Sequence record: NC_010105.1
DNA from: Escherichia phage JS98
Length of the DNA: 64,000 nt
Strand: one strand, 5' to 3'
Shown: one piece after another, positions 1 to 64,000 of the stretch
How positions within the stretch are numbered: the stretch's first letter is position 1
Layout of the letters: each line of letters begins with the position of its first letter
The notes under the pieces: generated by a model
The model's database searches: none
What the model was told of the DNA's origin: nothing
What the model saw: only the letters and a program-made list of their open reading frames with translations
Made by a program: the position numbers and the translations under genes

Positions 1-1
1 T

Positions 2-961
2 AAGGCTCTTCAAGCAAGCCCACTCGCATCCACTAGCGCTACAGAATTGGCTGAGGCCCTTCAAGAAGGTTTGGTGTCATTAACATGTCGTCTGGTTCCT
101 GATGCGGCTCACACAGAGAAATTCGAAGCAGGTGATGTTGAAATTAGTAATGCAGTATTCCAGGTTAATAAATGGAACGCACCTGTTAAGTCTCGTAAAC
201 TTAAAACCGCTTTGACTGTAGAACTAGCCCAAGACATGGAATCCAATGGCTTTGACGCCCCTGCGTTCTTAGAAGACCTTTTAGCCACTGTAATGGCTGA
301 TGAAATCAATAAAGACGTACTACAATCCTTGATTACCGTATCTAAACGTTACAAAGTAACTGGTGTATCTGATAATGGTATTATTGATTTGTCCTATAAT
401 TCCGCCCCAGAAAGTGCACGTAAATTATATGAAATGGTTTGTGAGATGAATTCTGAAATTCAGAAAACCACTTCTTATTCAGGTACGTTTGTTGTCGCAT
501 CTAGTCGTGCTGCTGCTATGCTCGCTGGTTCAGGTTGGTTGAAACATAAACCAGAAGATGAAGCTTGGCTCCCAGAAACTGCTTACGGTTATTTGATTAA
601 TGGATTGCCTGTATTCTGTGATGTTAATAGTCCTTTAGATTATGTTATCGTAGGCGTTAAAGAAGATTACGGCGGTAATGAAGTAGTTGGTTCTATTTTC
701 TATGCTCCATATACCGAAGGTCTGGATTTAGACGACCAAGAACATGTTGGTGCGTATAAAGTTATTGTAGACCCTGATAGTTTACAACCGGCTATTTCTC
801 TGATGGTTCGTTATGCACTTTCAGCAAACCCATATACCGTTGCTAAAGATGATAAAGAAGCTCGTGTTATAGACGCAACTAATATGGATTTAATGGCAGG
901 TCAGAGTAACATGTCTTATCTGCTTGGTGTTAAACTTCCTCCGATTATTTACGAGGCATAA
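2..961 (+). CDS. 23: Major capsid protein gp23, C-terminal part (5' end outside window)
   Basis: Frame is open from nt 2 to the window edge (track start 47 is a TTG); paralogous to the downstream gp24 ORF (shared SRKLKT-LTVELAQD-ESNGF, INKDVLQSLITVS); sits directly upstream of gene 24 as in T4. Confidence 0.8.
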   Translation, partial: KALQASPLASTSATELAEALQEGLVSLTCRLVPDAAHTEKFEAGDVEISNAVFQVNKWNAPVKSRKLKTALTVELAQDMESNGFDAPAFLEDLLATVMADEINKDVLQSLITVSKRYKVTGVSDNGIIDLSYNSAPESARKLYEMVCEMNSEIQKTTSYSGTFVVASSRAAAMLAGSGWLKHKPEDEAWLPETAYGYLINGLPVFCDVNSPLDYVIVGVKEDYGGNEVVGSIFYAPYTEGLDLDDQEHVGAYKVIVDPDSLQPAISLMVRYALSANPYTVAKDDKEARVIDATNMDLMAGQSNMSYLLGVKLPPIIYEA

Positions 962-2245
962 ATGAAAAAGATTAATGCATTAATACAAGAATCAACTTTG
1001 ACGGCGGCCAACCAGGTCGCCCGTCCTAATCTTCTTTCATATACCCAGGCAACTAATAAAAGAATTTTTAAAGCCCTTGTTGCTGAACAAAAAACTACTC
1101 AACCTGTTGCAGCATTATATGGTGTCCGTGTTTTAAACCCAGACGATAAAATGACTTATCTCGGCGGAGCCACTTTTGCAGGCGAAATTGGTATGTTCGA
1201 ACGTAAAAACATTCCTGAGTTCACCGATAAAGACGAAGCATATGCTGTTGGCGATATGTTCCAATTCGAAAGTGTGGTTTTCAAGGTATTAGAAGCTTCT
1301 CCGTTTGCAGGAACAACTGAAACCGATTTGAGTGAAGTTATTTCAGAAGCTATTGCCGCGGGCCATATTCGTATGATGTCTGATGCAGCCTTTACCAATA
1401 AATTTGAAAAAGGTCATCCTGAGATTGCTGAAGCAGGGTTCCGTATTGATAAGTGGCAGACTGAAGTTAAATCGCGTAAACTTAAAACTTCTTTGACTGT
1501 GGAACTGGCCCAGGATTTAGAATCCAACGGGTTTAATGCACCGGACTTTATAGACAATATTTTGGCTATTCAAATGGCTGAAGAAATTAATAAAGACGTA
1601 TTACAGTCCTTAATTACAGTAAGTTCTCGTTTTAAAGTCCAAGGAGTTTCTGAGAAAGGTGTCTTGAACTTAACAGACCCACAATACGATAACGCCCAAG
1701 ACCGAGCACGTACCTTGTATTACTATATGTGTGAAATGAATTCTGCTGTTCAACGCCAGACTTCGTTTGCAGGTACTTATGCAGTAGCTTCTTCTCGCTG
1801 CGCTGCTATTTTAGCTGCATCCGGTTGGGTTGAGAAAAAAGAAGACCAAGACGAATTAGCTTATGGCGTATTAAAGAACGGTCTACCACTTTATGCTGAT
1901 ATGAACAGCCCGTGTGATTATGTTATTGTCGGTGTAAATGCTCAGATGGGTGAAGGGCAGACGGTCGCATCTTTGTATTATGCGCCTTATACGGAAGGGC
2001 TCGAAGAGGTTGATGATGAAGGTGATACTTCAGTAGGTGAATTCAAGGTTATTGTAGACCCGGATTCATTGCAACCTACCATATCTTTATTGGCTCGGTA
2101 TGCATTGACTGCGAATCCTTATACCGTCGCTAAAGACGACAAAGAAGCTCGTATTATTGATGGTGCGGATATGGACAAAATGGCTAATCAAAGTCAATTG
2201 AGTTCTTATCTTGGTGTAAAACTTCCTCCATTGGATAAAAACTAA
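962..2245 (+). CDS. 24: Head vertex protein gp24
   Basis: 427 aa, same length as T4 gp24; gp23 paralog; followed by rnlB as in T4. Confidence 0.85.
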   Translation: MKKINALIQESTLTAANQVARPNLLSYTQATNKRIFKALVAEQKTTQPVAALYGVRVLNPDDKMTYLGGATFAGEIGMFERKNIPEFTDKDEAYAVGDMFQFESVVFKVLEASPFAGTTETDLSEVISEAIAAGHIRMMSDAAFTNKFEKGHPEIAEAGFRIDKWQTEVKSRKLKTSLTVELAQDLESNGFNAPDFIDNILAIQMAEEINKDVLQSLITVSSRFKVQGVSEKGVLNLTDPQYDNAQDRARTLYYYMCEMNSAVQRQTSFAGTYAVASSRCAAILAASGWVEKKEDQDELAYGVLKNGLPLYADMNSPCDYVIVGVNAQMGEGQTVASLYYAPYTEGLEEVDDEGDTSVGEFKVIVDPDSLQPTISLLARYALTANPYTVAKDDKEARIIDGADMDKMANQSQLSSYLGVKLPPLDKN

Positions 2246-2248
2246 AAA

Positions 2249-2264
2249 GGGACCTTACGGTCCC
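2249..2264. terminator. Bidirectional hairpin terminator GGGACC-TTAC-GGTCCC between gene 24 and rnlB
   Basis: Perfect 6 bp stem, tetraloop, T-run on + side and A-run (U-run on - transcript) on the other. Confidence 0.6.
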
Positions 2265-2273
2265 TTTGTCGTC

Positions 2274-3278
2274 TTATGACACTAATTCAATCCATACGGC
2301 TCGTAAGGTATCTTTTACGCACTCAACGAGCTGCTTTTTAACTTCAACAGGATTTTCGGCATCAGTTAATTCTAATTCTTCACGGGCAGCTTCTTCAAGG
2401 ATATCTTGAACTGTCAAGCCCATTACCTTTCCAAAATCCTTTTTAGATACTTCACCAATCTTACTGATGACATTATTAATGCGGTTAACAGTCACATAAT
2501 CAGTGAATTGCCACATCAAATCCATATCATCTTGGGATAAAACCACTGCAGCTTTAATAGGCTTATCAGACTTTTTCTTCTCGCTGAATTTAGAGTTCTT
2601 ACATTTAATCGCTACACGATTTCCATTAGGAAGCCAGGTAGGAATATCAGGTTTAAGTACAAAGCCTTCAGCCGTGAATACTTTACCTTCTACCTTAGGA
2701 ATAAAGTCTGTCGAGTTTGCAATAGTTAAGCCAGCGTTATCCACCGCAAAATTGTAATCTGGGATAACAGAATCAAAATCATTAGGAAGTTTAATAAGGT
2801 CTTCAAAGCTACCAGTAGCCAAACATGGAGCTACCTTAAACTTATGGATAATACAGAAGGCTTCCATCAATGTATCGGTTAGAACAGATTCAGTGCCATC
2901 TTCCTTAGTAACTCGGATATCGAACACATAAAAGTCTTTATCACCGTAGTCCACATTCTTCTGGATACCTGGCCCAGCTAATTCGCCATAAATCTGGTAT
3001 GACTGGTAATTAATCGATTCAATTAGATGTTGAACAGATTTAATAGAATCAGCGTAGTTCTTGAGTACAATTTCATAACCATAGAAATCTTCAGCAGGGA
3101 GGATAGGGCCAGTGCGCTTGGCGCATGTGACTGCGTCACGTTCTATGATTAAACTAAAGTTGGTTCCATGAATCTTCTCACGTGCTACCCATTCACCACC
3201 AGTCAAACCGTTAGTACGGAGTTTTTCGATAAACTTACTGTTGTAGTGGTTTTCGAGACTGCTATATTTCTTGAACAT
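2274..3278 (-). CDS. rnlB: RNA ligase 2 (Rnl2)
   Basis: 334 aa; N-terminus [16 protein letters not shown]...KIHGTN matches recalled T4 Rnl2 including the KxHG adenylation lysine motif. Confidence 0.92.
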
Positions 3279-3392
3279 AAATCACCATAATAAATATAAT
3301 TAAATAGAAGAGCTAGTAGTCTTCTGTCACCAAGCCAAATGGTTTAACGGAAGGACCTAGACCCATTATAACACACCTAAATTTAAAGCATA

Positions 3393-3602
3393 TTAATTTG
3401 AACTAGAACGCGCTTTGCGCCGAACCTTGTTGTTCAATCTTTTACGATAAACAATCTTTTCTTTCGCTTTAAATTTGGCCTTGGCTTGTTCTACATCAAC
3501 CCATGCTTTGGCCATGTCCTTAGCGGTCCCGCCCATTTTTTTAGCAATTTCTATAAAATTCAACCCAGATTCGTGTAAAAAATGTACTTTAACCTTATCC
3601 AT
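3393..3602 (-). CDS. Small basic protein with HTH-like segment (24.2/24.3-like position)
   Basis: 69 aa ORF with ATG; own early promoter upstream; function unknown. Confidence 0.5.
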   Translation of the reverse strand: MDKVKVHFLHESGLNFIEIAKKMGGTAKDMAKAWVDVEQAKAKFKAKEKIVYRKRLNNKVRRKARSSSN

Positions 3603-3632
3603 AACAATTCTCTCGTTGAGTCGGTAAAACTC

Positions 3633-3662
3633 ATCTTAACATAGAATTTTTAACTTGTAAAC
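3633..3662 (-). promoter_or_regulatory. T4-type early promoter (-35 GTTTACA, 17 nt spacer, -10 TAAGAT)
   Basis: rc of 3656-3662 is GTTTACA; -10 at 3633-3638; about 30 nt upstream of the 3602 start codon. Confidence 0.5.
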
Positions 3663-3688
3663 AGGAATTTTGTACTTTAATGCAAAAT

Positions 3689-3702
3689 GGGCCTTGCGGC
3701 CC
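3689..3702 (-). terminator. Hairpin GGGCC-TTGC-GGCCC 5 nt downstream of hoc stop
   Basis: On the - transcript the stem is followed by AUUUUGCAUU. Confidence 0.55.
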
Positions 3703-3706
3703 TTAA

Positions 3707-4555
3707 TTAATAAACGTAATCGTATATAATACCAGCTTCTAAAGCGGTGCGATGAATAATTCGTCCATTACGAGATTCTTGTACATCAACCTCCGGATAA
3801 TCGGTAATCATTTTTTGAAGTGTATATCGGTGCAAATAATACGGGCTATCTGGGTCATCAGTTTTCCAGTCTTGTCCGGCAAGAGTCATTTTCTGAATTT
3901 CATCCATAACCCACCAACCACACCAGATATAAGCTGAATTACGTACTGGCAATGGATGAACGTAAGGTAATTCGCCATCTGGAACAGGTGCGACTTTAGC
4001 TGTGACTGTTACATTACCAGTTTTTGTGACAGTTGCCTGGTTATAATCTGTAGCAGATACAACAACAGAAACTTCAATTAACTGGGAACCTTCGGCGCTT
4101 GTGTCGATTGCTAAAGTATCCGTGGTGCCAACTACAGGAGAACCGTCTTTCTTCCAAGAATAGGCAAAAGTAGCACCAGCAGGCGCACCGGCTACAGTAG
4201 CTTTAAAAGAAGCCGGAGTTCCTTCAGGAACATTAATTGATTCTGGGGTTAATGTAACAGAAACACCTGACATTGTTTTATTCTGGATAGTTAAAGTTGT
4301 CTCAGCCTCAGCAGTTTCCGGTTCACCGTCTGCCGGAGTGGTAGTTGCAACAACTTTAATAGTCTTACTGCCTGCTGGACCAACAGCGACATAAGCCATT
4401 GCTGCAGTTACAGAAGATTGAGGAACGCCATCAACGGTCCAGACAAATGATTCGGTACCTTCAGCTGCAGCACCGGAACCAGTCGCAGTGAAATTGGTTG
4501 TTGCTCCAATAACGGCCGTAGCCGCCAAAGGAGCAATATCTACGGTATAAGCCAT
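3707..4555 (-). CDS. hoc: Hoc, highly immunogenic outer capsid protein (Ig-like repeats)
   Basis: 282 aa, T/V/A-rich beta-sandwich-like repeats then conserved C-terminal capsid-binding-like region; position after rnlB block and before inh as in T4. Confidence 0.75.
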   Translation of the reverse strand: MAYTVDIAPLAATAVIGATTNFTATGSGAAAEGTESFVWTVDGVPQSSVTAAMAYVAVGPAGSKTIKVVATTTPADGEPETAEAETTLTIQNKTMSGVSVTLTPESINVPEGTPASFKATVAGAPAGATFAYSWKKDGSPVVGTTDTLAIDTSAEGSQLIEVSVVVSATDYNQATVTKTGNVTVTAKVAPVPDGELPYVHPLPVRNSAYIWCGWWVMDEIQKMTLAGQDWKTDDPDSPYYLHRYTLQKMITDYPEVDVQESRNGRIIHRTALEAGIIYDYVY

Positions 4556-4564
4556 AATAAACCC

Positions 4565-5236
4565 TTATTTTAAAGTGATAAAAGATGAGTTACGAGTTTC
4601 TCGTACTAGAACAGACCCATTACGATTGATGTAATAAATCAAGCTGAATAGCGTTTGGTGTGCGGTAGGATGTTGGAAACTGGTTGGACGTTCTTTCCAG
4701 TCCGGAGTCTCAGAAATCCACTGATAAATCCACCATGGAACAGTACAGAATCCAGGGTTCTTACCGATAAGCAAAAGATTAGGACTGAAGTTTTCGGGTA
4801 AAGAGAACACAGGTTTTTCCGATTCAATAACCTTGGTTACAGCCTCTTTGAATTTCTCTTCGACAAACGGGACATCCTCTTCAATAATCTCTACCTTAGG
4901 AAGTTCGGCTACCTCTATTACTTCAACAACCGCCTCAGGAGCATCGAACAGCACGGTTGCTTCTTCTTTAGCTGGTTCTGCACCTTCGATAAAATCGTTA
5001 TCACCGGTGAGTTCGTCAGCAGCATCAATCAAATCAGAAATAGACAAACCTTCGGTTTCTGGGAGTGGTTCGTCAGCCAAGGCTTTAAGCCCTTCAGAGA
5101 TATCGATAATCAAATTATCAAACGAACGGGTTTTCTTAAGTTTTAAACCGAACTGTTCGCCGTATTCGATTAACTTAGCTTTAGCTTCTTTTTTATCTTC
5201 GAGTGCACGAAGCTCTTCAATATATTGAGTATCCAT
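4565..5236 (-). CDS. inh: Inh, inhibitor of prohead protease
   Basis: 223 aa acidic protein at the T4 inh position (between hoc and uvsW); late promoter upstream. Confidence 0.65.
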   Translation of the reverse strand: MDTQYIEELRALEDKKEAKAKLIEYGEQFGLKLKKTRSFDNLIIDISEGLKALADEPLPETEGLSISDLIDAADELTGDNDFIEGAEPAKEEATVLFDAPEAVVEVIEVAELPKVEIIEEDVPFVEEKFKEAVTKVIESEKPVFSLPENFSPNLLLIGKNPGFCTVPWWIYQWISETPDWKERPTSFQHPTAHQTLFSLIYYINRNGSVLVRETRNSSFITLK

Positions 5237-5253
5237 AATTAGTCTCTTGTTGG

Positions 5254-5261
5254 TGTATAAA
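5254..5261 (+). promoter_or_regulatory. Late promoter TATAAATA (uvsW)
   Basis: Exact TATAAATA about 30 nt upstream of uvsW ATG. Confidence 0.6.
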
Positions 5262-5267
5262 TATAGT

Positions 5268-5275
5268 TATATTTA
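5268..5275 (-). promoter_or_regulatory. Late promoter TATAAATA (inh-hoc operon)
   Basis: rc of TATTTATA; about 30 nt upstream of inh ATG; divergent with the uvsW late promoter. Confidence 0.6.
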
Positions 5276-5291
5276 TAACTGAGAATTACTT

Positions 5292-6788
5292 ATGCAAATT
5301 CAAGTACATTTTGATAATTTTAGTCATGTCCGTATCGAGTGTGATGAATCTACATTCTACGAACTCAGAGACTATTTTAGCTTTGAAGCTGATGGGTATA
5401 AATTCAACCCTAAATTTCGTTATGGGCAATGGGATGGACGTATTCGTCTTCTGGATTATAACCGTAAACTGCCTTATGGACTTGTTCCTCAAATTAAAAA
5501 GTTCGCTGAACAATTTGAATATTCTCTGTGGATTGACCCACGTATTCTTGAACAGGAAGATATTTCTCGTGAAGATTTTGACTCATGGGTAGCTTCTCAA
5601 GAAATTTATTCAGGGTCTACCAAGATTGAGCCTCATTGGTATCAGAATGAAGCCGTATACAACGGCCTGACAAAACGTCGCGCAATTCTGAATTTACCTA
5701 CATCCGCAGGTAAATCATTAATCCAGGCACTCCTGAGTCGATATTACGTTGAGAACTATGAAGGTAAAATCCTTATCTTAGTTCCTACTACTGCACTTGT
5801 CGACCAGATGATTAATGACTTCATTGATTATCGTTTGTTCCCTAAAGATGCTATGCTTGGTATTCGTTCAGGTACTGCTCGTGATTCCGATGCAATGATT
5901 TATGTTTCAACTTATCAAACGGCTATTAAACAACCTAAAGAATGGTTTGCTCAGTTTGGTATGTTTATGAACGACGAATGCCATTTGGCAACAGGTAAAT
6001 CAATTTCTACTATCATCGAAGGCCTAACCAATTGTATGTTTAAATTCGGTTTGTCTGGTTCTTTAAAAGATGGTAAAGCCAATTTAATGCAATATATGGG
6101 TTTATTTGGTGATGTGTTTAAGCCAGTATCCACTTCGCAGTTAATGGAAGAAGGACAGGTTACAGACCTTAAAATCAACAGTATTTTCCTTCGGTACCCA
6201 GACGAATTCACTGTTAAGATGAAAGGTAAAGATTACCAATCAGAAATAAAGGTCATTACTAAGGCTACTCGTCGTAATAAATGGGTTGCTAATTTAGCTG
6301 TTAAACTCGCTAAGAAAGAAGAGAACGTATTCCTGATGTTTAAAAACATCGAGCACGGTAAAACTCTTTTTGAAATGGTTAAAGAGCAACATAAAGAAGT
6401 TTATTACGTATCAGGTGAAGTTAATACCGAAACGCGTAATGCTCTGAAAGTAATGGCGGAAAATGGTAAGGGTATTATTGTTGTGGCAAGTTATGGTGTG
6501 TTCTCTACTGGTATTTCCGTTAAGAACCTTCACCATGTTGTATTTGCTCATCCGGTAAAATCCAAAATCATTGTACTCCAGACAATCGGTCGTGTACTCC
6601 GTAAACATGCTTCTAAATCAACAGCACAAGTTTGGGACATTATAGACGACATGGGCGTTAAGCCTAAATCAGCAAATGCTAAAAAGAAATATGTTCATTT
6701 GAATTATGCATTAAAACATGCCTTAGAACGTATTCAACGTTATGCTGACGAGAAATTTAATTACGTAATGAAACAGGTGGATTTATGA
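5292..6788 (+). CDS. uvsW: UvsW SF2 DNA/RNA helicase
   Basis: 498 aa; Walker A LPTSAGKS, DEAH-like MNDECH, helicase C motifs; T4 position. Confidence 0.9.
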   Translation: MQIQVHFDNFSHVRIECDESTFYELRDYFSFEADGYKFNPKFRYGQWDGRIRLLDYNRKLPYGLVPQIKKFAEQFEYSLWIDPRILEQEDISREDFDSWVASQEIYSGSTKIEPHWYQNEAVYNGLTKRRAILNLPTSAGKSLIQALLSRYYVENYEGKILILVPTTALVDQMINDFIDYRLFPKDAMLGIRSGTARDSDAMIYVSTYQTAIKQPKEWFAQFGMFMNDECHLATGKSISTIIEGLTNCMFKFGLSGSLKDGKANLMQYMGLFGDVFKPVSTSQLMEEGQVTDLKINSIFLRYPDEFTVKMKGKDYQSEIKVITKATRRNKWVANLAVKLAKKEENVFLMFKNIEHGKTLFEMVKEQHKEVYYVSGEVNTETRNALKVMAENGKGIIVVASYGVFSTGISVKNLHHVVFAHPVKSKIIVLQTIGRVLRKHASKSTAQVWDIIDDMGVKPKSANAKKKYVHLNYALKHALERIQRYADEKFNYVMKQVDL

Positions 6789-7012
6789 AGTCCTTTAAAG
6801 AAGTTATCTATGAAGCCTCTATCGAGAGCTTCATGTCTAAAATTAGTTCCTGTCAGACCATGGAAGGTCTGGAGGAATTAGAGAAGTATTACAAAACTCG
6901 TAGTAAGGAAGCCGAACTTCGTGATTCGGATGATATCAGCGTACGCGATGCATTGGCTGGTAAGAGAGCCGAATTGGAGTCGATGGACGACGAGGAAGAG
7001 GAAGATTTCTAA
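6785..7012 (+). CDS. uvsW.1: UvsW.1 small acidic protein
   Basis: 75 aa ORF overlapping uvsW stop (ATGA coupling), as in T4. Confidence 0.75.
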   Translation: MKSFKEVIYEASIESFMSKISSCQTMEGLEELEKYYKTRSKEAELRDSDDISVRDALAGKRAELESMDDEEEEDF

Positions 7013-7019
7013 ACAAAAA

Positions 7020-7042
7020 GGGCCCAACCTTTCGGAAGGGCC
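7020..7042. terminator. Bidirectional hairpin between uvsW.1 and the uvsY operon
   Basis: GGCCC..CCTT-TCGG-AAGG..GGGCC nested stem; A-run upstream on + strand gives a U-run on the - transcript. Confidence 0.55.
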
Positions 7043-7072
7043 AATAACCATAAAATGGCTATACACACTAGA

Positions 7073-7240
7073 CTAAAGTAATAATTGTGTTTCGTTCAGC
7101 TGTTCTTCAGTGTTTTCCGTAACAGGCATGCTTTGAACGTAATTATAACATGAACCCGGATGAACCGGACCTTTTTCTGTTTCAACAACCAATGCAGCAT
7201 CGATTGGAGTTTTACAGACAACGCAAATCTTATCTGACAT
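7073..7240 (-). CDS. Small CxxC protein (uvsY.-2-like)
   Basis: Manually read 55 aa ORF MSDKICVVCKTPIDAALVVETEKGPVHPGSCYNYV...; ATG preceded by GGAGA SD. Confidence 0.5.
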   Translation of the reverse strand: MSDKICVVCKTPIDAALVVETEKGPVHPGSCYNYVQSMPVTENTEEQLNETQLLL

Positions 7241-7268
7241 GATTGTCTCCTTAGTTTAACTTACATAT

Positions 7269-7367
7269 CTATTTATTACTTGCTAAAGCGGCATTAATGA
7301 ATTCTTGGAGAAGTTTCATCTTATTGGCATCTACTTTAATGGGTTTGGTATTTTTAGTACGTCTCAT
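7269..7367 (-). CDS. Small basic ORF (uvsY.-1-like)
   Basis: Manually read 32 aa ORF whose ATG overlaps the uvsY stop (TAATG coupling). Confidence 0.35.
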   Translation of the reverse strand: MRRTKNTKPIKVDANKMKLLQEFINAALASNK

Positions 7368-7801
7368 TATTTGCCAGCCTCAAATTGTCTCATTTCATGC
7401 ATGGTCTTAAGGTTAAAACCTCGCGCCTTAATAGCATCCAGTGCCGAACTACAAAAGTCCTGTAATAAAGCCCAATACTGGATTGATGTATCTATTTTAA
7501 TCACGCTAGAATCTGCGGCCATTACAGTCTTTAATTCTGACTTCTCGTATTGGTCCATACAAACCTCATCACCAGGCTCTCCACGTCCCGTGTAGAAATC
7601 TAATCGCTTCTTAAGAGAGGTCTTTTTCTGGATTTCTAATCGCATTATCTCTTTCTTACAATTCGTATACAGCCTTAGCCATTTGCTGTGCAGCAAAACG
7701 TTATTCTGTACTTCATACTGTAAACGAGTCCCATCAATCTTTAAATCTTCATCCAAAGCATCTTGGAATGATTCCAATTTATATTCAATCTCTTTACTCA
7801 T
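7367..7801 (-). CDS. uvsY: UvsY recombination mediator
   Basis: Matches recalled T4 UvsY (TRLQYEV.NNV.L.SKWL, EAGK C-terminus); likely start is the internal ATG at 7801 (track start 7834 is upstream). Confidence 0.88.
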   Translation of the reverse strand: MSKEIEYKLESFQDALDEDLKIDGTRLQYEVQNNVLLHSKWLRLYTNCKKEIMRLEIQKKTSLKKRLDFYTGRGEPGDEVCMDQYEKSELKTVMAADSSVIKIDTSIQYWALLQDFCSSALDAIKARGFNLKTMHEMRQFEAGK

Positions 7802-7831
7802 CGCATGTTTCCTGTGTAATAACCATAGGAC

Positions 7832-7859
7832 CATTATACACTATTCATTTGAACAGCAA
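7832..7859 (-). promoter_or_regulatory. Candidate MotA-dependent middle promoter of uvsY
   Basis: rc reads TGCTGTTCA then 12 nt then TATAAT; the MotA box is imperfect. Confidence 0.35.
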
Positions 7860-8249
7860 TTAACCACTCTGTGAGAGCTGGATTCTAATTTGCTCTAATG
7901 TATCCGGGTCATCAACAATACTAAACTGGACGGTTACTATAATAGAGTTGTCATCATAAACAGGGGTAACGCCTACGGCAAGGGCAGAAATTCTAGGTTC
8001 GAAGTTCCGCACAGCGGAAACTATATTACGCTTAATGGTATCCGTAATTAATGGGGTGATATTCTCAAATAGTTGATTACTGATATCACAACCAAATTCA
8101 GGCATAAAAGGGCGAGAACCTTTACGAGTAGTAATAATGCCTAACAAACTATTTTTTACTGCACGGGCCCCTGTAGCTTTAGCGACGTCTCTATTCCAAG
8201 ACGTCCTCATTTCAGGGTCTAAATCTGAATACATTTTATCGATATTCAT
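7860..8249 (-). CDS. 25: Baseplate wedge subunit gp25
   Basis: 129 aa; T4 order 26-25-uvsY; start overlaps gp26 stop. Confidence 0.8.
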   Translation of the reverse strand: MNIDKMYSDLDPEMRTSWNRDVAKATGARAVKNSLLGIITTRKGSRPFMPEFGCDISNQLFENITPLITDTIKRNIVSAVRNFEPRISALAVGVTPVYDDNSIIVTVQFSIVDDPDTLEQIRIQLSQSG

Positions 8250-8872
8250 TACATCACCTTAAAGAACTCTTTAAGTCCCTCAATAACGTGGACGGTATGC
8301 TCACCACATTCACAAGAAATAGGTATGGCCAAAATAGGCTTAGGGGCGACTAGAGCATCATAAATTTCTTTTACATCTTTTTCTGTTATCACAGAATAAA
8401 GGTCGTCTAGTTCCGCATCACTTAAATCAGAAAGAAGAAGCTTTTCGCCTGCAGAAGTTAAAATATAATCGATACATCCTGCAACCATCATAGCCCTATT
8501 TTTGTCTTCAAAGAGCTTAGGATATCTGAACACTATTTTAAAGTTGCCGAAGTCCTTAATAATATCAGGCTCTTTACCTAATGTAGCGCGAGTTAACGTC
8601 ATAGGGACAATCTGTGAGCGACCACAACTACAAACCCACTCACGTTCTATATTCACTTCAGCTAGTGAATGGGCCCACAGGTTTATCACCAGGAGCTCAG
8701 ATTCTTGCTTGTTTAAACCACGAGCATCTGTGCAATTCAAAATGAGTTCATTGATAAAGGGCTCTATTCTGTCTTCTAATTTAGCTTGGAGCAAGTCCTT
8801 ATACTCTCTGAGGGTAAATGCTCTGCATTTTATGGTCTTGTTTTTAATTTTTACGTCAAAAGTATAATTCAT
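8249..8872 (-). CDS. 26: Baseplate hub subunit gp26
   Basis: 207 aa; divergent from gene 51 across a shared late-promoter region as in T4. Confidence 0.75.
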   Translation of the reverse strand: MNYTFDVKIKNKTIKCRAFTLREYKDLLQAKLEDRIEPFINELILNCTDARGLNKQESELLVINLWAHSLAEVNIEREWVCSCGRSQIVPMTLTRATLGKEPDIIKDFGNFKIVFRYPKLFEDKNRAMMVAGCIDYILTSAGEKLLLSDLSDAELDDLYSVITEKDVKEIYDALVAPKPILAIPISCECGEHTVHVIEGLKEFFKVM

Positions 8873-8890
8873 TGTCTTCTCCTTTAAGCT

Positions 8891-8902
8891 TATTTATAAA
8901 TA
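8891..8902. promoter_or_regulatory. Divergent late promoters (TATAAATA on + for gene 51; TATAAATA on - for 26/25)
   Basis: Sequence TATTTATAAATA contains the motif on both strands. Confidence 0.55.
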
Positions 8903-8922
8903 CATCAATAAGAGGATACCCT

Positions 8923-9675
8923 ATGGCTAATATAGTACGTTGCGAAATGCCTGATGGAGTCCACCGATTTAAACCTTTTACAGTAGCTGATTATCGTGAT
9001 TTTATTTTGATTCGAAATGATATGAATAATAAATCACCTGAAGAGCAAAAACAAATTTTAGATGAGTTACTGGAAGAATACTTTGGTGAGTACCCTGTGT
9101 CATGGCGCCCATACATGTTTATTGAATTGTATACGTCATCTCTCGGCAAGACCAAAATTCCTATCCGATACACTTGCAGTAAGTGTGAAAAGGATAAACA
9201 AGTCTTATTCAATTTGAAGCAGGCCAAGTTAGATAACCCTACAATTGAAGTGGCTGGCTTGAAACTAACATTCAAATTTCCGGAAATAGAATATCACGAC
9301 AAATCTGAATTGATTTTGAACACCCTCCAAACAGTAGAAGATGAAAATGGGACCTATAATTGGACTGACCTTTCTGAAGAAGACCAGTTAGCCGTAATAG
9401 ATGCTATAGACTTATCTACTTTAGAGGATATAGTCAAACAAACAAGCCCTATTCATTTCGAGCTCAAATACGGGTGCTGTAATCGTAGAACAATTACATA
9501 CACTGACATTTTAGAAGTGTTTAAACTTATAGTCAATCCGGATGAGATATTTTTATTTTACCAAATAAACCATTTACTGGTAAAGAACAATTATTCATTA
9601 GAAAGCATTATGCAGATGATTCCAATTGAACGCGGCATTGCTTTGTCTTTGGTTGAAAAGGACCTTAAGAAATGA
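8923..9675 (+). CDS. 51: Baseplate hub assembly protein gp51
   Basis: 250 aa from the ATG at 8923 (track start 8872 lies upstream of the late promoter); position as in T4. Confidence 0.75.
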
Positions 9676-10841
9676 GTTCAAAAACTATGCAGCGTGAAGG
9701 CTTTCCTAATATTAGTATACGCCTTTACGAAGATTATGACGCCTGGTTAGAGCATCGTTTTGTTGAACTAGGCGCGACATTTACTACCCTAACAATGCGA
9801 GATGGTCTTTATGGTAATAATGAAGGATTGCTCCAGTTTTATGATGCAAAAAACCTTCATACTAAAATGGATGGTGAACAAATTATCCAAGTTTCTGTTA
9901 AGAATGCCAACTCGGAACGTACCCAATCAAGAATTTACGGAAGTAAACACTTTGCAGTAGGGGTGGATTCTAAGGGCGACAATATCATAACAATACAACT
10001 CGCCCCTATCCACTTTTTAGAAAATCTTAAATTCGGACGTATGTTCTTCCCTAGTGTTCAAGAAACATTAACCGAAATGATTGGGGTTATTTATCAAGAC
10101 CGACCACTCCTTGCACCTCCATTGAACGGGATAAACGTTTATGTTCCTAATGTTCCTTGGTGTGATTCTATGGACAGATATATGGAATTTGTGCGAGAAG
10201 TAGGTATGGCTGTTGAATCCGATAAATTTGTATTTGTCTGGGAAGATATAGATGGTATTTCTATCATGGACTACGAATTTATGGTTAATCAAGAGCCTAT
10301 CAATTTTGTGGTTGGCGAGCCTCGTTTAATAGGCCAATACGTTCAAGATATGGATACTCCTATTGCATTTGATTTTGAGTGGTTAACTAAAGCCAACCAA
10401 CATACCCGAAAACCGTACGAAAATGCTACAGTATATGCCCATTCGTTCCTAGATAAAAACGCCACACGAATTACTTTTGGTGATGGGCAAAACAGTATAT
10501 TGGTTTCTCGTTCAGGTGGATATTCTGATTATACCTACCGAAACGGGTTTGAAGAAGCTGATAGATTGGTTACTATGGCCCAGTATGATGGGTACGCTCA
10601 TTGCAAGGTATATGGGAACTTTGAATTAACTCCGGGTGATAAGATTAATTTCTACGACCCTAAAAACCAGTTCCAATACGATTTTTATGTAGACGAAGTT
10701 ATTCATGAAGTGAGTAACAATACATCAATTACAAACCTTTATATGTTTACTAATGGTAAGCCTATTAAGATTGAAGAGCCACCGAAGGTTAAAAATGAAC
10801 TTAAAACTGATACTCCCGATCAAGAAAATAACGCTGGGTGA
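9672..10841 (+). CDS. 27: Baseplate hub subunit gp27
   Basis: 389 aa; T4 order 51-27-28-29. Confidence 0.8.
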
Positions 10842-11316
10842 TAAAGAGATTTCCATTCCTAAATTGGGTCTTAAACACCAAAAATTGGTTAAAGATGAAA
10901 AAGACCCTTATAAAGCTCTTCATATATTAATGAGTTCCATTTATAAGGGTTTAACTGCAGCCGAAACCGATTTCGCTGCTCTTCATCTTTTAGAATTCAA
11001 CGGACGGCTAAAAGAAAAGGTAACTAAGGATGGGTTTACGTATAACCTAAATGACCTTTATATCTGCCAACGTCTTGAATTCCAATTCCAAGGTAAAACA
11101 TTTAAATTTAAATCACATGAACCGTTCCAAACATTTGGTCCTGTTGATAGTGTATTACAATCCCTTTACCTTGGGGACGATGTACCAGATTTTCTGGATA
11201 TGCCTGCCTTTGTTGCTACATGGGCCGACGATATAACTTCTACTGTAGCTATCCCTGGTCCTAATGGTCCTATTAAAGGATTGCTTAAAATCATGGATAT
11301 CTTAAATGAAGAATGA
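10795..11316 (+). CDS. 28: Baseplate hub distal subunit gp28
   Basis: 173 aa from the internal ATG at 10795; overlaps gp27 3' end as in T4. Confidence 0.7.
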
Positions 11317-13042
11317 ATCTAATCAGAATAGTTTTCGTCGCAATAAACTGATTGAAGAAATGGCTCCTCAGCGTCGTGCTGAGGCGCTAGCCCAAACCCA
11401 GAACGACGAATTAGGAAATATAACAGAAGCTTTATCAGAAACCCAGGCGGCGTCTGAATTGCTCTCTGAAGTTGTTGAAACAAAGTCTAATCAGATTATT
11501 AATTCTATAGACCGAGTAGATAAAAGTGTTCAAGATGTTGTCGCCGGAACAGAATTAACGGCTGAAGCTATATCAGAGCAAACCCAACAATCTAAAGCTC
11601 TTTCGGATGCATTAAACGAAAAGATTAATAAGCTTTCTAATATGTTGGAGGCTAAATTCTCTGGTATTTCTATTCCGCCGGAAGGGAGCTCGTTAAAGGT
11701 TATTGAAGACTCTATTCCTGAAGAACCTAAGGCTGAAACTCCTAAAGTTCCTGCTGTTATTGAAGATATTCTTCCGCCTGAAGATAATAAACCTGACGCT
11801 GAATTTGTACCAGAGCCTCCTAAAAATTCGGATGAAGGTAAAGAAGGTGATAAGTCTTCTCTTTCCGATAAAATCGAAGCCCTTACAAAAATAACCGAAA
11901 AAGGATTTAAAGCTTCTATAGGCGTCGCTGATAGAATTTCAGGTATGCTTTTTAAGTATACTATTACTGCCGCCGCTGAAGCTGCTAAACTCGCCGCAGG
12001 CCTAGCCCTTTTAATATTTGGTATAGATGCTATTCGTGTATACTTCCAATATTTCATGGACCAATTTAATGAAGGATGGAAAAAATTTAACGATAAGTTT
12101 AAAGAGTGGGGACCCGTACTTGAAGGCTTAATGACCTGGGCCAAGAATGCTGAAGCTATGTTTAGCGAAAGAAATTGGCTAGGTCTGGCTGAAGCTATTA
12201 TTCGCGGTATGGTTAATCTTACCAAAAATATGGCACAACTGTTAATGCTCGGTATTTCTAAATTGATTTCTGCTATTTTAAGTAAAATACCGGGTATGGG
12301 TGATTTGGCTGAAAACGTAGAGGCATCCGCTTTAATGTCGTATCAACAAAATACCGGAGCCACTTTAGATGACGAAGACCAAACTAAAGTAGCCAAGTAC
12401 CATGATAGACGTTCAGCTGAGGCTTTAGAAACAGCCGAGAAAATGAATAAGAAGTATAAGGGTAAACCTGAGCTTATAAACCAGGCAGAGAAATACGGTA
12501 ACCTTACTAAAGAACAAGCCGACCAATTACGCGCTGGTGGAATTGACACAAGCTTCCGTGACCTCCCTGAAGAAGAACGTTTAGAGTATTTTAAGAAACG
12601 TGATAAAGCCCAGGCTGATATTATTCGTTTAACTCAAACCGCCGATAATATAATGAAGCCTGATTCTAAAGATATCGAAAATGCCAAGGCATTTAAAGCG
12701 GATATCGAGAAACAATTGGCTGACCCTATTATGGCTAAAGGTGGAGCACCTAAGGACCTTAATATCCAGCAATTACTTGATAAGATGAATAAATCTTTAG
12801 AGAAATTTAATGAAGCTGAAAAGCCTAAACCTGCTTCTGTAGCGGAATCTCCTGAAAATACTCAGGTTAAAAAGGTTGACGAGCAAATGAGAGCAAAGGA
12901 AAATGCTAAATATAGTCAGCAAGCTCCAACTCAAATAAATCAGCAAACGAATATCAAGAAAACGAGTAAGACTAGTTATAATTTACCACCACAGTCTTCC
13001 ACTCCTGCTCCTGGTATGCGTCAAGCTACTAAAGTTAATTAG
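11306..13042 (+). CDS. 29: Baseplate hub subunit / tail length determinator gp29
   Basis: 578 aa, coiled-coil and low-complexity rich; T4 position. Confidence 0.8.
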   Translation: MKNESNQNSFRRNKLIEEMAPQRRAEALAQTQNDELGNITEALSETQAASELLSEVVETKSNQIINSIDRVDKSVQDVVAGTELTAEAISEQTQQSKALSDALNEKINKLSNMLEAKFSGISIPPEGSSLKVIEDSIPEEPKAETPKVPAVIEDILPPEDNKPDAEFVPEPPKNSDEGKEGDKSSLSDKIEALTKITEKGFKASIGVADRISGMLFKYTITAAAEAAKLAAGLALLIFGIDAIRVYFQYFMDQFNEGWKKFNDKFKEWGPVLEGLMTWAKNAEAMFSERNWLGLAEAIIRGMVNLTKNMAQLLMLGISKLISAILSKIPGMGDLAENVEASALMSYQQNTGATLDDEDQTKVAKYHDRRSAEALETAEKMNKKYKGKPELINQAEKYGNLTKEQADQLRAGGIDTSFRDLPEEERLEYFKKRDKAQADIIRLTQTADNIMKPDSKDIENAKAFKADIEKQLADPIMAKGGAPKDLNIQQLLDKMNKSLEKFNEAEKPKPASVAESPENTQVKKVDEQMRAKENAKYSQQAPTQINQQTNIKKTSKTSYNLPPQSSTPAPGMRQATKVN

Positions 13043-13044
13043 GA

Positions 13045-14139
13045 ATGATAATGAAAGTAAAAGAAATTGACATTGACGTAGCCTCCTTATTTAAAGGAGG
13101 TTCAAAAACCTCCGCGGGCCAATCTAAAGCTAAACCGGCCCAAACTACGGTAACTGCCCAGTATCCGGCCGAAAGGGCCTCCGGCAATGATACCTCTACA
13201 GATATGGTGTTAAACGATTTATATAAAAATGGATTACTTTTTACGGCATATAATTTTAGCTCTCGCGTATCACCTGATTTACGTAACGACCGCTCAAGCC
13301 AAATGACCAAAAAGTTTTCAAAAGCTGCAGGTAAACTTACCAGTAATACTGGAGGGTTCAGTGCTGTTAAAAACCTGTTTAGTAACAACTCTAAAGGAGT
13401 TAAATTTGATAGCCAGGCTTTAGCCAATATTTTGCTCCCTCGTTCTAAATCTGATGTTGATTCGGTTACGCATAAATTTAATGATGTAGGCGAATCATTA
13501 ATTACTAAAGGTGGTGGTACTGCTACGGGTATTTTGAGTAACGTTGCCAGTACTGCTGTATTTGGTGCATTGGAATCTGTAACTAACGGTGTAATGGCCG
13601 ATTCCGGTGAGCAAATATACACAACCGCACGTAGTATGTATGCAGGACCAGATAACCGTACTAAGGTATTCACTTGGGAAATGACCCCTAGAAACGCCCA
13701 AGACCTTATTCAGATTATTAAAATATACGAAATCTTTAATTACTATTCTTATGGTGAAACAGGCAACTCTGCCTTTGCCGGTGAATTAAAAGAGAAGATT
13801 GATACTTGGTACCGTTCCACATTTAAAAAAGAAGCTATTGATAACTTTGACGGCAAGCTATTAGGAGAAGGTATCACAAGTTTCCTTTCTAATGTTATTG
13901 TGGTAAGTAACCCAACTATTTGGTATATTCGAAACTTTGGTAATACAAGTTCATATGACGGACGTGAAGATATTTTCGGACCGTGCCAAATCCAAAGTAT
14001 ACGATTTGATAAAACTCCCGACGGACATTTTAATGGTTTGGCTATTGCTCCTAACTTACCATCCACGTTTAGTTTAGAAGTTACTTTCCGTGAAATCATT
14101 ACTTTGAACCGTGGCTCACTTTATACGGAAGGATTCTAA
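13045..14139 (+). CDS. 48: Baseplate tail tube cap gp48
   Basis: 364 aa, same length as T4 gp48. Confidence 0.8.
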   Translation: MIMKVKEIDIDVASLFKGGSKTSAGQSKAKPAQTTVTAQYPAERASGNDTSTDMVLNDLYKNGLLFTAYNFSSRVSPDLRNDRSSQMTKKFSKAAGKLTSNTGGFSAVKNLFSNNSKGVKFDSQALANILLPRSKSDVDSVTHKFNDVGESLITKGGGTATGILSNVASTAVFGALESVTNGVMADSGEQIYTTARSMYAGPDNRTKVFTWEMTPRNAQDLIQIIKIYEIFNYYSYGETGNSAFAGELKEKIDTWYRSTFKKEAIDNFDGKLLGEGITSFLSNVIVVSNPTIWYIRNFGNTSSYDGREDIFGPCQIQSIRFDKTPDGHFNGLAIAPNLPSTFSLEVTFREIITLNRGSLYTEGF

Positions 14140-15092
14140 TGTATACTTTACAAGAATTTCAAAACCAGGCAATTAATATTGACCTACAAAGGAATAACCT
14201 GTTTAGTGTAGTATTTGCTACAGTTCCTTCTTCTAAATCCCAAGCGCTCCTCGACCAGTTCGGTGGAGCTTTATTTAACAATATCCCGTTGAATACCGAT
14301 TTGTTTGGAATTACCCAAGGAGATTTAACCCAAGGTGTTACGACATTAGTGACAGCGGGCACTCAGAAGTTGATTCGTAAGTCAGGCATAAGTAAATATC
14401 TGATTGGAGCTATGTCATCCAGGGTTGTGCAGAGCTTACTAGGTGAGTTTGAAGTCGGAACTTATCTTATGGATTTTTTCAATATGGCTTATCCTACGGC
14501 GGGTCTTTTAGTCCATGCCGTTAAAATTCCGGATAATACTTTGAACTATGAAATGGATTTGAACCACAACTCGCCTAATATCAAAATTACCGGAAGAGAA
14601 TATTCCCCATTGGTATTAAGCTTCCGTATGGATTCTGAAGCTGCTAACTACCGTGCTTTTAATGATTGGGTCAATAGTGTCCAAGACCCTATTACACAAT
14701 TAAGAGCATTGCCTGAAGATGTTGAAGCTGACATCCAAGTCAACCTTCATTCTCGTAATGGATTGCCACATACGGTGGTAATGCTTAATGGATGTGTTCC
14801 TGTTAGTGTTTCATCGCCGGAATTATCCTATGATGGTGATAACCAAATTGCTTCGTTTGATGTTACATTTGCTTATAGAAGTGTGCAGACAGGTGCAGTT
14901 GGTAAACAAGCTGCTTATGAATGGCTGGAAGATAAAGTCCTTAAAGGCGTAGCAGGTATAAGTGAGAGTAACTCATTAAGTGCTTCTGTAGCTAAATTAA
15001 GCCGACTTTCAGGAGCTTCTAGTGGATTGACCGGATTGGTTAATACATTTGGTGGGCGTGCTATTAATAATGGAATATCCAGGTTGCTATAA
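14139..15092 (+). CDS. 54: Baseplate tail tube initiator gp54
   Basis: 317 aa; T4 order 48-54. Confidence 0.8.
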   Translation: MYTLQEFQNQAINIDLQRNNLFSVVFATVPSSKSQALLDQFGGALFNNIPLNTDLFGITQGDLTQGVTTLVTAGTQKLIRKSGISKYLIGAMSSRVVQSLLGEFEVGTYLMDFFNMAYPTAGLLVHAVKIPDNTLNYEMDLNHNSPNIKITGREYSPLVLSFRMDSEAANYRAFNDWVNSVQDPITQLRALPEDVEADIQVNLHSRNGLPHTVVMLNGCVPVSVSSPELSYDGDNQIASFDVTFAYRSVQTGAVGKQAAYEWLEDKVLKGVAGISESNSLSASVAKLSRLSGASSGLTGLVNTFGGRAINNGISRLL

Positions 15093-15099
15093 CAAAAAA

Positions 15100-15117
15100 G
15101 GAGAGCGTAAGCTCTCC
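15100..15117. terminator. Bidirectional hairpin GGAGAGC-GTAA-GCTCTCC after gene 54
   Basis: 7 bp stem flanked by A-run and T-run. Confidence 0.6.
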
Positions 15118-15126
15118 TTTAGGGGT

Positions 15127-15417
15127 TTATTTACGGAACGAAATGAAACCTGCTGCTGTCATTAATGGCTGCTTTTTAACAAAGACCGTAATAGAAATAG
15201 GAGCTTCAGATTCAAGCTGGCCGGTTACTACACCATTAAAGATATTTTCAGTTTGTTCGGGTTGTGAAAAATTTTCAATTGGACGTAAGTCGAACTGCTT
15301 GTCTTCGCCGAAAACTCGACGTAATTCATTACCGACTGCACTGTCGAACTCTTCAGAAGCAGGGATAACGTTTTCAACTACCAGTTCTTGACCGTTAAAG
15401 CGGAATGCAGATTTCAT
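15127..15417 (-). CDS. Hypothetical early protein (alt.-x position)
   Basis: 96 aa ORF with SD-ATG and its own early promoter. Confidence 0.55.
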   Translation of the reverse strand: MKSAFRFNGQELVVENVIPASEEFDSAVGNELRRVFGEDKQFDLRPIENFSQPEQTENIFNGVVTGQLESEAPISITVFVKKQPLMTAAGFISFRK

Positions 15418-15445
15418 AATGTTCTCCTCATGTTTGTGTAAGGTA

Positions 15446-15475
15446 ATAGTACCACATCCTTGTGGTGTTGTAAAC
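15446..15475 (-). promoter_or_regulatory. T4-type early promoter (-35 GTTTAC, 17 nt, -10 TACTAT)
   Basis: rc of 15469-15475 and 15446-15451; conserved leader CTTACACAAACATGAGGAGAAC before the ATG. Confidence 0.55.
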
Positions 15476-17601
15476 TACATTTTGAATTTATTTGGTAAAG
15501 AAGAGATGTCCAAAGATGCAGCAAGGATTTCCATAGCCTCATTACTTTCTGAAACAGATTCTGAAACTAGGAATTCTTTAAACCCGTTCATCAATTTAAC
15601 TTCACCGGTTTCCATCAGATGGTCACCATCGTAAACGGACTCACTGAGTTCTGAAGGAGATGTCACTGTAGCTTCCATAAGGTATTTGTGAGATACTCTA
15701 TCATTCATAGCAAAAGCCGCTACTTTATCAACCTTCAACAATAATCCTCGCGGAAGGATAATTTCTGCTTCTTCGGAATATTCTGTAAGGTCACCAGGAG
15801 CGATAACTTTAACTGCTTCAGCACCTCGAATAACCATACCGATTTCAGCAATCCTGTCTGCAGGGCCTTCAGGTGCAATTGGATTACCGAACTCGTCTTC
15901 TTCCCATTCTACCTCTTCATCATCAACTTCGCCTACATCAGATGAACTACCACTGGCTAATTTAAACAACTCATCAGCGGAGGATAAAGAACCTTCATCA
16001 CCAACAAAAACTGCTTGGTTGTCGAGGGCCATATAATTTTTACCAAATTCGCCAAAGATATTAGGCTTTAATGAAGCAGACACAAAGTTCTTAAAGTAAA
16101 ATGTTTTGTTATCAATATTATGGCGCAGAATTTTGTATGGTAAATCCTGACCACGATACAAAATAGTACCCTTAGGAAGTTTAATACCCTTGGTAAATGC
16201 TGAGTCTAAATCCTTAATCAATTTAATAGCTGTTGTATTGTTTTCGGATTCAGGTTTACCTAAAAGGAATAAGTTCATAGGAGCATATTCAGCCGCACAA
16301 TATTCAATAATGGCATTGCTTTCGTCTTTGGTCAAGCCCTTAGGTTTAATGAGCTCGCCTGAATAAGCATATGCATCGCTAATAGAATCGTTAATCAGTT
16401 TATAAACGGCTTCCATAGCGAAAGCAATTCGGGATGCTTTCTCTGAAGGAGACCCCTGAAAACGGGCACTCAGGTTATTAACAATTCTCTTAATAATATC
16501 CAGACTATTGGTAGTATTGATTTGAGAAAGGCCACTTAAAAGTCTATCGACTTCCGTATTAAAAAATGCCATATTATTAGAGTAAATTTCAAACCCTTGT
16601 TTATCTCTATTAGCATAATTTAGTTTAAATTTACTATCAGTCATTAAAGCGTGCGTGAGAGCAATGGTGTATCTAAAGTTGGCAAGGTCCTCACTCTTAG
16701 ATTTAAACTGAGAGGCCTGACGCATTTTAGTAATAGCACCTTTTTTAAAGTTCTGACTAATCTGCTCAATACCTTCGTTCTCAGGGCCTTCGGCCGAGTG
16801 AACAGGGACAGAAGCTTCAAACTCGTTATAAACCTGCAATTCTTTAGGTGATAAAGTTTCAGGTTCGGCAGTAGAATACTGCGCTGCTGCAGCCATACGA
16901 CGGGAAATCTTAGTACGAGAAATAACAGCCTTATCGGTACGTTTCTCTTCAACCTGTGCAATAGATGCTGCTACGGCTTCGACCTTACTTACAGCCTGGC
17001 CGGTTTTCTTAGAAACATAAACTTCACCGACTTTAGACTCAACCTTGGTATAAAGGTCCGCATCAATTTCAGGCATACCCTTGATATCTTCGATATTAGT
17101 GCCACGACGTGCTAAAAGAACGTATGTATGTTTACCACTAAACTGGAACATATCATCGACAACTTTAAACTTACCACCGGTACGGGCCATCGCCAAACGA
17201 GCTAATACACGCTGAACAGTAGGGCCTTTACCTTTCATTTTCTTGGTAGGGAAACGGAATAAAACCGCATCCATTTTAAGTTTATTTACTTGTTCGTATA
17301 TCGTATCGAAAATAGTATTCAATGTACCAAGTGGGTCGGAACCAAGGCCACCTTTGAGTTCAGCCGGGGCACCCTTGCTCGACAAACTCATTAAAATAAC
17401 ATGGACATATTTGTCGCCTGGCTTAACCATTTTAATAGCGTCTCCTTGAGACGCATAAGATACCATACGAGCAACCAGGTTATCGTTACCCGGTGCATGG
17501 ATAGAGAAAATCTGTGGAATACCGGAACCCGGTTTAAGATTTGTTACTGGATAGTTTTTAGCGGAATCACTATCAAAAACCTCGTTTAAATTTTCCATCA
17601 T
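15475..17601 (-). CDS. Alt-family ADP-ribosyltransferase, paralog 1
   Basis: 708 aa; N-terminus shared with the neighbour (MVSYASxGDAIK..VKxGDKY.HVILMSLS.KG.PAELKGGLG); C-terminal R / STS-like (VSASL) / ExE (EAEIILPRGLL) ART motifs. Confidence 0.8.
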   Translation of the reverse strand: MMENLNEVFDSDSAKNYPVTNLKPGSGIPQIFSIHAPGNDNLVARMVSYASQGDAIKMVKPGDKYVHVILMSLSSKGAPAELKGGLGSDPLGTLNTIFDTIYEQVNKLKMDAVLFRFPTKKMKGKGPTVQRVLARLAMARTGGKFKVVDDMFQFSGKHTYVLLARRGTNIEDIKGMPEIDADLYTKVESKVGEVYVSKKTGQAVSKVEAVAASIAQVEEKRTDKAVISRTKISRRMAAAAQYSTAEPETLSPKELQVYNEFEASVPVHSAEGPENEGIEQISQNFKKGAITKMRQASQFKSKSEDLANFRYTIALTHALMTDSKFKLNYANRDKQGFEIYSNNMAFFNTEVDRLLSGLSQINTTNSLDIIKRIVNNLSARFQGSPSEKASRIAFAMEAVYKLINDSISDAYAYSGELIKPKGLTKDESNAIIEYCAAEYAPMNLFLLGKPESENNTTAIKLIKDLDSAFTKGIKLPKGTILYRGQDLPYKILRHNIDNKTFYFKNFVSASLKPNIFGEFGKNYMALDNQAVFVGDEGSLSSADELFKLASGSSSDVGEVDDEEVEWEEDEFGNPIAPEGPADRIAEIGMVIRGAEAVKVIAPGDLTEYSEEAEIILPRGLLLKVDKVAAFAMNDRVSHKYLMEATVTSPSELSESVYDGDHLMETGEVKLMNGFKEFLVSESVSESNEAMEILAASLDISSLPNKFKM

Positions 17602-19689
17602 TTACCCTTGGATGAATTTTTCTGGTATGCCATAGAGGTCTATGCATGAAGCCAAAAGAGGCAGTACGTCAAACCGTGTAGATTTAACAAATGAATCAAA
17701 AGATACAGGGCTTTCGGAAGTATCGAAGTCATCTTGGTATACGACCAACTCACCAGTTTCCATTAGTACGTCACCATCATACACTACAGATTCTTGAAGC
17801 TCATCTGATGTCATAACTTCAGCTTGAATAAATTTATTGTTAGACACCGCCCCAGAACCAGTATTGGCTGATGCATCCACGATTTTATCTATTTTTACAA
17901 GTAGCCCGCGTGGTAAAATTATTTCCTTTTCGTTGGCATGCATGCTTAATTGGCCAGGATAAATCACGTTAACCTTATGAGCGCCACTAATAGCCCAGCC
18001 AACATCAACACGGATTTGATCCGGTGCATACATATGTGTACGCACTTGACTAGCCGAGATGGTAACGCCTTCGTCATTATTATCAATGTTTAATTCTTTT
18101 CGAACATCATCGGAAGCAAGACCAATAGCCGCATTCTCTTTAAAGCCACCAAAAATGATTGGAGCCAATGAGGTTGAAACATAGTTTCTAAAATAGAATA
18201 CCTTATTTTTAACTAATGCTTCGTAGATAGGCGCGCGCAAAGATTGTGCTCTATAAACCATTATTCCTTCAGGTAAACGGTCACCATTTTTAAAGGCAGA
18301 ATCCATTCCATCAATAGCACGTTTAACTTCGCTTTCGTCCAAAACTTCATAAAAGCCCGGTTTATAACGGCCAAGAAGGACATTGTTAATATCAATATAA
18401 GCTGAAGAGGCGTATTCTCTGATAGCTCGTTTTTCTGCAAGTGTATATTGTTTAGGGTCTCGAGATGTTGTTATATTAAGAATTTCTCTAGTTGATTCTA
18501 TAGCGTATGTATACATTATCTTAGACAAGAATGAAGACTTACGTTGTTTCCATACTCTTTCACTGTTTTCATTCAATATCTCTTTTTCCAAATGGAAATT
18601 GTCTTTTCTATAATCTTCAAACCAATCACTTTTAATAGATTCTGCGATTTCATTAGCAGCTTCAACAAAGGCGGCTAAAGCTTTAACTGACGTGGTTTTT
18701 TCATTTTTAATTTTTTTGACAAATTTTTCTAAAGAAGAGTTAATTTTATCACCGTAAGAAACTTCATCCGCAAATTTAAATGAATCATCCATAGTATTAT
18801 AAATTTTAAAATCAATAGCCGTAGCCAGCTTATCCTTAGCTGTTTCGGATGATAATGATAATTCAACTTCGGCTGCTTGTGGAATTAATTCCGCCGTAGC
18901 AGGCGCACTGAACTCATTGGCAGTTTGTTCATATTTCTGAAATAATTCACCTTCATTACGGTCTGCTTCTAATGACTGGCTTGCCGCAATCGCACGACGA
19001 GAAATCTTAGTCTTGGTTATAACCATTTTATCAGTGCGACGTTCTTCAACTTTAGCAATACTGCCGGCAATAGCGGTTTCTTTAGTAACCTGAGCGCCTT
19101 CTTTTTTAGAAATATAAACTTCACCAACATCAGAATCTACCTTAGTATATAATTCGGCATTAATTCCAGGCATACCTTTGATATCTTCGATATCAGCTTG
19201 TTTACGAACTACTAGGATATAAGTATGTTTACCGGTAAATTGGTACATGGCTGGAACTACTTTAAAACGTCCACCGGTTTTCTGTGCTACCAAACGTTGG
19301 ATAATCCGTTGGACAATAGGTCCTTGTCCTTTCATTTTCTTGGTTGGAAAACGGAACATCACAGCATCCATACGAAGCTTTTTAACTTGTTCGAATACTA
19401 CGTCGAAAATGGTATTAATAGCATCAATAGGAGTAGGGCCTAATCCACCTTTAAGTTCGGCTGGAGTACCTTTAGCTGATAAACTCATCAAAATAACGTG
19501 GGCATATTTATCACCTAATTTAACCTGTTTAATAGCATCGCCTTCAGAGGCATAAGATACCATACGAGCAACTAATTGGGATTCGGCGTCGCCAATCTTC
19601 CAAATCTGGGGTACTTTAAGTTTTGGGTTTAAGTTTACAGTAGGCAGGGTGCCTTCGGACTCAAACACCTCATTCAATTGTTCGGTCAT
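17602..19689 (-). CDS. alt: Alt ADP-ribosyltransferase, paralog 2
   Basis: 695 aa; VSTSL and EKEIILPRGLL motifs; N-terminal capsid-targeting-like sequence; position next to ligase as in T4. Confidence 0.8.
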   Translation of the reverse strand: MTEQLNEVFESEGTLPTVNLNPKLKVPQIWKIGDAESQLVARMVSYASEGDAIKQVKLGDKYAHVILMSLSAKGTPAELKGGLGPTPIDAINTIFDVVFEQVKKLRMDAVMFRFPTKKMKGQGPIVQRIIQRLVAQKTGGRFKVVPAMYQFTGKHTYILVVRKQADIEDIKGMPGINAELYTKVDSDVGEVYISKKEGAQVTKETAIAGSIAKVEERRTDKMVITKTKISRRAIAASQSLEADRNEGELFQKYEQTANEFSAPATAELIPQAAEVELSLSSETAKDKLATAIDFKIYNTMDDSFKFADEVSYGDKINSSLEKFVKKIKNEKTTSVKALAAFVEAANEIAESIKSDWFEDYRKDNFHLEKEILNENSERVWKQRKSSFLSKIMYTYAIESTREILNITTSRDPKQYTLAEKRAIREYASSAYIDINNVLLGRYKPGFYEVLDESEVKRAIDGMDSAFKNGDRLPEGIMVYRAQSLRAPIYEALVKNKVFYFRNYVSTSLAPIIFGGFKENAAIGLASDDVRKELNIDNNDEGVTISASQVRTHMYAPDQIRVDVGWAISGAHKVNVIYPGQLSMHANEKEIILPRGLLVKIDKIVDASANTGSGAVSNNKFIQAEVMTSDELQESVVYDGDVLMETGELVVYQDDFDTSESPVSFDSFVKSTRFDVLPLLASCIDLYGIPEKFIQG

Positions 19690-19712
19690 AATAATTCCTC
19701 TTTAATAACCGT

Positions 19713-19720
19713 ATTTATGC
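19713..19720 (-). promoter_or_regulatory. Possible weak late promoter (CATAAATA) for alt
   Basis: One mismatch to TATAAATA; about 25 nt upstream of the alt ATG. Confidence 0.3.
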
Positions 19721-19726
19721 CATAAA

Positions 19727-19740
19727 AGGCCCGAAGGCCT
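19727..19740 (-). terminator. Hairpin AGGCC-CGAA-GGCCT between the small ORF and alt
   Basis: On the - transcript the stem is followed by UUUAUGG. Confidence 0.45.
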
Positions 19741-19910
19741 TAAAGTGGTAGCAACGTACGATATACTTCGAATGTCGGGCCTTTTTCATAGCCGTCAAAC
19801 ACGTCTTTAAAATCGGCAAAAGCTATTTCATCCTCAAACTCTAGGATGATTTGAGAGGCCGCAGTGTTATTTGTGTTTGTTACAACAATTGTTTCTAAAT
19901 AAGCTTTCAT
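19740..19910 (-). CDS. Hypothetical small protein
   Basis: 56 aa from the internal ATG that abuts the ligase stop. Confidence 0.45.
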   Translation of the reverse strand: MKAYLETIVVTNTNNTAASQIILEFEDEIAFADFKDVFDGYEKGPTFEVYRTLLPL

Positions 19911-19911
19911 A

Positions 19912-21435
19912 TTATAGTCCAGTTTGAGACCAATCACCAAATACATCTTCAAATGTATCAGCTTCAGTTTTATCGAAACGCCAACCTTTAATAATTGGAA
20001 GGAAAATACCTACAGTATCAGTACGTCCTTTAGAATGAACCCAACCATTACATTCACAGTCAGCAATACGTCCAATCAACTTACCTTCACGAGCTTGTTT
20101 CATAAGAAGTTCACGGTCTAAATCAGGGCGGTCTTCTAATGGAATCAACACCTTTTTACCTGATTTATCTTTCTTATGGGTAGTATCTTTAAAGCCTGAG
20201 CCGCAGTCACTTGTAATTCGACGACAACGTGATACCAACTCGACACCGCCAAGTTTGTTAGGGTCCTTCGAGTGTTCATAATAACCTACCACTTCTAAAG
20301 CGATATCGATTACTTCTTTGAACTTGATAAGATTCTTAGAACGGCGGTTTTCCCAGTAGGAGTCCATGTTCTTAAGGATAATACCTTCCAGGCCTTGGTC
20401 GACATATTTCTTATAAACGACTTTAGCTTCGTCAAGATTATTGACCCATTGGTTTTCGATAGCTTCAACACGCGTTGTACCATGCAATACGACATTATGA
20501 GCAACCATAAGTTCTAAGGCAGTAAAGCGTACATCGTACTTATCGCCTTTAATTTTACCTTCGGAATATACGACATCCAATGGGACATAATCCCACGCCT
20601 GTAACACCATACCTGCTGCTTCGGTTGGGGTAATAGTTCCTTGAAGAGCCTTGTTAGCCAACCCGTTTGAAGTAGAACGATCGGCTACGGTTTGGAATTC
20701 CTTGGCTTTACTTAATTCAGGAAGTTCCTCATCAAACATACTAAACAAATCATTAGATGCTTTAGGTTCTACTTTAGGAGTGTGGTAAACTAATTCGCCA
20801 TCAATCATAACACCATTAGGATGGCGCTGTCGAGCTTCTTCGGTCATGGCCATTAATTCGGCCGCCAAAAGATTAAGCCCTTGGTATTCATTACCACCAC
20901 GAGTAAGGAATGTTACGCCATCGTTACGAACTTCAGCAAAACAACGAGCACCGTCAGCTTTTAATTGGGCGAACGCGGGCCATTTAATATTTTTCTTAAT
21001 CAAATCTTCATCATAAGAACTAGCCAACATTTGAGGTTGTTCAGGGATTAAACCTTTCCAAACCTTGTTAGCAATAGAAATCGATGCACCACATTCAAGG
21101 TCACGCATCATTACGCGACGTAATACCTCAGCGTCAGGACCCTTGGCATCAGCAATAATTTGGGCAAGCTCTTCAATAGCAGCATTACCCGTAATCTTAC
21201 GGGTGGCTAATGTGAACTCAGCGAAATCAAGAAGGTCTTCAAGTGTAATCATACCAAAGGATTGAGACGTAAATCCAGGTTCAGGCCACTTTTTAATACC
21301 GTAGTTCAGACGACGGGTATAAGCCATACGATATACACGTTTCAGAAGCTCGTTATCCTTTTCACGAGCAATAATAGCTTCTTTAGCTTTAGTAGAATCA
21401 ATAGAAGCAATTTCGTTTAAAATATCTAAAATCAT
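19912..21435 (-). CDS. 30: ATP-dependent DNA ligase gp30
   Basis: 507 aa; KADGAR adenylation motif; T4 position. Confidence 0.92.
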   Translation of the reverse strand: MILDILNEIASIDSTKAKEAIIAREKDNELLKRVYRMAYTRRLNYGIKKWPEPGFTSQSFGMITLEDLLDFAEFTLATRKITGNAAIEELAQIIADAKGPDAEVLRRVMMRDLECGASISIANKVWKGLIPEQPQMLASSYDEDLIKKNIKWPAFAQLKADGARCFAEVRNDGVTFLTRGGNEYQGLNLLAAELMAMTEEARQRHPNGVMIDGELVYHTPKVEPKASNDLFSMFDEELPELSKAKEFQTVADRSTSNGLANKALQGTITPTEAAGMVLQAWDYVPLDVVYSEGKIKGDKYDVRFTALELMVAHNVVLHGTTRVEAIENQWVNNLDEAKVVYKKYVDQGLEGIILKNMDSYWENRRSKNLIKFKEVIDIALEVVGYYEHSKDPNKLGGVELVSRCRRITSDCGSGFKDTTHKKDKSGKKVLIPLEDRPDLDRELLMKQAREGKLIGRIADCECNGWVHSKGRTDTVGIFLPIIKGWRFDKTEADTFEDVFGDWSQTGL

Positions 21436-21695
21436 TTTACCGTCCTTACAGTTTGTGTACTTCTATTATAAGCTACTTCATCTAAAAGCTCATTTAAAGT
21501 TTTGTGATACGATATAATACGCTTATCTTTAATATCATATTCAGTAACATACATAAATCCACGCCGAACACATTGGATAAAGATATCTTCATCTTTGGCT
21601 TGGAAATATACAGGGTTCAATCGAAGGAATTGCCTAAAGTTTCCATAATCATGGGATTTAGGGATTCCATCAGTAATAGTATGAACAACAAACAT
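21432..21695 (-). CDS. Hypothetical protein (30.1 position)
   Basis: ORF-track protein; internal ATG at 21695 abuts the upstream gene stop. Confidence 0.5.
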   Translation of the reverse strand: MFVVHTITDGIPKSHDYGNFRQFLRLNPVYFQAKDEDIFIQCVRRGFMYVTEYDIKDKRIISYHKTLNELLDEVAYNRSTQTVRTVK

Positions 21696-21696
21696 A

Positions 21697-22335
21697 TTAA
21701 CCTCGTGCAATCCATTCAACGGCTGCATTATTACGAAGGGATTCGATTGCTGCGATATCGTCCCATGAATTAACCTTTACGGCTAAATTAGGTTTAAAGT
21801 CGCGTTCACCACGGGCTAACCAATAAACTTGGATATCCATGAGAATATTAGATGCGGCGTCACAGTGGTGAGCCAAATCGTCAACATAAAACTTAATGCG
21901 TTTACCGTATGTATTTTTAGCTCTTATGAACAGGTCTTCTTTTGATTCTGAATGACCACACATCAGAATCTCCTTGAATGCGCCAGGGAACAAAGCATTC
22001 AAATTGAATTGTCTATTCAGCAGAGCATCAATTGAGTCGCCTAGCGCAGTCACGGCTACAAAATCGAAGTCTTTTTTGAGCTTGTTGATGTGTTTTAATG
22101 CGTCCATGTAAGGGGACAGATAACGAATAAAATCTGACTGGTTATATTTCTCGATTAAACGGGCGCCTAATTCGTCGTCACAATTAAACAGTTCGCCTGG
22201 AGATAAGAAACGTTCGTCCTGAATCATATTCAAAATATGTTCTAAAGGCAAATTATATTTCTGTGCGAAATAAGGCAAGCCGGACTGCCAACTTAAACAT
22301 ACTCCATCGATATCTGTTAAGATAACTGGTTTCAT
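21697..22335 (-). CDS. HAD-superfamily-like hydrolase (30.2 position)
   Basis: 212 aa; N-terminal ILTDIDGV (HAD motif I-like DxDG) and later FYVDD (motif IV-like). Confidence 0.55.
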   Translation of the reverse strand: MKPVILTDIDGVCLSWQSGLPYFAQKYNLPLEHILNMIQDERFLSPGELFNCDDELGARLIEKYNQSDFIRYLSPYMDALKHINKLKKDFDFVAVTALGDSIDALLNRQFNLNALFPGAFKEILMCGHSESKEDLFIRAKNTYGKRIKFYVDDLAHHCDAASNILMDIQVYWLARGERDFKPNLAVKVNSWDDIAAIESLRNNAAVEWIARG

Positions 22336-22799
22336 AATAAATCTCTCAATTTGTTTAGGATGTCGATAAACTCTTTTTCAGTTAGTATTGTATCACATTC
22401 TTTGAGGTGGCTTGCCATTGAATGCTTTAAAACCTTACCTTTAGTGGCTTGTAAAGCTTCTCGGAATCCTTTGTTCTGGAGCGCTGCTTCAAAATACGCA
22501 CTTTCGTAAAGCTCTTTCCACGCTTCGGAATATCTTGAAAACGGGGTCCCAAGCCAGAACAACGTGCCACGGTCCTGAGCTCTAGCATAAGCTCGACCAG
22601 CTTTTTGCGCGTCTAACCCGGACATCCTAAATATACGTCTTTGTTGTTCAACATTTTTCACCTTACACCCTTGGAGGAATCCTTCGAGTCCACCAAATTG
22701 GATACCATCCATAACGAAAGGCCATTTAGCAAAGTTACTTAATGCACATGATGGCCACGGAAAGTTACTTCTAATTTCTAACTCAGACATCTTTGACAC
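22332..22799 (-). CDS. NADAR (DUF1768/YbiA-like) domain protein
   Basis: 155 aa; ALSNFAKWPFVMDGIQFGGLEGFLQGCK matches the NADAR signature as I recall it. Confidence 0.6.
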   Translation of the reverse strand: MSKMSELEIRSNFPWPSCALSNFAKWPFVMDGIQFGGLEGFLQGCKVKNVEQQRRIFRMSGLDAQKAGRAYARAQDRGTLFWLGTPFSRYSEAWKELYESAYFEAALQNKGFREALQATKGKVLKHSMASHLKECDTILTEKEFIDILNKLRDLL

Positions 22800-22998
22800 T
22801 TATAATTTCAACATCAGCCCAATAACCATAACCCGGCAGTCGGTCTTCAATGGATAAACCACCATCATGTTTAGGCATTTTAATTGTCATGATATAAGGT
22901 TCTAAATGGTCCGCCGTATGAGGAGAAACATCAGTCACACGATAAGTCACTTCAACCATTTCCGTACCTAACAATTTCTGAATCAGTTTCTTGACCAT
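22783..22998 (-). CDS. Hypothetical protein
   Basis: 71 aa ORF in the early operon. Confidence 0.45.
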   Translation of the reverse strand: MVKKLIQKLLGTEMVEVTYRVTDVSPHTADHLEPYIMTIKMPKHDGGLSIEDRLPGYGYWADVEIISVKDV

Positions 22999-22999
22999 A

Positions 23000-23194
23000 T
23001 TATCCTCGCTTCAAACATTTGATTACAGACAATTCAGAACCCATGCGAACGTCTTCAGTGCCATCGACCCATAGGACCGTGTAGGCTTCTTTAATAGTAG
23101 CATTACCCAATTTAAAAGCAGGTAAAACCTTTGAAATCATACCAGGAATACCTACACCTTTTAACTGAACGGTTTGTGATAAGAATAGTTGCAT
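23000..23194 (-). CDS. Hypothetical protein
   Basis: 64 aa ORF, tightly packed. Confidence 0.45.
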   Translation of the reverse strand: MQLFLSQTVQLKGVGIPGMISKVLPAFKLGNATIKEAYTVLWVDGTEDVRMGSELSVIKCLKRG

Positions 23195-23514
23195 TAGAAC
23201 CTCATCTGGAATCCATGTGATTTAACATTACCGCCGTAGATGTCAGAAGTATTGACTTCGCGGGCGACACTTGGGTCGATGTTAATATCGCGGTTGAGCT
23301 TAGTGATTGCTAGGGTGTCACGACCATTGACTGTACGGAATTCTACTGGACAAACCACATCAGCATAGGCCTTAATGGATTCACGAGTAGGCTGTTTGTC
23401 AGCAGGAACATCTTTACCTGCCTTAGAGAAAACAACTTCACAGAAATTTTTACGAGTATCGAAATAAGTGGTCATAAACATAATATTTTCCTCAAAGGAG
23501 GCCGAAGCCTCCAT
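23194..23514 (-). CDS. Hypothetical protein (likely start at 23481)
   Basis: An in-frame ATG at 23481 is preceded by TGAGGAAAAT SD and the 23497-23512 hairpin. Confidence 0.5.
   Translation of the reverse strand: MEASASFEENIMFMTTYFDTRKNFCEVVFSKAGKDVPADKQPTRESIKAYADVVCPVEFRTVNGRDTLAITKLNRDINIDPSVAREVNTSDIYGGNVKSHGFQMRF
23497..23512 (-). promoter_or_regulatory. Hairpin GGAGGC-UUCG-GCCUCC followed by SD (recurrent module)
   Basis: Perfect 6 bp stem with UUCG loop on the - transcript immediately 5' of UGAGGAAAAU; same stem as at 63006. Confidence 0.5.
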
Positions 23515-23522
23515 TTTTAAGA

Positions 23523-23888
23523 TTAGATATCAAATTCATTCAGAACTACATCAAAGATTGCTTCCAGGTGTTCAGGTTTAGCACGGTTGCTCAGGATGTG
23601 ACGAATCCAGGTTTTAACCAGAAGCTTACGATTATCACCGTTCCAGCAAGGATGGGTACCTAAATCACGTTGACGGAAATCATCATCCAAAGCGATTTTA
23701 AAAGTAGAACCTTCCATAGTGATTGAAACCGTGATACCATTTTCAAAGCGCATATAAACGTAGTTAGGAGTCATGCACTGTTCGATTTCGCACACTGTGC
23801 CGTTGTTGTGTTTCCACAGACAAATAACTTCAGAAGAACCAGCGATACCGTTAGAAACATATTTACGTTCGAAGTTGATGTAGTTCAT
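23523..23888 (-). CDS. Hypothetical early protein
   Basis: 121 aa; own early promoter and conserved leader. Confidence 0.55.
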   Translation of the reverse strand: MNYINFERKYVSNGIAGSSEVICLWKHNNGTVCEIEQCMTPNYVYMRFENGITVSITMEGSTFKIALDDDFRQRDLGTHPCWNGDNRKLLVKTWIRHILSNRAKPEHLEAIFDVVLNEFDI

Positions 23889-23932
23889 TTTATTCTCCAG
23901 TTTGTTTTCGTATTATTTGGTACAGGTCTATA
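23886..23932 (-). repeat. Leader repeat copy A (identical 39 nt, about 47 nt with 1 mismatch, shared with 24292-24338)
   Basis: cattttattctccagtttgttttcgtattatttggtaca occurs at both loci, covering start codon, SD and 5' leader. Confidence 0.85.
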
Positions 23933-23958
23933 ATAACACAACCTGTACCAAAGTAAAA
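23930..23958 (-). promoter_or_regulatory. T4-type early promoter flanked by 9 bp inverted repeat GGTACAGGT/ACCTGTACC
   Basis: -10 TATTAT, -35 GTTTTAC by rc; perfect IR at 23918-23926 and 23940-23948 brackets the -10. Confidence 0.5.
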
Positions 23959-23961
23959 CAT

Positions 23962-24294
23962 TTATTTCACAACATTCCAATTTTTCATATCAAGTTTACC
24001 AACTTTTTTCATCTGAGCAATCAGACGTTCAGCACGTGTACGGGCATTAACGTAATAGAATTCACCAATTTTGTTTTCTTCAATACGGCCAGTAATTACA
24101 GTTTTCAGTTCATAAATCCAACCTGTAAAGAAGTTGTGAAGCTCGATGGTAAATGTGAAATCAGTACCCATACCTTCAGTTGTTTCAACTTCGATGATAT
24201 CACCTTCAACTGCAGTCAGGACCCACATGGTTTCTTGATATTCACCGTTGAAACATTTAGCTTTAACAGATGCGTTCAGGTTTACAGTTTTCAT
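23962..24294 (-). CDS. Hypothetical early protein
   Basis: 110 aa; own early promoter; leader identical to its neighbour. Confidence 0.55.
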   Translation of the reverse strand: MKTVNLNASVKAKCFNGEYQETMWVLTAVEGDIIEVETTEGMGTDFTFTIELHNFFTGWIYELKTVITGRIEENKIGEFYYVNARTRAERLIAQMKKVGKLDMKNWNVVK

Positions 24295-24338
24295 TTTATT
24301 CTCCAGTTTGTTTTCGTATTATTTGGTACATGTCTATA
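24292..24338 (-). repeat. Leader repeat copy B
   Basis: See 23886-23932. Confidence 0.85.
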
Positions 24339-24364
24339 GTATCATGCCTACCGGAGATGTATAC
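24336..24364 (-). promoter_or_regulatory. T4-type early promoter (-35 GTATACA, -10 TACTAT)
   Basis: rc of 24358-24364 and 24336-24341. Confidence 0.45.
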
Positions 24365-24393
24365 CCTTTTTTTAAAGATTTAGAAACAAAAAT

Positions 24394-24411
24394 GGGACTC
24401 CGAAGAGTCCC
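24394..24411 (-). terminator. Intrinsic terminator GGGACUC-UUCG-GAGUCCC + U-tract
   Basis: 7 bp stem with UUCG loop on the - transcript followed by AUUUUUGUUUCU. Confidence 0.65.
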
Positions 24412-24416
24412 ATAAC

Positions 24417-24578
24417 TTATGCCTGAGGCTTACCAAAGCAAGCAGCATCTGCACGCAATACTGCACGAGCACGAGCTTGAAGCTTATCAACTACCTGATT
24501 GATACGCTTGTTGGACGCACGCTTGTAACCAGCGCGTTTAGAGGTACCGTCAACTACTTTAACTTCTTTCTTAGCCAT
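24417..24578 (-). CDS. Small basic protein, 53 aa
   Basis: Manually read MAKKEVKVVDGTSKRAGYKRASNKRINQVVDKLQARARAVLRADAACFGKPQA; strong terminator follows. Confidence 0.45.
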   Translation of the reverse strand: MAKKEVKVVDGTSKRAGYKRASNKRINQVVDKLQARARAVLRADAACFGKPQA

Positions 24579-24884
24579 TTTTAAATCTCTTAAATTAGGA
24601 TGCAGGACTTATTGACATTGCCTGCGCAAGCCCTCAAGGGGAACATAGGTTTTAGATATTTAACGACAGGATAACCATAAACCTCGTCATCATAGCTCTT
24701 ATCTGTTGCACACCGTTAGCTTAAAGGTTCCGGGTTCGATTTCTCGAGGATAAGATATATACTGATGGATATATAGGCCTTGAGGCGTACTCCCGATTGG
24801 CCATCACCTCGGGGTAGCATGCACTTGCCGCTATAAAATACATTCAAGAGGTACACCGTAAAACTGCTGGGGTCTTAAAACTAT

Positions 24885-24902
24885 AATGATTCGCAAATCA
24901 TT
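24885..24902 (-). other. Hairpin AATGATT-CGCA-AATCATT 30 nt downstream of rIII
   Basis: Perfect 7 bp inverted repeat; AT-rich stem, so terminator function is uncertain. Confidence 0.35.
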
Positions 24903-24930
24903 AATCAGACAGTTCGACGGCTCCTCGATT

Positions 24931-25179
24931 TTACTTCAGGGTAATAATAAAATGACGTACTGCTTTACGAGCTGCTGAAGCCAAAGGCTTAGCATATTTC
25001 AGTTCATCTTTTGCTTCCAGTTCAGCAGCCAGAGTAGCCTGAGCAGGATTAAGATGTTTGAAATAACGCAGGATTTCCAGTGCTTCGGCTTCAACATCAA
25101 TAGATGCGCCGTAGTTTTCGTGACCGTTGTTCCAAGCGTTGCGTTGCAGTTCAAGAGCGTGATTCAGATGTTTGTTCAT
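24931..25179 (-). CDS. rIII: rIII lysis-inhibition accessory protein
   Basis: 82 aa from the internal ATG (T4 rIII is 82 aa); position between the 30.x block and gene 31 as in the T4 map. Confidence 0.6.
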   Translation of the reverse strand: MNKHLNHALELQRNAWNNGHENYGASIDVEAEALEILRYFKHLNPAQATLAAELEAKDELKYAKPLASAARKAVRHFIITLK

Positions 25180-25331
25180 TTTAAATTCTCGATTCGAGAT
25201 AAAGATTGGTGGACACGTTCTTCTGAATTTCACTTCCTTTCGGCAAGTCTCTCAGTTGTAGTCCACCGCTTAGGATTAGCTAACCCCATACACCAGCAAA
25301 GCTCTGTATGACATTAGCCAATCCATATTAT

Positions 25332-25339
25332 TATTTATA
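25332..25339 (-). promoter_or_regulatory. Late promoter TATAAATA upstream of rIII
   Basis: Exact rc motif about 150 nt upstream of rIII. Confidence 0.4.
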
Positions 25340-25663
25340 TCACTTATAAAGACACGGAATAGCTTTATAGTGACAGGTAACGAATTTCTGTTTAATTTCT
25401 TTAGGCTGTTTAATACCCAATGCAACTAAAGGATGTGGCACGTTAGCAATCTTACCAACAGGAAGTGGAGTCAAATCGCCTACTTCACAAAACCCTTCAG
25501 GGACATCAGGTCCTACAGAATAAATTTCACAAAGTTCAGGGATTTCACCTTGATGAAGTTTGCCAATAACGATACCAGATGCAGTAGTTTCTTCATCGCC
25601 AGCTTGTTTTGGTTCGGAAACGAGAATAACATATTCTCCGACCGCTTTAATAGGAAGTTCCAT
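25340..25663 (-). CDS. 31: Co-chaperonin gp31 (GroES-like)
   Basis: 107 aa with GroES-like fold pattern; T4 position; MotA-type promoter upstream. Confidence 0.8.
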
Positions 25664-25694
25664 ATTTAATCCATGTTGTTTTGTTGATAGATTA

Positions 25695-25719
25695 ATAATA
25701 ACACGCTATTCTTAAAGCA
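25695..25719 (-). promoter_or_regulatory. MotA-dependent middle promoter of gene 31
   Basis: rc reads ATGCTTTAAG then 12 nt then TATTAT. Confidence 0.5.
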
Positions 25720-25721
25720 TA

Positions 25722-26021
25722 TTACAGGACAAGCAGAGTTTCAGTCTGAAGCCCATTAATAGAAATCAGTTTATCGAAACGGAACGAGCGCCAGTCATTA
25801 ACCTTGGTATCAAATACACGAATATAATTAACCGGTTCTTTATTAGCTTCTGGGCCCGGGGCTTGAATTTCTTTATACGGGAGGAGGTCCAGGTCGCGAG
25901 TACAAGTCATACGACGAACACTACCATCCGCCTTTTCAAACAGAACTTCGTGAGTACCTACAGACAGAATAGTCTTGGCTTTTTCACGGAGCCGAATAGT
26001 TTCTTGTTCAGTTAAAATCAT
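25722..26021 (-). CDS. Hypothetical protein (31.1 position)
   Basis: 99 aa ORF. Confidence 0.5.
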   Translation of the reverse strand: MILTEQETIRLREKAKTILSVGTHEVLFEKADGSVRRMTCTRDLDLLPYKEIQAPGPEANKEPVNYIRVFDTKVNDWRSFRFDKLISINGLQTETLLVL

Positions 26022-26023
26022 AA

Positions 26024-26257
26024 TTATTCCAGAATAGTTTTAATAGTGGTTGCATTACGCTCTTTTAGAGCTCTTAGTAGGCTATGGCAATTATCAAGAA
26101 TAGGCACCGTTTTGTATTTCATGTTGGCATAGACCCACTCAGATTTATAGTACGATTTCCATCGAGAGAAAAAGTACTTTTTGTATTCTACCGAATAGGC
26201 TACTAAGCTTTCACCTTTTGAATTCAGACCTGAAAACTTCACTAATCGAAATTTCAT
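26024..26257 (-). CDS. Hypothetical protein (31.2 position)
   Basis: 77 aa ORF. Confidence 0.5.
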   Translation of the reverse strand: MKFRLVKFSGLNSKGESLVAYSVEYKKYFFSRWKSYYKSEWVYANMKYKTVPILDNCHSLLRALKERNATTIKTILE

Positions 26258-26802
26258 TATTCACCACAATAGTTTTGAATTGATTCCCAGTTCAGAGAAC
26301 GGAGACCAGTACGGTTATACTGGATAACTTCGATGCCTGATTCACGGAGGATATCATCCCATCCTTCAGGATTTCGGTCATAGAGTTCAGCATAAACCAG
26401 CGTTTTAATTCCGGACTGCGCAATAGACTTAGCACAATCTGCACATGGGGACAGTGTCACATACATCGTAGCACCGTCAATAGAACTTCCTGTACGAGCT
26501 GCAAACAGGATAGCATTCAGTTCAGCATGGATTTCATTTTTGGATGACCACGCGGCATGAGCCATACGATGTTCTTTAAGAAGAATCGATTTATGGGACA
26601 TTCGTGCCGTGTCATACACAACACGAGTCCAGTCCTGTTCCACTGCATGGTCGCAACAGTTAACACCACCAGACGGAGAACCATTATACCCTGTAGAAAT
26701 AATACGGCCATTCTTTTCAATAACCGCGCCCACTTTCCATGAACAACATTTTGATTCCTGAGAAATCAGATATGCAATCTGAAGATATGTACTTGCTTTC
26801 AT
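26257..26802 (-). CDS. cd: dCMP deaminase
   Basis: 181 aa; HAE zinc-binding motif and PCxxC (SPCADCAK). Confidence 0.9.
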   Translation of the reverse strand: MKASTYLQIAYLISQESKCCSWKVGAVIEKNGRIISTGYNGSPSGGVNCCDHAVEQDWTRVVYDTARMSHKSILLKEHRMAHAAWSSKNEIHAELNAILFAARTGSSIDGATMYVTLSPCADCAKSIAQSGIKTLVYAELYDRNPEGWDDILRESGIEVIQYNRTGLRSLNWESIQNYCGE

Positions 26803-27032
26803 TCTACGAACACTCGCTGCGCTTCGACCAGACCATCAGAACCAAGTTTTAACTGGGTAATCTGGCTGACATTTTTAGGATTAACGATAACCAATACCGC
26901 ACGTGGTGATTCCTGGATTACTCGCAGAGTTGCATCAGGAAAACGTACAGAAACCTTATTAATCAGGGCCTGAGCAAATTCTTTAACTTTAACTTGAAAC
27001 TGCTCTACAGTAATAGGTTGTTCGCTCAGCAT
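26799..27032 (-). CDS. Hypothetical protein (cd.x)
   Basis: 77 aa ORF. Confidence 0.5.
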   Translation of the reverse strand: MLSEQPITVEQFQVKVKEFAQALINKVSVRFPDATLRVIQESPRAVLVIVNPKNVSQITQLKLGSDGLVEAQRVFVE

Positions 27033-27697
27033 TAGATGGTCTCCAACTTAAGTTGTTTGGTAGTGGTAGCTTGGGTAACGTCGCCTTTAACAATATAACA
27101 CACTTGTTGGAACGAATTAGTCAAAAGCTCTTCGGCTTGACGGTCGGCTTGTTCCTTTGTGTTATGGCTAGAATGAACTTCAATCTTACCATTTTTAACG
27201 ATAAGCACTTTCCAATCCGCAGTGGCTTTTACTGGTTTAGGTCCACCATTTTCAGGAATACTCACCGAGGCCAGTGGACGTACTACTTCAATAAAGTAAT
27301 CGAATTCATGGCCAAAAAAGCCTGAGGAATTAAAAAGAACAGCATTTGCATCATCAGGATTACCTGTGATTTTGCTCGGGTCGACAAACATCATCTCGTC
27401 ATATACACGAATTCGGCTTACACGTTCACGCCCATTATGGTAATCAATTTCAACTTCAAACGGATTCATACCTACATACTTGGCAAAAGCTGTATTGAGG
27501 CCATAAGCGCCGTTATTAGTGAATTTGTTTTTAGTGTATTCACTACCGAACTTATAAAACTTACGCTCTTCAAAGAACTTGCTCATTTCGATTTCCTCAT
27601 TTGTTTCGGTAGGACTACTATACCACAGTCCTACCGTGATGTAAACACTTAAATTGCTTCGACAACTACCGTTTGTTTCTGGAAGTCCATTTTGCAT
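27032..27697 (-). CDS. Hypothetical protein (cd.x; true start may be an internal ATG)
   Basis: 221 aa ORF-track protein. Confidence 0.5.
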   Translation of the reverse strand: MQNGLPETNGSCRSNLSVYITVGLWYSSPTETNEEIEMSKFFEERKFYKFGSEYTKNKFTNNGAYGLNTAFAKYVGMNPFEVEIDYHNGRERVSRIRVYDEMMFVDPSKITGNPDDANAVLFNSSGFFGHEFDYFIEVVRPLASVSIPENGGPKPVKATADWKVLIVKNGKIEVHSSHNTKEQADRQAEELLTNSFQQVCYIVKGDVTQATTTKQLKLETI

Positions 27698-27927
27698 GAA
27701 ATAGCTAAAATGTGGTTATCAATTTTAAACGGAACAATTGCAAATGCTGTACCAGGCGTGAGTTGGACAGTGATTGCATCAACTGCATCTGGGAACATGA
27801 TTTCCAGAATAGCAGACAAACGTCCGTGCACTTTTAATTCAGTCGACGTGTCGACAGGTTCGTATAGGTAATCAGATACAATCTGACTAAAAACCACTTT
27901 AACAATTTCAGAATAAGTAGGGAACAT
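27649..27927 (-). CDS. Hypothetical protein (cd.x)
   Basis: 92 aa ORF. Confidence 0.45.
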   Translation of the reverse strand: MFPTYSEIVKVVFSQIVSDYLYEPVDTSTELKVHGRLSAILEIMFPDAVDAITVQLTPGTAFAIVPFKIDNHILAISCKMDFQKQTVVVEAI

Positions 27928-28142
27928 AATTACCTCAGTGTACTGTATGGACCTTCACGTTAACAATAAACCGGTCAACGACTTCAGTCAGAGGAACGAA
28001 CTCAACATAGTACTCACCTTTGTAACGTTCATTCAAATCGTTACGGAGAGCTGCTAGTGAATTAATGAGGGTAGGAGACATATTAAGCCCTACCAGTTTC
28101 TGAAGCTCTTTATAAGCTTCTTCTTCAACTTCATGGTGTTTG

Positions 28143-29561
<1,419 letters not shown>

Positions 29562-29565
<4 letters not shown>

Positions 29566-30059
29566 ACACCAAGCTCCTTATAAAGCTCTTCACGGCAGGT
29601 TTTAAGGATTTTACCAGTTTCATAAGCAACACTTTCAGGAACATCGCCGAGGGTTACTGCGGATTGCATTTGACCATGGCGCTTAGCTGCGTATTCAAAA
29701 CTTTTTACTAGCTCACGAATACGTTCTTTTTCTTCATAAAGCGATTGGTTTTCTTTATAGCACGCCGTAACATCTAAGATTGAATTCCACACATCAGAAG
29801 GAATAGGTTTGGACAATTTCAACACTCGGCTCGGGAAATCATTCCATGGGGCATAGTATTCAACTTCTGTAATAACTCCACCTTTACATTCTGTAATAAA
29901 AAATCGAGCTTTACCTTCCAAAGGTGTTTTACGGCAAGAACCAATTCGGGCCAGATTTTGGAAGAATTCGTCTTTACACTTCATGATATTATTAGCGTTC
30001 TCAACATACCATAATATTTTCATATCCAATTCCTCAATTTTTATAATCCGTAGGAGCAT
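29562..30059 (-). CDS. Hypothetical protein
   Basis: 165 aa ORF. Confidence 0.5.
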
Positions 30060-30086
30060 TATACTCTGCTCCCAAGAGTTTGTAAA

Positions 30087-30194
30087 CTACTTTCCAAAAA
30101 TACCATTCATACACAGGCTGAACACGATACCAAAGCAAAAACATGCAGCACCGAATTTAAAAACATCCCACCCATCGATACAGGCTTCAATCAT
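30087..30194 (-). CDS. Small membrane peptide (about 35 aa)
   Basis: In-frame ATG at 30194 overlaps the o-spanin stop (ATGA); hydrophobic FGAACFCFGIVFSLCMNGIFG. Confidence 0.35.
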   Translation of the reverse strand: MIEACIDGWDVFKFGAACFCFGIVFSLCMNGIFGK

Positions 30195-30481
30195 TTGCAC
30201 TTCTCCTCTTTTAGTCCGGAACGATAATAACATAACATAGATTTCTGGTCTTGTACATATCTTTTTACGTCGTTCAACCAAATACGATGTTCTTGGGAAT
30301 CTTCAAACGGCATACCAACCCAAGCCTTACCGTCGATTACCTTAACCTGCCATTTAACATTATGTTCGGCAATAGGTTGTGGCCATGAAGGGTGGAGTTG
30401 TTGCTTAGGCGCTACAGGGATGTCCTGGGCACATCCAACTAACAAGCCAATAGATAACATTACAGCAGCCAATTTAATCAT
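30191..30481 (-). CDS. pseT.2: Outer-membrane spanin (o-spanin, lipoprotein)
   Basis: 96 aa; signal peptide with lipobox LLVGC; overlaps the i-spanin 3' end. Confidence 0.75.
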   Translation of the reverse strand: MIKLAAVMLSIGLLVGCAQDIPVAPKQQLHPSWPQPIAEHNVKWQVKVIDGKAWVGMPFEDSQEHRIWLNDVKRYVQDQKSMLCYYRSGLKEEKCK

Positions 30482-30831
30482 TCTGTGATGCTCCTGAAGT
30501 CTTCTGTAAAGGAATCGAAGGACTTGTTGATTTGTTTTTCGACCAATCCTGGCTTACTTGCCACCACGTGCGCCTTCTTCGAATCTTTACGGAGCTTTTC
30601 ATTTTCTGCCTTAATTTTATCCATTCGGGCATTCATTTCAGTAGTACGGAATTCAATATCCGAGTATTGACCACGAAGGTCCTCTACAGCTTCGGCGTTC
30701 TGTTTAGCTGTTTGCTGGGTTGTTTTCAGTTCTTCAGTTAATGTATCAATACGGCTTGATTGATACGAAATAAAACCGTAAGCACCTACTGCAATGGCTC
30801 CAGCTAAAAGGTAAATACTTAATTTAGACAT
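30478..30831 (-). CDS. pseT.3: Inner-membrane spanin (i-spanin)
   Basis: 117 aa; N-terminal TM helix then coiled-coil periplasmic domain. Confidence 0.75.
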   Translation of the reverse strand: MSKLSIYLLAGAIAVGAYGFISYQSSRIDTLTEELKTTQQTAKQNAEAVEDLRGQYSDIEFRTTEMNARMDKIKAENEKLRKDSKKAHVVASKPGLVEKQINKSFDSFTEDFRSITE

Positions 30832-31319
30832 TTGGTAATAATCTCGATGATGTCATCACGTGACAGGGAGTTGATAAGAACCGTTTTAGGATTTTCACAC
30901 TGAACTTTGTACGTTTCGAACATAAAACACAATTCTTCAGCGGTATGGTAAGGACTTGAAATGCCAAGGCGATTAAACTTGTCGCTTAATGGGTCACAAA
31001 TCAAATAAAAAGTGATTCCTGCGATTTTGACATTAGGTTGACTGATATTAATGAATACCTCAGCATCATACTTAGAAAGGTTGTTTTGGAGAAACTCCAC
31101 CATAGAGTTAACAGCTTCAGGCATGGCTTCACGCTTTTCTTCTGCATAACGAGTAGAGTATTCTTTTTGCTTAATTTTCTTTTTAGCATTTTTAGCTAAA
31201 GTAACACGAAGATCGGTTAGGTAGCCTACTGCACGAGAACCTTTAAAAACTTGGATACCGTCAGTAGAGTCACCAAAAGCTTTAACAACCATTTCGTTGG
31301 TAATCATTTGCATATTCAT
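30819..31319 (-). CDS. alc: Alc-like protein (assigned by position only)
   Basis: 166 aa (T4 Alc 167 aa) between rnlA and the spanins; own early promoter. Confidence 0.45.
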   Translation of the reverse strand: MNMQMITNEMVVKAFGDSTDGIQVFKGSRAVGYLTDLRVTLAKNAKKKIKQKEYSTRYAEEKREAMPEAVNSMVEFLQNNLSKYDAEVFINISQPNVKIAGITFYLICDPLSDKFNRLGISSPYHTAEELCFMFETYKVQCENPKTVLINSLSRDDIIEIITKCLN

Positions 31320-31348
31320 TTTGTTTTCTCCTCATTAGTTGGTAAGTC

Positions 31349-31378
31349 TATACTAACACATCATGAGGAGATGTAAAC
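31349..31378 (-). promoter_or_regulatory. T4-type early promoter (-35 GTTTAC, 17 nt, -10 TAGTAT)
   Basis: rc motif; conserved leader ...CTAATGAGGAGAAAACAAA ATG. Confidence 0.5.
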
Positions 31379-32526
31379 TACTCTACCACAATTTCTTTCA
31401 AATATTTTTCAGGGATTTGGGCCTTATGATTTTTCAAGAACACAGAGTTAATCTGGTCCATGACCGTATCATAATTAATACCGTCTACGTACGCCTGCAT
31501 AAGAATAGAGAACAGCCCTGGGAAGTCTTTGAGGATTAACTGACCGGTGACAGCATAGTCTTTACGGTCACGGCCTTTGAGCTGAGAATATGCCGCTTCT
31601 AACAAAGCCAAGGACTGTTCTAAGTAGTCTAAATGGATACGTTCAAATGCATTGATTTTCTCGATAGCAAATGAATCAGTGCTGAACAAACCTCGGAGGT
31701 CATCGGTTCCGCCAGCCACTACAACTTCAAACAAACGTTCGTTATTGTTAATGGAATCTTTGGTATGATGCAGTGCGCTATACCAAGCGGTTTTGAGTTT
31801 AAAGAACGTGCCATCTTTAAGTACAAAGATAAAGCCTTCAATACCCTCTTGTTTACGGATATTGTCAACAAAATCGCCTTCAGAGAGTTCATAGCTTTTA
31901 ACCAAATGCTTACGCAGAGCGCCATCTTTAAACAGTTCAGCGTAAGGGATATATTCACCCGTTTCGTTATTACGAACGTTCAGTAAGATAAGGTTTGTTT
32001 CTTGGTAAGCCAGCACAATACGGTTAGTAGGCGAAACATACTCGAGGTTACATGTATAGCCTGCTTTAGTAATTTCTTCTAAACGAGCAGCGAAGGCCTC
32101 GTTTTCAGGGAGTCGAAGGAAACGTAAAGAATCATGTACCATCGACGAGTGGATAGAGCCTTTAGATTTAACAGAAAGATATTGTCTGTCCATGAAGGTA
32201 GAAATCAAGGAACCATCTTCCTTAGCCATTACGAGGTCGATATTTTCTTGTGATAAATCCAAACCAATAGTCAATGGATTTTCATCGAGATTAAAGAACT
32301 TTTGCATAGGGCGAGCAGCGATACGTACAGGACCGTTCTCGTCCATTTCAAACATAATGCCTCGGCACTCTAGTGCGCCGTCTTCCAACCAATCACTGTA
32401 CGATGCATAGTTATAACTAAAGATGCGATAGTTGACTCCTAGCGCACTCTGGAAGTCTTTAAAGAAGAACTTAGATTTAGTCGAGTTTTTAACCAAAGTC
32501 ATCAAGTTATCATATAATTCAATCAT
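31378..32526 (-). CDS. rnlA: RNA ligase 1
   Basis: 382 aa; YRIFSYNYASYSDW, LECRGIMFEMD and AKEDGSL (adenylation lysine) match recalled T4 Rnl1. Confidence 0.92.
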   Translation of the reverse strand: MIELYDNLMTLVKNSTKSKFFFKDFQSALGVNYRIFSYNYASYSDWLEDGALECRGIMFEMDENGPVRIAARPMQKFFNLDENPLTIGLDLSQENIDLVMAKEDGSLISTFMDRQYLSVKSKGSIHSSMVHDSLRFLRLPENEAFAARLEEITKAGYTCNLEYVSPTNRIVLAYQETNLILLNVRNNETGEYIPYAELFKDGALRKHLVKSYELSEGDFVDNIRKQEGIEGFIFVLKDGTFFKLKTAWYSALHHTKDSINNNERLFEVVVAGGTDDLRGLFSTDSFAIEKINAFERIHLDYLEQSLALLEAAYSQLKGRDRKDYAVTGQLILKDFPGLFSILMQAYVDGINYDTVMDQINSVFLKNHKAQIPEKYLKEIVVE

Positions 32527-32936
32527 TGCTTTATCCTATGTTGGGTATTCCAAGGTGGATTAAATTTCTTTATGAACATTGGCTCTTCAAGAGACATGGT
32601 CTCAACTGACATAGTTCCAAGTTCGTTAGTCATCGACAGATTAAAGCACTGTCTAGCATAGAACTCTACCTTTTTACCGGCCATTAATGCTTCATGAATC
32701 AGAATGGACTTGGTCGAATCCGACGTTTGGTCCTTACGATTAATGGCGGTTCGGTAGTAGTTGATGCGCTTACGAAGATTTTTAGTCTTCCCGATGTAGA
32801 CTAGTATATCATCAACCGCTATAGCATATATGACATTTTGTTTATTTGGAACCGTGATAGGGGCTATAGTAGCATCTGTTTGGAGCTCCAGTGTAACGTA
32901 CTTGATAAAGCTAAATTCATCTGCGATTTCTTTCAT
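32523..32936 (-). CDS. denA: Endonuclease II (GIY-YIG-like)
   Basis: GIY-YIG-like VYIGKTKNLRKRINYY; position after nrdB; likely start is the internal ATG at 32936. Confidence 0.75.
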   Translation of the reverse strand: MKEIADEFSFIKYVTLELQTDATIAPITVPNKQNVIYAIAVDDILVYIGKTKNLRKRINYYRTAINRKDQTSDSTKSILIHEALMAGKKVEFYARQCFNLSMTNELGTMSVETMSLEEPMFIKKFNPPWNTQHRIKQ

Positions 32937-32944
32937 AGCAATAA

Positions 32945-32958
32945 GGGGCCGAAGCCCC
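32945..32958 (-). other. Hairpin GGGGC-UUCG-GCCCC between nrdB and denA
   Basis: Perfect 5 bp GC stem with UUCG loop on the - transcript. Confidence 0.45.
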
Positions 32959-32963
32959 ATTCC

Positions 32964-34133
32964 TTAAAAATATTTCTTGTATGACGCCATTACTTTTTCA
33001 TCGACATCATTATCAATTTGTGCTACAAGGTAAGAACTGATTTCCACTTCCTGAGGAGCAGCCTGTACAGCATCAGAGTTCAGGTATTCGCGAATCCAAG
33101 GATAAGGATGGCGAGTAGGGGCATCAGTAATAGGACATGGTAAGCCACATTGCTTCATACGAGAAACTGTCAGGTAATCGACAAAAGCACCCATGTTCTG
33201 AGTATTTAATCCAGGGCAAGTACCATCTTTGAACAGGTGAGCGGCCCACTCTTTTTCTTGTCGGTTAACTTCCATGAAAATATCAACTGCTTCTTGTTCG
33301 CACTCTTGAGCAATTTTAACCCATTCATCACCATCCGTACCAAGCTGGAGTTGACGAATAATGTATTGGGTGCCTTTAAGGTGAAGCTGTTCATCACGTG
33401 CAATGAACTTCATAATCTTAGCATTACCTTCCATGATTTCCATATTCTTATGGAAGTTAAAGGTACATGCGAAAGATACGTAAAAACGAATAGCTTCCAA
33501 TGCGTTGATTACATGGAGACAGAGGTAAAGAGAACGCATTAGTTCGTATTTGGCCTGTTTTACGCCTTCGCCAAACTCGTGATATTCTTCTAAAGCATTC
33601 TGGTAAAGTCGGGTTTTCTCAATAACATCATCATAATAACGACCAATAGATTCAGCACGTTTCATGATAGCTTCATCTAACAGAATTTCATCAAATACCT
33701 TAGATGGGTCTGTATAGAGGTTACGCATGATATGGGTATACGAACGAGAGTGAATGGTTTCACTAAAGGTCCATGTGGCCACCCACGTATCAAGGCTAGG
33801 GTCTGAAATCAATGCTTGGAGTGCAGCAGAAGGAGCACGTCCCTGGATACTATCCAGAAGTGATTGATACTTCAGGTTATTGGTAAAAATATTTTGCTGG
33901 AATTGTGGAAGCTTATTAAACTGGGCAGCATCCATCATCAAGTTAACTTCCTCTGGACGCCAGAAGAAACTCAACTGCTTTTCACAAAGCTCTTCGAATA
34001 CTTTATGACGTTGGATATCGTAACGAGCAATACCCAATCCTGAACCAAAGAACATCGGTTCGACTAAAACATCAACTGGGGTAGTATTAAAAACTGTAGA
34101 CATGTTATTCTCATTTGTTAGTGACTCATCCAT
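32964..34133 (-). CDS. nrdB: Ribonucleotide reductase small subunit (uninterrupted)
   Basis: 389 aa continuous ORF of the class Ia R2 family. Confidence 0.9.
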   Translation of the reverse strand: MDESLTNENNMSTVFNTTPVDVLVEPMFFGSGLGIARYDIQRHKVFEELCEKQLSFFWRPEEVNLMMDAAQFNKLPQFQQNIFTNNLKYQSLLDSIQGRAPSAALQALISDPSLDTWVATWTFSETIHSRSYTHIMRNLYTDPSKVFDEILLDEAIMKRAESIGRYYDDVIEKTRLYQNALEEYHEFGEGVKQAKYELMRSLYLCLHVINALEAIRFYVSFACTFNFHKNMEIMEGNAKIMKFIARDEQLHLKGTQYIIRQLQLGTDGDEWVKIAQECEQEAVDIFMEVNRQEKEWAAHLFKDGTCPGLNTQNMGAFVDYLTVSRMKQCGLPCPITDAPTRHPYPWIREYLNSDAVQAAPQEVEISSYLVAQIDNDVDEKVMASYKKYF

Positions 34134-34155
34134 GAGTCAATTATAATCAGATTTA

Positions 34156-36411
34156 TTAAAGCTTACAAGCTGCGCAATCATCGGCTTTAGGAGTTTCGAT
34201 TTCATAATCGTCAGTACCAGAGCCATCACGGGTGTTATGATAGTAAAGGTTCTTACCACCAAAGTACCAGAAATATAACAGGTCATCAAGCATTACCGAC
34301 ATAGGAACTTTTCCTTTCTCATAATTCTGAGGGTCATAATACGTATTCGCTGATGCTGATTGGCAAACCCATTTCAACATAATTGCCACTTGGGTAAGAT
34401 AAGGTTTATTACCTTTCTTAGCGAGGCTCCAAGCGTAATCATAAAGGCCTTGGTTATGTTCTACATTAGGAACTACCTGTCGGAAGTTACCTTCTTTAGA
34501 TTCTTTAATACTTACCGGGCCACGCGGAGGTTCGATACCGTTGGTAGAGTTGGAAACTTGGCTGCTTGACTCGCATGGCATAAGTGCTGATAATGTGCTA
34601 TTACGGATGCCATGTTTAGCCAAGTCTTCCCGCAACGCCGACCAGTCACAAACATAGTTTGGGGCTGCGATTTGGTCAATCTTTTTATTGTACCAGTCGA
34701 TAGGAAGCTCGCCTCGAGACCATTTAGTGTCTGAATAATACTCGCAAGGTCCTTTTTCTTCGGCCAACTTGATTGATGCTCGGATAAGTCCATACTGTAA
34801 TCTCTCAAACAGTTCATGAGTTAAATCGTTTGCGTCTTCATAAGAAGCAAAGTTGCTTGCCAGCCATGCTGCGTAGTTAGTAACACCGACACCCAAGTTA
34901 CGACGTTTCTTAGCCTTCAGAGCTTCAGGAACAGGATAATCTTGGTAGTCTAACAAGTTATCAAGTGCACGTACCTGTACTTCAGCAAGTTCGTTGATTT
35001 TGTCTTGGTCTTGCCAATCAAAGTTATCCAATACGAATGCAGACAGAGTACACAATCCGATTTCAGCATCAGGACTATTCACATCGGTAGTCGGGATAGC
35101 AATTTCACAACACAGGTTACTCTGGCGAATAGGAGCCTTTTCACGAATAAATGGTGTGAAGTTGTTAGTGTTATCAACGAACTGAGGATAAATTCGTGCA
35201 GTGCCTGAACGTTCGGTCATAAACAATTCGAAGAGGTCGCGTGCTTTAATACGTTTCTTACGAATACTAGAGTCTTTTTCAGCAGCTTCATACAATTCAC
35301 GGAAACGTTCTTGGTCTTCAAAATAAGAATAATAAAGCTCGCCGCCCATTTCATGAGGACTAAACAGGGTAATGTAATCATTTTTACCGAAACGTTCCAT
35401 CATCAGGTCGTTTAACTGGATTCCGTAGTCCATATGACGAATACGGTTCTCATCGACACCTTTGTTGTTTTTCAAAACGAGCAGATTTTCAACTTCCAAA
35501 TGCCAAATAGGATAATAAGCAGTAGCAGCGCCGCCACGGATTCCACCTTGTGAACATGATTTAACAGCAGTCTGGAAATGTTTCCAGAATGGAATAACAC
35601 CGGTATGTTTGACTTCACCCATGCCAATACGAGAACCTTCAGCACGAATCATACCAACGTTGATACCAATACCTGCACGTTTAGAAATGTATTCAATTAT
35701 TGAGTTGGCAGTTTTGTTAATAGATTTCAGCGAGTCGCCTGCTTCAATAACCACACAAGAACTAAATTGACGAGTTGGAGTACGTGCACCAGCCATAATA
35801 GGAGTAGGCAACGAAACCTGACGAGTACTTACAGCGTCATAAAAACGAATAATATGTGCTAAACGGTTACCTGGCTCGTCTTGGTGTAAGGCCATACCAA
35901 TACACATGATAGCGAACTGAGGAGTTTCATAGATTTTACCAGTTGTTTTATCTTTAACCAGATATTTCTCTTTCAGCTGCATCGCACCAGCATATGTCAA
36001 TTCGAAATCGCGTTCATGCTTGATATGAGATTCTAAGAAAGTAATTTCTTCTGCAGAATATCGAGACAGCAATTCTGGGTCATATTTACCTTCGTTAACA
36101 CAATAGGAAATATGGTCAATAAAACTACGTGGTTCAAACTGACCGTAAACTTCTTTACGCAGTGCAAACATCAATTGCTTTGCGGCAACATACTGATAGT
36201 CAGGCTCTTCAACCGAGATAAGGTTGGCTGCTACCTTAACAGTCAGATTTTGGATATCTTTGGTAGTCATACCATCACGAAGGTGGGTTTTGATTTCTTC
36301 GTATAATTCATAGGGGTCGATTTGGGTTCCTTCACAGCCCCAAGTCAGAACTTTAATAATTTTTTGTGCGTCAAAATCTTGGGATACACCACTACTCTTT
36401 TGTACTTGCAT
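34156..36411 (-). CDS. nrdA: Ribonucleotide reductase large subunit
   Basis: 751 aa class Ia R1. Confidence 0.92.
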   Translation of the reverse strand: MQVQKSSGVSQDFDAQKIIKVLTWGCEGTQIDPYELYEEIKTHLRDGMTTKDIQNLTVKVAANLISVEEPDYQYVAAKQLMFALRKEVYGQFEPRSFIDHISYCVNEGKYDPELLSRYSAEEITFLESHIKHERDFELTYAGAMQLKEKYLVKDKTTGKIYETPQFAIMCIGMALHQDEPGNRLAHIIRFYDAVSTRQVSLPTPIMAGARTPTRQFSSCVVIEAGDSLKSINKTANSIIEYISKRAGIGINVGMIRAEGSRIGMGEVKHTGVIPFWKHFQTAVKSCSQGGIRGGAATAYYPIWHLEVENLLVLKNNKGVDENRIRHMDYGIQLNDLMMERFGKNDYITLFSPHEMGGELYYSYFEDQERFRELYEAAEKDSSIRKKRIKARDLFELFMTERSGTARIYPQFVDNTNNFTPFIREKAPIRQSNLCCEIAIPTTDVNSPDAEIGLCTLSAFVLDNFDWQDQDKINELAEVQVRALDNLLDYQDYPVPEALKAKKRRNLGVGVTNYAAWLASNFASYEDANDLTHELFERLQYGLIRASIKLAEEKGPCEYYSDTKWSRGELPIDWYNKKIDQIAAPNYVCDWSALREDLAKHGIRNSTLSALMPCESSSQVSNSTNGIEPPRGPVSIKESKEGNFRQVVPNVEHNQGLYDYAWSLAKKGNKPYLTQVAIMLKWVCQSASANTYYDPQNYEKGKVPMSVMLDDLLYFWYFGGKNLYYHNTRDGSGTDDYEIETPKADDCAACKL

Positions 36412-36441
36412 AATTTCCTCAATATGTTAGGTTCTACAATT

Positions 36442-36466
36442 ATTCTATCATAGAACCTGTTAAGCA
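36442..36466 (-). promoter_or_regulatory. Candidate MotA-dependent middle promoter of nrdA, -10 bracketed by 7 bp inverted repeat
   Basis: rc reads TGCTTAA then 12 nt then TAGAAT; IR GGTTCTA/TAGAACC at 36430-36436 and 36451-36457. Confidence 0.4.
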
Positions 36467-36477
36467 TGGACTGATAT

Positions 36478-36888
36478 TTATAGGTCTTCTAATGAGAACG
36501 TATCTTTGAAAAGTTTGTTAACAACCAGGGCTATCACATCCCCATGACAGTCCTTAGGTTTACAGGTACACGCTATTCGCATACCTCTAAGGGTTTCAAG
36601 GTGTTCTCTTTTAATTTCACCTGATTTTATTTTAGCAATAAAGTATTCTTTAAAGTTCTTGATGTTTTCCTCGCGGGTACCGTCTTTAAATGGATTACCC
36701 CACATGGTTCCACGCTGGATATTGACATCAAAATCTTCTTTATACTTGTTAACAACTCTACAGACTCTCATTATAGCACCAAATTCAGCCCAATCATAAT
36801 AACCAAAAATAAGGTACCAGCGATTTGAATTTTCATACAGCCATCTTAGCCTTAATAGTAGGGTGCGATTCATAACCTTTAAGAACAA
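36478..36888 (-). CDS. Hypothetical protein with GNPF...CxC...CHGDV motif (likely start near 36774)
   Basis: Track ORF overlaps td 3' end; the internal ATG at 36774 gives about 98 aa; motif resembles the DUF4326 family as I recall it. Confidence 0.45.
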   Translation of the reverse strand: MFLKVMNRTLLLRLRWLYENSNRWYLIFGYYDWAEFGAIMRVCRVVNKYKEDFDVNIQRGTMWGNPFKDGTREENIKNFKEYFIAKIKSGEIKREHLETLRGMRIACTCKPKDCHGDVIALVVNKLFKDTFSLEDL

Positions 36889-37689
36889 AATCAGACGGCT
36901 TCATTGAATCAACCCAAGACAGTTGTGTCTTAGTGTCCCAAAGAATAAACTCTTCCGGTAAATTAATTTCTAATTCACAAAGCTCTTTAGGCTCACGACG
37001 AAGAACTTCTTGGCATTGTTCAACGTGATTAGAATAGATATGCGTATTGCCGCCTGAGAACACTAAATCGCCCGGAATAAGATTACACATCTTAGCTACA
37101 ATATGCACAAGAGCGGCGTAAGAGGCGATATTAAATGGCAATCCTAAGAACACGTCAACAGAACGTTGGTACCACTGGAGGTCAAGATGGCCATTACGAA
37201 CGTTGAACTGATAAAAACAATGACATGGTGGAAGAGCCATCTGGTCGATTTCAGCCGGGTTCCATGCGGATACGATTTGACGTCGGTCATTAGGCATCTT
37301 TTTAATACGGTCGATAATTTCTACAACCTGGTCGACCCCACCAAAATCTCGCCATTGTTTCCCGTATACCGGGCCTAGTTCACCACTATGATACCCTAGG
37401 TCTTTGGCCTGATTTTCATAGTTCTCGTCCCAAATAGTTTTACCGTCAATTAATGAACCGTGAGTACGGAAACGAAGGTCGTTAACGTTTGTTGAACCCG
37501 AAAGGAACCAAAGGAGCTCAGCAATACAGGCTTTCCATGCTAATTTTTTAGTTGTTACCGCAGGAAAGCCTTTAGTTAAATCAAAACGTAATTTAGTACC
37601 GAACAGTGCAATTGTACCGGTTCCAGTGCGGTCGTCGGTTTCGTAGCCATTTTCCAGGATATCTTTAATTAAAAATTGATATTGTTTCA

Positions 37690-37702
<13 letters not shown>
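36833..37702 (-). CDS. td: Thymidylate synthase (uninterrupted)
   Basis: 289 aa continuous ThyA. Confidence 0.92.
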
Positions 37703-38814
<1,112 letters not shown>

Positions 38815-38815
<1 letters not shown>

Positions 38816-39060
38816 TATAGCACCTCAACATGTGTGATATCGTTTGGCCAAATAATGTCATGATGGTTATAATAGGAAATATCACCCTTAACAAAACGAT
38901 AATTATTACCACGGCCTTGCTCCCAGGCCAAAGATACCTTATGGAGGTTTTCATAACGGTCCCTGACCCAAAAGGATTCGTCATATGCAGTATTATTATA
39001 AAGTCTATCCAATTCTGCTTCGGTACCAGTAAACTCTTTTAAATTGATAGTAATTTGCAT
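38815..39060 (-). CDS. Hypothetical protein (frd.x)
   Basis: About 82 aa from the internal ATG at 39060. Confidence 0.45.
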
Positions 39061-39070
39061 TATATTTTCC

Positions 39071-39310
39071 TCACGCTTTCTTAGCGATTTTCCAGTCAGC
39101 TTTAAATTGGTCAACATCAGAATGGTGAATCCAGAAACCAGATGAGCTACCATCTTCATAAAGAGGACAACCATCACACTCATCTTTCCAGCCCATTTCA
39201 CACAAAGCTTGTTCGGCTTTTTCCAGAGCTTCCGGATTGCTACCTTGGATTGTGAAGTACCATTTGCCTTTAACTTCAGAATCTTTAATTGATTCGCGTT
39301 GTAATTTCAT
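39071..39310 (-). CDS. Hypothetical cysteine-containing protein
   Basis: 79 aa; own early promoter. Confidence 0.5.
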   Translation of the reverse strand: MKLQRESIKDSEVKGKWYFTIQGSNPEALEKAEQALCEMGWKDECDGCPLYEDGSSSGFWIHHSDVDQFKADWKIAKKA

Positions 39311-39336
39311 TTTATTCTCCTCAAGTTGATAAGGCT

Positions 39337-39366
39337 ATAGTATCACTACCATAGCCTTAGGTAAAC
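39337..39366 (-). promoter_or_regulatory. T4-type early promoter with imperfect inverted repeat around the -10
   Basis: rc GTTTAC ... TACTAT; AAGGCTATAG / CCATAGCCTT inverted repeat. Confidence 0.5.
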
Positions 39367-39368
39367 AC

Positions 39369-39596
39369 TTATTTTTGAATTAAGCCCATATAAAATTCAG
39401 CGTCTTCAGCATGCATACCATCGCAATATTCATCAGCCATAAAGCGGGTAAGGTCTTCAAGAGGACCTTGAACTTCAATTTGCATACTACAGAATTGTGT
39501 GTCTTTGATATAAGTCATAGTCAAAGAAGGATAACGATTACGGATAACTTCGTAAGTGTATTCAAAATCAACGATATCAATATTAACCTTAGCCAT
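39369..39596 (-). CDS. Hypothetical protein
   Basis: 75 aa; own early promoter. Confidence 0.5.
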
Positions 39597-39628
39597 TTTA
39601 TTTTCCTCACTCGTTAGTTGATAGGTCT

Positions 39629-39657
39629 ATAGTATCATGCCTATAGACCTTGTAAAC
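39629..39657 (-). promoter_or_regulatory. T4-type early promoter with perfect 9 bp inverted repeat GGTCTATAG/CTATAGACC
   Basis: -10 TACTAT, 17 nt, -35 GTTTAC; IR at 39624-39632 and 39641-39649. Confidence 0.55.
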
Positions 39658-39659
39658 AT

Positions 39660-39920
39660 TTATTTTTGAATTTTATCAAGCCATTTACCAAGCTTAATCA
39701 TTTCTTTGGTAGCTTTTTCCATACTTCTGAATTTAACCAGTAAGGGTTGAGCATCAACACCCATAACTAAGGTGGTTACAAGACTATGTTCGCCTACAAG
39801 CCATAACGAATACGTTTGGATATCGAGGCCGTAATTTCGGTCTTTATGAACTCGTACACCCATCACTTCAAATTTCTCACTGGCTTTTTCTACTGCATCC
39901 AGGAAATCATCTTTAGTCAT
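39660..39920 (-). CDS. Hypothetical protein
   Basis: About 86 aa from the ATG at 39920 that abuts the upstream stop. Confidence 0.45.
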   Translation of the reverse strand: MTKDDFLDAVEKASEKFEVMGVRVHKDRNYGLDIQTYSLWLVGEHSLVTTLVMGVDAQPLLVKFRSMEKATKEMIKLGKWLDKIQK

Positions 39921-39921
39921 G

Positions 39922-40305
39922 TTAGGCCTTAAAAGTTTTTTGCAAAAGTTCAATAATTTGGTCGACGTTCTGTTCAGTGACAATGCAATGGATTTGGGTC
40001 ACGCCGGTCTTAGTAACAGGTTTGTCAACTTCATCTTGTCCATCATATTCACGGAAGCAATAGAACTCATCTTCATGCAATTCAAAATATTCCTCTAGTG
40101 TTCCGTCTGCACTAAAAATCTTGCCATTAGCACATTTTATTTTAGTTACAAATTTATCCCCATCTGTGGTCGTTGTATCCTTTACTTCAAACCACCCACC
40201 GTTTTCTTGGATAATATCGACCATATCATTATTATTGATAGGGGTGATATTGATAAAAGCTTTGATACACTCAGGGCGAAGTTCGTATTTTTTACCAATT
40301 TTCAT
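39922..40305 (-). CDS. Hypothetical protein, tandem paralog A
   Basis: 127 aa; about 30 percent identical to the upstream ORF (shared EYFEL.E.EF..F.E.DG, T..T.IH and C-terminal L..TF). Confidence 0.55.
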   Translation of the reverse strand: MKIGKKYELRPECIKAFINITPINNNDMVDIIQENGGWFEVKDTTTTDGDKFVTKIKCANGKIFSADGTLEEYFELHEDEFYCFREYDGQDEVDKPVTKTGVTQIHCIVTEQNVDQIIELLQKTFKA

Positions 40306-40308
40306 TTT

Positions 40309-40680
40309 TTAAATTCCAAAGGTAGCTTTAATCAAGGCAACAACTTCTGCCGCATTTTTGTGATTTACCTGCACATGAATGGTTTGGGTATCAACAGCAG
40401 GAGCATCGCCATCAACTTCCAGGAAGTGACAGAATTCCCATTCACCGAGTTCAAAGTACTCATCAGAATCACCCATACTATTCAGGATGGTGCCATCTTT
40501 CATTTCAACTTTTTCAACAAAATAAACACCTTCAATACAACGCATATCCAGGACTTTGAAGGAATTGCCATGTTGTTCCAACAACCTGACTATGCACGAA
40601 TTATAATTATCATCAGGACTACCAGCGGTGAATTGTTTTTTGGCAGCAGGGTCTAATACGTAAAATTTACCAGTTTCCAT
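40309..40680 (-). CDS. Hypothetical protein, tandem paralog B
   Basis: 123 aa; paralog of 39922-40305; own early promoter. Confidence 0.55.
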   Translation of the reverse strand: METGKFYVLDPAAKKQFTAGSPDDNYNSCIVRLLEQHGNSFKVLDMRCIEGVYFVEKVEMKDGTILNSMGDSDEYFELGEWEFCHFLEVDGDAPAVDTQTIHVQVNHKNAAEVVALIKATFGI

Positions 40681-40709
40681 TTTTATTTCCTCATGTAGTT
40701 GATAGGTCT

Positions 40710-40738
40710 ATAGTATCATGTTTAAAGGCATTGTAAAC
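40710..40738 (-). promoter_or_regulatory. T4-type early promoter
   Basis: rc GTTTAC, 17 nt, TACTAT; conserved leader CTATCAACTACATGAGGAAATAAAA ATG. Confidence 0.55.
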
Positions 40739-40790
40739 CATTAAATGCCAAAAAGGGAAGACCGAAGTCTTCCCATTATAAATCAATAAC

Positions 40791-41696
40791 TTATAGACCA
40801 GCTAACAGGTCGTCCAGACCATCGTCATCAGAAGGACTTACTGATGGCTCAGGAGTAGTGGAACGGGTCGGTGTAGACGGTTTAGAATCATATGCATCAA
40901 GGTCTGCACTGAATGCGTCCAGGTCATCACCAATCTTATCAGCAGCTGCAGAAGCTTTAGCGGCAGCACCACCAAGAGCAGCAGTACCAACAACTTTCTT
41001 AAACTTGGCTTCGTTAGTTTCAAAAGATTTGAACTCGAGCAGTTTAGAAAGGTCGTGCATTTCTTCCATCAATTTAGCTTGGTAAGCTTCATCATTGATG
41101 TTAGGAATTTCAGACTGACCCATGAATTTGGAATCGTCGTAGTTTTTGAAGTCACCAACTTTCTTAGATTTCAGTACGAAGTTAGCACCATCAAACGGAC
41201 ATGTTACGTCAACCGGCACTTCACCAATATCAGTATCAACTTCAACCATCTGGTTGATTTTATCCATAATTTTCTGACCGAAACGGAATTTAAACACTTT
41301 ACCTTCGTTAGCAGGCACTGCACTATCCTTAATAACAAGGATGTTAGCCCAGAAGGAAGTTTTACGTTTCATCAGTTTGTATTCGGCGTTATTAGTATTA
41401 TACGTATCGTTCTGGTTCATGTATTTACATACAGGACAAGAATCGAAATCACCGTGAGTAGACGTACAGTTTTCAATGTACCATTGACCATTTTTCTTAA
41501 AGCCGTGGTTAACGAGCTTAACGAATGGAGATGGATTTTCTTCGTTTTTCGAAGGTAGGAAACGAATTACCGCAGTACCAACACCATTGTCATCTTTCAA
41601 TTTCCATTCAGCTTTATCATCGGAAGAGAAAGAAGAACCACCTTTCATTGCAGACAGTTGAGCAGCCAGTTGGGAAGGGTCTTTACGTTTGAACAT
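40791..41696 (-). CDS. 32: ssDNA-binding protein gp32
   Basis: 301 aa; matches recalled T4 gp32 (AVIRFLPSK, zinc site region, acidic C-tail). Confidence 0.92.
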
Positions 41697-41760
41697 ATTA
41701 TTTACCTTAGCAGATTTTAGCAGTTGTATTTTATTAACAGTTTTTAACAGATTGAGTTAG
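41697..41760 (-). promoter_or_regulatory. Gene 32 5' leader with reiterated CUG(U/C)UAA(A) motifs (candidate translational operator)
   Basis: Leader contains ctgttaaaaa, ctgttaataaaa, ctgctaaaat, ctgctaagg immediately before the ATG. Confidence 0.4.
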
Positions 41761-41761
41761 T

Positions 41762-41789
41762 ATATTAACACATTTAATATGAAGCATTA
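41762..41789 (-). promoter_or_regulatory. MotA-dependent middle promoter of gene 32
   Basis: rc reads TTAATGCTTCA then 12 nt then TAATAT. Confidence 0.5.
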
Positions 41790-42440
41790 AAACTTACAAG
41801 ATTTGATAGTTTCAATGAACAATTTACGAGCTTCTAAATTATCGATTATAAGAATTTTCTTATAAGCATTTAATTTAGTCGAATACTTAGACCACACTAA
41901 ATCGTTGGTCTGTTCATCATGTTTATTTATTATATCCATAAATGAATCAAGCAAAATAAACGTTTCGAATGAAATAACATTCGATTGGAGGAGCTTAAAA
42001 ATATAGCTCGAGTTAACTTTTTTATTATACTCAAAAATTTCAGAAAGCGCTTGAACTTCCACTTTCTTACTGAAATAATAGATGTTTTTGATATCATCCT
42101 CAAAAACTTGTTTTATTCTTTTAAGTCTACCGATATATTCTCGGTAAAAGACTAAGGCGTCAGCATCACTGATGTCGCCAATCCATGCGTCTTGGTTAGC
42201 CACCAAGTTACTCATGAAGATAAGAGCAAGCTCTTTCAAAGTGTATTTATCACTCAATTTCTCGAAGAAATATTTGTCACGACGTTTTTGGTAAGCCGTA
42301 TCAGAGATTCGCATGACCCAGTTATATTTTATAACGTCGTATTTGGCATTGAAGTGATGTTTGAGCATTAAGTATAGTGAATATACGCTCTTACCATTCA
42401 CCATACGGTTATTGTTTGGTGGCATGCGAATCTTAATCAT
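41787..42440 (-). CDS. 59: Helicase loader gp59
   Basis: 217 aa; matches recalled T4 gp59 along most of its length. Confidence 0.92.
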   Translation of the reverse strand: MIKIRMPPNNNRMVNGKSVYSLYLMLKHHFNAKYDVIKYNWVMRISDTAYQKRRDKYFFEKLSDKYTLKELALIFMSNLVANQDAWIGDISDADALVFYREYIGRLKRIKQVFEDDIKNIYYFSKKVEVQALSEIFEYNKKVNSSYIFKLLQSNVISFETFILLDSFMDIINKHDEQTNDLVWSKYSTKLNAYKKILIIDNLEARKLFIETIKSCKF

Positions 42441-42739
42441 AACAAGAAATCCAGGGTATTAGTTTTTTGCGTTCGTGCCATTGAAGGACGAAGCAAGTTA
42501 TCATCAATGGCCTCGTTCATAATTTTATCAATAATTCCTGCAGGCAAATAACGAGCAAAGTTACCTTCAGGGATACTGTTCTCTTCCAACCATGCGGTAG
42601 CCGCTTCGAGATAGCTACATCCTTCAGCCTCAACAAAGGCCTCAATATCAAGGCCATTCTGTTGTTTATTTACCAATACATGGACAGGTTCAGAAGCGGT
42701 ATTAACCGCTCCATCAAAATCATTCAAAGATTGTGTCAT
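42437..42739 (-). CDS. 33: Late transcription accessory protein gp33
   Basis: 100 aa acidic protein at the T4 gene 33 position. Confidence 0.7.
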   Translation of the reverse strand: MTQSLNDFDGAVNTASEPVHVLVNKQQNGLDIEAFVEAEGCSYLEAATAWLEENSIPEGNFARYLPAGIIDKIMNEAIDDNLLRPSMARTQKTNTLDFLL

Positions 42740-42974
42740 ACAGTTCTACCACTTCAGTTTTTTCGTCTTCGAAACGTTCACGAGTGCCTTTATGATACAG
42801 GGAGAACAGCTGGTTAAACATTTTACCGTCTACACCAAGTTCAGTCTTAGCACGGTCTTTGATATCTTTAATTTCGTCACCATATGCTTCCATTTTTAAT
42901 TTAGTATCGGAAGCAGTTTTAATCAACTGGGCTAGGGTATTACCATGTTCTTCTTGGTTGAATTCAACTTTCAC
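42720..42974 (-). CDS. dsbA: dsDNA-binding protein DsbA
   Basis: 84 aa at the T4 dsbA position. Confidence 0.65.
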   Translation of the reverse strand: MKVEFNQEEHGNTLAQLIKTASDTKLKMEAYGDEIKDIKDRAKTELGVDGKMFNQLFSLYHKGTRERFEDEKTEVVELYDTIFE

Positions 42975-43000
42975 TTTTTCTTTTAGCCATTATATTCACC

Positions 43001-43948
43001 TTAATAAAAATCAGCTACTGTAGCAGTTAGTTTAGACAAACCTGATTTAACGAAATAAGGATAAACTTTAGATTTCGAAGGTTTGTTATACGTATTATAT
43101 CTTTCAGTAATTAAAGCAACAATATCATCTGGAATAAAGTCCATATCAATTAAGATTTGGTTTTCACAGAAACGTTCATATTGTTCCTCAGTAAGAAGTG
43201 TTTTAATTATATCACGGTCATAATAATTCAGAGCAATTGCTTCAAGTTCCTTAGCACGAGTGCTAGGAGTACGTTCACCTTCAACCATTGTCAACCAATA
43301 ATCACCACGAACTTTAATACTTGCAACGTTATCCTTGCGGTCACCTTTAATAACCTTAGTCACACAATCAAGCAGAGCATCACCAGATTTTGTTTTGACG
43401 AATTTTTTCTGCATTGGAGACCATTGTTTTACACCAGGGAATTTATGAAGTTGGGTAAAGTCACCATCAGAAGAACCAATCATAACCGGATGGCCTTTAG
43501 CCGTAAGGATACGAGTCAACACAGCAATATGGTCATCGGCCTCGATTGTATCGATATTCATAACAATATAAGGCATATTTTGTTCCAGTTCATCCACAAT
43601 AATATGCATTGCAGTGAATAAGCCTTCCCAATCAAATGGTGATTCGTCACGTGCCTTAGCACGGTTTTTCTTATAATAAGAAGAATAACGACGACGCCAA
43701 TAACCTGATTTAGAGTTATCAACACAAATGATTAGTTGGTTGTAACCTTGTTTTTTAAAGTCTTTAATGTTTTTCTTGATTGAATTCAAGACGAGATGTC
43801 GAAGCATTGCTGTTGTTACTTTAGGAAATCCAGCGTTTTCACCAAATTCTTGGAAGGCTGCCGCCATAATGATTTGGCTGAAATCCAGGAGTAAAAATCC
43901 ATCTTTTTGTTGGTCTTCTTCAGGAAGTAAAAAATCTAAATCGTTCAT
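43001..43948 (-). CDS. rnh: RNase H (5'-3' exonuclease, FEN family)
   Basis: 315 aa; matches recalled T4 RNase H motifs (SGYWRR, YKKNR, EADDHIAVL, SSDGDFTQLHK). Confidence 0.9.
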   Translation of the reverse strand: MNDLDFLLPEEDQQKDGFLLLDFSQIIMAAAFQEFGENAGFPKVTTAMLRHLVLNSIKKNIKDFKKQGYNQLIICVDNSKSGYWRRRYSSYYKKNRAKARDESPFDWEGLFTAMHIIVDELEQNMPYIVMNIDTIEADDHIAVLTRILTAKGHPVMIGSSDGDFTQLHKFPGVKQWSPMQKKFVKTKSGDALLDCVTKVIKGDRKDNVASIKVRGDYWLTMVEGERTPSTRAKELEAIALNYYDRDIIKTLLTEEQYERFCENQILIDMDFIPDDIVALITERYNTYNKPSKSKVYPYFVKSGLSKLTATVADFY

Positions 43949-43979
43949 ATGAACCTCTGTCCAATTAGTGTAGAAGGTT

Positions 43980-44008
43980 ATTATATCATGGCCCTGGAAG
44001 AAGTAAAC
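43980..44008 (-). promoter_or_regulatory. T4-type early promoter of rnh (GTTTAC-N17-TATAAT)
   Basis: rc motif with consensus -10 TATAAT. Confidence 0.55.
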
Positions 44009-44015
44009 ACTTTGC

Positions 44016-44023
44016 TATAAATA
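44016..44023 (+). promoter_or_regulatory. Late promoter TATAAATA (gene 34)
   Basis: Exact motif about 33 nt upstream of gene 34 ATG. Confidence 0.6.
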
Positions 44024-44055
44024 GTTCTATACCCTGAAAACGAAAAGGAAATAAA

Positions 44056-47000
44056 ATGGCTGATATTTTAAAACCTGCATTCCGTGCTACATCCGGACTC
44101 GATGCTGCGGGCGAGAAAGTTATCAATGTTGCCAAAGCCGATTACAATGTACTAGATGATGGCGTCAACGTTGAATTCTTTATAGATGAGAACACCATCC
44201 AGGCGTACGACGAGACGCGCGGATATAAGAAAGGGTTTGCAGTAATCCATGACCAACGTATTTGGGTTGCTCAACGTGATATCGCTGCACCAGCTGGAAC
44301 TTTTGTACCTGGTTATTGGACCGCTACCCGTACTGACCCTAAATGGATTACAGTAGCATCTCCTACGCGCCAGTTGGCTTCCGGTGAATATATTGCGGTG
44401 GACTCAGCTGCTAGCTTTACTACATTTACTCTGCCTCCTAACCCTACTGATGGCGATACCGTCGTAATCAAGGATATCGGTGGCCGTGTAGGTTATAATG
44501 AAATCAAGGTTCAATCTAGTTCTGCTCCAGGCGGCGGTAATCAGAAAATTGTTCGATTTGGTAACCAGTTCTCTGAAACTCTGATAACCAAACCTTTTTC
44601 TTATAACATGCTTATCTTTGCTAACCGTCTTTGGCATTTCTGGGAAGCAGGTAACGAAGAACGTGGTATTCGCGTAGAGCCTAATACTGCACAGTTCCAA
44701 GCTCAAGCGGGTGATAACGTTTTACGTCGTTATACTTCAGGTGCAGTAATTAAGTTTACTCTTCCTAAGTATGCGAACCAAGGTGACATGGTTAAAACCG
44801 TAGATATCGATGGTCTTGGAAGTAAGTTCCACTTAATAGTTGAAACCTTTGATGCATCGTCTTCATTAGGTAAGCCTGGCCAGCATAGCATGGAATTCCG
44901 TACCTCTGGTGATGGATTCTTTGTTTATAACTCTGTTGAAAAAATGTGGTATGTTTGGGACGGTGACCGTCAAACTCGTCTGCGTGTTATTCGTGATGAC
45001 GTAGAACTTTTGGCTAACGAAAGTATTATTGTTTTTGGTCCTAATAACACAACTCCACAAACTATTAACATCACTTTACCTACTAGCGTAGCGCAAGGCG
45101 ATACTATTAAAATCGCATTGAACTATCTTCGTAAAGCACAGACAGTAAATATTAAGGCTGCTGTAGGTGATAAAATTGCTTCTTCGGTTCAATTGCTCCA
45201 ATTCCCTAAACGTTCAGAATATCCACCAGATACTGAATGGGTGTTGAATGACGTATTGACCTTTAATGGTAATATAAGTTATACCCCGGTTATTGAACTG
45301 AGTTATATCGAAGACACCATTACAGGCGGTAAATATTGGGTTGTTGCCCAGAACGTTCCTACGGTAGAACGTGTAGATTCTAAGGATGATTTAACTCGTG
45401 CTCGTCTAGGTGTTATTGCCCTTGCGTCTCAGACCCAGGCAAACGTCGACCATGAAAATAATCCTGAAAAAGAACTTGCAATTACTCCTCAGACTTTAGC
45501 TAATCGTGTTGCCACTGAAACTCGTCGTGGTATTGCTCGTATTGCTACGACTGCTCAGGTGAACCAAGACACAACTTTCGCTTTCCAGGATGATTTGATT
45601 ATTTCTCCTAAGAAATTAAACGAACGTACTGCAACCGAAACTCGTCGTGGTGTAGCCGAAATTGCTACGCAACAGGAAACTGATGCTGGTGTTGACGATA
45701 CCACCATTATTACTCCTAAGAAGCTACAGACGCGCCAGGGCACTGAAAGTCTTTCAGGTATTGTAAAATATACCTCTACGGTGGACACCATTCCTGCGAC
45801 TGCTAGGGACACTGTAGGTACTAACGTTTACAATAAGAACGTAGGCAATTTGGTTATTTCTCCTAAAGCACTTGACCAGTATAAAGCTACTCAAGCCCAA
45901 CAAGGTACGGTATATCTTTCTACCCAGTCAGAAGTTAATACTGGACAGTCTGCTAGCGGATTTGCTAACAGTGCAGTTTCTCCTGAAACGTTGCATGCCC
46001 GTGTGGCTCTTGATACTCGTACAGGGTTAATTGAAATTGCTACGCAAGTAGAGACCGATACTGGAACAGATTATACTCGTGCGGTAACGCCTAAAACGTT
46101 AAATGATAGGAAAGCTACGGAAGGATTGACTGGTATTGCTAGAATTGCAACCCAAGCAGAATTTGATGCAGGCACGTTAGATAATGTTATTTCAACTCCG
46201 TTGAAAATTAAAACAAGACTTAATGATACTGCTAGAACTTCTGTCTCAGCAGCCAGTGGTTTGATTGAATCAGGAACCTTATGGAACCATTATACACTAG
46301 ATATTAGAGAAGCAAATGAGACCCAACGTGGTACGGCTCGTCTGGCTACCCAGACCGAAGTCAATGTTGGCACTGATGACAAAACCATCATCACTCCTTT
46401 GAAATTACACTCTAAAAAATCTACTGAAAGTTCTGAAGGTATTATTCGCGTTGCAACGAATACCGAAACCACTGCAGGAACTTCTAAAGTTCTGGCTGTA
46501 AGCCCTTCTGGTTTAAAATATGTAGTACAGTCCGAAACCACTTGGGAAGCTACTGCACTTCGTCGTGGATTTGTTAAATTGACCGAAGGTGCTTTGACTT
46601 ACTCAGGAAATAAAGTTACCGGTTCTGGTGTTAAATTTAACTCAGGTACAGGCCTTTATGAGAATGACGATACTGTTCTGAATGCAGCCAACTATCCTAA
46701 AACAGGTTATGCGGTTTCATCTTACGAGATGAATAAAACTTTACAGAACTTTTTACCTATAAATGCTACGGCTGTGAACTCCGAGAAATTGGATGGTCTG
46801 GATTCACTTCAGTTCATTCGTAGAGACGTCGACCAAACAGTTAATGGTTCTTTAACCCTGACCAAACAATTGAACCTGGCGGCTCCTCTGGTGTCTTCTA
46901 GTACTGCTAATATTACCGGCAACACTATTTTAGGTTCTCTGGAAGTAACCGGGAATTCTACTTTTAAAAATGATGTATCTGTTAGCTCAGGTAAATCTAT

Positions 47001-48105
47001 TAAATTTGTAGGACCACAGTCAGGTGCCGGTACTTGGAACTCTCAAGGCGATACTTTAGCTCCGATTTTTGCCGAGATAAATTCGACCCCGGATGCCAAG
47101 TTCCATCCTATTGTTAAACAACGTTTAGGGCAAGGTACATTCTCTTTAGGCACTGTAAACGATGGAACTCGTGATTTTAAAATACATTATCTTCCATCGC
47201 CGGGTTCTTTAGAATCTTCCTACTGGACCTTTAATACGACTGGTGACTTTGCTGTTAATAGTGGTTCCATTAGTATTTCTAAGAATGCTAATATCACAGG
47301 TATAACCACTTCTAACGGTGTTTCTACAACCACACTAAATGCTTCTGCTCTGTCTTCATTGCAAAACGTAACTACTTCAGGTACTATCGTTTCTACAGGG
47401 CAAGTATCGGCAAACAATGGTTTGGTTGCTCAAAAATACGTCCGCTCTGTTGGTGTTAAACCTACATTAGCATCCCAGGCCCCTACTGCAGAAACAGTTG
47501 GCTTCTGGTCTGTCGATATCAATGATTCGGCTACATTTAACCTGTTCCCAGGTTATTGGACGATGAAAACTAAACGTCAGGTTAATATCGATACGGTCCA
47601 AACTAAACCTGCAGGTGTTTCTGATGAGATATGGAATGCTTCTGGTTGGTTGACAGAAACGGGTGCATTTAGTTCCCCGGCTATTCGTTATCGTAACGAA
47701 GACGGTAGTTTTGGTGACGAAGTTCTCGGTACATCAGGTCAGAAATTACGTGGTACTTGGTTTGATTATTCTGTTCGTGATAAGGAAGTTAAATATCCTG
47801 GTACGTTAACACAGTTTGGTAATACATTGGATTCATGTTATCAGGATTGGGTGTGCTATCCTACAGGATTGAATGGTGGTACTATTCGTTATACTCGCAC
47901 CTGGCAGAAAAATAAAAACGCATGGACTACGTTCTCTATGGTCTATACCGCAGATAACCCTCCTTCTGCGGAAGAGGTTGGTGCATTGCCTGCTGATAAC
48001 GCTACAATGGGTAACATTACAATCCTTGATTGGTTACGTATTGGTAACGTTCGCATTATTCCTGACCCAGTAACCAAATCCGTTAAGTTTGAGTGGATTG
48101 AATAA
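44056..48105 (+). CDS. 34: Long tail fibre proximal subunit gp34
   Basis: 1349 aa; N-terminus resembles T4 gp34; repetitive beta-rich sequence. Confidence 0.88.
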   Translation: MADILKPAFRATSGLDAAGEKVINVAKADYNVLDDGVNVEFFIDENTIQAYDETRGYKKGFAVIHDQRIWVAQRDIAAPAGTFVPGYWTATRTDPKWITVASPTRQLASGEYIAVDSAASFTTFTLPPNPTDGDTVVIKDIGGRVGYNEIKVQSSSAPGGGNQKIVRFGNQFSETLITKPFSYNMLIFANRLWHFWEAGNEERGIRVEPNTAQFQAQAGDNVLRRYTSGAVIKFTLPKYANQGDMVKTVDIDGLGSKFHLIVETFDASSSLGKPGQHSMEFRTSGDGFFVYNSVEKMWYVWDGDRQTRLRVIRDDVELLANESIIVFGPNNTTPQTINITLPTSVAQGDTIKIALNYLRKAQTVNIKAAVGDKIASSVQLLQFPKRSEYPPDTEWVLNDVLTFNGNISYTPVIELSYIEDTITGGKYWVVAQNVPTVERVDSKDDLTRARLGVIALASQTQANVDHENNPEKELAITPQTLANRVATETRRGIARIATTAQVNQDTTFAFQDDLIISPKKLNERTATETRRGVAEIATQQETDAGVDDTTIITPKKLQTRQGTESLSGIVKYTSTVDTIPATARDTVGTNVYNKNVGNLVISPKALDQYKATQAQQGTVYLSTQSEVNTGQSASGFANSAVSPETLHARVALDTRTGLIEIATQVETDTGTDYTRAVTPKTLNDRKATEGLTGIARIATQAEFDAGTLDNVISTPLKIKTRLNDTARTSVSAASGLIESGTLWNHYTLDIREANETQRGTARLATQTEVNVGTDDKTIITPLKLHSKKSTESSEGIIRVATNTETTAGTSKVLAVSPSGLKYVVQSETTWEATALRRGFVKLTEGALTYSGNKVTGSGVKFNSGTGLYENDDTVLNAANYPKTGYAVSSYEMNKTLQNFLPINATAVNSEKLDGLDSLQFIRRDVDQTVNGSLTLTKQLNLAAPLVSSSTANITGNTILGSLEVTGNSTFKNDVSVSSGKSIKFVGPQSGAGTWNSQGDTLAPIFAEINSTPDAKFHPIVKQRLGQGTFSLGTVNDGTRDFKIHYLPSPGSLESSYWTFNTTGDFAVNSGSISISKNANITGITTSNGVSTTTLNASALSSLQNVTTSGTIVSTGQVSANNGLVAQKYVRSVGVKPTLASQAPTAETVGFWSVDINDSATFNLFPGYWTMKTKRQVNIDTVQTKPAGVSDEIWNASGWLTETGAFSSPAIRYRNEDGSFGDEVLGTSGQKLRGTWFDYSVRDKEVKYPGTLTQFGNTLDSCYQDWVCYPTGLNGGTIRYTRTWQKNKNAWTTFSMVYTADNPPSAEEVGALPADNATMGNITILDWLRIGNVRIIPDPVTKSVKFEWIE

Positions 48106-48113
48106 GAGGTATT

Positions 48114-49235
48114 ATGGAAAGATTTATGGCAGAATTTGGACAAGGATATGTCCAGGTTCCTACATTATCTGAAAACAATGCTGTAAGGTATAAACTTAGT
48201 ATAGCTGGTAGTTGTACTAAGTCTACTAAAAAAGCGTATGTTAAATTTCAAGATGGGGACTTCGGTCCCCAGAATTTTCAAAATGGACTAAACCTTATAG
48301 AAATTGATGTTAGTGCCGAACCTAAAGTGGTGGCTAACAAAACTTATAGCTTTACAAAAGATTTTGATGTTATCTCTGAAGCTTTTATTACTTACATAAG
48401 TTCAATACCGGCCAATAGAATAGTTTGTTTAGTATCTTCCGGTAGATTAAATGCTTCACAAAATCTTATTGATTGGTTCCGTGCAGCAGGAAGTACTGCA
48501 TTTCCATCTAAGTGGCTAATAGACCGCTTCGAGCCGTCTTATTCAGCTTTTTACGTGTCCGGTAGAAATACTATAGTGATGGAACACGTCCTTTATAATG
48601 ATGGGGTGCTTGTTGAAGATGTTTCTACACCATTAGAAGTCGTTTTTGACGATATCAGTGATGTAGGCGGGACCGGGTATCCTATAAGAATAGTAGAAGA
48701 TGAAAACACTTATCTAAGTAATGGTGGAGAAGAAATAAAACGTTTCCCTACCGAATCTCCTACTACTCCTTGCGCCGATTATAACATGAAGCCTGGGGAA
48801 TTCTTTTATCTTAAATTCCAAATGATGTGTGACCAGGAATTAAAAGATTTAGGGACCTCTCAGATGTCTGTTAGATTTTTTAATGCCTCAGGTGCTTTAA
48901 CAGGGTCGGTTAATATGGAAGTTCCACCTAATGTCCCTGCTGGGTCTTGGATGACTTTTGAGCGGGTAATTGAAGTTCCTGCTAATACTGAAACATTTAC
49001 ATTGTATGCAAGAAAAACAGTGGCCGATGGAGTTGGCGGTGTACGTAATGTGATGTTCGGGGAAGTATCAGAGCCAGAATCTCAACCTAAATCGGCCGAA
49101 TTTGGTGTAAATGGTATTCGTATGAATTTCGGTACCGAAACTAAGAATATGGGTACTACCATAGCCCAGTTATACGATAAAACAGGTACTAAACCAGGAC
49201 AGGTTTGGGTGTCTGAATTTAGAGAAAAATATTAA
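48114..49235 (+). CDS. 35: Long tail fibre hinge connector gp35
   Basis: 373 aa; T4 order 34-35-36-37. Confidence 0.8.
   Translation: MERFMAEFGQGYVQVPTLSENNAVRYKLSIAGSCTKSTKKAYVKFQDGDFGPQNFQNGLNLIEIDVSAEPKVVANKTYSFTKDFDVISEAFITYISSIPANRIVCLVSSGRLNASQNLIDWFRAAGSTAFPSKWLIDRFEPSYSAFYVSGRNTIVMEHVLYNDGVLVEDVSTPLEVVFDDISDVGGTGYPIRIVEDENTYLSNGGEEIKRFPTESPTTPCADYNMKPGEFFYLKFQMMCDQELKDLGTSQMSVRFFNASGALTGSVNMEVPPNVPAGSWMTFERVIEVPANTETFTLYARKTVADGVGGVRNVMFGEVSEPESQPKSAEFGVNGIRMNFGTETKNMGTTIAQLYDKTGTKPGQVWVSEFREKY
48254..48269 (+). other. GC-rich hairpin GGGGAC-TTCG-GTCCCC inside gene 35 coding sequence
   Basis: Perfect 6 bp stem with UUCG loop encoding DGDFGPQ, followed by AGAATTTTC. Confidence 0.3.
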
Positions 49236-49257
49236 GGAACCTTCGGGTTCCTTTTTC
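49236..49257 (+). terminator. Intrinsic terminator GGAACC-TTCG-GGTTCC + TTTTT after gene 35
   Basis: Perfect stem, UUCG loop, T5 tract. Confidence 0.7.
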
Positions 49258-49270
49258 GTTTTCTACAGCC

Positions 49271-49278
49271 ATAAATAT
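49271..49278 (+). promoter_or_regulatory. Possible late promoter (CATAAATA) for genes 36-37
   Basis: One mismatch to TATAAATA, about 33 nt upstream of gene 36. Confidence 0.35.
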
Positions 49279-49310
49279 ATAAAAGGCTATAACTCCCAAA
49301 GGAAACTCAA

Positions 49311-49958
49311 ATGGCAGATTTAAAATTAGGTTCTACAGCAGGAGGTTCGGTATTATGGCACCAAGGTAATTTCCCCTTAACGCCTGTATCAAATGACCTT
49401 CTTTACAAAACGTATAAAGTTTACACCGAGTATAATAAACCTCAAGCAGTTGATAACGATTTCGTTTCAAAAGCTAATGGTGGTAATTATAAGAACAACG
49501 TGTATTTTGAAAAAGGTTTGACCTTTAATGATACTAATGGATATGGTATTAAATTAGGAGCAAGAACCGGCGGAGCCCCTTTCACAGCTTCTTTCCGTAT
49601 TAAAGGTGCTTTTGGATATGAAACGGAAGATGGTACTCCGTTTATGATATTTGACCCAAATACAACAGTTGGTGCTAAACGTCTTACTGTAATGGGTGAT
49701 TCGTTATTCCGTCAAGTTTATGATGAATCAGGCCGCGTATTCAGCCCAGGCAACACCCCTACTAAAGCTCAAGTTGGATTGTCATTAGTAGATAACGCAA
49801 AACAGGTCCAAATAAATAATACTAATATGCAAACAATGACTGGGGTACTTGCGGCTCCTAACTTCATTTCATTAAATCCGGCCTCTGACGCAGGACATGT
49901 TCCGCGTTTCGACCAGATTGTTATTAAAGATTCTATCCAAGATTTTGGTTATTATTAA
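49311..49958 (+). CDS. 36: Long tail fibre hinge connector distal gp36
   Basis: 215 aa; T4 position. Confidence 0.8.
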   Translation: MADLKLGSTAGGSVLWHQGNFPLTPVSNDLLYKTYKVYTEYNKPQAVDNDFVSKANGGNYKNNVYFEKGLTFNDTNGYGIKLGARTGGAPFTASFRIKGAFGYETEDGTPFMIFDPNTTVGAKRLTVMGDSLFRQVYDESGRVFSPGNTPTKAQVGLSLVDNAKQVQINNTNMQTMTGVLAAPNFISLNPASDAGHVPRFDQIVIKDSIQDFGYY

Positions 49959-49966
49959 GAGGCATT

Positions 49967-52900
49967 ATGGCTACTTTAAAACAGATACAATTTAAAAGAA
50001 GTAAAGTAGCTGGTGTACGTCCTACGCCAGCGCAGTTGGCTGAAGGCGAGCTGGCTATTAACTTAAAAGACCGTTTGTTATTTACCAAAGATGACACTGG
50101 AGCGATTATCGACCTTGGCTTTGCTAAAGGTGGTAATATTGATGGTAATGTTATTCATAACGGTAATTACAATCAAACTGGTGATTATACTCTTAACGGT
50201 GTATTTACTCAAATTGGTGATTTCAATCTCAATGGCATTGCTCGTGTAACTCGTGACATCATTGCAGCCGGGCAGATAATGACCCACGGTGGAGAACTTA
50301 TTTCTAAGAGTGCCTCAACTTCTCACCTTCGTTTCTTTGATGGCAATGACCGTGAACGTGGTATTATCTTTTCTCCTAATAACGCAGGAGCAACCAACCA
50401 AGTAGTTAATATTCGCGTACAAGATTATTCTACCGCAAGCGAAAGCACTTATGCATTTTCAGGCAATGGTTTGTTCACTTCACCTGAAGTATCAGCATGG
50501 AAATCTATTTCGTCTCCACAAGTTCTGACCGATAAAGTTATTACAAATGGGAAGAAGACGGGCGATTATGATATCTATTCATTAGCAAATAACACTCCAT
50601 TTGAAGAAGGCGAAACGGCTATTAACCACCTCCGTGTTATGCGAAATGCTGTAGGAGCAGGTATTTTCCACGAAGTTAATGTTAATGACGGAATAACCTG
50701 GTATTCCGGAGATGGCTTAGACACTTATCTTTGGTCGTTTAACTGGGCCGGTGGATTGAAAGCCGGTCATTCTATTTCTGTAGGTCTTCCAGGCGGTTCT
50801 AAAGGATATTCTGAATTAGGAACAGCTTCAATTGCCCTCGGTGATAATGATACCGGATTTAAATGGCATCAAGATGGGTATTTCTTTAGCGTTAATAACG
50901 GCACAAAAACTTTCCTTTCTGGCCCGGCGGAAACCACCAGTCTTAGAAAAATGGTTATGGGTTATTCTGTAAACGGTGCCGATTTAACCACTCCTCCGGT
51001 GGAAAACTATGCTTTGGCTACTGTTGTCACTTATCATGATAATAACGCATATGGTGATGGTCAAACTCTTTTAGGATATTATCAAGGTGGAAATTATCAC
51101 CACTATTTCCGTGGTAAAGGTACTACAAACGTTAATACCGCTGGCGGTTTGTTAGTTACTCCTGGTAATATTGATGTTGTTGGTGGTTCAGTTAATATTG
51201 ATGGTCGCAACAACGCTTCGACTCTTTTGTTCAGAGGAAATACAACAGGAAATAGTTCAGTTGATAATATGACTATCAGCGTTTGGGGTAACACTTTTAC
51301 TAATGTTGCCGGCGACCGTAAAAACGTAATGGAAATATCTGATGACGTCGGTTGGATGCATTATATTCAGCGCAAAACCGATGGCAAAGTTGAAGCCCAT
51401 TTAAACGGTACCTTAGGTGTAAATGAAAGTATAAATGTCGGTAAGGAAGTTAATGTCTCCGGTACTATTGCAGGTAATGCTGTAAACGCTCTTAGAATTT
51501 GGAACGACGATTATGGTGCTATTTTCCGCCGTTCAGAAACAAGTCTTCATATTATTCCAACAGAATTTGGTCAAGGTAAAACAGGCGATATTGGTTACCT
51601 TCGTCCTTTAAGTATAGATTTGAGCAACGGTAAGGTTGTTATTCCTGACCTAGATTTGAGCTATGCTTCTTTTGCAGCTAACGGTTATATTAAATTTGGT
51701 GGTCATGGTGCGGGCGCAGGCGGTTACGATATACAGTATTCACAAGCAGCTCCTATTTTCCAAGAAATTGACGATGACGCAGTAAGTAAATATTATCCTA
51801 TTGTTAAGCAGAAATTCTTACAAGGAAAAGCTGTTTGGTCTTTAGGTACTGAAATTAATTCCGGGACTTTTGTTTTGCATCATATAAAAGAAGACGGGAC
51901 CCAGGCTCATACCTCAAGATTTAATGCTGATGGTACAGTTAACTTCCCCGATAACGTGCAGGTTGGTGGTGGTGAAGCTACTATTGCTCGAAACGGTAAT
52001 ATCTGGTCCGATATTTGGAAAACGTTTACTTCAGCAGGCGATGTAACTAATATTCGCGATGCTATTGCCTCCCGTGTGGCCAAAGAAGGTGATACGATGA
52101 CCGGCCGCTTAACTCTTAATGCAAACTCGGATGCTATTGTTATTAACAGTGCTGCAACCGAATCTGGTTATGTGAAAGGACAAAAAGCTGGTGTTGATAA
52201 CTGGTATGTAGGCAATGGCGGCGCTGATAACGCCCTATCGTTTTATAGTTTCCGAACTAATTCAGGCGTTAATATTCATAATAGTGGGGAAATTGCTTTA
52301 GCTCCTCAAGGGTCGGATACTTTTTATTTTAATAGGGACCGTCTTTATATAAAGGGTTCACAATGGGCTGCACACCAGGCTGGCGATTGGGGAAACCAAT
52401 GGAAGCAAGAAGCCCCTGTGTTTGTAGATTTTGGTAATGTTGGTAATGATAGTTATTATCCGATTATCAAAGGAAAATCTGGTATTACTAACGAAGGATT
52501 CGTATCCGGTGTAGATTTTGGTATGCGCCGCATCACTAATACATGGGCGCAAGGTATTATTCGTGTAGGTAACCAGGAAAACGGTTCCGACCCGCAAGCT
52601 ATCTATGAATTCCACTCTAATGGTACTTTTTATGCTCCAAGCTTACTTAAGAGCAACAGAGTATCGGCTGGCGGTGGAGACCCTGTATGGGGTGGACCGT
52701 GTATTGTTATCGGCGATAATGACACAGGTCTAGTTTGGGAAGCAGATGGTATTTTCAACGCATATGCAAACGGCCAAGGCGTATTCAGTTTTAGAGCTGG
52801 TCTCGCACAAACGTTCTTTAACGTAGCGTTACACTGTAACGCCGGGATGTATGTTCGTGATAACATCGATGTTAACGACGTTTATATTCGTTCTGATATT

Positions 52901-53209
52901 CGTTGTAAGTCGGAAATTAAGCTTATAGAGAATGCCCAAGAGAAATCTAAACTCTTAGGTGGTTATACTTATCTGCTTAAAAACTCTGTCACAGATGAAG
53001 TTAAACCATCTGCAGGTTTAATTGCTCAGGAAGTTCAAGAAGTATTGCCTGAACTTGTGACTGAAGATAAAGAGACCGGCTTACTTCGTTTAAACTATAA
53101 CGGTATTATCGGTTTAAATACTGCTACTATCAACGAGCATACTGATGAAATCAAGGAATTGAAATCTGAAATTGCTGAGTTGAAAGCATTAATTAAATCA
53201 TTATTATAA
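49967..53209 (+). CDS. 37: Long tail fibre distal subunit gp37 with C-terminal intramolecular-chaperone-like domain
   Basis: 1080 aa; C-terminal ...[14 protein letters not shown]...GGYTYLLKN...[15 protein letters not shown]... resembles S74-type auto-chaperone domains. Confidence 0.85.
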
Positions 53210-53212
53210 GAA

Positions 53213-53228
53213 AGGGCCCTCGGGCCCT
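53213..53228 (+). other. Hairpin AGGGCC-CTCG-GGCCCT between genes 37 and 38, immediately 5' of the gene 38 SD
   Basis: Perfect stem; followed by GGAGGTTTTT ATG. Confidence 0.45.
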
Positions 53229-53238
53229 GGAGGTTTTT

Positions 53239-54027
53239 ATGGCAGTAGTAGGAATTCCCGGTTGGATTGGAACATCAGCAGTGGCTGAAACAGGTCAACG
53301 TTGGATGACAGCAGCTTCTAGAGAATTGCGTCTTGGTAACCCATCTTGGATGTCGCAATTTGCTGGTCGGTCCCGTGAGATTATTCACACCCTTGGCGCA
53401 GACCACAACTTTAACGGGCAATGGTTTAGAGACCGTTGTTTTGAAGCCGGTGCCGCACCTATTGTGTTTAATATCACCGGTGATTTAGTATCTTATACTA
53501 AAGATGTTCCATTGTTCTTTATGTACGGTGATACCCCTAATGAATACGTTACTTTGAATATTCACGGCGGGGTCCATATGTGGGGACGTGGTGGTAACGG
53601 TGGGACCCGTGTTTGGATAGCAGGTACAAATGGTGGTGATGTAATTCAAAACGACATTGGAGGCCGACTCCGTATCTGGAACTATGGCGTTATAGCTTCA
53701 GGTGGTGGCGGCGGCGCCGGATGTGCTTCAAATAACTCTTGGCTTGAAGCAGGTACAGCCGGTGGCGGCGGTGGTAGACCATATGGATTAGGTGGTACTA
53801 ATGGCGCCGTAATGCCTGGCGGCAACGCTAGTTATACCGGACCAGGTGGCGGTGGTAGCTTTGGCGGACAGTGGGGTGGTGGTAATGGTGGCGACGCAGG
53901 CGGGGCTGGTGGCGGCGCTTACGGTCGAAACGTTAAATACGGCTCGCAAGGCGGAGCCGGGCGCGCGGTATTCGGAAGTTCTCCTTCATGGGGCGCTACA
54001 GGCACTATCTACGGCTCATGGTTATAG
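53239..54027 (+). CDS. 38: Receptor-recognising adhesin gp38 (T2-type, glycine-rich motifs)
   Basis: 262 aa; conserved N-terminus [11 protein letters not shown]; C-terminal half has multiple poly-Gly blocks separated by short variable segments. Confidence 0.85.
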
Positions 54028-54038
54028 TACATAAGCGC

Positions 54039-54046
54039 TATAAATA
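54039..54046 (+). promoter_or_regulatory. Late promoter TATAAATA (holin t)
   Basis: Exact motif about 20 nt upstream of the t ATG. Confidence 0.6.
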
Positions 54047-54064
54047 TCTTTAAAGGAGAAAAGT

Positions 54065-54718
54065 ATGGAACCAAAAGTAGGAATATCAATACCCGACCTA
54101 CTTTTTGGACTTCTTGATAGAATTTTTAAAGATAATGCGACCGGGAAAGTTGTTTTTTCCCGGGTACTAGTTATTGTTCTATTATTTTTAATGGCGGTAA
54201 TCTGGTATAAAGGTGATGCACTTTTAGATGCGTACAGGGATGCTTCATATGCCTCATACACTGAAATGATAAGGCAAGACCAGGATAACAGATTTAAAAT
54301 TGCAGCTATCGAGCAAATCCAGATAGTCCACTCGTCAAGTGGAGCAGACTTTACAGCAATATATTCTTTTAGGCCAACCAACCTTAACTACTTTGTGGAT
54401 ATGGTGGGATATGAGGGGATATTGCCTGATACAGTCGACGAAAAAAATTTAGGTGGGTTTCCAATAGATAAAACTTCGGCGGAATATTTGGCGGGGGTTA
54501 ATGGTAATTATTTTGAATCCAGTACGGAATCTGTATTCTTACCAACAAAGAAAAAAAGCAGCTTCGCATATATGTTCAGCTGCCCGTTCTTTAATTTGGA
54601 AAACGTTTATGCAGGCACAGTCTCGCTGTACTGGTATAAGCAAAAACCTAACCTTGGTTTTGATAGGCTTTCTGCTATGTGTGGACAAGCAGGTCGTACG
54701 CTTGGGCGTACACGTTAG
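54065..54718 (+). CDS. t: Holin T
   Basis: 217 aa; matches recalled T4 holin T (LDRIFKDNATGKV, single N-terminal TM, PTKK). Confidence 0.9.
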   Translation: MEPKVGISIPDLLFGLLDRIFKDNATGKVVFSRVLVIVLLFLMAVIWYKGDALLDAYRDASYASYTEMIRQDQDNRFKIAAIEQIQIVHSSSGADFTAIYSFRPTNLNYFVDMVGYEGILPDTVDEKNLGGFPIDKTSAEYLAGVNGNYFESSTESVFLPTKKKSSFAYMFSCPFFNLENVYAGTVSLYWYKQKPNLGFDRLSAMCGQAGRTLGRTR

Positions 54719-54990
54719 AATCCGGAGGTATACATCATAAGATAACGGTGTATATCTTCGAATCCTTCGTTAAATTGTTCAATAATTTGTTCAATTTCAT
54801 CTTCAGATAAACTTTTAAACAACTTGTTAAACGATACATTGTTTAACTCATTCCCATTCTCATTTCTCAATCCCAACTCATTCAAAAACGCGATAAACAC
54901 ATCGCGCTTCATCGTAATATCTTCCCGGTCGGTTTTAATCAAAATTGAAGTTATAGTAACAATTTCAGAAACGATTTCAAATTTAGTCAT
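54715..54990 (-). CDS. asiA: Anti-sigma70 factor AsiA
   Basis: Matches recalled T4 AsiA (ITSILIK..REDI, FIAFLNE, EQFNEGFE..YRYL.MYT); ATG at 54990 (track start 55005 is TTG). Confidence 0.85.
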   Translation of the reverse strand: MTKFEIVSEIVTITSILIKTDREDITMKRDVFIAFLNELGLRNENGNELNNVSFNKLFKSLSEDEIEQIIEQFNEGFEDIHRYLMMYTSGF

Positions 54991-55040
54991 TTTTAATTTA
55001 CTCAAGTATTCAATAAGACATTCAATTATTCAGTAAGGGT

Positions 55041-55069
55041 ATTATACTATTATTCCTCTGGGTTGTACA
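55041..55069 (-). promoter_or_regulatory. Candidate early promoter of asiA (TGTACA-N17-TATAAT)
   Basis: rc motif with consensus -10 but imperfect -35. Confidence 0.35.
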
Positions 55070-55214
55070 CATGATTTTCCATCTGTACAACATATTCCTG
55101 ATACATCTGTTCAACTGGTTCCTGGAACTTAAAATCTGCTCCAAGGAATTCCTCAAAGCAAGACTGTTCGCGTGTACGCTGGCCAGTAATGGTGTTCTCT
55201 AAGTTATGACTCAT
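55050..55214 (-). CDS. Small protein (asiA.1 position)
   Basis: Manually read 54 aa ORF MSHNLENTITGQRTREQSCFEEFLGADFKFQEPVEQMYQEYVVQMENHVYNPEE. Confidence 0.4.
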   Translation of the reverse strand: MSHNLENTITGQRTREQSCFEEFLGADFKFQEPVEQMYQEYVVQMENHVYNPEE

Positions 55215-55303
55215 AATGATTCCCCTTGTGCTTCTGCTTACGTTTGGACTGCATTTCAGTTTTCTTCTTATCCTTATGGACAGACGCCTTATTGAAATCG
55301 TGC

Positions 55304-55582
55304 TTAGCTACCAGGTTGTTCATGCAATTCCCTTAATTTGTATTCAAGATAGTTAATAATTGCTTTATTTGTTGCAATATACATATCACGTAGGAAGGGT
55401 TTCAGACCTTCTCTAACTCTATACGTGTTATCACTAATATCCTTTATATATTCATGGTCTAAAGCATCCCAAGCCGGTTGGTTGACATAAGTTCCCCAGT
55501 TGTCTTCAACCATAACATTCAGGCGTTTAATATGGTTGATATGGGCTTCGATTGCATCAATCTGGAGTTGTTTAAGATTCAT
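55304..55582 (-). CDS. arn: Arn, anti-restriction nuclease
   Basis: 92 aa (T4 Arn is 92 aa) at the T4 position between asiA and motA. Confidence 0.7.
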   Translation of the reverse strand: MNLKQLQIDAIEAHINHIKRLNVMVEDNWGTYVNQPAWDALDHEYIKDISDNTYRVREGLKPFLRDMYIATNKAIINYLEYKLRELHEQPGS

Positions 55583-56070
55583 TAGTAAAGGTCCTCAGAG
55601 TAAAGTTCTTTTTCACTACCACCACGTTCAATACGAACTTGATTAGCATATGTTGCAATAATCATTGCTTCTTCGCGAGTCCAATAATTTGAGTATTGGT
55701 CGATAAATCCTTGGTCATCACCGCAAACATGCTCTGACACAAGTTTATCACTTACTTGGTCAAGCACTTCTGCCATATCTTTTGAATAATGACGAGCTCC
55801 TGGAATAACCAGAGTCCCACCGTCTTTTAACTTAAAGCGATTGGCTGCGCATACAATTCGACGTTGGTATTTTTCATTGTTATTCCAATGAGCAATCTGC
55901 CAACAGATTTCAGGAACCTCTTCCAAAACATCCTCTTCCGAATATTCAGTGTAGTCACCGTAGGCCCGTAATTTGGCCGCTAAGCTTTCAGGCGTCTCGC
56001 GAGAAAGAGCTTTATCTAATAAAGCCATACGGTCTTTAAAGGATAATTCTTTACCTTTTAATGGGTTCAT
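55582..56070 (-). CDS. Hypothetical protein (arn.x), tentative macro-domain-like motif
   Basis: 162 aa; [24 protein letters not shown] loosely resembles a macro-domain NAAN...GGG block; weak. Confidence 0.4.
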
Positions 56071-56414
56071 TTGAAAATCACCTTATGGCCGTTATCTTTA
56101 GCAAATTCTTGAATTTTGGTGGCTGTTTCAATTAAATCACCTTTATAATAGGATGATAATTTAATATCGACCGATTGGCCAGCACCATGCGAAGTTATGT
56201 TTACCTTTTCTATAAAAATAATCTCAAGAAACCGCAATAACTGCATACCGAATTCAAGATGAACATTGTCAATATGAAGGTTGAGTTGGTAAATTTTCTT
56301 AATACCGTTTACTAAAGCTACACGCTCGTCCCAATCATTACGCTGCTCTTCAATCAATTTAAGGGAATGACCTTCACCGTCCCAGTTAAGTTCCATCGGA
56401 ATCATTTGAACCAT
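56067..56414 (-). CDS. Hypothetical protein (arn.x)
   Basis: 115 aa ORF. Confidence 0.5.
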
Positions 56415-56731
56415 CCTTTAACACGTTGCCATAAAGTTTTCTGTTGAGCTTTATTAACACCAATTGAACGAATAACAGGTTGTGATTCCTGGTATTCTTT
56501 GTAGTCGGCTTTATAGACTTCATAAGCAGCCGGAACAAAGGTGCTGATGGCTGCCATAAAGTTCTTACGAATTCCCATAGAAGCTTCAGAACCACCACGG
56601 ATGATTAAGTATTTACCCGCTTTAATCTTGACAATAGTTCCAAGATAAGCGCCATGGTACCAAATATCCCAACCTTCTTGAGTAGGTTCTGCACAACGAC
56701 GAAGTTCATTAACAATATTCAGCTTGTTCAT
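56402..56731 (-). CDS. Hypothetical protein (arn.x)
   Basis: 109 aa ORF. Confidence 0.5.
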   Translation of the reverse strand: MNKLNIVNELRRCAEPTQEGWDIWYHGAYLGTIVKIKAGKYLIIRGGSEASMGIRKNFMAAISTFVPAAYEVYKADYKEYQESQPVIRSIGVNKAQQKTLWQRVKGWFK

Positions 56732-56749
56732 AATAATTTCCTCAGTCAG

Positions 56750-57382
56750 TTAAATTGCGTTGGTTACGGTTTTGATAACTTCAGATGATACGTTTTGGAA
56801 GTCGATATAAGTATTCTTACCACCGGTCTTAATCTTAACATCAAGATTCAAAGAAGTAAACACTTGTTTTTCTTTATCGGTCATATTATAACCGAAGATA
56901 CGCATCATTCCGTCACGACGGACTTCGATTTGACGAATACCATTGGTACGTTTAGCGAATCGAACTTCAATATTGCTACGGTTTTCAGCGATTTCACGAA
57001 TCTCGATACGGTCTTCTAACAAAGATTTAACTTCATCAGCCAATACTACCATTTCAGGAGTAACACCACGTGAACTGCGAGTTTTACGTTTTTCCAACAT
57101 CTCTGGAGCATTTTCAGAAGCGAACAGGTCGGCAGCTTTTTGAACTAGGTCCATTGCTTCACCTGTAGCCACCAGTCCATCACCAGATTTTTCGATGAAT
57201 CCTTTCTTAATCAATACACCGATGTTAGAGTTAACTACCGCTGCACTAAATTGTTCACTCAGGGCTTCACGGACTTCGCCTGAAGTGATGAAGTTATGCT
57301 TGATGATATGTACTAAGATTGAAGCGGTTTTTTCATTCAGGGCGTCTTCAGAAGCTTTGATGATATAAGTAATTTTAGACAT
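56750..57382 (-). CDS. motA: MotA middle-transcription activator
   Basis: 210 aa; matches recalled T4 MotA (MSK.TYIIKAS, NSNIGVLIKKG..EKSGDGL, KRTNGIR, RIFGY). Confidence 0.9.
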   Translation of the reverse strand: MSKITYIIKASEDALNEKTASILVHIIKHNFITSGEVREALSEQFSAAVVNSNIGVLIKKGFIEKSGDGLVATGEAMDLVQKAADLFASENAPEMLEKRKTRSSRGVTPEMVVLADEVKSLLEDRIEIREIAENRSNIEVRFAKRTNGIRQIEVRRDGMMRIFGYNMTDKEKQVFTSLNLDVKIKTGGKNTYIDFQNVSSEVIKTVTNAI

Positions 57383-57405
57383 TTTAATCTCCGATAACCA
57401 TTTAT

Positions 57406-57445
57406 TTGATAGGTCTATAGTATCATGTTTAAAGCAGAAGTAAAC
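57406..57445 (-). promoter_or_regulatory. T4-type early promoter of motA (40 bp identical to 57731-57770)
   Basis: ttgataggtctatagtatcatgtttaaagcagaagtaaac; rc gives GTTTAC, 17 nt, TACTAT. Confidence 0.6.
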
Positions 57446-57486
57446 TTTATTTTGAGCTCTTTTTCAAGAGCTCTGGTAAAAATTAC

Positions 57487-57702
57487 TTAGATTGATAGGT
57501 CTTTAATCTCAGCGATTAAAGCAGCTTTTCTTTCACGAAGTTTTTCCAGTTCACGACCATTAGAGCCGCGAACTACTAAGGAATTTATCTCCACTTCCAA
57601 CCAATTTAGTTTTTCAACTAGTTCTTTACGTTTGGCATTCATACCAGGTTTAACTTTACCGAAACGGATGGTAGCGTTTTGGGTATTTTTCATCTTATTC
57701 AT
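57487..57702 (-). CDS. Hypothetical protein (motA.1 position)
   Basis: 71 aa basic coiled-coil-like ORF with own promoter. Confidence 0.5.
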   Translation of the reverse strand: MNKMKNTQNATIRFGKVKPGMNAKRKELVEKLNWLEVEINSLVVRGSNGRELEKLRERKAALIAEIKDLSI

Positions 57703-57730
57703 TTTTGTGTCTCCATTTCACTCTGTTGTT

Positions 57731-57770
57731 TTGATAGGTCTATAGTATCATGTTTAAAGCAGAAGTAAAC
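57731..57770 (-). promoter_or_regulatory. T4-type early promoter (duplicate of the motA promoter)
   Basis: Identical 40-mer to 57406-57445. Confidence 0.6.
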
Positions 57771-57795
57771 ACTTTTTTCACTAAACCCAAAAAAA

Positions 57796-57811
57796 GGAAC
57801 CCGAAGGTTCC
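57796..57811 (-). terminator. Intrinsic terminator GGAACC-UUCG-GGUUCC + U7 after gene 52
   Basis: Perfect stem; AAAAAAA on + strand gives a U-tract on the - transcript. Confidence 0.7.
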
Positions 57812-57912
57812 TTACTTTTTAAAGTGGGCCGCTATTAAACCTATAGCTATGCCCGTTGCCAGGCCTAGGATAACAGCAAAGATACAGAGTAACAAGAACT
57901 CGACTCCAAGGC

Positions 57913-59241
57913 TCATAGAGCCTCCAAATCTTTAACATACTCGGTTACAACATCAGTGGTTTTCCAGTATTGATGCTCTTCCTTCTTAGCCTTGGCTTCC
58001 AAAGCCAGTTTCTTAGCTTCATCGGACGTGATATGGAAAATATTCATTGCTACGAGTTTATCAGCGTATTCACCATAGACTTTATTGCTGGCCAATTCTT
58101 CGGTTAAAACCTTACGGGTCTTACCTTGGATAACCACTACGCCATCAATAACATCTTTGATAAATGTGGCTTTAGCCAATGCCAGTTTGAAAGCTTCTTC
58201 GGTTTCGATGATTTTACCATCAATACGTTTTTGTACAAAGGTCTTACGGACCTCAACGAAATCACGAATCAGTTCAACTACATCTTCGTAAACCTTAAGT
58301 TTACCTTTCTCATTAATGACGGTCAGGTTTTGCGAACGACGTTCGATTAACCCGAAGTCCTTCATGATTTTTTCATGCTTCTTATTTTCTTCAGTAGGCA
58401 ATTCATATTCTTTACGAATCTTAACCTTGAAGCCGAAACCATTCTCGTCACAGTCGTCATCATACGTGATATACCCTTTGTCTTCTAAAGGGTCCAGTAC
58501 CTTGGCCACATACGTTTCACGGTCGTATTTGTACGGGATTTCTGTGATATGCATTTGGGTTCGAGATGTGAACTTATACGTGCCTCGTAGTTCATAACTA
58601 CCCGGTTCAATCTCAACCACATCACCACGGAATTCCGGATAAGCCACCTTAGGCTTGGTTACGCGTTTTTCTTGAAGAACCTGCAATACAGCTTTCTTAA
58701 CAGAATCAAAACTATGAGGAAGAATATTAGTTGCATAACCAGTTGCAATACCGGAAATACCATTAAGAAGAACAGTAGGAATAATAGGCAGATAAAAAGC
58801 TGGTGGCTTATGTTCGACATCCGCATGAACCGGAGCATATTCTGTATCCTTATAAACCTTTGCGAAATTAGTTCCAATTCGTGCAAAAATATAACGAGAG
58901 GCTGCCGCCTTTTGAACTAATCGAGAACCAAAGTTACCTTGGCCATCCAACAGCGGGAAGTTGTTGTTCCATGTGTTAGCCATCAAAGCCCCTGCTTCTT
59001 GAGCAGAACCTTCACCGTGGTGATAACCAAGGTCGGCTACACCACCTGCAATAGAAGCCAGTTTGTGGAATTTTTCTTTATTACCACGAGCCATATCAAG
59101 ACAACGAGCAACTACAAAACGTTGTACAGGTTTAAAGCCATCAATCATATTTGGAATGGCTCGGTTTTCGACAGTATACATTGCATAAGCCAATGCTTCA
59201 TTGTCGATAATACTTTTTAAACCACGAGATGTTAATTCCAT
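57913..59241 (-). CDS. 52: DNA topoisomerase II medium subunit gp52
   Basis: 442 aa (same as T4 gp52); GyrA-like N-terminal cleavage-religation region. Confidence 0.9.
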   Translation of the reverse strand: MELTSRGLKSIIDNEALAYAMYTVENRAIPNMIDGFKPVQRFVVARCLDMARGNKEKFHKLASIAGGVADLGYHHGEGSAQEAGALMANTWNNNFPLLDGQGNFGSRLVQKAAASRYIFARIGTNFAKVYKDTEYAPVHADVEHKPPAFYLPIIPTVLLNGISGIATGYATNILPHSFDSVKKAVLQVLQEKRVTKPKVAYPEFRGDVVEIEPGSYELRGTYKFTSRTQMHITEIPYKYDRETYVAKVLDPLEDKGYITYDDDCDENGFGFKVKIRKEYELPTEENKKHEKIMKDFGLIERRSQNLTVINEKGKLKVYEDVVELIRDFVEVRKTFVQKRIDGKIIETEEAFKLALAKATFIKDVIDGVVVIQGKTRKVLTEELASNKVYGEYADKLVAMNIFHITSDEAKKLALEAKAKKEEHQYWKTTDVVTEYVKDLEAL

Positions 59242-59245
59242 AATT

Positions 59246-59386
59246 TTACCATACTAGTGAATGAATAGCCATAATAACATCGGAAATAAAAAGCACAACT
59301 TGGATAAGACCGAATATTACTCCATAATACAGTGCTACCAATAAAGCAGCAAGGGCCACCGAGTAGCCCAAGATTTTCTTAATCAT
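59246..59386 (-). CDS. Small membrane peptide, 46 aa (52.1-like)
   Basis: Manually read [46 protein letters not shown]; ATG overlaps the upstream stop. Confidence 0.45.
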   Translation of the reverse strand: MIKKILGYSVALAALLVALYYGVIFGLIQVVLFISDVIMAIHSLVW

Positions 59387-59540
59387 TTTTAATCATCTTA
59401 AGTAAACCGACAAAAGTAGAAAGAACCCAGCCAATAAACAGAAAACTTAAGAATACCGGACCAGGGGTCCACACGCCTAAAAAGAAGCAAACCGAACAGA
59501 CTATAGCCGTAATAAGTTCAATAAAAACTATGATAATCAT
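59379..59540 (-). CDS. Small membrane peptide, 53 aa (ac-like cargo A)
   Basis: Manually read MIIIVFIELITAIVCSVCFFLGVWTPGPVFLSFLFIGWVLSTFVGLLKMIKND; preceded by hairpin + UAAUGAGGAAAAU SD. Confidence 0.45.
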   Translation of the reverse strand: MIIIVFIELITAIVCSVCFFLGVWTPGPVFLSFLFIGWVLSTFVGLLKMIKND

Positions 59541-59550
59541 ATTTTCCTCA

Positions 59551-59628
59551 TTAGCGTCCGAAGACGCCTTTAGTTTTAAGATTGTTACGATAGAACTGCA
59601 TCACATGTTCGTTATGGGAATTACTCCG
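59551..59628 (-). pseudogene. stp-like copy lacking a start codon
   Basis: rc encodes (R)[24 protein letters not shown] in the stp frame, but the first codon is CGG and no in-frame ATG lies upstream. Confidence 0.5.
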
Positions 59629-59689
59629 TAATACAGTGTTACCAATAAAGAAGAAAGGGCTACCGAGTAACCCAAGATTTCTTAATCAT
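59625..59689 (-). pseudogene. Truncated, frameshifted copy of the 46 aa membrane-peptide gene
   Basis: About 89 percent identical to 59321-59386 with a 1 nt deletion; reads MIKKSWVTR*. Confidence 0.5.
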
Positions 59690-59835
59690 TTTTTGGTAAA
59701 GGCCTGTAGAATCAGAACAAATGCCAATATGAATTGTGGAATGGCCTGAGAAATGACCGAAGTTTCACCCGTTGTAATAGTCCAAATACCTAGATAAGTC
59801 CAAATACCCGCAGCAAAACCTTGTAAAATATTCAT
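59686..59835 (-). CDS. Small membrane peptide, 49 aa (cargo B)
   Basis: Manually read MNILQGFAAGIWTYLGIWTITTGETSVISQAIPQFILAFVLILQAFTKK; preceded by hairpin + UGAGGAAAAU SD. Confidence 0.45.
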   Translation of the reverse strand: MNILQGFAAGIWTYLGIWTITTGETSVISQAIPQFILAFVLILQAFTKK

Positions 59836-59842
59836 ATTTTCC

Positions 59843-59923
59843 TCAAGGGCGTCCGAAGACACCAGTTAATTTCAGATTATGACGGTGCCATTGCATCACA
59901 TGTTCATTATGGAAGTTACTCAT
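59843..59923 (-). CDS. stp: Stp peptide (26 aa)
   Basis: rc encodes [26 protein letters not shown], matching recalled T4 Stp ([26 protein letters not shown]) at 20 of 26 positions. Confidence 0.7.
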
Positions 59924-60089
59924 AGATACCACACATTTTGCATAAACGTTCAAAACAGATATAACCACCACATAAACACATCATGACGGCAACTTTATCA
60001 TTAAAGGGCATACCGAAAGCCATAAAGGCTCCGGTAACTACTAATAAAGCTAAAACAAATAGATAACCCATTACAAAGAACGTTCTCAT
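59916..60089 (-). CDS. Small cysteine-rich membrane peptide, 57 aa
   Basis: Manually read [57 protein letters not shown]; abuts the ndd stop. Confidence 0.4.
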
Positions 60090-60090
60090 A

Positions 60091-60540
60091 TTAATAACTC
60101 TGTAGAACGAATTTAAAGTTATCAGCCAACATGCGGTTCATTTCTTCCAGGGTCTGAAGGTCGGAACTATGGTTGCGAGTGAAAGCCATTGCAATTTGAC
60201 CCTTACCAAAACCTGTAGTCAGTGGTTTCATTTTAGAAGCAGGTACATAAAGAACTTCATACACTACACCATTCACAGCCATAGTACGAGCTGATTGAGA
60301 ACGTTTCTTACGGATGTTAGCTACAATACCATCAAGACCTTGAGCTGAACGTTGGTTGCCGACATAAAAGCGTGCAGCTACGACACGAGAATCTGCTTCA
60401 CCTTTAACAAAGAAGTAGAAGCCTGGTTGAGCCGAGATTTCTTTAGAAGGCTTACCATTTTGGTATTCGCCATTCTTAACATAAGCAACAGTAGTAGCAC
60501 CAGCAGACAGAACGTTACCGCGAGTCATATAAGTATTCAT
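60091..60540 (-). CDS. ndd: Ndd nucleoid disruption protein
   Basis: 149 aa; matches recalled T4 Ndd ([51 protein letters not shown]). Confidence 0.9.
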
Positions 60541-60589
60541 ATCAATTTCCTCAGTAGATTAATGTTTTGTTATCCAGTCAACGAGAACC

Positions 60590-60618
60590 ATTATAACATG
60601 ATTCTCGAGGTTGTAAAC
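60590..60618 (-). promoter_or_regulatory. T4-type early promoter of ndd (GTTTAC-N17-TATAAT)
   Basis: rc gives consensus -35 and -10. Confidence 0.6.
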
Positions 60619-60962
60619 TATTTTTGTAGCTGTTCTAAAATAAATCCGCTTGTATAAAAGGAAGCATTATATACCTTATTCAGTGGGTTCAAAGCGCGTC
60701 CATAGGTATCACGTAATTCTTTGATAACGTTTTCATAACTCACGTAGTAAGCACTATGATAACCAGGGTCCATACTCATACGAAATTTAATGAACCGATA
60801 AAAGCCTGTTTCCGGGTCTTGAACGAAAACGAAATCAGCACTCGTCATAATCTTTGAATGTACGCCGGGAATCATACTTTGATTGAATGCCACCGATGCA
60901 TCCTGAAGGCTGAGTTGTTTAAAGAACATTACCTTAGCATTACCAAAAAATACTTTAGACAT
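60618..60962 (-). CDS. Hypothetical protein (ndd.x)
   Basis: 114 aa ORF. Confidence 0.5.
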   Translation of the reverse strand: MSKVFFGNAKVMFFKQLSLQDASVAFNQSMIPGVHSKIMTSADFVFVQDPETGFYRFIKFRMSMDPGYHSAYYVSYENVIKELRDTYGRALNPLNKVYNASFYTSGFILEQLQK

Positions 60963-60976
60963 GATAATTTCCTCAA

Positions 60977-61222
60977 TTATTCAGGGTCAACTGCACCATC
61001 CCACAGGTCAACTTCTTCTGATAATTCCATCAGTTCATCAACCGTGAAACACTCGGTATTATTTTCAATAGCAAAACGCTTTTGATAAAAAGGATAATCC
61101 AAACAGTTTTCAGTACGAATGGGCCGCTCGCTATTATCCATTAAAGGAGAAATACGAATCAATTGTTGACCATTACCTAAGACAAATTTTTCACCAACTG
61201 CGATATCTTTAAAAAGTTTCAT
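60977..61222 (-). CDS. Hypothetical protein (ndd.x)
   Basis: 81 aa ORF. Confidence 0.5.
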   Translation of the reverse strand: MKLFKDIAVGEKFVLGNGQQLIRISPLMDNSERPIRTENCLDYPFYQKRFAIENNTECFTVDELMELSEEVDLWDGAVDPE

Positions 61223-61238
61223 AATATTTTCCTAAGAA

Positions 61239-61427
61239 TTAAAGAACTTCTTCAATTTGAATGTATTCGCTATATCCTTCCTCGATGAGGATATCGCGGG
61301 CGCAGTCAGCGCTGATATAAAAATTAAAGCTAACGGTAGTAATCACTTTACCGTGCAGCTTTACTTTATAAATTCGATTACCCATAATATTTTCCTCAGA
61401 AGTTAAAGAATACACGTACATGGTCAA
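61239..61427 (-). CDS. Hypothetical protein (likely start at the internal ATG near 61385)
   Basis: The internal ATG is preceded by UGAGGAAAAUAUU SD. Confidence 0.45.
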   Translation of the reverse strand: MTMYVYSLTSEENIMGNRIYKVKLHGKVITTVSFNFYISADCARDILIEEGYSEYIQIEEVL

Positions 61428-61506
61428 TCATAAAAACGATTGGGAAAATGCTCAATACCATTAACAACACAAACATGTTCCAAATTGCTTTAAGTAAGTT
61501 TTTCAT
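61396..61506 (-). CDS. Small membrane peptide, 36 aa
   Basis: Manually read MKNLLKAIWNMFVLLMVLSIFPIVFMIDHVRVFFNF; own early promoter. Confidence 0.35.
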   Translation of the reverse strand: MKNLLKAIWNMFVLLMVLSIFPIVFMIDHVRVFFNF

Positions 61507-61532
61507 AATCATCTCCATTAGTTGATAGGTCT

Positions 61533-61561
61533 ATAGTATCATGTCTAATGGAGATGTAAAC
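61533..61561 (-). promoter_or_regulatory. T4-type early promoter
   Basis: rc GTTTAC, 17 nt, TACTAT. Confidence 0.5.
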
Positions 61562-61651
61562 TGATTTATGCTAATTTCCACAACAATAAACTAAAGCATA
61601 TACAAATAATTGGAATACAAGTCATCCAAATAAGGCACCACGTTTTGCTAC

Positions 61652-61912
61652 TCATAATACTATCTCTTTTATTTCCATAAACCCATCATTCAGTGCATGG
61701 CGGAGTTCATAATGGATATCTATACCATCGACATTATCTAATTTACCGTCGATAAGTTTTTGTAAATCTTTTTTTGACGCTATCAAAGGACGAAGAAATC
61801 TACAATTAGAAAGGGATAATTCCGTAATAACATCTTCACCTGATGCATCGTACATTGCGGCAACAACTTTACCCGTAACTTTGTGTTTAGCGTAATATAA
61901 TTTGATATCCAT
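61652..61912 (-). CDS. Hypothetical protein
   Basis: 86 aa; own early promoter. Confidence 0.5.
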   Translation of the reverse strand: MDIKLYYAKHKVTGKVVAAMYDASGEDVITELSLSNCRFLRPLIASKKDLQKLIDGKLDNVDGIDIHYELRHALNDGFMEIKEIVL

Positions 61913-61943
61913 TTTGTTTTCCTCTCATGTAGTTGATAGGAAG

Positions 61944-61973
61944 ATAGTAACACCATCCATGGCGTATGTAAAC
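61944..61973 (-). promoter_or_regulatory. T4-type early promoter
   Basis: rc GTTTAC, 18 nt, TACTAT. Confidence 0.45.
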
Positions 61974-61986
61974 ACTTATTTTAAAA

Positions 61987-62607
61987 TTATAAGGCGAGAT
62001 ACCAGCCGTTGTAATTACTCTTACGGACTAGCTTTTTGATGGATTCTCTGTCACCAGAGAACTTAGGAGTGAACAGGACGTCGCCTGCCTCATTTACTGA
62101 AGTGTCGAATATAATTATACAGTCTGCAACTTTATGATTCAAGAGCGGTCCTAGGTTTATCCCTGTTCCATAAGGGAAGTCACCCGAGTATCCTGTAGTG
62201 CAGGAAATCCACTTAGAATCGGATTGGTGGGTCTTGACCTCTACACGTAGCCCACAATACATAGGATGGGCTAAAACGTCCCAGGCGTAGGTATAAGGGT
62301 CGTCATGGTCTTCCAGACCGCTGTTGACATATCCTTTCAACCAATCAGCAACCATGTACTCTGCATACGTTGCAATAACACACCGAGTCAATACTTCTTT
62401 CTTATCTTGGGATGGGTCTTGGCTTAAGGAATACAATACGGTATCCTTAATCTTGACCTTCATTTCACCCGTTAAATCAGATGTCTTCAGGGTAAATGTC
62501 GGCATCTTCGACAGTCGAACTAGTCCCGGATTTGACGGATTCATAATCACCACCAATATACAATTCTTCGACGTGAACATTACCAAAATAGATACGAGAG
62601 TTTTCAC
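61987..62607 (-). CDS. denB: Candidate endonuclease IV (assigned by position; start uncertain, possibly 62544 or 62505)
   Basis: 206 aa track ORF; an internal ATG would give about 185 aa (T4 DenB size); sits next to rIIB as in T4. Confidence 0.45.
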   Translation of the reverse strand: MKTLVSILVMFTSKNCILVVIMNPSNPGLVRLSKMPTFTLKTSDLTGEMKVKIKDTVLYSLSQDPSQDKKEVLTRCVIATYAEYMVADWLKGYVNSGLEDHDDPYTYAWDVLAHPMYCGLRVEVKTHQSDSKWISCTTGYSGDFPYGTGINLGPLLNHKVADCIIIFDTSVNEAGDVLFTPKFSGDRESIKKLVRKSNYNGWYLAL

Positions 62608-62803
62608 TCAATTTACTGTGGTCTAATTTTTTAAGGTTTTCAACTGAATCGAAAATCACATCTGTTGCAAAAAGATGGCCTGTAGCTTTATCAGATTTGA
62701 TTACATCTACACAATAAACCTTATCGGCCACGTGATTACCTTGGAGATAACTATCTTTGATATCTTCGTCGCCCACGTTCATGAAATTAATCATTTTACT
62801 CAC
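62477..62803 (-). CDS. Hypothetical acidic protein
   Basis: 108 aa ORF. Confidence 0.45.
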   Translation of the reverse strand: MSKMINFMNVGDEDIKDSYLQGNHVADKVYCVDVIKSDKATGHLFATDVIFDSVENLKKLDHSKLSENSRIYFGNVHVEELYIGGDYESVKSGTSSTVEDADIYPEDI

Positions 62804-62993
62804 CGAAATAAGAAATACGAACCTCTAAACAATGAGCATATGCACCCATCGCGTCCAGTTGTGCAATAAGTAACCCTTGTTGACGGATATCAAGAGTTTC
62901 AAAAACACCACCTTTAATAAACTCTTCGAGAGCATTAATTTTCAGGACCAGTTGGTCATATTCTTCAATTACACGTGCTTGGAAACCTAACAT
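62796..62993 (-). CDS. Hypothetical protein
   Basis: 65 aa; ATG preceded by UAAUGAGGAAUU SD and hairpin. Confidence 0.5.
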   Translation of the reverse strand: MLGFQARVIEEYDQLVLKINALEEFIKGGVFETLDIRQQGLLIAQLDAMGAYAHCLEVRISYFGE

Positions 62994-63005
62994 AATTCCT
63001 CATTA

Positions 63006-63021
63006 GGAGGCCGAAGCCTCC
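63006..63021 (-). promoter_or_regulatory. Hairpin GGAGGC-UUCG-GCCUCC followed by SD, downstream of rIIB
   Basis: Same stem as at 23497-23512. Confidence 0.5.
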
Positions 63022-63031
63022 GTTTATTGAT

Positions 63032-64000
63032 TTAGTATTTGTATTCGTTTGCGAACTGTTCAGTGACGTCTTCCAGAACTTCATAATAACATACACGCAT
63101 TTTAGCATCACCATAATCAACCGGGATACTAACAACATCACGTGGGTTAACTTTGCATGAAACTACTTTACAGTTAGAGTTACCAAAATGACCAATATAG
63201 CTACGAGAGCAAACGTGCAGACCACTTGAACAAGTTACTTCATCATCGTCATTTACACGAGAACGTGGCATTTTAACTGGCTTACCTGGCGAGTTATCAA
63301 ACGTACCAGTACGGCAGTCGGTGTAATCAGAGTTAACAACTTTCCATGCGATAAAGTGGCCATCTTCAGTGATTTTGATATCGTTCGCGACCAGGAAGTC
63401 GAACAGACGCTGTACAGCTTTTTCACTTGGGTTTTCTAACAGATTCTCAAGGAACGGCAGGTAGAATTCAAAATCTTCGCCATTTTCCATTGAGGTGATA
63501 ATACGGTCAATCAACCCTGAACGCAATTCGATACCTTGATAAACCAGACGTCCACCTTCAATACGAACGTTACCTTTAACGAAAGCCTTAACAGCTTCTT
63601 TAATGGAAATCAGTTTAATCGCGTCATCAAAACGGGATTCTTTAAGGGCCTGTACGATGGCATCAAAATGTTTGTTCTTATTAGTGGTGTTCCATACTGT
63701 ACGGCCTTCAGTGATGGATACGAATTTAGAACTAGCGTTCCAGATAATTTCTGGACGAGAGCCACCAATAGTAACTTCAACCGGAACTACACGAGGCTCG
63801 TTAGGAACCGTTACTTTGATATTTCCGGTAATAGCCACTTGTGAACGTTTAGCTTCTTCAGCATTTTTCAGAACTTTACGGACCGTATCAACCGAGATAC
63901 CAAAATCTTCGGCCAGTTCAGATTGGGTATAATTACCTGAAGCATACATAGAAGTAATTAAGGTTTGTTCGTATTCAGAGACACATTTAATATTGTACAT
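63032..64000 (-). CDS. rIIB: rIIB
   Basis: 322 aa; N-terminus MYNIKC and internal blocks match recalled T4 rIIB; start codon is the last 3 nt of the window. Confidence 0.88.
   Translation of the reverse strand: MYNIKCVSEYEQTLITSMYASGNYTQSELAEDFGISVDTVRKVLKNAEEAKRSQVAITGNIKVTVPNEPRVVPVEVTIGGSRPEIIWNASSKFVSITEGRTVWNTTNKNKHFDAIVQALKESRFDDAIKLISIKEAVKAFVKGNVRIEGGRLVYQGIELRSGLIDRIITSMENGEDFEFYLPFLENLLENPSEKAVQRLFDFLVANDIKITEDGHFIAWKVVNSDYTDCRTGTFDNSPGKPVKMPRSRVNDDDEVTCSSGLHVCSRSYIGHFGNSNCKVVSCKVNPRDVVSIPVDYGDAKMRVCYYEVLEDVTEQFANEYKY

What the first reader, a model, noticed from the sequence alone, without database searches (positions are those of the whole stretch)
24580..24930. Unusually long non-coding, hairpin-rich gap between rIII and the 30.x gene block
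About 350 bp lack any ORF above roughly 35 codons in a genome where genes otherwise abut or overlap. The region contains a perfect 7 bp hairpin (24885-24902), partially complementary distant segments (GCCCTCAAGGGG near 24640 and GGCCTTGAGGCG near 24778) and a tRNA-T-loop-like GGTTCGAT motif that does not fold into a cloverleaf. It could encode a small structured RNA or a processing or regulatory site.
Basis: seen in the sequence. Interest (0 to 1): 0.45.

Follow-up and report, generated by a model that had tools for sequence, protein, structure and literature searches.

The report
New structured RNA gene in T-even phages
The "empty" gap after the rIII gene of this T4-like phage holds a 147-base RNA gene whose folded shape is preserved by dozens of matched mutations across about 400 related phages; it matches no described RNA family, and its function is still unknown.

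Summary
The gap is real: 352 nt (24579-24930) between 30.9 and rIII in a JS10-like Dhakavirus. It is modular. Its outer thirds are also present in T4. The central 147 nt (24690-24836, minus strand, same sense as rIII and 30.9) is a discrete cassette that T4 and T2 lack. It occurs once per genome in 409 enterobacterial T4-like phage records.

The cassette folds into a closing stem P1, a four-way junction with no unpaired bases, a long bulged arm P2, a hairpin P3, and a P4 arm carrying P5 and P6. 34 of 50 pairs show compensatory changes and 96.5% of cells are paired (slid controls 30-40%). G.U outnumbers A.C 56 to 3, which fixes the strand. The 6-nt loops of P2 and P3 are Watson-Crick complementary in every copy, with six different sequence pairs, so they form a kissing-loop contact.

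The cassette is better conserved than the flanking genes and has no conserved reading frame. I found no match to tRNA, Rfam, T4 rnaC/rnaD, rRNA, E. coli genomes or plasmids.

In Slopekvirus and Pseudotevenvirus it sits elsewhere (uvsY.-2/uvsW.1 gap), once with no ORF downstream. The best reading is a free-standing accessory structured RNA acting as a folded particle. Function is not shown.

The parts
24690..24836 (-). The structured RNA unit (147 nt, 5' end at 24836). It is a single copy in the window.
   Evidence: Covariance model R1 scores 176.9 bits here, E = 1.6e-37, and it is the only hit in 64 kb. The boundaries coincide with the P1 stem and with the T4 indel.
24830..24835 (-). P1 closing stem, 5' strand UAUAGC. 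It pairs with 24691-24696 (GCUAUG).
   Evidence: All 6 pairs show changes on both sides across phages: UAUAGC/GCUAUA, UAAAC/GUUUA, AUAC/GUAU, ACAC/GUGU, AUUAG/CUAAU, GUAG/CUAC.
24776..24829 (-). P2 arm. P2a is GGC/GCC (24827-24829 with 24776-24778). The invariant internal loop is AAGUGCAU (24819-24826) opposite CUCAAG (24779-24784). P2b is 24814-24818 with 24785-24790, P2c is 24809-24813 with 24792-24796, and P2d is 24807-24808 with 24799-24800.
   Evidence: In P2b and P2c, 8 of 10 pairs covary and 99.7% of cells are paired. P2a never varies.
24801..24806 (-). L2, the 6-nt terminal loop of P2 (UGAUGG). It is the kissing partner of L3.
   Evidence: It is perfectly complementary to L3 in every copy, with six different sequence pairs.
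24756..24775 (-). P3 hairpin (UAUAUAU/GUAUAUA) with loop L3, CCAUCA, at 24763-24768.
   Evidence: 4 of 7 stem pairs covary. L3 covaries with L2.
24697..24755 (-). P4 domain. P4 is UCUUAUC/GAUAAGA (24749-24755 with 24697-24703). The P5 hairpin is 24736-24747 with a GAAA loop at 24740-24743. P6 is ACCCG/CGG-U-GU (24731-24735 with 24710-24715), with a conserved 15-nt loop at 24716-24730. The invariant joiner GCAACA is at 24704-24709.
   Evidence: Pairs that covary: P4 5 of 7, P5 4 of 4, P6 2 of 5 (C:G to U:A in four sequences, A:U to U:A in one).
24837..24930 (-). Spacer between the rIII stop and the RNA. It is also present in T4 and holds the perfect 7-bp hairpin at 24885-24902.
   Evidence: Aligns with T4 and ATK47. 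MFE is -25.8 against -16.1 kcal/mol for shuffles, z = -3.06. The scan calls no intrinsic terminator here.
24579..24689 (-). Spacer between the RNA and the 30.9 start. It contains the small hairpin CCC-UUGA-GGG (24630-24641) with conserved flanks (GUNCCC..GGGCUUG), and a hairpin GCAGG-N14-CCUGC (24602-24625).
   Evidence: The GUNCCC-N4-GGG(G)CUUG hairpin follows the RNA in every genomic context. It is also present in phages without the RNA, such as T4 and KP15-like phages. The overall fold is not better than shuffles (z = 0.25).
24931..25179 (-). rIII (82 aa), the upstream gene, in the same sense as the RNA.
   Evidence: PHROG 1457, lysis inhibition accessory protein, E = 5.6e-43. Annotated as rIII in JS10.
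24417..24578 (-). Gene 30.9 (53 aa, function unknown), the downstream gene, in the same sense as the RNA.
   Evidence: PHROG 1427, E = 4.3e-27. Annotated as 30.9 in JS10.
24392..24413 (-). Intrinsic terminator after 30.9. It is the first terminator-like site downstream of the RNA.
   Evidence: 9-bp stem with 5 G-C pairs, followed by TTTTGTTT. A terminator is annotated at the same place in fPS-2.
25332..25339 (-). Exact T4 late-promoter box TATAAATA, directly after the gp31 stop. It is the likely source of late transcripts that run through rIII into the RNA.
   Evidence: The sequence is at the start of window:25180-25339 read on the minus strand, and is conserved in fPS-2, T4, ATK47, F48 and EnC15. 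That TATAAATA marks T4 late promoters is established knowledge.

Best explanation
Window 24690-24836 (minus strand) is a gene-like cassette for a 147-nt structured non-coding RNA that belongs to no described family.

Shown:
- It folds into a closing stem P1 and a four-way junction with no unpaired nucleotides.
- From the junction come a long bulged arm P2 with an invariant internal loop, a short hairpin P3, and an arm P4 that branches into P5 (GNRA-type loop) and P6 (conserved 15-nt loop).
- The six-base loops of P2 and P3 pair with each other.

Inferred:
- It is transcribed with rIII. The late promoter box lies at 25332-25339, no terminator lies between it and the RNA, and the P1 5' strand must be in the transcript.
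- It works as a self-contained folded particle rather than as an antisense RNA or as the leader of one particular gene.
- The invariant unpaired surfaces (AAGKGCAU internal loop, GCAACR joiner, P6 loop) bind a partner. A host or phage protein is most likely; a small ligand is less likely.
- It is an accessory function that T4-like phages gain, lose and exchange as a cassette.

I put about 0.95 on 'conserved functional RNA structure on this strand' and about 0.45 on the free-standing, trans-acting particle mechanism.
For: Fold:
- 96.2% of cells are paired on a MAFFT alignment of 24 copies, against 27-42% for slid controls. 21 of 45 pairs have changes on both sides, and 0 of 500 shuffles reach this.
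- On 34 copies that include a divergent clade, 97.6% of cells are paired and 31 of 45 pairs covary.
- With the loop-loop helix added, 34 of 50 pairs covary.
- RNAalifold finds the same helices independently.

Strand: 56 G.U cells against 3 A.C cells.

Kissing loops: there are six different complementary pairs. Each loop forms a duplex of at least 6 nt with its own partner, against a mean of 3.3 nt when loops are cross-paired.

Selection: RNA identity between the window and KP179 is 89.9%, against 71-75% for gp31, rIII and 30.9 and 46-52% for the flanking spacers. No reading frame is conserved.

Discrete unit: conservation stops at P1. T4, T2 and ATK47 lack exactly this unit.

Not tied to one gene:
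- In Tevenvirinae, Muldoonvirus and Marfavirus it lies between rIII and 30.9.
- In Slopekvirus phiEap-3, Pseudotevenvirus GAP161, Citrof4 and JC03, and in JC221, it lies after uvsY.-2 in the convergent gap before uvsW.1.
- In GAP161 no ORF longer than 16 codons follows it before the terminator.

Cassette behaviour:
- Close relatives with 82-93% identical UvsY lack it.
- KP15-like phages join the late-promoter box directly to the downstream hairpin at the place where phiEap-3 carries the RNA.
- The RNA is 99.3% identical between this Dhakavirus and the Tequatrovirus fPS-2, although rIII is 85% and gp31 77% identical.

Phage-only: no match in 5,426 E. coli genomes or in PLSDB plasmids.
Against: - There is no transcript, end-mapping or binding data, so a trans-acting role is inferred only from context.
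- In most phages the RNA does lie in the 5' leader of a small ORF (30.9, or the unannotated ORF in phiEap-3 and JC221). A cis role therefore remains possible.
- No terminator or conserved processing site defines a 3' end right after P1, so release of a discrete RNA is unproven.
- Alignment A4 was fitted to the model, which inflates pair counts somewhat. The MAFFT-based A3 gives the same picture.
- Diversity is narrow: there are two clades and many near-identical copies, so cell counts overstate the number of independent events.
- P2a (GGC/GCC) has no covariation.
- Whether the loop-loop helix forms within one molecule or between molecules cannot be decided from sequence.
Confidence: 0.45

Rival explanations
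1. It is a cis-acting leader or riboswitch-like sensor. The fold is an aptamer in the 5' leader of 30.9 (or of the small ORF in Slopekvirus and JC221). It binds a metabolite, second messenger or protein and controls the downstream gene through the following hairpin and ribosome-binding region.
For: The architecture is classical for aptamers: a closing P1, a multi-helix junction, invariant unpaired nucleotides, and loop-loop locking as in the lysine and purine riboswitches. In phiEap-3 the RNA begins a few bases after an exact late-promoter box TATAAATA and precedes a hairpin plus a conserved small ORF. In Tevenvirinae, 30.9 always follows within about 40-180 nt.
Against: The downstream genes differ between contexts and exist unchanged without the RNA in T4 and KP15-like phages. 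GAP161-type phages have no ORF between the RNA and the terminator. The one candidate alternative pairing, CCUCAAGG with CCUUGAGG, does not covary. The sequence 3' of P1 is not conserved. No Rfam riboswitch matches, even at E <= 10.
Confidence: 0.2
2. It is a self-cleaving ribozyme or self-processing module. The conserved core catalyses cleavage at or near one edge of the unit. This would separate rIII mRNA from 30.9 mRNA, or release the RNA itself wherever the cassette lands.
For: The size, compactness, invariant internal loop and joiner, and docking-type tertiary contact fit small ribozymes. The cassette-like spread between transcription units resembles the scattered distribution of twister, hatchet and pistol ribozymes in phages (established knowledge). 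A perfect four-way junction with loop-bearing adjacent arms recalls the natural hairpin ribozyme.
Against: No known ribozyme model matches. No sequence signature of a known active site is present. Nothing here tests catalysis.
Confidence: 0.12
3. It is an mRNA stabiliser or insulator: a compact fold in the 3' UTR of rIII (or of the uvsY operon) that blocks 3'-to-5' exonucleases, or insulates translation and decay of the neighbouring cistrons.
For: It always lies just downstream of a gene in the same sense. The T4 literature documents extensive mRNA processing in this gene block (PMC9409239, read).
Against: Simple hairpins are enough for such roles. About 45% of positions are invariant, including unpaired ones, and the kissing loop covaries. 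That is far more constraint than a barrier needs. T4 does without it.
Confidence: 0.08
4. It is a DNA-level element such as a replication origin, a recombination hotspot or a transposon-like insert with terminal inverted repeats.
For: It behaves as an indel cassette. One record (ATK47) annotates an 'ori type 2 repeat' nearby. The second context lies next to uvsY and uvsW, and the T4 origin oriF lies in uvsY (established knowledge).
Against: The G.U against A.C asymmetry (56 to 3) shows selection on one transcribed strand. The terminal complementary arms (P1) vary in sequence while keeping the pairing, which is the opposite of protein-recognised terminal repeats.
Confidence: 0.03
5. It is a small protein gene (the 40- or 46-codon minus-strand ORF, annotated as a hypothetical protein in some records), or a degenerate tRNA on the plus strand as the T-loop motif suggested.
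For: ORFs lie at 24716-24856 and 24721-24843. CLB_P2 and COW86c records annotate a CDS over the unit. GGTTCGAT is at 24733-24740.
Against: The longest stop-free stretch changes frame and strand between copies and drops to 26-28 codons in Muldoon and PS2. One- and two-base indels occur. ARAGORN finds no tRNA in the window or in five related loci. The motif is on the non-structured strand.
Confidence: 0.02

Closest known systems
phi29 packaging RNA (pRNA)
   Same: Both are phage-encoded RNAs of about 120-170 nt built round a helical junction. Both have two loops in the same molecule that are Watson-Crick complementary and covary between related phages. Here L2 and L3 keep 6 bp with six different sequence pairs.
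   Different: There is no sequence or model match. This RNA has a four-way plus a three-way junction instead of one three-way junction. The complementary stretch is 6 nt, not 4. T4-type packaging motors need no RNA, and T4 itself lacks this RNA, so it is dispensable. Whether the loops pair between molecules is untested.
Lysine riboswitch aptamer (and purine riboswitch L2-L3)
   Same: They share a closing P1, a multi-helix junction and invariant junction nucleotides. In both, a bent P2 arm has a terminal loop that forms a roughly six-base-pair kissing complex with the loop of the neighbouring P3, pre-organising the fold (established knowledge for the riboswitch; for this RNA).
   Different: It is not a member: no Rfam hit at E <= 10. 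There is no constant regulated gene, and one context has no downstream ORF. No expression platform was found and no ligand is known.
ROOL, GOLLD and OLE RNAs (ornate RNAs that form RNA-only homo-oligomers)
   Same: These are orphan structured RNAs, partly phage or prophage borne. Cryo-EM showed that they assemble into homo-oligomers (PMC12286853, abstract seen). Covarying complementary loops in one small RNA make the same behaviour conceivable here.
   Different: Those RNAs are several-fold larger and come from other bacterial lineages. No model matches. Oligomerisation of this RNA is only a possibility.
T4 stable RNAs rnaC (species 1) and rnaD (species 2)
   Same: Both are small stable RNAs of T-even phages (139 and 119 nt) with no known function. 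They show that this phage group carries orphan RNA genes (annotation seen).
   Different: They lie in the tRNA cluster and rnaC ends in a tRNA-like T arm. Model R1, run with filters off, gives no hit on them (best score in the region is 5 bits, elsewhere). The present RNA is absent from T4.
PeSL promoter/stem-loop cassettes of T4-type phages
   Same: These are short conserved regulatory modules at indel boundaries that are thought to mediate modular shuffling in T4-like genomes (PMC2839356, PMC4122927). The RNA is itself an indel cassette. It always sits just upstream of a small conserved hairpin that is also present when the RNA is absent.
   Different: PeSLs are about 50-70 bp promoter-plus-hairpin units and do not form a complex fold. 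The promoter-like TTTTAC-N17-TATTTT in the window overlaps the P1 5' strand, so it cannot produce the complete RNA. The sigma-70 scan finds no promoter here.

Membership tests
tRNA / tRNA-like element | A cloverleaf detectable by a tRNA finder | tested here: not met
   ARAGORN finds 0 genes in the window and 0 in five related loci.
tRNA / tRNA-like element | The T-loop motif lies on the strand that carries the conserved structure | tested here: not met
   GGTTCGAT is on the plus strand. The 56 G.U against 3 A.C cells place the RNA on the minus strand.
Any Rfam 15 family (including lysine riboswitch, hairpin, twister, hatchet and pistol ribozymes, pRNA, ROOL, GOLLD) | A covariance-model score at or above the family's gathering threshold | tested here: not met
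   There are no gathering-level hits in 64 kb. At E <= 10 on 24560-24950, the only hit is a 9.8-bit noise match to mcrA that lies outside the unit. Nothing falls on the JC221 copy.
T4 rnaC / rnaD stable RNAs | Detectable homology of sequence plus structure | tested here: not met
   Model R1 with filters off on T4 69000-76000 gives no hit over rnaC or rnaD. The best score in the region is 5.2 bits.
   There are six distinct complementary L2/L3 pairs, each at least 6 nt. Cross-paired loops average 3.3 nt.
   This needs native gels, SEC-MALS or cryo-EM. My rough geometric reasoning disfavours a collinear intramolecular kiss but does not exclude a bent one.
   The RNA is absent from T4, T2, ATK47, and RB16/RB43-like and KP15-like phages, which are viable.
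Riboswitch (cis-regulatory aptamer) | A P1-closed multi-helix aptamer with invariant unpaired nucleotides | tested here: met
Riboswitch (cis-regulatory aptamer) | A constant position in the 5' leader of a functionally coherent gene set | tested here: not met
   It lies upstream of 30.9 in one context, upstream of an unrelated small ORF in another, and upstream of no ORF in GAP161.
Riboswitch (cis-regulatory aptamer) | An expression platform with conserved alternative pairing | tested here: inconclusive
   I examined only one candidate, CCUCAAGG/CCUUGAGG, and it does not covary. I made no systematic search.
Self-cleaving ribozyme | Site-specific self-cleavage | not testable with these tools
   This needs in vitro transcription and cleavage assays.
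PeSL cassette | An early promoter joined to a stem-loop | tested here: inconclusive
   TTTTAC-N17-TATTTT (24863-24835, minus strand) resembles the PST/T4 consensus TTTACW-N17-TAYWAT. However, it overlaps P1, and the sigma-70 scan reports nothing.
Small protein-coding gene | A reading frame conserved across homologues | tested here: not met
   The frame and strand of the longest open stretch vary, from 26 to 51 codons, and indels of 1-2 nt occur.

The most novel reading that the evidence does not exclude
The unit is the founding member of a new functional RNA class in the T-even phage group. That would be a pRNA- or ROOL-like RNA-only or RNA-protein particle in a phage lineage thought to have none. 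The other possibility is a new ligand-sensing or catalytic fold. Either way it would serve as an exchangeable accessory module, for example as a decoy or sponge against a host defence.
Probability: 0.3. Interest if true: 0.88.

Novelty: new variant of a known kind. Interest (0 to 1): 0.74.

Why it matters
T4 and its relatives are among the most intensively studied viruses. Even so, this RNA is unannotated, or mis-annotated as a hypothetical protein, in every record I inspected. It matches none of the 4,227 Rfam models, and ten full-text searches turned up no description of it.

T4 itself lacks the RNA, which may explain why it was missed. It is present in about 400 sequenced phages of Escherichia, Shigella, Klebsiella, Enterobacter, Yersinia, Salmonella, Citrobacter, Serratia, Erwinia and Edwardsiella, many of them phage-therapy candidates.

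The fold has unusually clear evidence: compensatory changes in 34 of 50 pairs, including a six-base kissing loop that has been rewritten six times. It therefore offers a ready target for structural and genetic work. Natural presence/absence pairs already exist for comparison (fPS-2 against T4, phiEap-3 against KP15-like, GAP161 against RB16/RB43-like).

If the RNA is a decoy, sensor, ribozyme or self-assembling particle, it would add an RNA-based accessory function to the T-even toolkit.

Tried and rejected
1. tRNA or T-loop remnant. ARAGORN is negative and the motif is on the wrong strand.

2. Known RNA family. Rfam is negative at gathering thresholds and at E <= 10.

3. Homology to T4 rnaC/rnaD. 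Model R1 with filters off is negative.

4. Mimicry of, or complementarity to, host rRNA. From memory I suspected similarity to 16S h27, M1 RNA and tmRNA. Against the real rrnA operon, the longest shared 10-mer (sense) and 11-mer (antisense) are matched by 42% and 10% of dinucleotide shuffles. The 11-mer also falls on a variable part of the RNA. I did not test M1 RNA or tmRNA against real sequences.

5. Host or plasmid origin. There is no BLAST match in 5,426 E. coli genomes, and only chance 30-nt matches in plasmids.

6. Protein-coding. No reading frame is conserved.

7. It does not covary.

8. An own early promoter, TTTTAC-N17-TATTTT. Its predicted start lies inside GGCAAG and would omit the covarying P1 5' strand. 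The sigma-70 scan finds nothing.

9. Wider homologue hunts.
R1 rejected the 192 of those loci that I screened. The remaining 28 bacterial loci (L235-L262) were not screened.
- Tighter patterns in IMG/VR and in metagenomes returned only T4-like contigs of 143-179 kb plus fragments, with no new clade.

10. Extra tertiary contacts by mutual information. The result was confounded by the two-clade phylogeny and nothing convincing emerged. A possible UGCA/UGCA contact between the P2 internal loop and the P6/P4 joiner involves only invariant bases and cannot be tested.

11. Literature. Ten full-text searches found no description. The supplement of the survey of 10,006 viral candidate RNAs (PMC10690425) is not held, so I could not check whether this motif is listed there.
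Full report
**Setting.** The window is a JS10-like Dhakavirus, a T4-like phage of E. coli. The 961 bases around the finding are 98% identical to phages EcWhh-1, dhaeg, CLB_P2 and JS10. Genes here run on the minus strand. They are gp31 (25340-25663), rIII (24931-25179; PHROG 1457, E = 5.6e-43), 30.9 (24417-24578; PHROG 1427, function unknown), and then an intrinsic terminator at 24392-24413.

**Checking the observation.** The gap is real and spans 24579-24930 (352 nt). One detail is off. Mechanical ORFs of 46 and 40 codons exist on the minus strand, and two database records annotate a hypothetical protein there. No tRNA is found, and no Rfam family reaches threshold anywhere in the window.

**The gap is modular.** A BLAST search of the gap against 50,697 phage records hits 997 records, but only 177 of them cover most of it. 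T4, T2 and many others match only the two outer thirds. The central part matches, at 94-96% identity, phages of Klebsiella, Enterobacter and Serratia whose flanks are unalignable. A six-phage alignment shows a clean indel. T4 lacks exactly the central unit, and ATK47 has an unrelated 45-nt filler. The central unit alone is found in 409 records, always once per genome. These cover Dhakavirus, part of Tequatrovirus (for example fPS-2), Gaprivervirus, Jiaodavirus, Karamvirus, Kanagawavirus, Roskildevirus, Marfavirus and Muldoonvirus. In each of these that I inspected, it lies between rIII and 30.9 in the sense of those genes.

**The fold.** Aligning diverse copies showed compensatory changes by eye. 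RNAalifold on 24 distinct copies predicted a multi-helix fold in which 20 of 44 pairs have double changes. I fixed the structure on a trimmed MAFFT alignment (A3) as follows:
- P1 is the closing stem.
- P2a (GGC/GCC) leads to an internal loop (AAGUGCAU opposite CUCAAG), then to P2b, P2c and P2d with three small bulges.
- P3 is a hairpin.
- P4 encloses P5 (GAAA loop) and P6 (15-nt loop).
- P1, P2a, P3 and P4 meet with no unpaired base, so they form a perfect four-way junction.

On A3, 96.2% of cells are paired, against 27-42% when partners are slid by 1-3 columns. 21 of 45 pairs change on both sides (shuffle mean 9.4), and 0 of 500 shuffles reach the observed value. G.U cells outnumber A.C cells 56 to 3, so the structure is selected on the minus strand, which is the rIII/30.9 mRNA sense.

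A covariance model (R1) scores 176.9 bits at 24690-24836 and nothing else in the window. It also finds nothing in the T4 or ATK47 rIII loci.

**A divergent clade and more covariation.** A 38-nt BLAST hit led to Yersinia phage JC221. From there I reached Slopekvirus phiEap-3 and the Pseudotevenvirus phages GAP161, Citrof4 and JC03. Separately I found Escherichia phage EcS1, Enterobacter phage EnC15 and Erwinia phage IT22. R1 finds complete copies in all of them, scoring 92-149 bits. On the resulting 34-sequence alignment, 97.6% of cells are paired and 31 of 45 pairs covary. P6, which was invariant before, now covaries (C:G to U:A in four sequences, A:U to U:A in one). Only P2a lacks covariation. 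This alignment was fitted to the model, so it leans towards the structure, but the MAFFT alignment gave the same picture.

**Kissing loops.** The six-base loop of P2 (L2, 24801-24806, UGAUGG) is the exact complement of the six-base loop of P3 (L3, 24763-24768, CCAUCA). This holds in every copy, with six different sequence pairs:
- UGAUGG/CCAUCA
- CGAUGG/CCAUCG
- CUAUGG/CCAUAG
- CAAUGA/UCAUUG
- UGCAUU/AAUGCA
- UUGUAUU/AAUACAA

Each loop forms at least 6 contiguous Watson-Crick pairs with its own partner. Cross-paired loops from different types average 3.3 pairs, and only 3% of them reach 6. With this helix added, 34 of 50 pairs covary.

Sequence alone cannot tell whether the helix forms within one molecule or between molecules. 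By rough geometry (my inference), a collinear kiss of P3 (7 bp), the loop helix (6 bp) and P2b-d (13 bp) could not be closed by P2a plus the internal loop. An intramolecular kiss would therefore need bending at the bulges.

**Not coding, and under stronger constraint than its neighbours.** Between the window and KP179 the RNA is 89.9% identical. By comparison rIII is 73.5%, 30.9 is 74.7%, gp31 is 71.2%, and the flanking spacers are 46-52% identical. Muldoon and PEi26 give similar contrasts. The longest stop-free stretch changes frame and strand between copies (26-51 codons), and 1-2-nt indels occur.

**What it is not.**
- The Rfam search at E <= 10 finds nothing on the unit or on the JC221 copy.
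- R1 with filters off does not hit T4 rnaC or rnaD.
- Apparent resemblances to 16S rRNA that I recalled from memory are no better than shuffles when tested against the real rrnA operon.
- No copy exists in 5,426 complete E. coli genomes or in PLSDB plasmids.
- The bacterial and viral loci pulled in by my over-loose patterns are not homologues: R1 rejects the 192 I screened, and 28 bacterial loci were left unscreened.
- Tighter scans of IMG/VR and of metagenomes recover only T4-like contigs.
- Ten full-text searches found no description of this RNA. A survey of 10,006 viral candidate RNAs exists (PMC10690425), but its lists are not available to me.

**Genomic behaviour.** There are two contexts.

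Context (i) is rIII, then the RNA, then 30.9, in Tevenvirinae and some unclassified genera.

Context (ii) is found in phiEap-3, GAP161, Citrof4, JC03 and JC221. There the RNA follows uvsY.-2 and a tiny ORF, inside the convergent gap before uvsW.1.

In both contexts, close relatives lack the RNA. Of 11 loci with UvsY 73-100% identical to that of GAP161, only the two identical ones carry it. The indel anatomy is sharp:
- KP15-like Slopekvirus reads TATAAATA-CTAGCG|TACCCGAAAGGGGCTTG.
- phiEap-3 reads TATAAATA-CTATCG|TAGGGCAAG...RNA...CTACGATTATACCACAG|TACCCGAAAGGGGCTTG.
- RB16/RB43-like phages carry an unrelated module of about 150 nt in the same slot, and JC221 carries both.

A small hairpin with conserved flanks (GUNCCC-N4-GGG(G)CUUG; window 24630-24641) follows the RNA at 5-60 nt in every context. 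It is also present when the RNA is absent. The RNA is 99.3% identical between this Dhakavirus and the Tequatrovirus fPS-2, although rIII is 85% and gp31 77% identical. That points to recent exchange of the cassette, on top of strong constraint.

**Transcription (inferred).**
- An exact late-promoter box TATAAATA sits right after the gp31 stop (25339-25332) and is conserved in six of ten phages compared.
- No terminator-like site lies between it and the RNA. The first one is after 30.9.
- In the window, a T4-early-like TTTTAC-N17-TATTTT ends 6 nt before GGCAAG. Its predicted start would omit the covarying P1 5' strand, so it cannot make the complete RNA. The functional transcript must come from upstream.
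- In phiEap-3 the late box lies 9 nt before GGCAAG, and a late transcript would begin within P1.

**Mechanism.** The following is shown: a discrete, strongly constrained, strand-specific RNA fold with a tertiary or quaternary loop-loop contact, which is phage-specific, dispensable and mobile as a cassette. The rest is inferred.

I favour a free-standing RNA that acts as a folded particle through its invariant unpaired surfaces, most likely by binding a protein (confidence about 0.45). Two points support this. The unit keeps its exact boundaries in unrelated transcription units. In GAP161-type phages nothing translatable follows it before the terminator.

The main rival is a riboswitch-like leader (0.2). 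The architecture fits, and in most phages a small ORF does follow. However, the ORFs differ, they exist without the RNA, and I found no conserved switching helix. A self-cleaving or self-processing module (0.12) would also explain the context independence, and these tools cannot test it. An mRNA-stability role (0.08), a DNA-level role (0.03), and coding or tRNA readings (0.02) fit the data poorly.

**Comparison and novelty.**
- In its behaviour it is closest to phi29 pRNA (covarying complementary loops in one phage RNA) and to the lysine-riboswitch aptamer (junction plus L2-L3 kiss).
- As an orphan phage RNA it sits beside T4 rnaC/rnaD and beside the ornate ROOL and GOLLD RNAs, now known to self-assemble (PMC12286853).
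- It is a member of none of these. Every membership feature I could test by sequence failed, except the shared architectural ones.

I class it as a new variant of a known kind (an orphan structured phage RNA) that belongs to no described family. About 0.3 of the probability goes to its founding a new functional class.

**Limits.**
- There are no expression or biochemical data.
- Diversity is narrow: two clades and many near-identical copies.
- One alignment was model-fitted.
- Absence from the literature is judged only from the open-access library available here.

Noticed in passing
window 25180-25339 (minus strand): The gp31-rIII intergenic region starts with an exact late-promoter box TATAAATA (25339-25332). 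It then folds into two strong hairpins (MFE -50 against -31 kcal/mol for shuffles, z = -4.8). Both hairpins keep their pairing through compensatory changes in ten phages (7 of 13 pairs).
   Followed up: partly
window 24837-24930 (minus strand): The spacer between the rIII stop and the RNA, which T4 shares, folds better than shuffles (z = -3.06). Its long imperfect hairpin encloses the perfect 7-bp stem at 24885-24902. The E. coli phages are too similar here for covariation.
   Followed up: partly
window 24630-24647 (minus strand); L286:1373-1390; L287:1400-1418; L014:1090-1107: A small hairpin with conserved flanks, GUNCCC-N4-GGG(G)CUUG, follows the RNA in every genomic context. It is also present in T4 and in KP15-like phages that lack the RNA. 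In the window and in T4, an 18-codon ORF (MFPLRACAGN(V/A)NKSCI(L/F)I) starts at the AUG just 5' of it. Its role is unknown; it could be a processing site, a recombination anchor or an upstream ORF.
   Followed up: no
L296:3164-3320 and L014:753-900: RB16/RB43-like phages carry a different conserved non-coding module of about 150 nt (GTAGGTAAAAAGTTGCCATAGGCAAGAC...) in the uvsY.-2/uvsW.1 slot where GAP161 has the RNA. JC221 has both in tandem. It is not a tRNA, has no Rfam hit on the JC221 copy, and is absent from the window. It may be a second orphan RNA cassette.
   Followed up: partly
L286:1397-1489; L014:1089-1199; L298 (same region): An unannotated small ORF with a conserved C-terminal half (..LLRRP(M/I)EFTFG(G/E)VID(N/K)IPS.KG.) lies downstream of the hairpin in phiEap-3, KP15-like phages and JC221. 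It has no PHROG match.
   Followed up: partly
L006:~1700-1735, L007:~1762-1795, L004:~2142-2180 (just after the rIII stop); absent from the window: T4, ATK47 and KP179 carry a motif like GATTCACTGCCTTAGTGTGAGCTAAAAT right after rIII. From memory it resembles a type I-F CRISPR repeat (GTTCACTGCCGTACAGGCAGCTTAGAAA). JC221 has a related copy downstream of its RNA. I did not test the resemblance.
   Followed up: no
OL770107.1 (L003:1842-2018), PP597396.1 (L009:595-729), and several Klebsiella phage records: Public records annotate 'hypothetical protein' CDSs across the RNA unit. These calls are probably spurious, because no reading frame is conserved.
   Followed up: yes

Follow-up and report, generated by a model that had tools for sequence, protein, structure and literature searches.

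The 64,000-nucleotide stretch of the Escherichia phage JS98 genome (NC_010105.1) that was analysed, referred to below as the window, has its tail-fibre genes arranged gp34-gp35-gp36-gp37-gp38-t, while asiA and motA are encoded by the other strand, as judged from the ORF list and from Pfam and PHROG assignments. The ORFs of gp37 and gp38 were found where the initial annotation had placed them, along with all three protein strings that it had quoted (Table 1). The two genes are separated by a spacer of 29 nt, and a gp37 bearing a Peptidase_S74 domain is likewise followed by gp38 in 15 compared phages. The spacer contains a hairpin that is conserved across 11 phages, in which changes on both sides of the stem keep the pairing. 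Because its fold is no stabler than that of shuffled sequence (z=-1.5), and because a ribosome-binding site follows in place of a clean T-tract, a role as terminator was rejected and the hairpin is noted only as a conserved stem-loop. An Rfam scan of the region from 43 to 58 kb of the window gave no match. Antisense and alternative-frame ORFs of 51-85 aa are present within gp37 and gp38 and are regarded as by-products, especially in the G+C-rich stretch of glycine codons.

Table 1. Features of the gp37-gp38 locus and its surroundings (positions are those of the window; HVS, hypervariable segment)
Feature	Position	Strand	Basis or remark
Gene 37, long tail fibre distal subunit precursor, 1080 aa	49967..53209	+	ORF; PHROG 1699 full length, E=0
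gp37 Gp34_trimer domain (Pfam)	aa 447-550		Pfam scan
Mature gp37 (predicted), final 70 residues, aa 906-975, ending in DVYIR; candidate docking surface for gp38	52682..52891	+	Alignment to S16 gp37 tip 6F45_A
Peptidase_S74 / intramolecular chaperone domain, aa 976-1080, 105 aa	52892..53206	+	PF13884
gp37 Ser976 codon; Lys981 codon	52892-52894; 52907-52909	+	Predicted catalytic dyad
G+C-rich hairpin, gp37-gp38 spacer	53213..53228	+	Adjoins Shine-Dalgarno
Shine-Dalgarno GGAGG ahead of gp38	53229-53233	+	Directly 3' of hairpin
Gene 38, tail-fibre tip adhesin, 262 aa	53239..54027	+	ORF; PF05268, PF21721; PDB, AF2, Foldseek
gp38 N-terminal attachment domain, aa 1-47, with Trp9, Trp22, Trp37	53239..53379	+	PF21721
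gp38 receptor-binding domain (predicted), aa 116-262, glycine-rich motifs and four hypervariable segments	53584..54024	+	Gly content, alignments
HVS1, aa 123-131, GTRVWIAGT	53605..53631	+	Identity at least 89% inside allele group, at most 44% outside
HVS2, aa 161-175	53719..53763	+	Identity at least 87% inside allele group, at most 53% outside
HVS3, aa 187-216	53797..53886	+	Identity at least 83% inside allele group, at most 63% outside
HVS4, aa 224-241	53908..53961	+	Identity at least 83% inside allele group, at most 50% outside
HVS4 Lys233 codon	53935-53937	+	Lys in window only; Thr233 in all other group members
TH40-like mosaic segment: gp37 C-terminus, gp38, holin t, asiA	52250..55250		Sliding-window blastn; boundaries +/- about 250 bp
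Late-promoter octamer TATAAATA ahead of holin t	54039-54046		Motif search
Holin t, downstream neighbour	54065..54718	+	Pfam Phage_holin_T, E=2.4e-66

The S74 domain makes up the last 105 of the 1080 residues of gp37, and the upstream parts match structures of trimeric gp34 and gp37 fibres. In the Pfam scan Peptidase_S74 (PF13884) matched aa 976-1032 over the entire model (positions 1-58) with 46.8 bits and E=3.6e-12, the curated cut-off being 22 bits, and aa 909-1079 aligned with the gp37 of phage S16 in the tip complex 6F45 at E=5.5e-30. A phmmer comparison with other solved chaperone-domain structures returned S16 gp37 and, weakly, MYRF, and did not recover the endosialidase and T5 fibre domains; no NCBIfam profile matched gp37 or gp38, which is ascribed to the scope of that library. 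The N-terminal edge of the S74 domain, SDIRCK (aa 976-981), contains a Ser976/Lys981 dyad with S-x4-K spacing. Within DVYIR|SDIRCK, the hexapeptide SDIRCK aligns residue by residue with the published autocleavage site of S16 gp37, DLNVS^SDRRIKK. The window gp37 was set against 14 gp37 sequences from E. coli phages, T2 and T6 among them, and the pattern VY[IV]R-SD.R.K is present in all of these; S16 gp37 retains SD.R.K, preceded by DLNVS. The counterparts of SDIRCK are SDRRIK in S16, SDIRLK in T2, SDSRLK in T6 and (A)DLRAK in MYRF, and in the autocleaving MYRF domain (7dc3, 'ADLRAK') the mutated Ser aligns with Ser976 and the Lys with Lys981. The Pfam match above threshold, the alignment to 6F45 and the conserved dyad thus uphold the view, put forward in the initial annotation, that gp37 ends in an S74-type intramolecular chaperone.

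The product of the next gene belongs to PHROG 2056 (E=1e-105) and matches the Pfam families PF05268 (271.3 bits, E=9e-81) and PF21721 (74.1 bits, E=9e-21), both of which have a cut-off of 25 bits. Chance is excluded for the features of gp37 and gp38 by E-values down to about 1e-81 and by a homologue in more than 750 phage records; the exact gp38 sequence, looked up in public assemblies, is not on record. Sequence comparison with the PDB identified the gp38 proteins of PP01 (9v85, E=2e-74) and S16 (6f45_D, E=1e-49). The AF2 model of gp38 (pLDDT 88.1, pTM 0.80) matched only these two structures in Foldseek, 9v85 with TM 0.90 and rmsd 1.9 A and 6f45_D with TM 0.83-0.87 and rmsd 2.7 A. AlphaFold training may have included 6F45, so the fold match does not stand entirely apart from the sequence match. 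The N-terminal helices of the model span residues 10-18, 23-29 and 38-40. Trp9, Trp22 and Trp37 align with the three Trp residues of S16 gp38, for which a 'tryptophan prong' role has been described (PMC6851490), and W9 and W22 are conserved in at least 90% of 64 homologues. Glycine accounts for 37% of residues 116-262, as against 11% of residues 1-115, and this glycine-rich C-terminal part explains a local G+C peak of 0.55 compared with about 0.40 elsewhere. Alignment with 120 homologues revealed invariant glycine blocks, including 116-121, 155-160, 175-179 and 217-218, with four variable segments between them, as the initial annotation had described for the C-terminal half. These segments are 11-63% identical to those of homologues outside the loop-allele group defined below, against 72-100% for the framework.

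Among the solved structures, PP01 gp38 is the best match (64% identity), although its loops differ from those of the window, with 1/9, 4/15, 16/31 and 3/21 residues identical in HVS1-4; PP01 binds the OmpC of E. coli O157 via loops D and E (PMC12892980). The window shares with S16 a predicted architecture in which a trimeric gp37 tip freed of an autocleaved S74 domain carries a monomeric gp38 with Trp prongs, a beta-helix and a polyglycine-II sandwich (6F45; PMC6851490, PMC7917993). However, S16 gp38 is 44% identical to that of the window, has different loops and a shorter HVS2, and recognises Salmonella OmpC, and the S16 cleavage occurs at S^S rather than at the R^S predicted here. T2 agrees with the window in the Pfam domains of gp37 and gp38, in gene order and in the VYIR-SD.R.K site, but its gp37 comprises 1341 aa and its gp38 is 48% identical, with another N-terminal attachment type and other loops (FadL/OmpF). 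T4 resembles the window in the position of the locus (36-37-38-t) and in the N-terminus of gp37; unlike in the window, its gp37 terminates in Collar and needle domains and is itself the receptor-binding protein, and its gp38 is an unrelated chaperone of 183 aa. In a control Pfam scan the T2 proteins had the same domains as those of the window, whereas T4 gp37 and gp38 had none of them.

The locus is very probably a T2/T6/S16-type module that forms the distal tip of the long tail fibre of a T-even phage, and no sequence evidence contradicting this reading was found. By analogy with solved and tested relatives, gp37 would be produced as a 1080-residue precursor, in which residues 976-1080 would act as an S74 chaperone driving trimerisation of the fibre. 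This domain is predicted to excise itself between Arg975 and Ser976, with Ser976 as the nucleophile and Lys981 as the base, and the cut would leave a flat trimeric tip exposed, ending in DVYIR. One gp38 monomer would dock on this tip, giving a 3:1 complex, via an N-terminal three-helix bundle with Trp9, Trp22 and Trp37 as prongs, and the remainder of gp38 would form a short beta-helix bearing a polyglycine-II 'sandwich'. The four hypervariable loops at its far end may bind an outer-membrane receptor reversibly and so determine the primary host range. The cleavage site of S16 gp37 has been mapped, and the same source reports the equivalent DVYIR^SD site and attributes a docking role to DVYIR (PMC7917993), while the gp37 proteins of T2 and T6 are cleaved and afterwards capped by gp38 (PMC3157838). 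The earlier proposal that the variable segments of gp38 set receptor specificity agrees with published experiments on relatives (PMC3157838, PMC12032242, PMC12892980, bioRxiv 10.64898/2026.04.02.716166), including those in which the receptor was switched by exchange of gp38 or by the one-residue substitution Q206L (PMC12032242, PMC12892980, bioRxiv 10.64898/2026.04.02.716166). This gp37/gp38 type is the commonest long-tail-fibre architecture in T-even phages (PMC6851490).

It is barely conceivable that the gp38 of the window is solely a T4-like assembly chaperone for gp37, absent from the virion, with gp37 itself binding the receptor. Orthologues in PhAPEC2, Bp7 and T6 are named 'distal long tail fiber assembly catalyst' or 'chaperone' in GenBank, and a chaperone-like role of T2-type gp38 before it stays attached has been mentioned (PMC7917993), but gp38 of the window has no similarity to T4 gp38 (BLASTP E=19) and contains both PF05268 and PF21721, neither of which is found in the T4 protein. 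In addition, its model matches the adhesin structures of PP01 and S16, the accompanying gp37 has an S74 domain and lacks the Collar and needle-repeat domains of T4 gp37, and the T4 record itself carries a note that describes the T2-type 'gp38' as an adhesin with no relation to the T4 protein. With no Pfam family in common, the T4-type reading was rejected, and the identification of the gene as encoding an adhesin of the T2/S16 type, made in the initial annotation, holds. Retention of the gp37 C-terminal domain in the mature fibre, as a non-cleaving S74 homologue with gp38 attached in some other way, is most improbable: catalysis is not provable from sequence alone, but T2 and T6, for which cleavage has been reported (PMC3157838), show strict conservation of both the Ser-Lys dyad and the DVYIR strand ahead of it, in dyad-bearing S16 the cleavage site has been mapped and the solved tip lacks the domain (PMC7917993), and the Trp prongs of the gp38 N-terminus are conserved.

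The tip module is embedded in a mosaic. The backbone of the window is that of a JS10-like Dhakavirus, whereas about 3 kb between roughly 52.2 and 55.2 kb, which takes in the C-terminal part of gp37 together with gp38, t and asiA, is 94-100% identical to the DNA of Escherichia virus TH40, a Gaprivervirus (MT446411, an unannotated record). The two gp38 proteins are identical at 261 of 262 residues, TH40 having Thr233 in place of Lys233, and the gp37 tip, chaperone domain and loop allele are also alike. Upstream, the gp37 gene as far as about 52.2 kb is mostly 75-94% identical, and gp35-gp36 is only partly alignable (about 75% there). Recombination with a TH40-like lineage of Gaprivervirus very probably introduced the stretch between the gp37 C-terminus and asiA into the JS10-like Dhakavirus backbone. 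A further relative from another genus carries the loop allele with identities of 100% in the gp38 N-terminus, 90% in the receptor-binding domain (14 substitutions), 89% in the gp37 tip and 97% in the chaperone domain; its gp38 is labelled 'assembly catalyst' in GenBank.

Across the compared phages the type of gp37 tip tracks the type of gp38 N-terminus and not that of the loops. Phages with a gp37 tip at least 83% identical to that of the window have 98-100% identity in the gp38 N-terminus and 62-99% in the receptor-binding domain, and MN01 and EAWsc9 represent the reverse case, with a receptor-binding domain 97-98% identical and a gp37 tip 38-45% identical. The gp37 tip type of the window and the corresponding gp38 N-terminus occur together in 7 phages; the co-variation has a Spearman coefficient of 0.69 over 15 phages, which are related and represent non-independent samples. 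An attachment unit whose parts travel together is probably made up of gp37 tip, chaperone domain and gp38 N-terminus, the loop-bearing domain being exchanged independently.

The segments HVS1-4 constitute one allele set, which the window has in common only with TH40 (one residue apart), PhAPEC2, EAWsc9, MN01, a database cluster of 16 members (P0001) and Yersinia phage P8; TH44 joins this group by overall gp38 identity, and outside the set the identity per loop is at most 63%. These PhAPEC2/TH40-type loops move as a single set, found in at least 7 deposited phages of three genera (Dhakavirus, Gaprivervirus and Mosigvirus backbones) that were isolated on two host genera (E. coli and Yersinia enterocolitica). 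Prediction of the receptor by aligning the loops, as envisaged in the initial annotation, yielded no call, because the allele set differs from all of the OmpF, OmpC, OmpA (three allele types), Tsx and FadL references compared and no typed reference shares any loop with it. A literature search for the receptor of PhAPEC2, TH40, EAWsc9, MN01, RZ and P8 found none, and the supplements of a 255-phage receptor study contained no phages or accessions of the allele group and no loop k-mers.

Binding to OmpF, as in the closest receptor-typed relatives (Bas38, Bas46, Bas47, FL33, fPS-2 and the RB69 group), is rather doubtful. The identity to this group across the receptor-binding domain is 68-71%, the framework is identical in type and the loop lengths are equal within one residue; a phage of Yersinia enterocolitica carries the loop allele as well, OmpF being a known receptor of Yersinia T-even phages (PMC7917993; the point is raised and left undecided in PMC11269248). 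However, all four loops differ from those of Bas38/46/47, FL33 and fPS-2 (identity of 33% in HVS1, 40% in HVS2, 53-57% in HVS3 and 28% in HVS4), and the aromatic residues of the OmpF-type HVS4 (GWGGDGWGNHLSRS) are replaced in the window. A single loop residue can switch the receptor, as in Q206L, from OmpF to OmpW (bioRxiv 10.64898/2026.04.02.716166), and in SV76 compared with T2 (PMC3157838), and the supplements of the Q206L study contain neither a k-mer nor an accession of this allele. Another known gp38 receptor, namely OmpC, OmpA, Tsx, FadL or OmpW, has a likelihood that we place a little short of even. HVS1 equals in length that of the OmpC binder PP01, to which HVS3 is 51% identical, and published E. 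coli-phage gp38 adhesins mostly use these outer-membrane proteins (PMC12032242), with LPS used by a few relatives; on the other hand, the receptor-binding domain is 43-50% identical to those of PP01 and S16 (OmpC), T6 and Bas36 (Tsx), T2 (FadL), and Bas45 and RB49 (OmpA), and the identity of any HVS to the aligned OmpC, OmpA, Tsx and FadL references reaches 51% at most. The OmpA binders AV111, AV119, FL08, FL18, TP7 and M1, which were covered by the 120-homologue alignment and by reading the sequences by eye, differ in their loops as well, and none of these references has a loop in common with the window. That the PhAPEC2/TH40-type allele recognises a receptor or epitope beyond Tsx, OmpA, OmpC, OmpF, FadL and OmpW is quite unlikely, and the change Thr233Lys could shift specificity further.

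The architecture, assembly pathway and role of the loops are textbook knowledge for T2, T6 and S16, with two crystal structures available. The module described here is an ordinary, well-understood type of T-even host recognition, a near-identical version of which has already been deposited, and its importance for basic biology is small. The analysis provides a correct functional label for a gene still named 'assembly catalyst' in several GenBank records. Receptor prediction from genomes and phage-cocktail design face a gap in the recurrent loop allele, for which no published receptor was found. Finally, the clean separation of the putative attachment unit from the loop unit shows where chimeras could be cut for the re-targeting of such phages.

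Two adjacent plus-strand ORFs, encoding the distal long tail fibre subunit gp37 and the small glycine-rich adhesin gp38, are present at exactly the positions assigned to them in the initial annotation, all of whose quoted peptide strings were found in the window. This observation of a T2-type host-range module is confirmed, and the interpretation placed on it is supported. The glycine-rich C-terminal half claimed for gp38 is evident, with 37% Gly in the last 147 residues versus 11% in the first 115, which accounts for a local G+C peak of 0.55. Among the neighbouring genes, gp35, the proximal hinge connector, contains a match to Pfam ILEI (interleukin-like EMT inducer, PF15711; E=1.9e-6) barely over the curated cut-off (28.7 versus 27 bits), and its orthologue in the EAWsc9 record is named 'ILEI domain-containing protein'.

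Features of the long tail fibre locus and of the gp38 loops
Feature	Position	Strand	Remark
Late-promoter octamer	44016-44023		before gp34
gp34	44056-48105		canonical T-even late cluster
gp35	48114-49235		canonical T-even late cluster
Terminator-like hairpin	49234-49253		
Late-promoter near-match	49268-49285		upstream of gp36
gp36	49311-49958		canonical T-even late cluster
gp37	49967-53209	+	ORF, 1080 aa
Spacer hairpin with adjoining Shine-Dalgarno GGAGG	53213-53233		gp37-gp38 spacer
gp38	53239-54027	+	ORF, 262 aa
Late-promoter octamer	54039-54046		before holin t
holin t	54065-54718		downstream of gp38
asiA, motA		opposite to gp37/gp38	same late cluster
HVS1	gp38 aa 123-131		
HVS2	gp38 aa 161-175		
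HVS3	gp38 aa 187-216		
HVS4	gp38 aa 224-241		

The gp38 protein belongs to both adhesin families of Pfam (PF05268, E=9e-81; PF21721, E=9e-21), and its sequence matches two solved structures, the PP01 receptor-binding domain (9v85, E=2e-74; recognised as PP01 through PMC12892980) and S16 gp38 (6f45_D, E=1e-49). The AlphaFold2 model (64 homologues; mean pLDDT 88, pTM 0.80) retrieved only these structures in a Foldseek search of the whole PDB (TM 0.90 for 9v85 and 0.83-0.87 for 6f45_D), all remaining matches having E>4. S16 gp38 attaches to the gp37 trimer through three tryptophan 'prongs' (PMC6851490), with which Trp9, Trp22 and Trp37 of the window protein align. The description of the module as T2-type, unlike T4, proved correct: in control scans, T2 gp37 and gp38 have the same Pfam domains as the window pair, whereas T4 gp37 has Collar and fibre-repeat domains where the window has S74, and T4 gp38 has no Pfam domain. 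A T4-type identity of gp38 is rejected, the T4 protein being unrelated to that of the window (E=19). This tip architecture is the one most often found on the long tail fibres of T-even phages (PMC6851490). In the records of PhAPEC2, Bp7 and T6 the adhesin is named 'distal long tail fiber assembly catalyst' or 'chaperone', labels carried over from T4.

The PHROG 1699 profile (long tail fibre distal subunit) covers gp37 over its full length. The S74-like C-terminus proposed in the initial annotation is recognised by Pfam as Peptidase_S74 at residues 976-1032 (46.8 bits, curated cut-off 22, E=3.6e-12), and residues 909-1079 align with S16 gp37 of the solved gp37-gp38 tip complex (6F45_A, E=5.5e-30). 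The domain opens with SDIRCK (aa 976-981), immediately preceded by DVYIR. The mapped autocleavage site of S16 is DLNVS^SDRRIKK, and its counterpart in T-even phages of E. coli and Yersinia is DVYIR^SD (PMC7917993). The window gp37 therefore possesses a Ser976/Lys981 dyad, and a cut after Arg975 is predicted, which would leave a mature fibre subunit of 975 residues and set free a chaperone of 105 residues. All 14 gp37 sequences of E. coli phages that were set against that of the window, T2 and T6 among them, retain the cleavage-site motif; S16 gp37 retains SD.R.K, preceded by DLNVS. The MYRF domain, which is also autocleaving, aligns its 'ADLRAK' onto SDIRCK (E=0.013) in 7dc3, a construct with Ser changed to Ala. 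According to Trojet et al. (PMC3157838), T2 and T6 gp37 undergoes C-terminal cleavage before gp38 caps it, and from the strong homology we infer that gp37 of the window phage would also undergo autocleavage.

The gp37-gp38 spacer is occupied by a G+C-rich hairpin, AGGGCCCTCGGGCCCT, which adjoins the Shine-Dalgarno sequence GGAGG. It is kept in 11 T-even phages, with changes on both sides of the stem that preserve pairing (GGGCC/GGCCC, GGGGC/GCCCC, GAGGGC/GCCCTC); the loop is UUCG in most relatives and CUCG in the window. Stable C(UUCG)G hairpins have long been known from T4 intergenic regions, and the spacer hairpin looks similar to these. The T4 late-promoter octamer TATAAATA occurs in exact form only just before gp34 and holin t in this part of the window, and gp36 is preceded by no more than a near-match, CATAAATATATAAAA, which lies after the terminator-like hairpin. 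The motif search found neither directly before gp37 or gp38 in the same region, suggesting that genes 36, 37 and 38 may be co-transcribed.

The backbone of the window is that of a Dhakavirus, with identities over 20 kb of 97.5% to JS10 and 96.8% to MN04. In gp35-gp36 JS10 is 98-100% identical and the Gaprivervirus TH40 (MT446411) partly unaligned, with about 75% where aligned; through gp37 JS10 falls from 92% to unalignable while TH40 climbs, mostly at 75-94%. In gp38, t and asiA the values are 65-84% for JS10 and 94-100% for TH40 (the latter from approximately 52.2 to 55.2 kb), and near 55.5 kb JS10 is again at 99% and TH40 at 88%. Therefore, a block of about 3 kb (approximately 52250-55250) is TH40-like in origin, comprising the gp37 C-terminus and gp38 and extending past these host-range genes to include holin t and asiA. 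The gp38 protein is identical to that of TH40 at 261 of 262 residues, 93.9% identical to that of PhAPEC2 (Mosigvirus) and about 90% to those of EAWsc9, MN01, TH44 and Yersinia phage P8. The exact gp38 sequence was not on record in a look-up in public assemblies; the closest 90% cluster, P0001 (16 members), is 98% identical, and a near-identical copy of the tip module is already deposited.

Within the group of TH40, PhAPEC2, EAWsc9, MN01 and P0001 the identity of the four hypervariable segments (HVS1-4) is at least 83%, and to all others of the approximately 135 gp38 sequences compared it is at most 63%; partial sharing of the set was found among them only in the frameshifted vB_EcoM_RZ deposit. 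The Bp7 and RZ entries leave frame in the glycine-rich 3' part, probably owing to sequencing or assembly errors in G+C-rich repeats. Lys233 in HVS4 (AAA codon, 53935-53937) is Thr in TH40, PhAPEC2, MN01, EAWsc9, P8 and P0001, and the loop belongs to a class in which, among relatives, one substitution can be enough to change the receptor used.

Receptor-typed references were taken from Table S1 of bioRxiv 10.64898/2026.04.02.716166, PMC12032242 and PMC10844046. The OmpF binders Bas38, Bas46, Bas47, FL33 and fPS-2 are 68-71% identical in the receptor-binding domain and 28-57% in the loops. Domain identities are 50% and 44% for the OmpC binders PP01 and S16, 45-46% for T6 and Bas36 (Tsx), 49% for T2 (FadL) and 43% for Bas45 and RB49 (OmpA); by eye, the loops of the OmpA binders AV111, AV119, FL08, TP7, FL18 and M1 are unlike those of the window. 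The receptor prediction from the variable segments suggested in the initial annotation thus gave no call, no typed reference being close enough in the loops. An alignment-based call is unsafe because single loop substitutions switch the receptor, as with Q206L (OmpF to OmpW; bioRxiv 10.64898/2026.04.02.716166) and SV76 versus T2 (PMC3157838). No published receptor for members of the group was found in the literature. The same loop allele occurs in vB_YenM_P8 (PP693301, 4501-5283), isolated on Yersinia enterocolitica, whose receptor-binding domain differs from that of the window by four substitutions; E. coli and Yersinia therefore probably have the receptor of this allele, or at least its epitope, in common.

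Four segments were compared in 15 phages, namely the last 70 aa of predicted mature gp37 (the tip), the chaperone domain, residues 1-47 of gp38 and its receptor-binding domain; the first three vary in concert. Where tip identity is at least 83% (TH40, PhAPEC2, Ec2-ASingh, Bp7, Bas38, Bas47), the gp38 N-terminus is 98-100% identical, and the receptor-binding domains nonetheless range from 62% to 99%. MN01 and EAWsc9 combine a window-type receptor-binding domain (97-98%) with a tip (38-45%) and a gp38 N-terminus (53-62%) that are both of JS10 type. The correlation is 0.69 (rho) for the tip versus the gp38 N-terminus and 0.09-0.29 versus the receptor-binding domain, values that are descriptive only for a small sample of related phages. 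This pattern fits the structural view, in which the docking interface is conserved and the binding domain can be exchanged independently of it, and agrees with the finding that PP01 gp38 is functional on T2 fibres only when its N-terminal 113 residues are swapped for those of T2 (PMC12892980).
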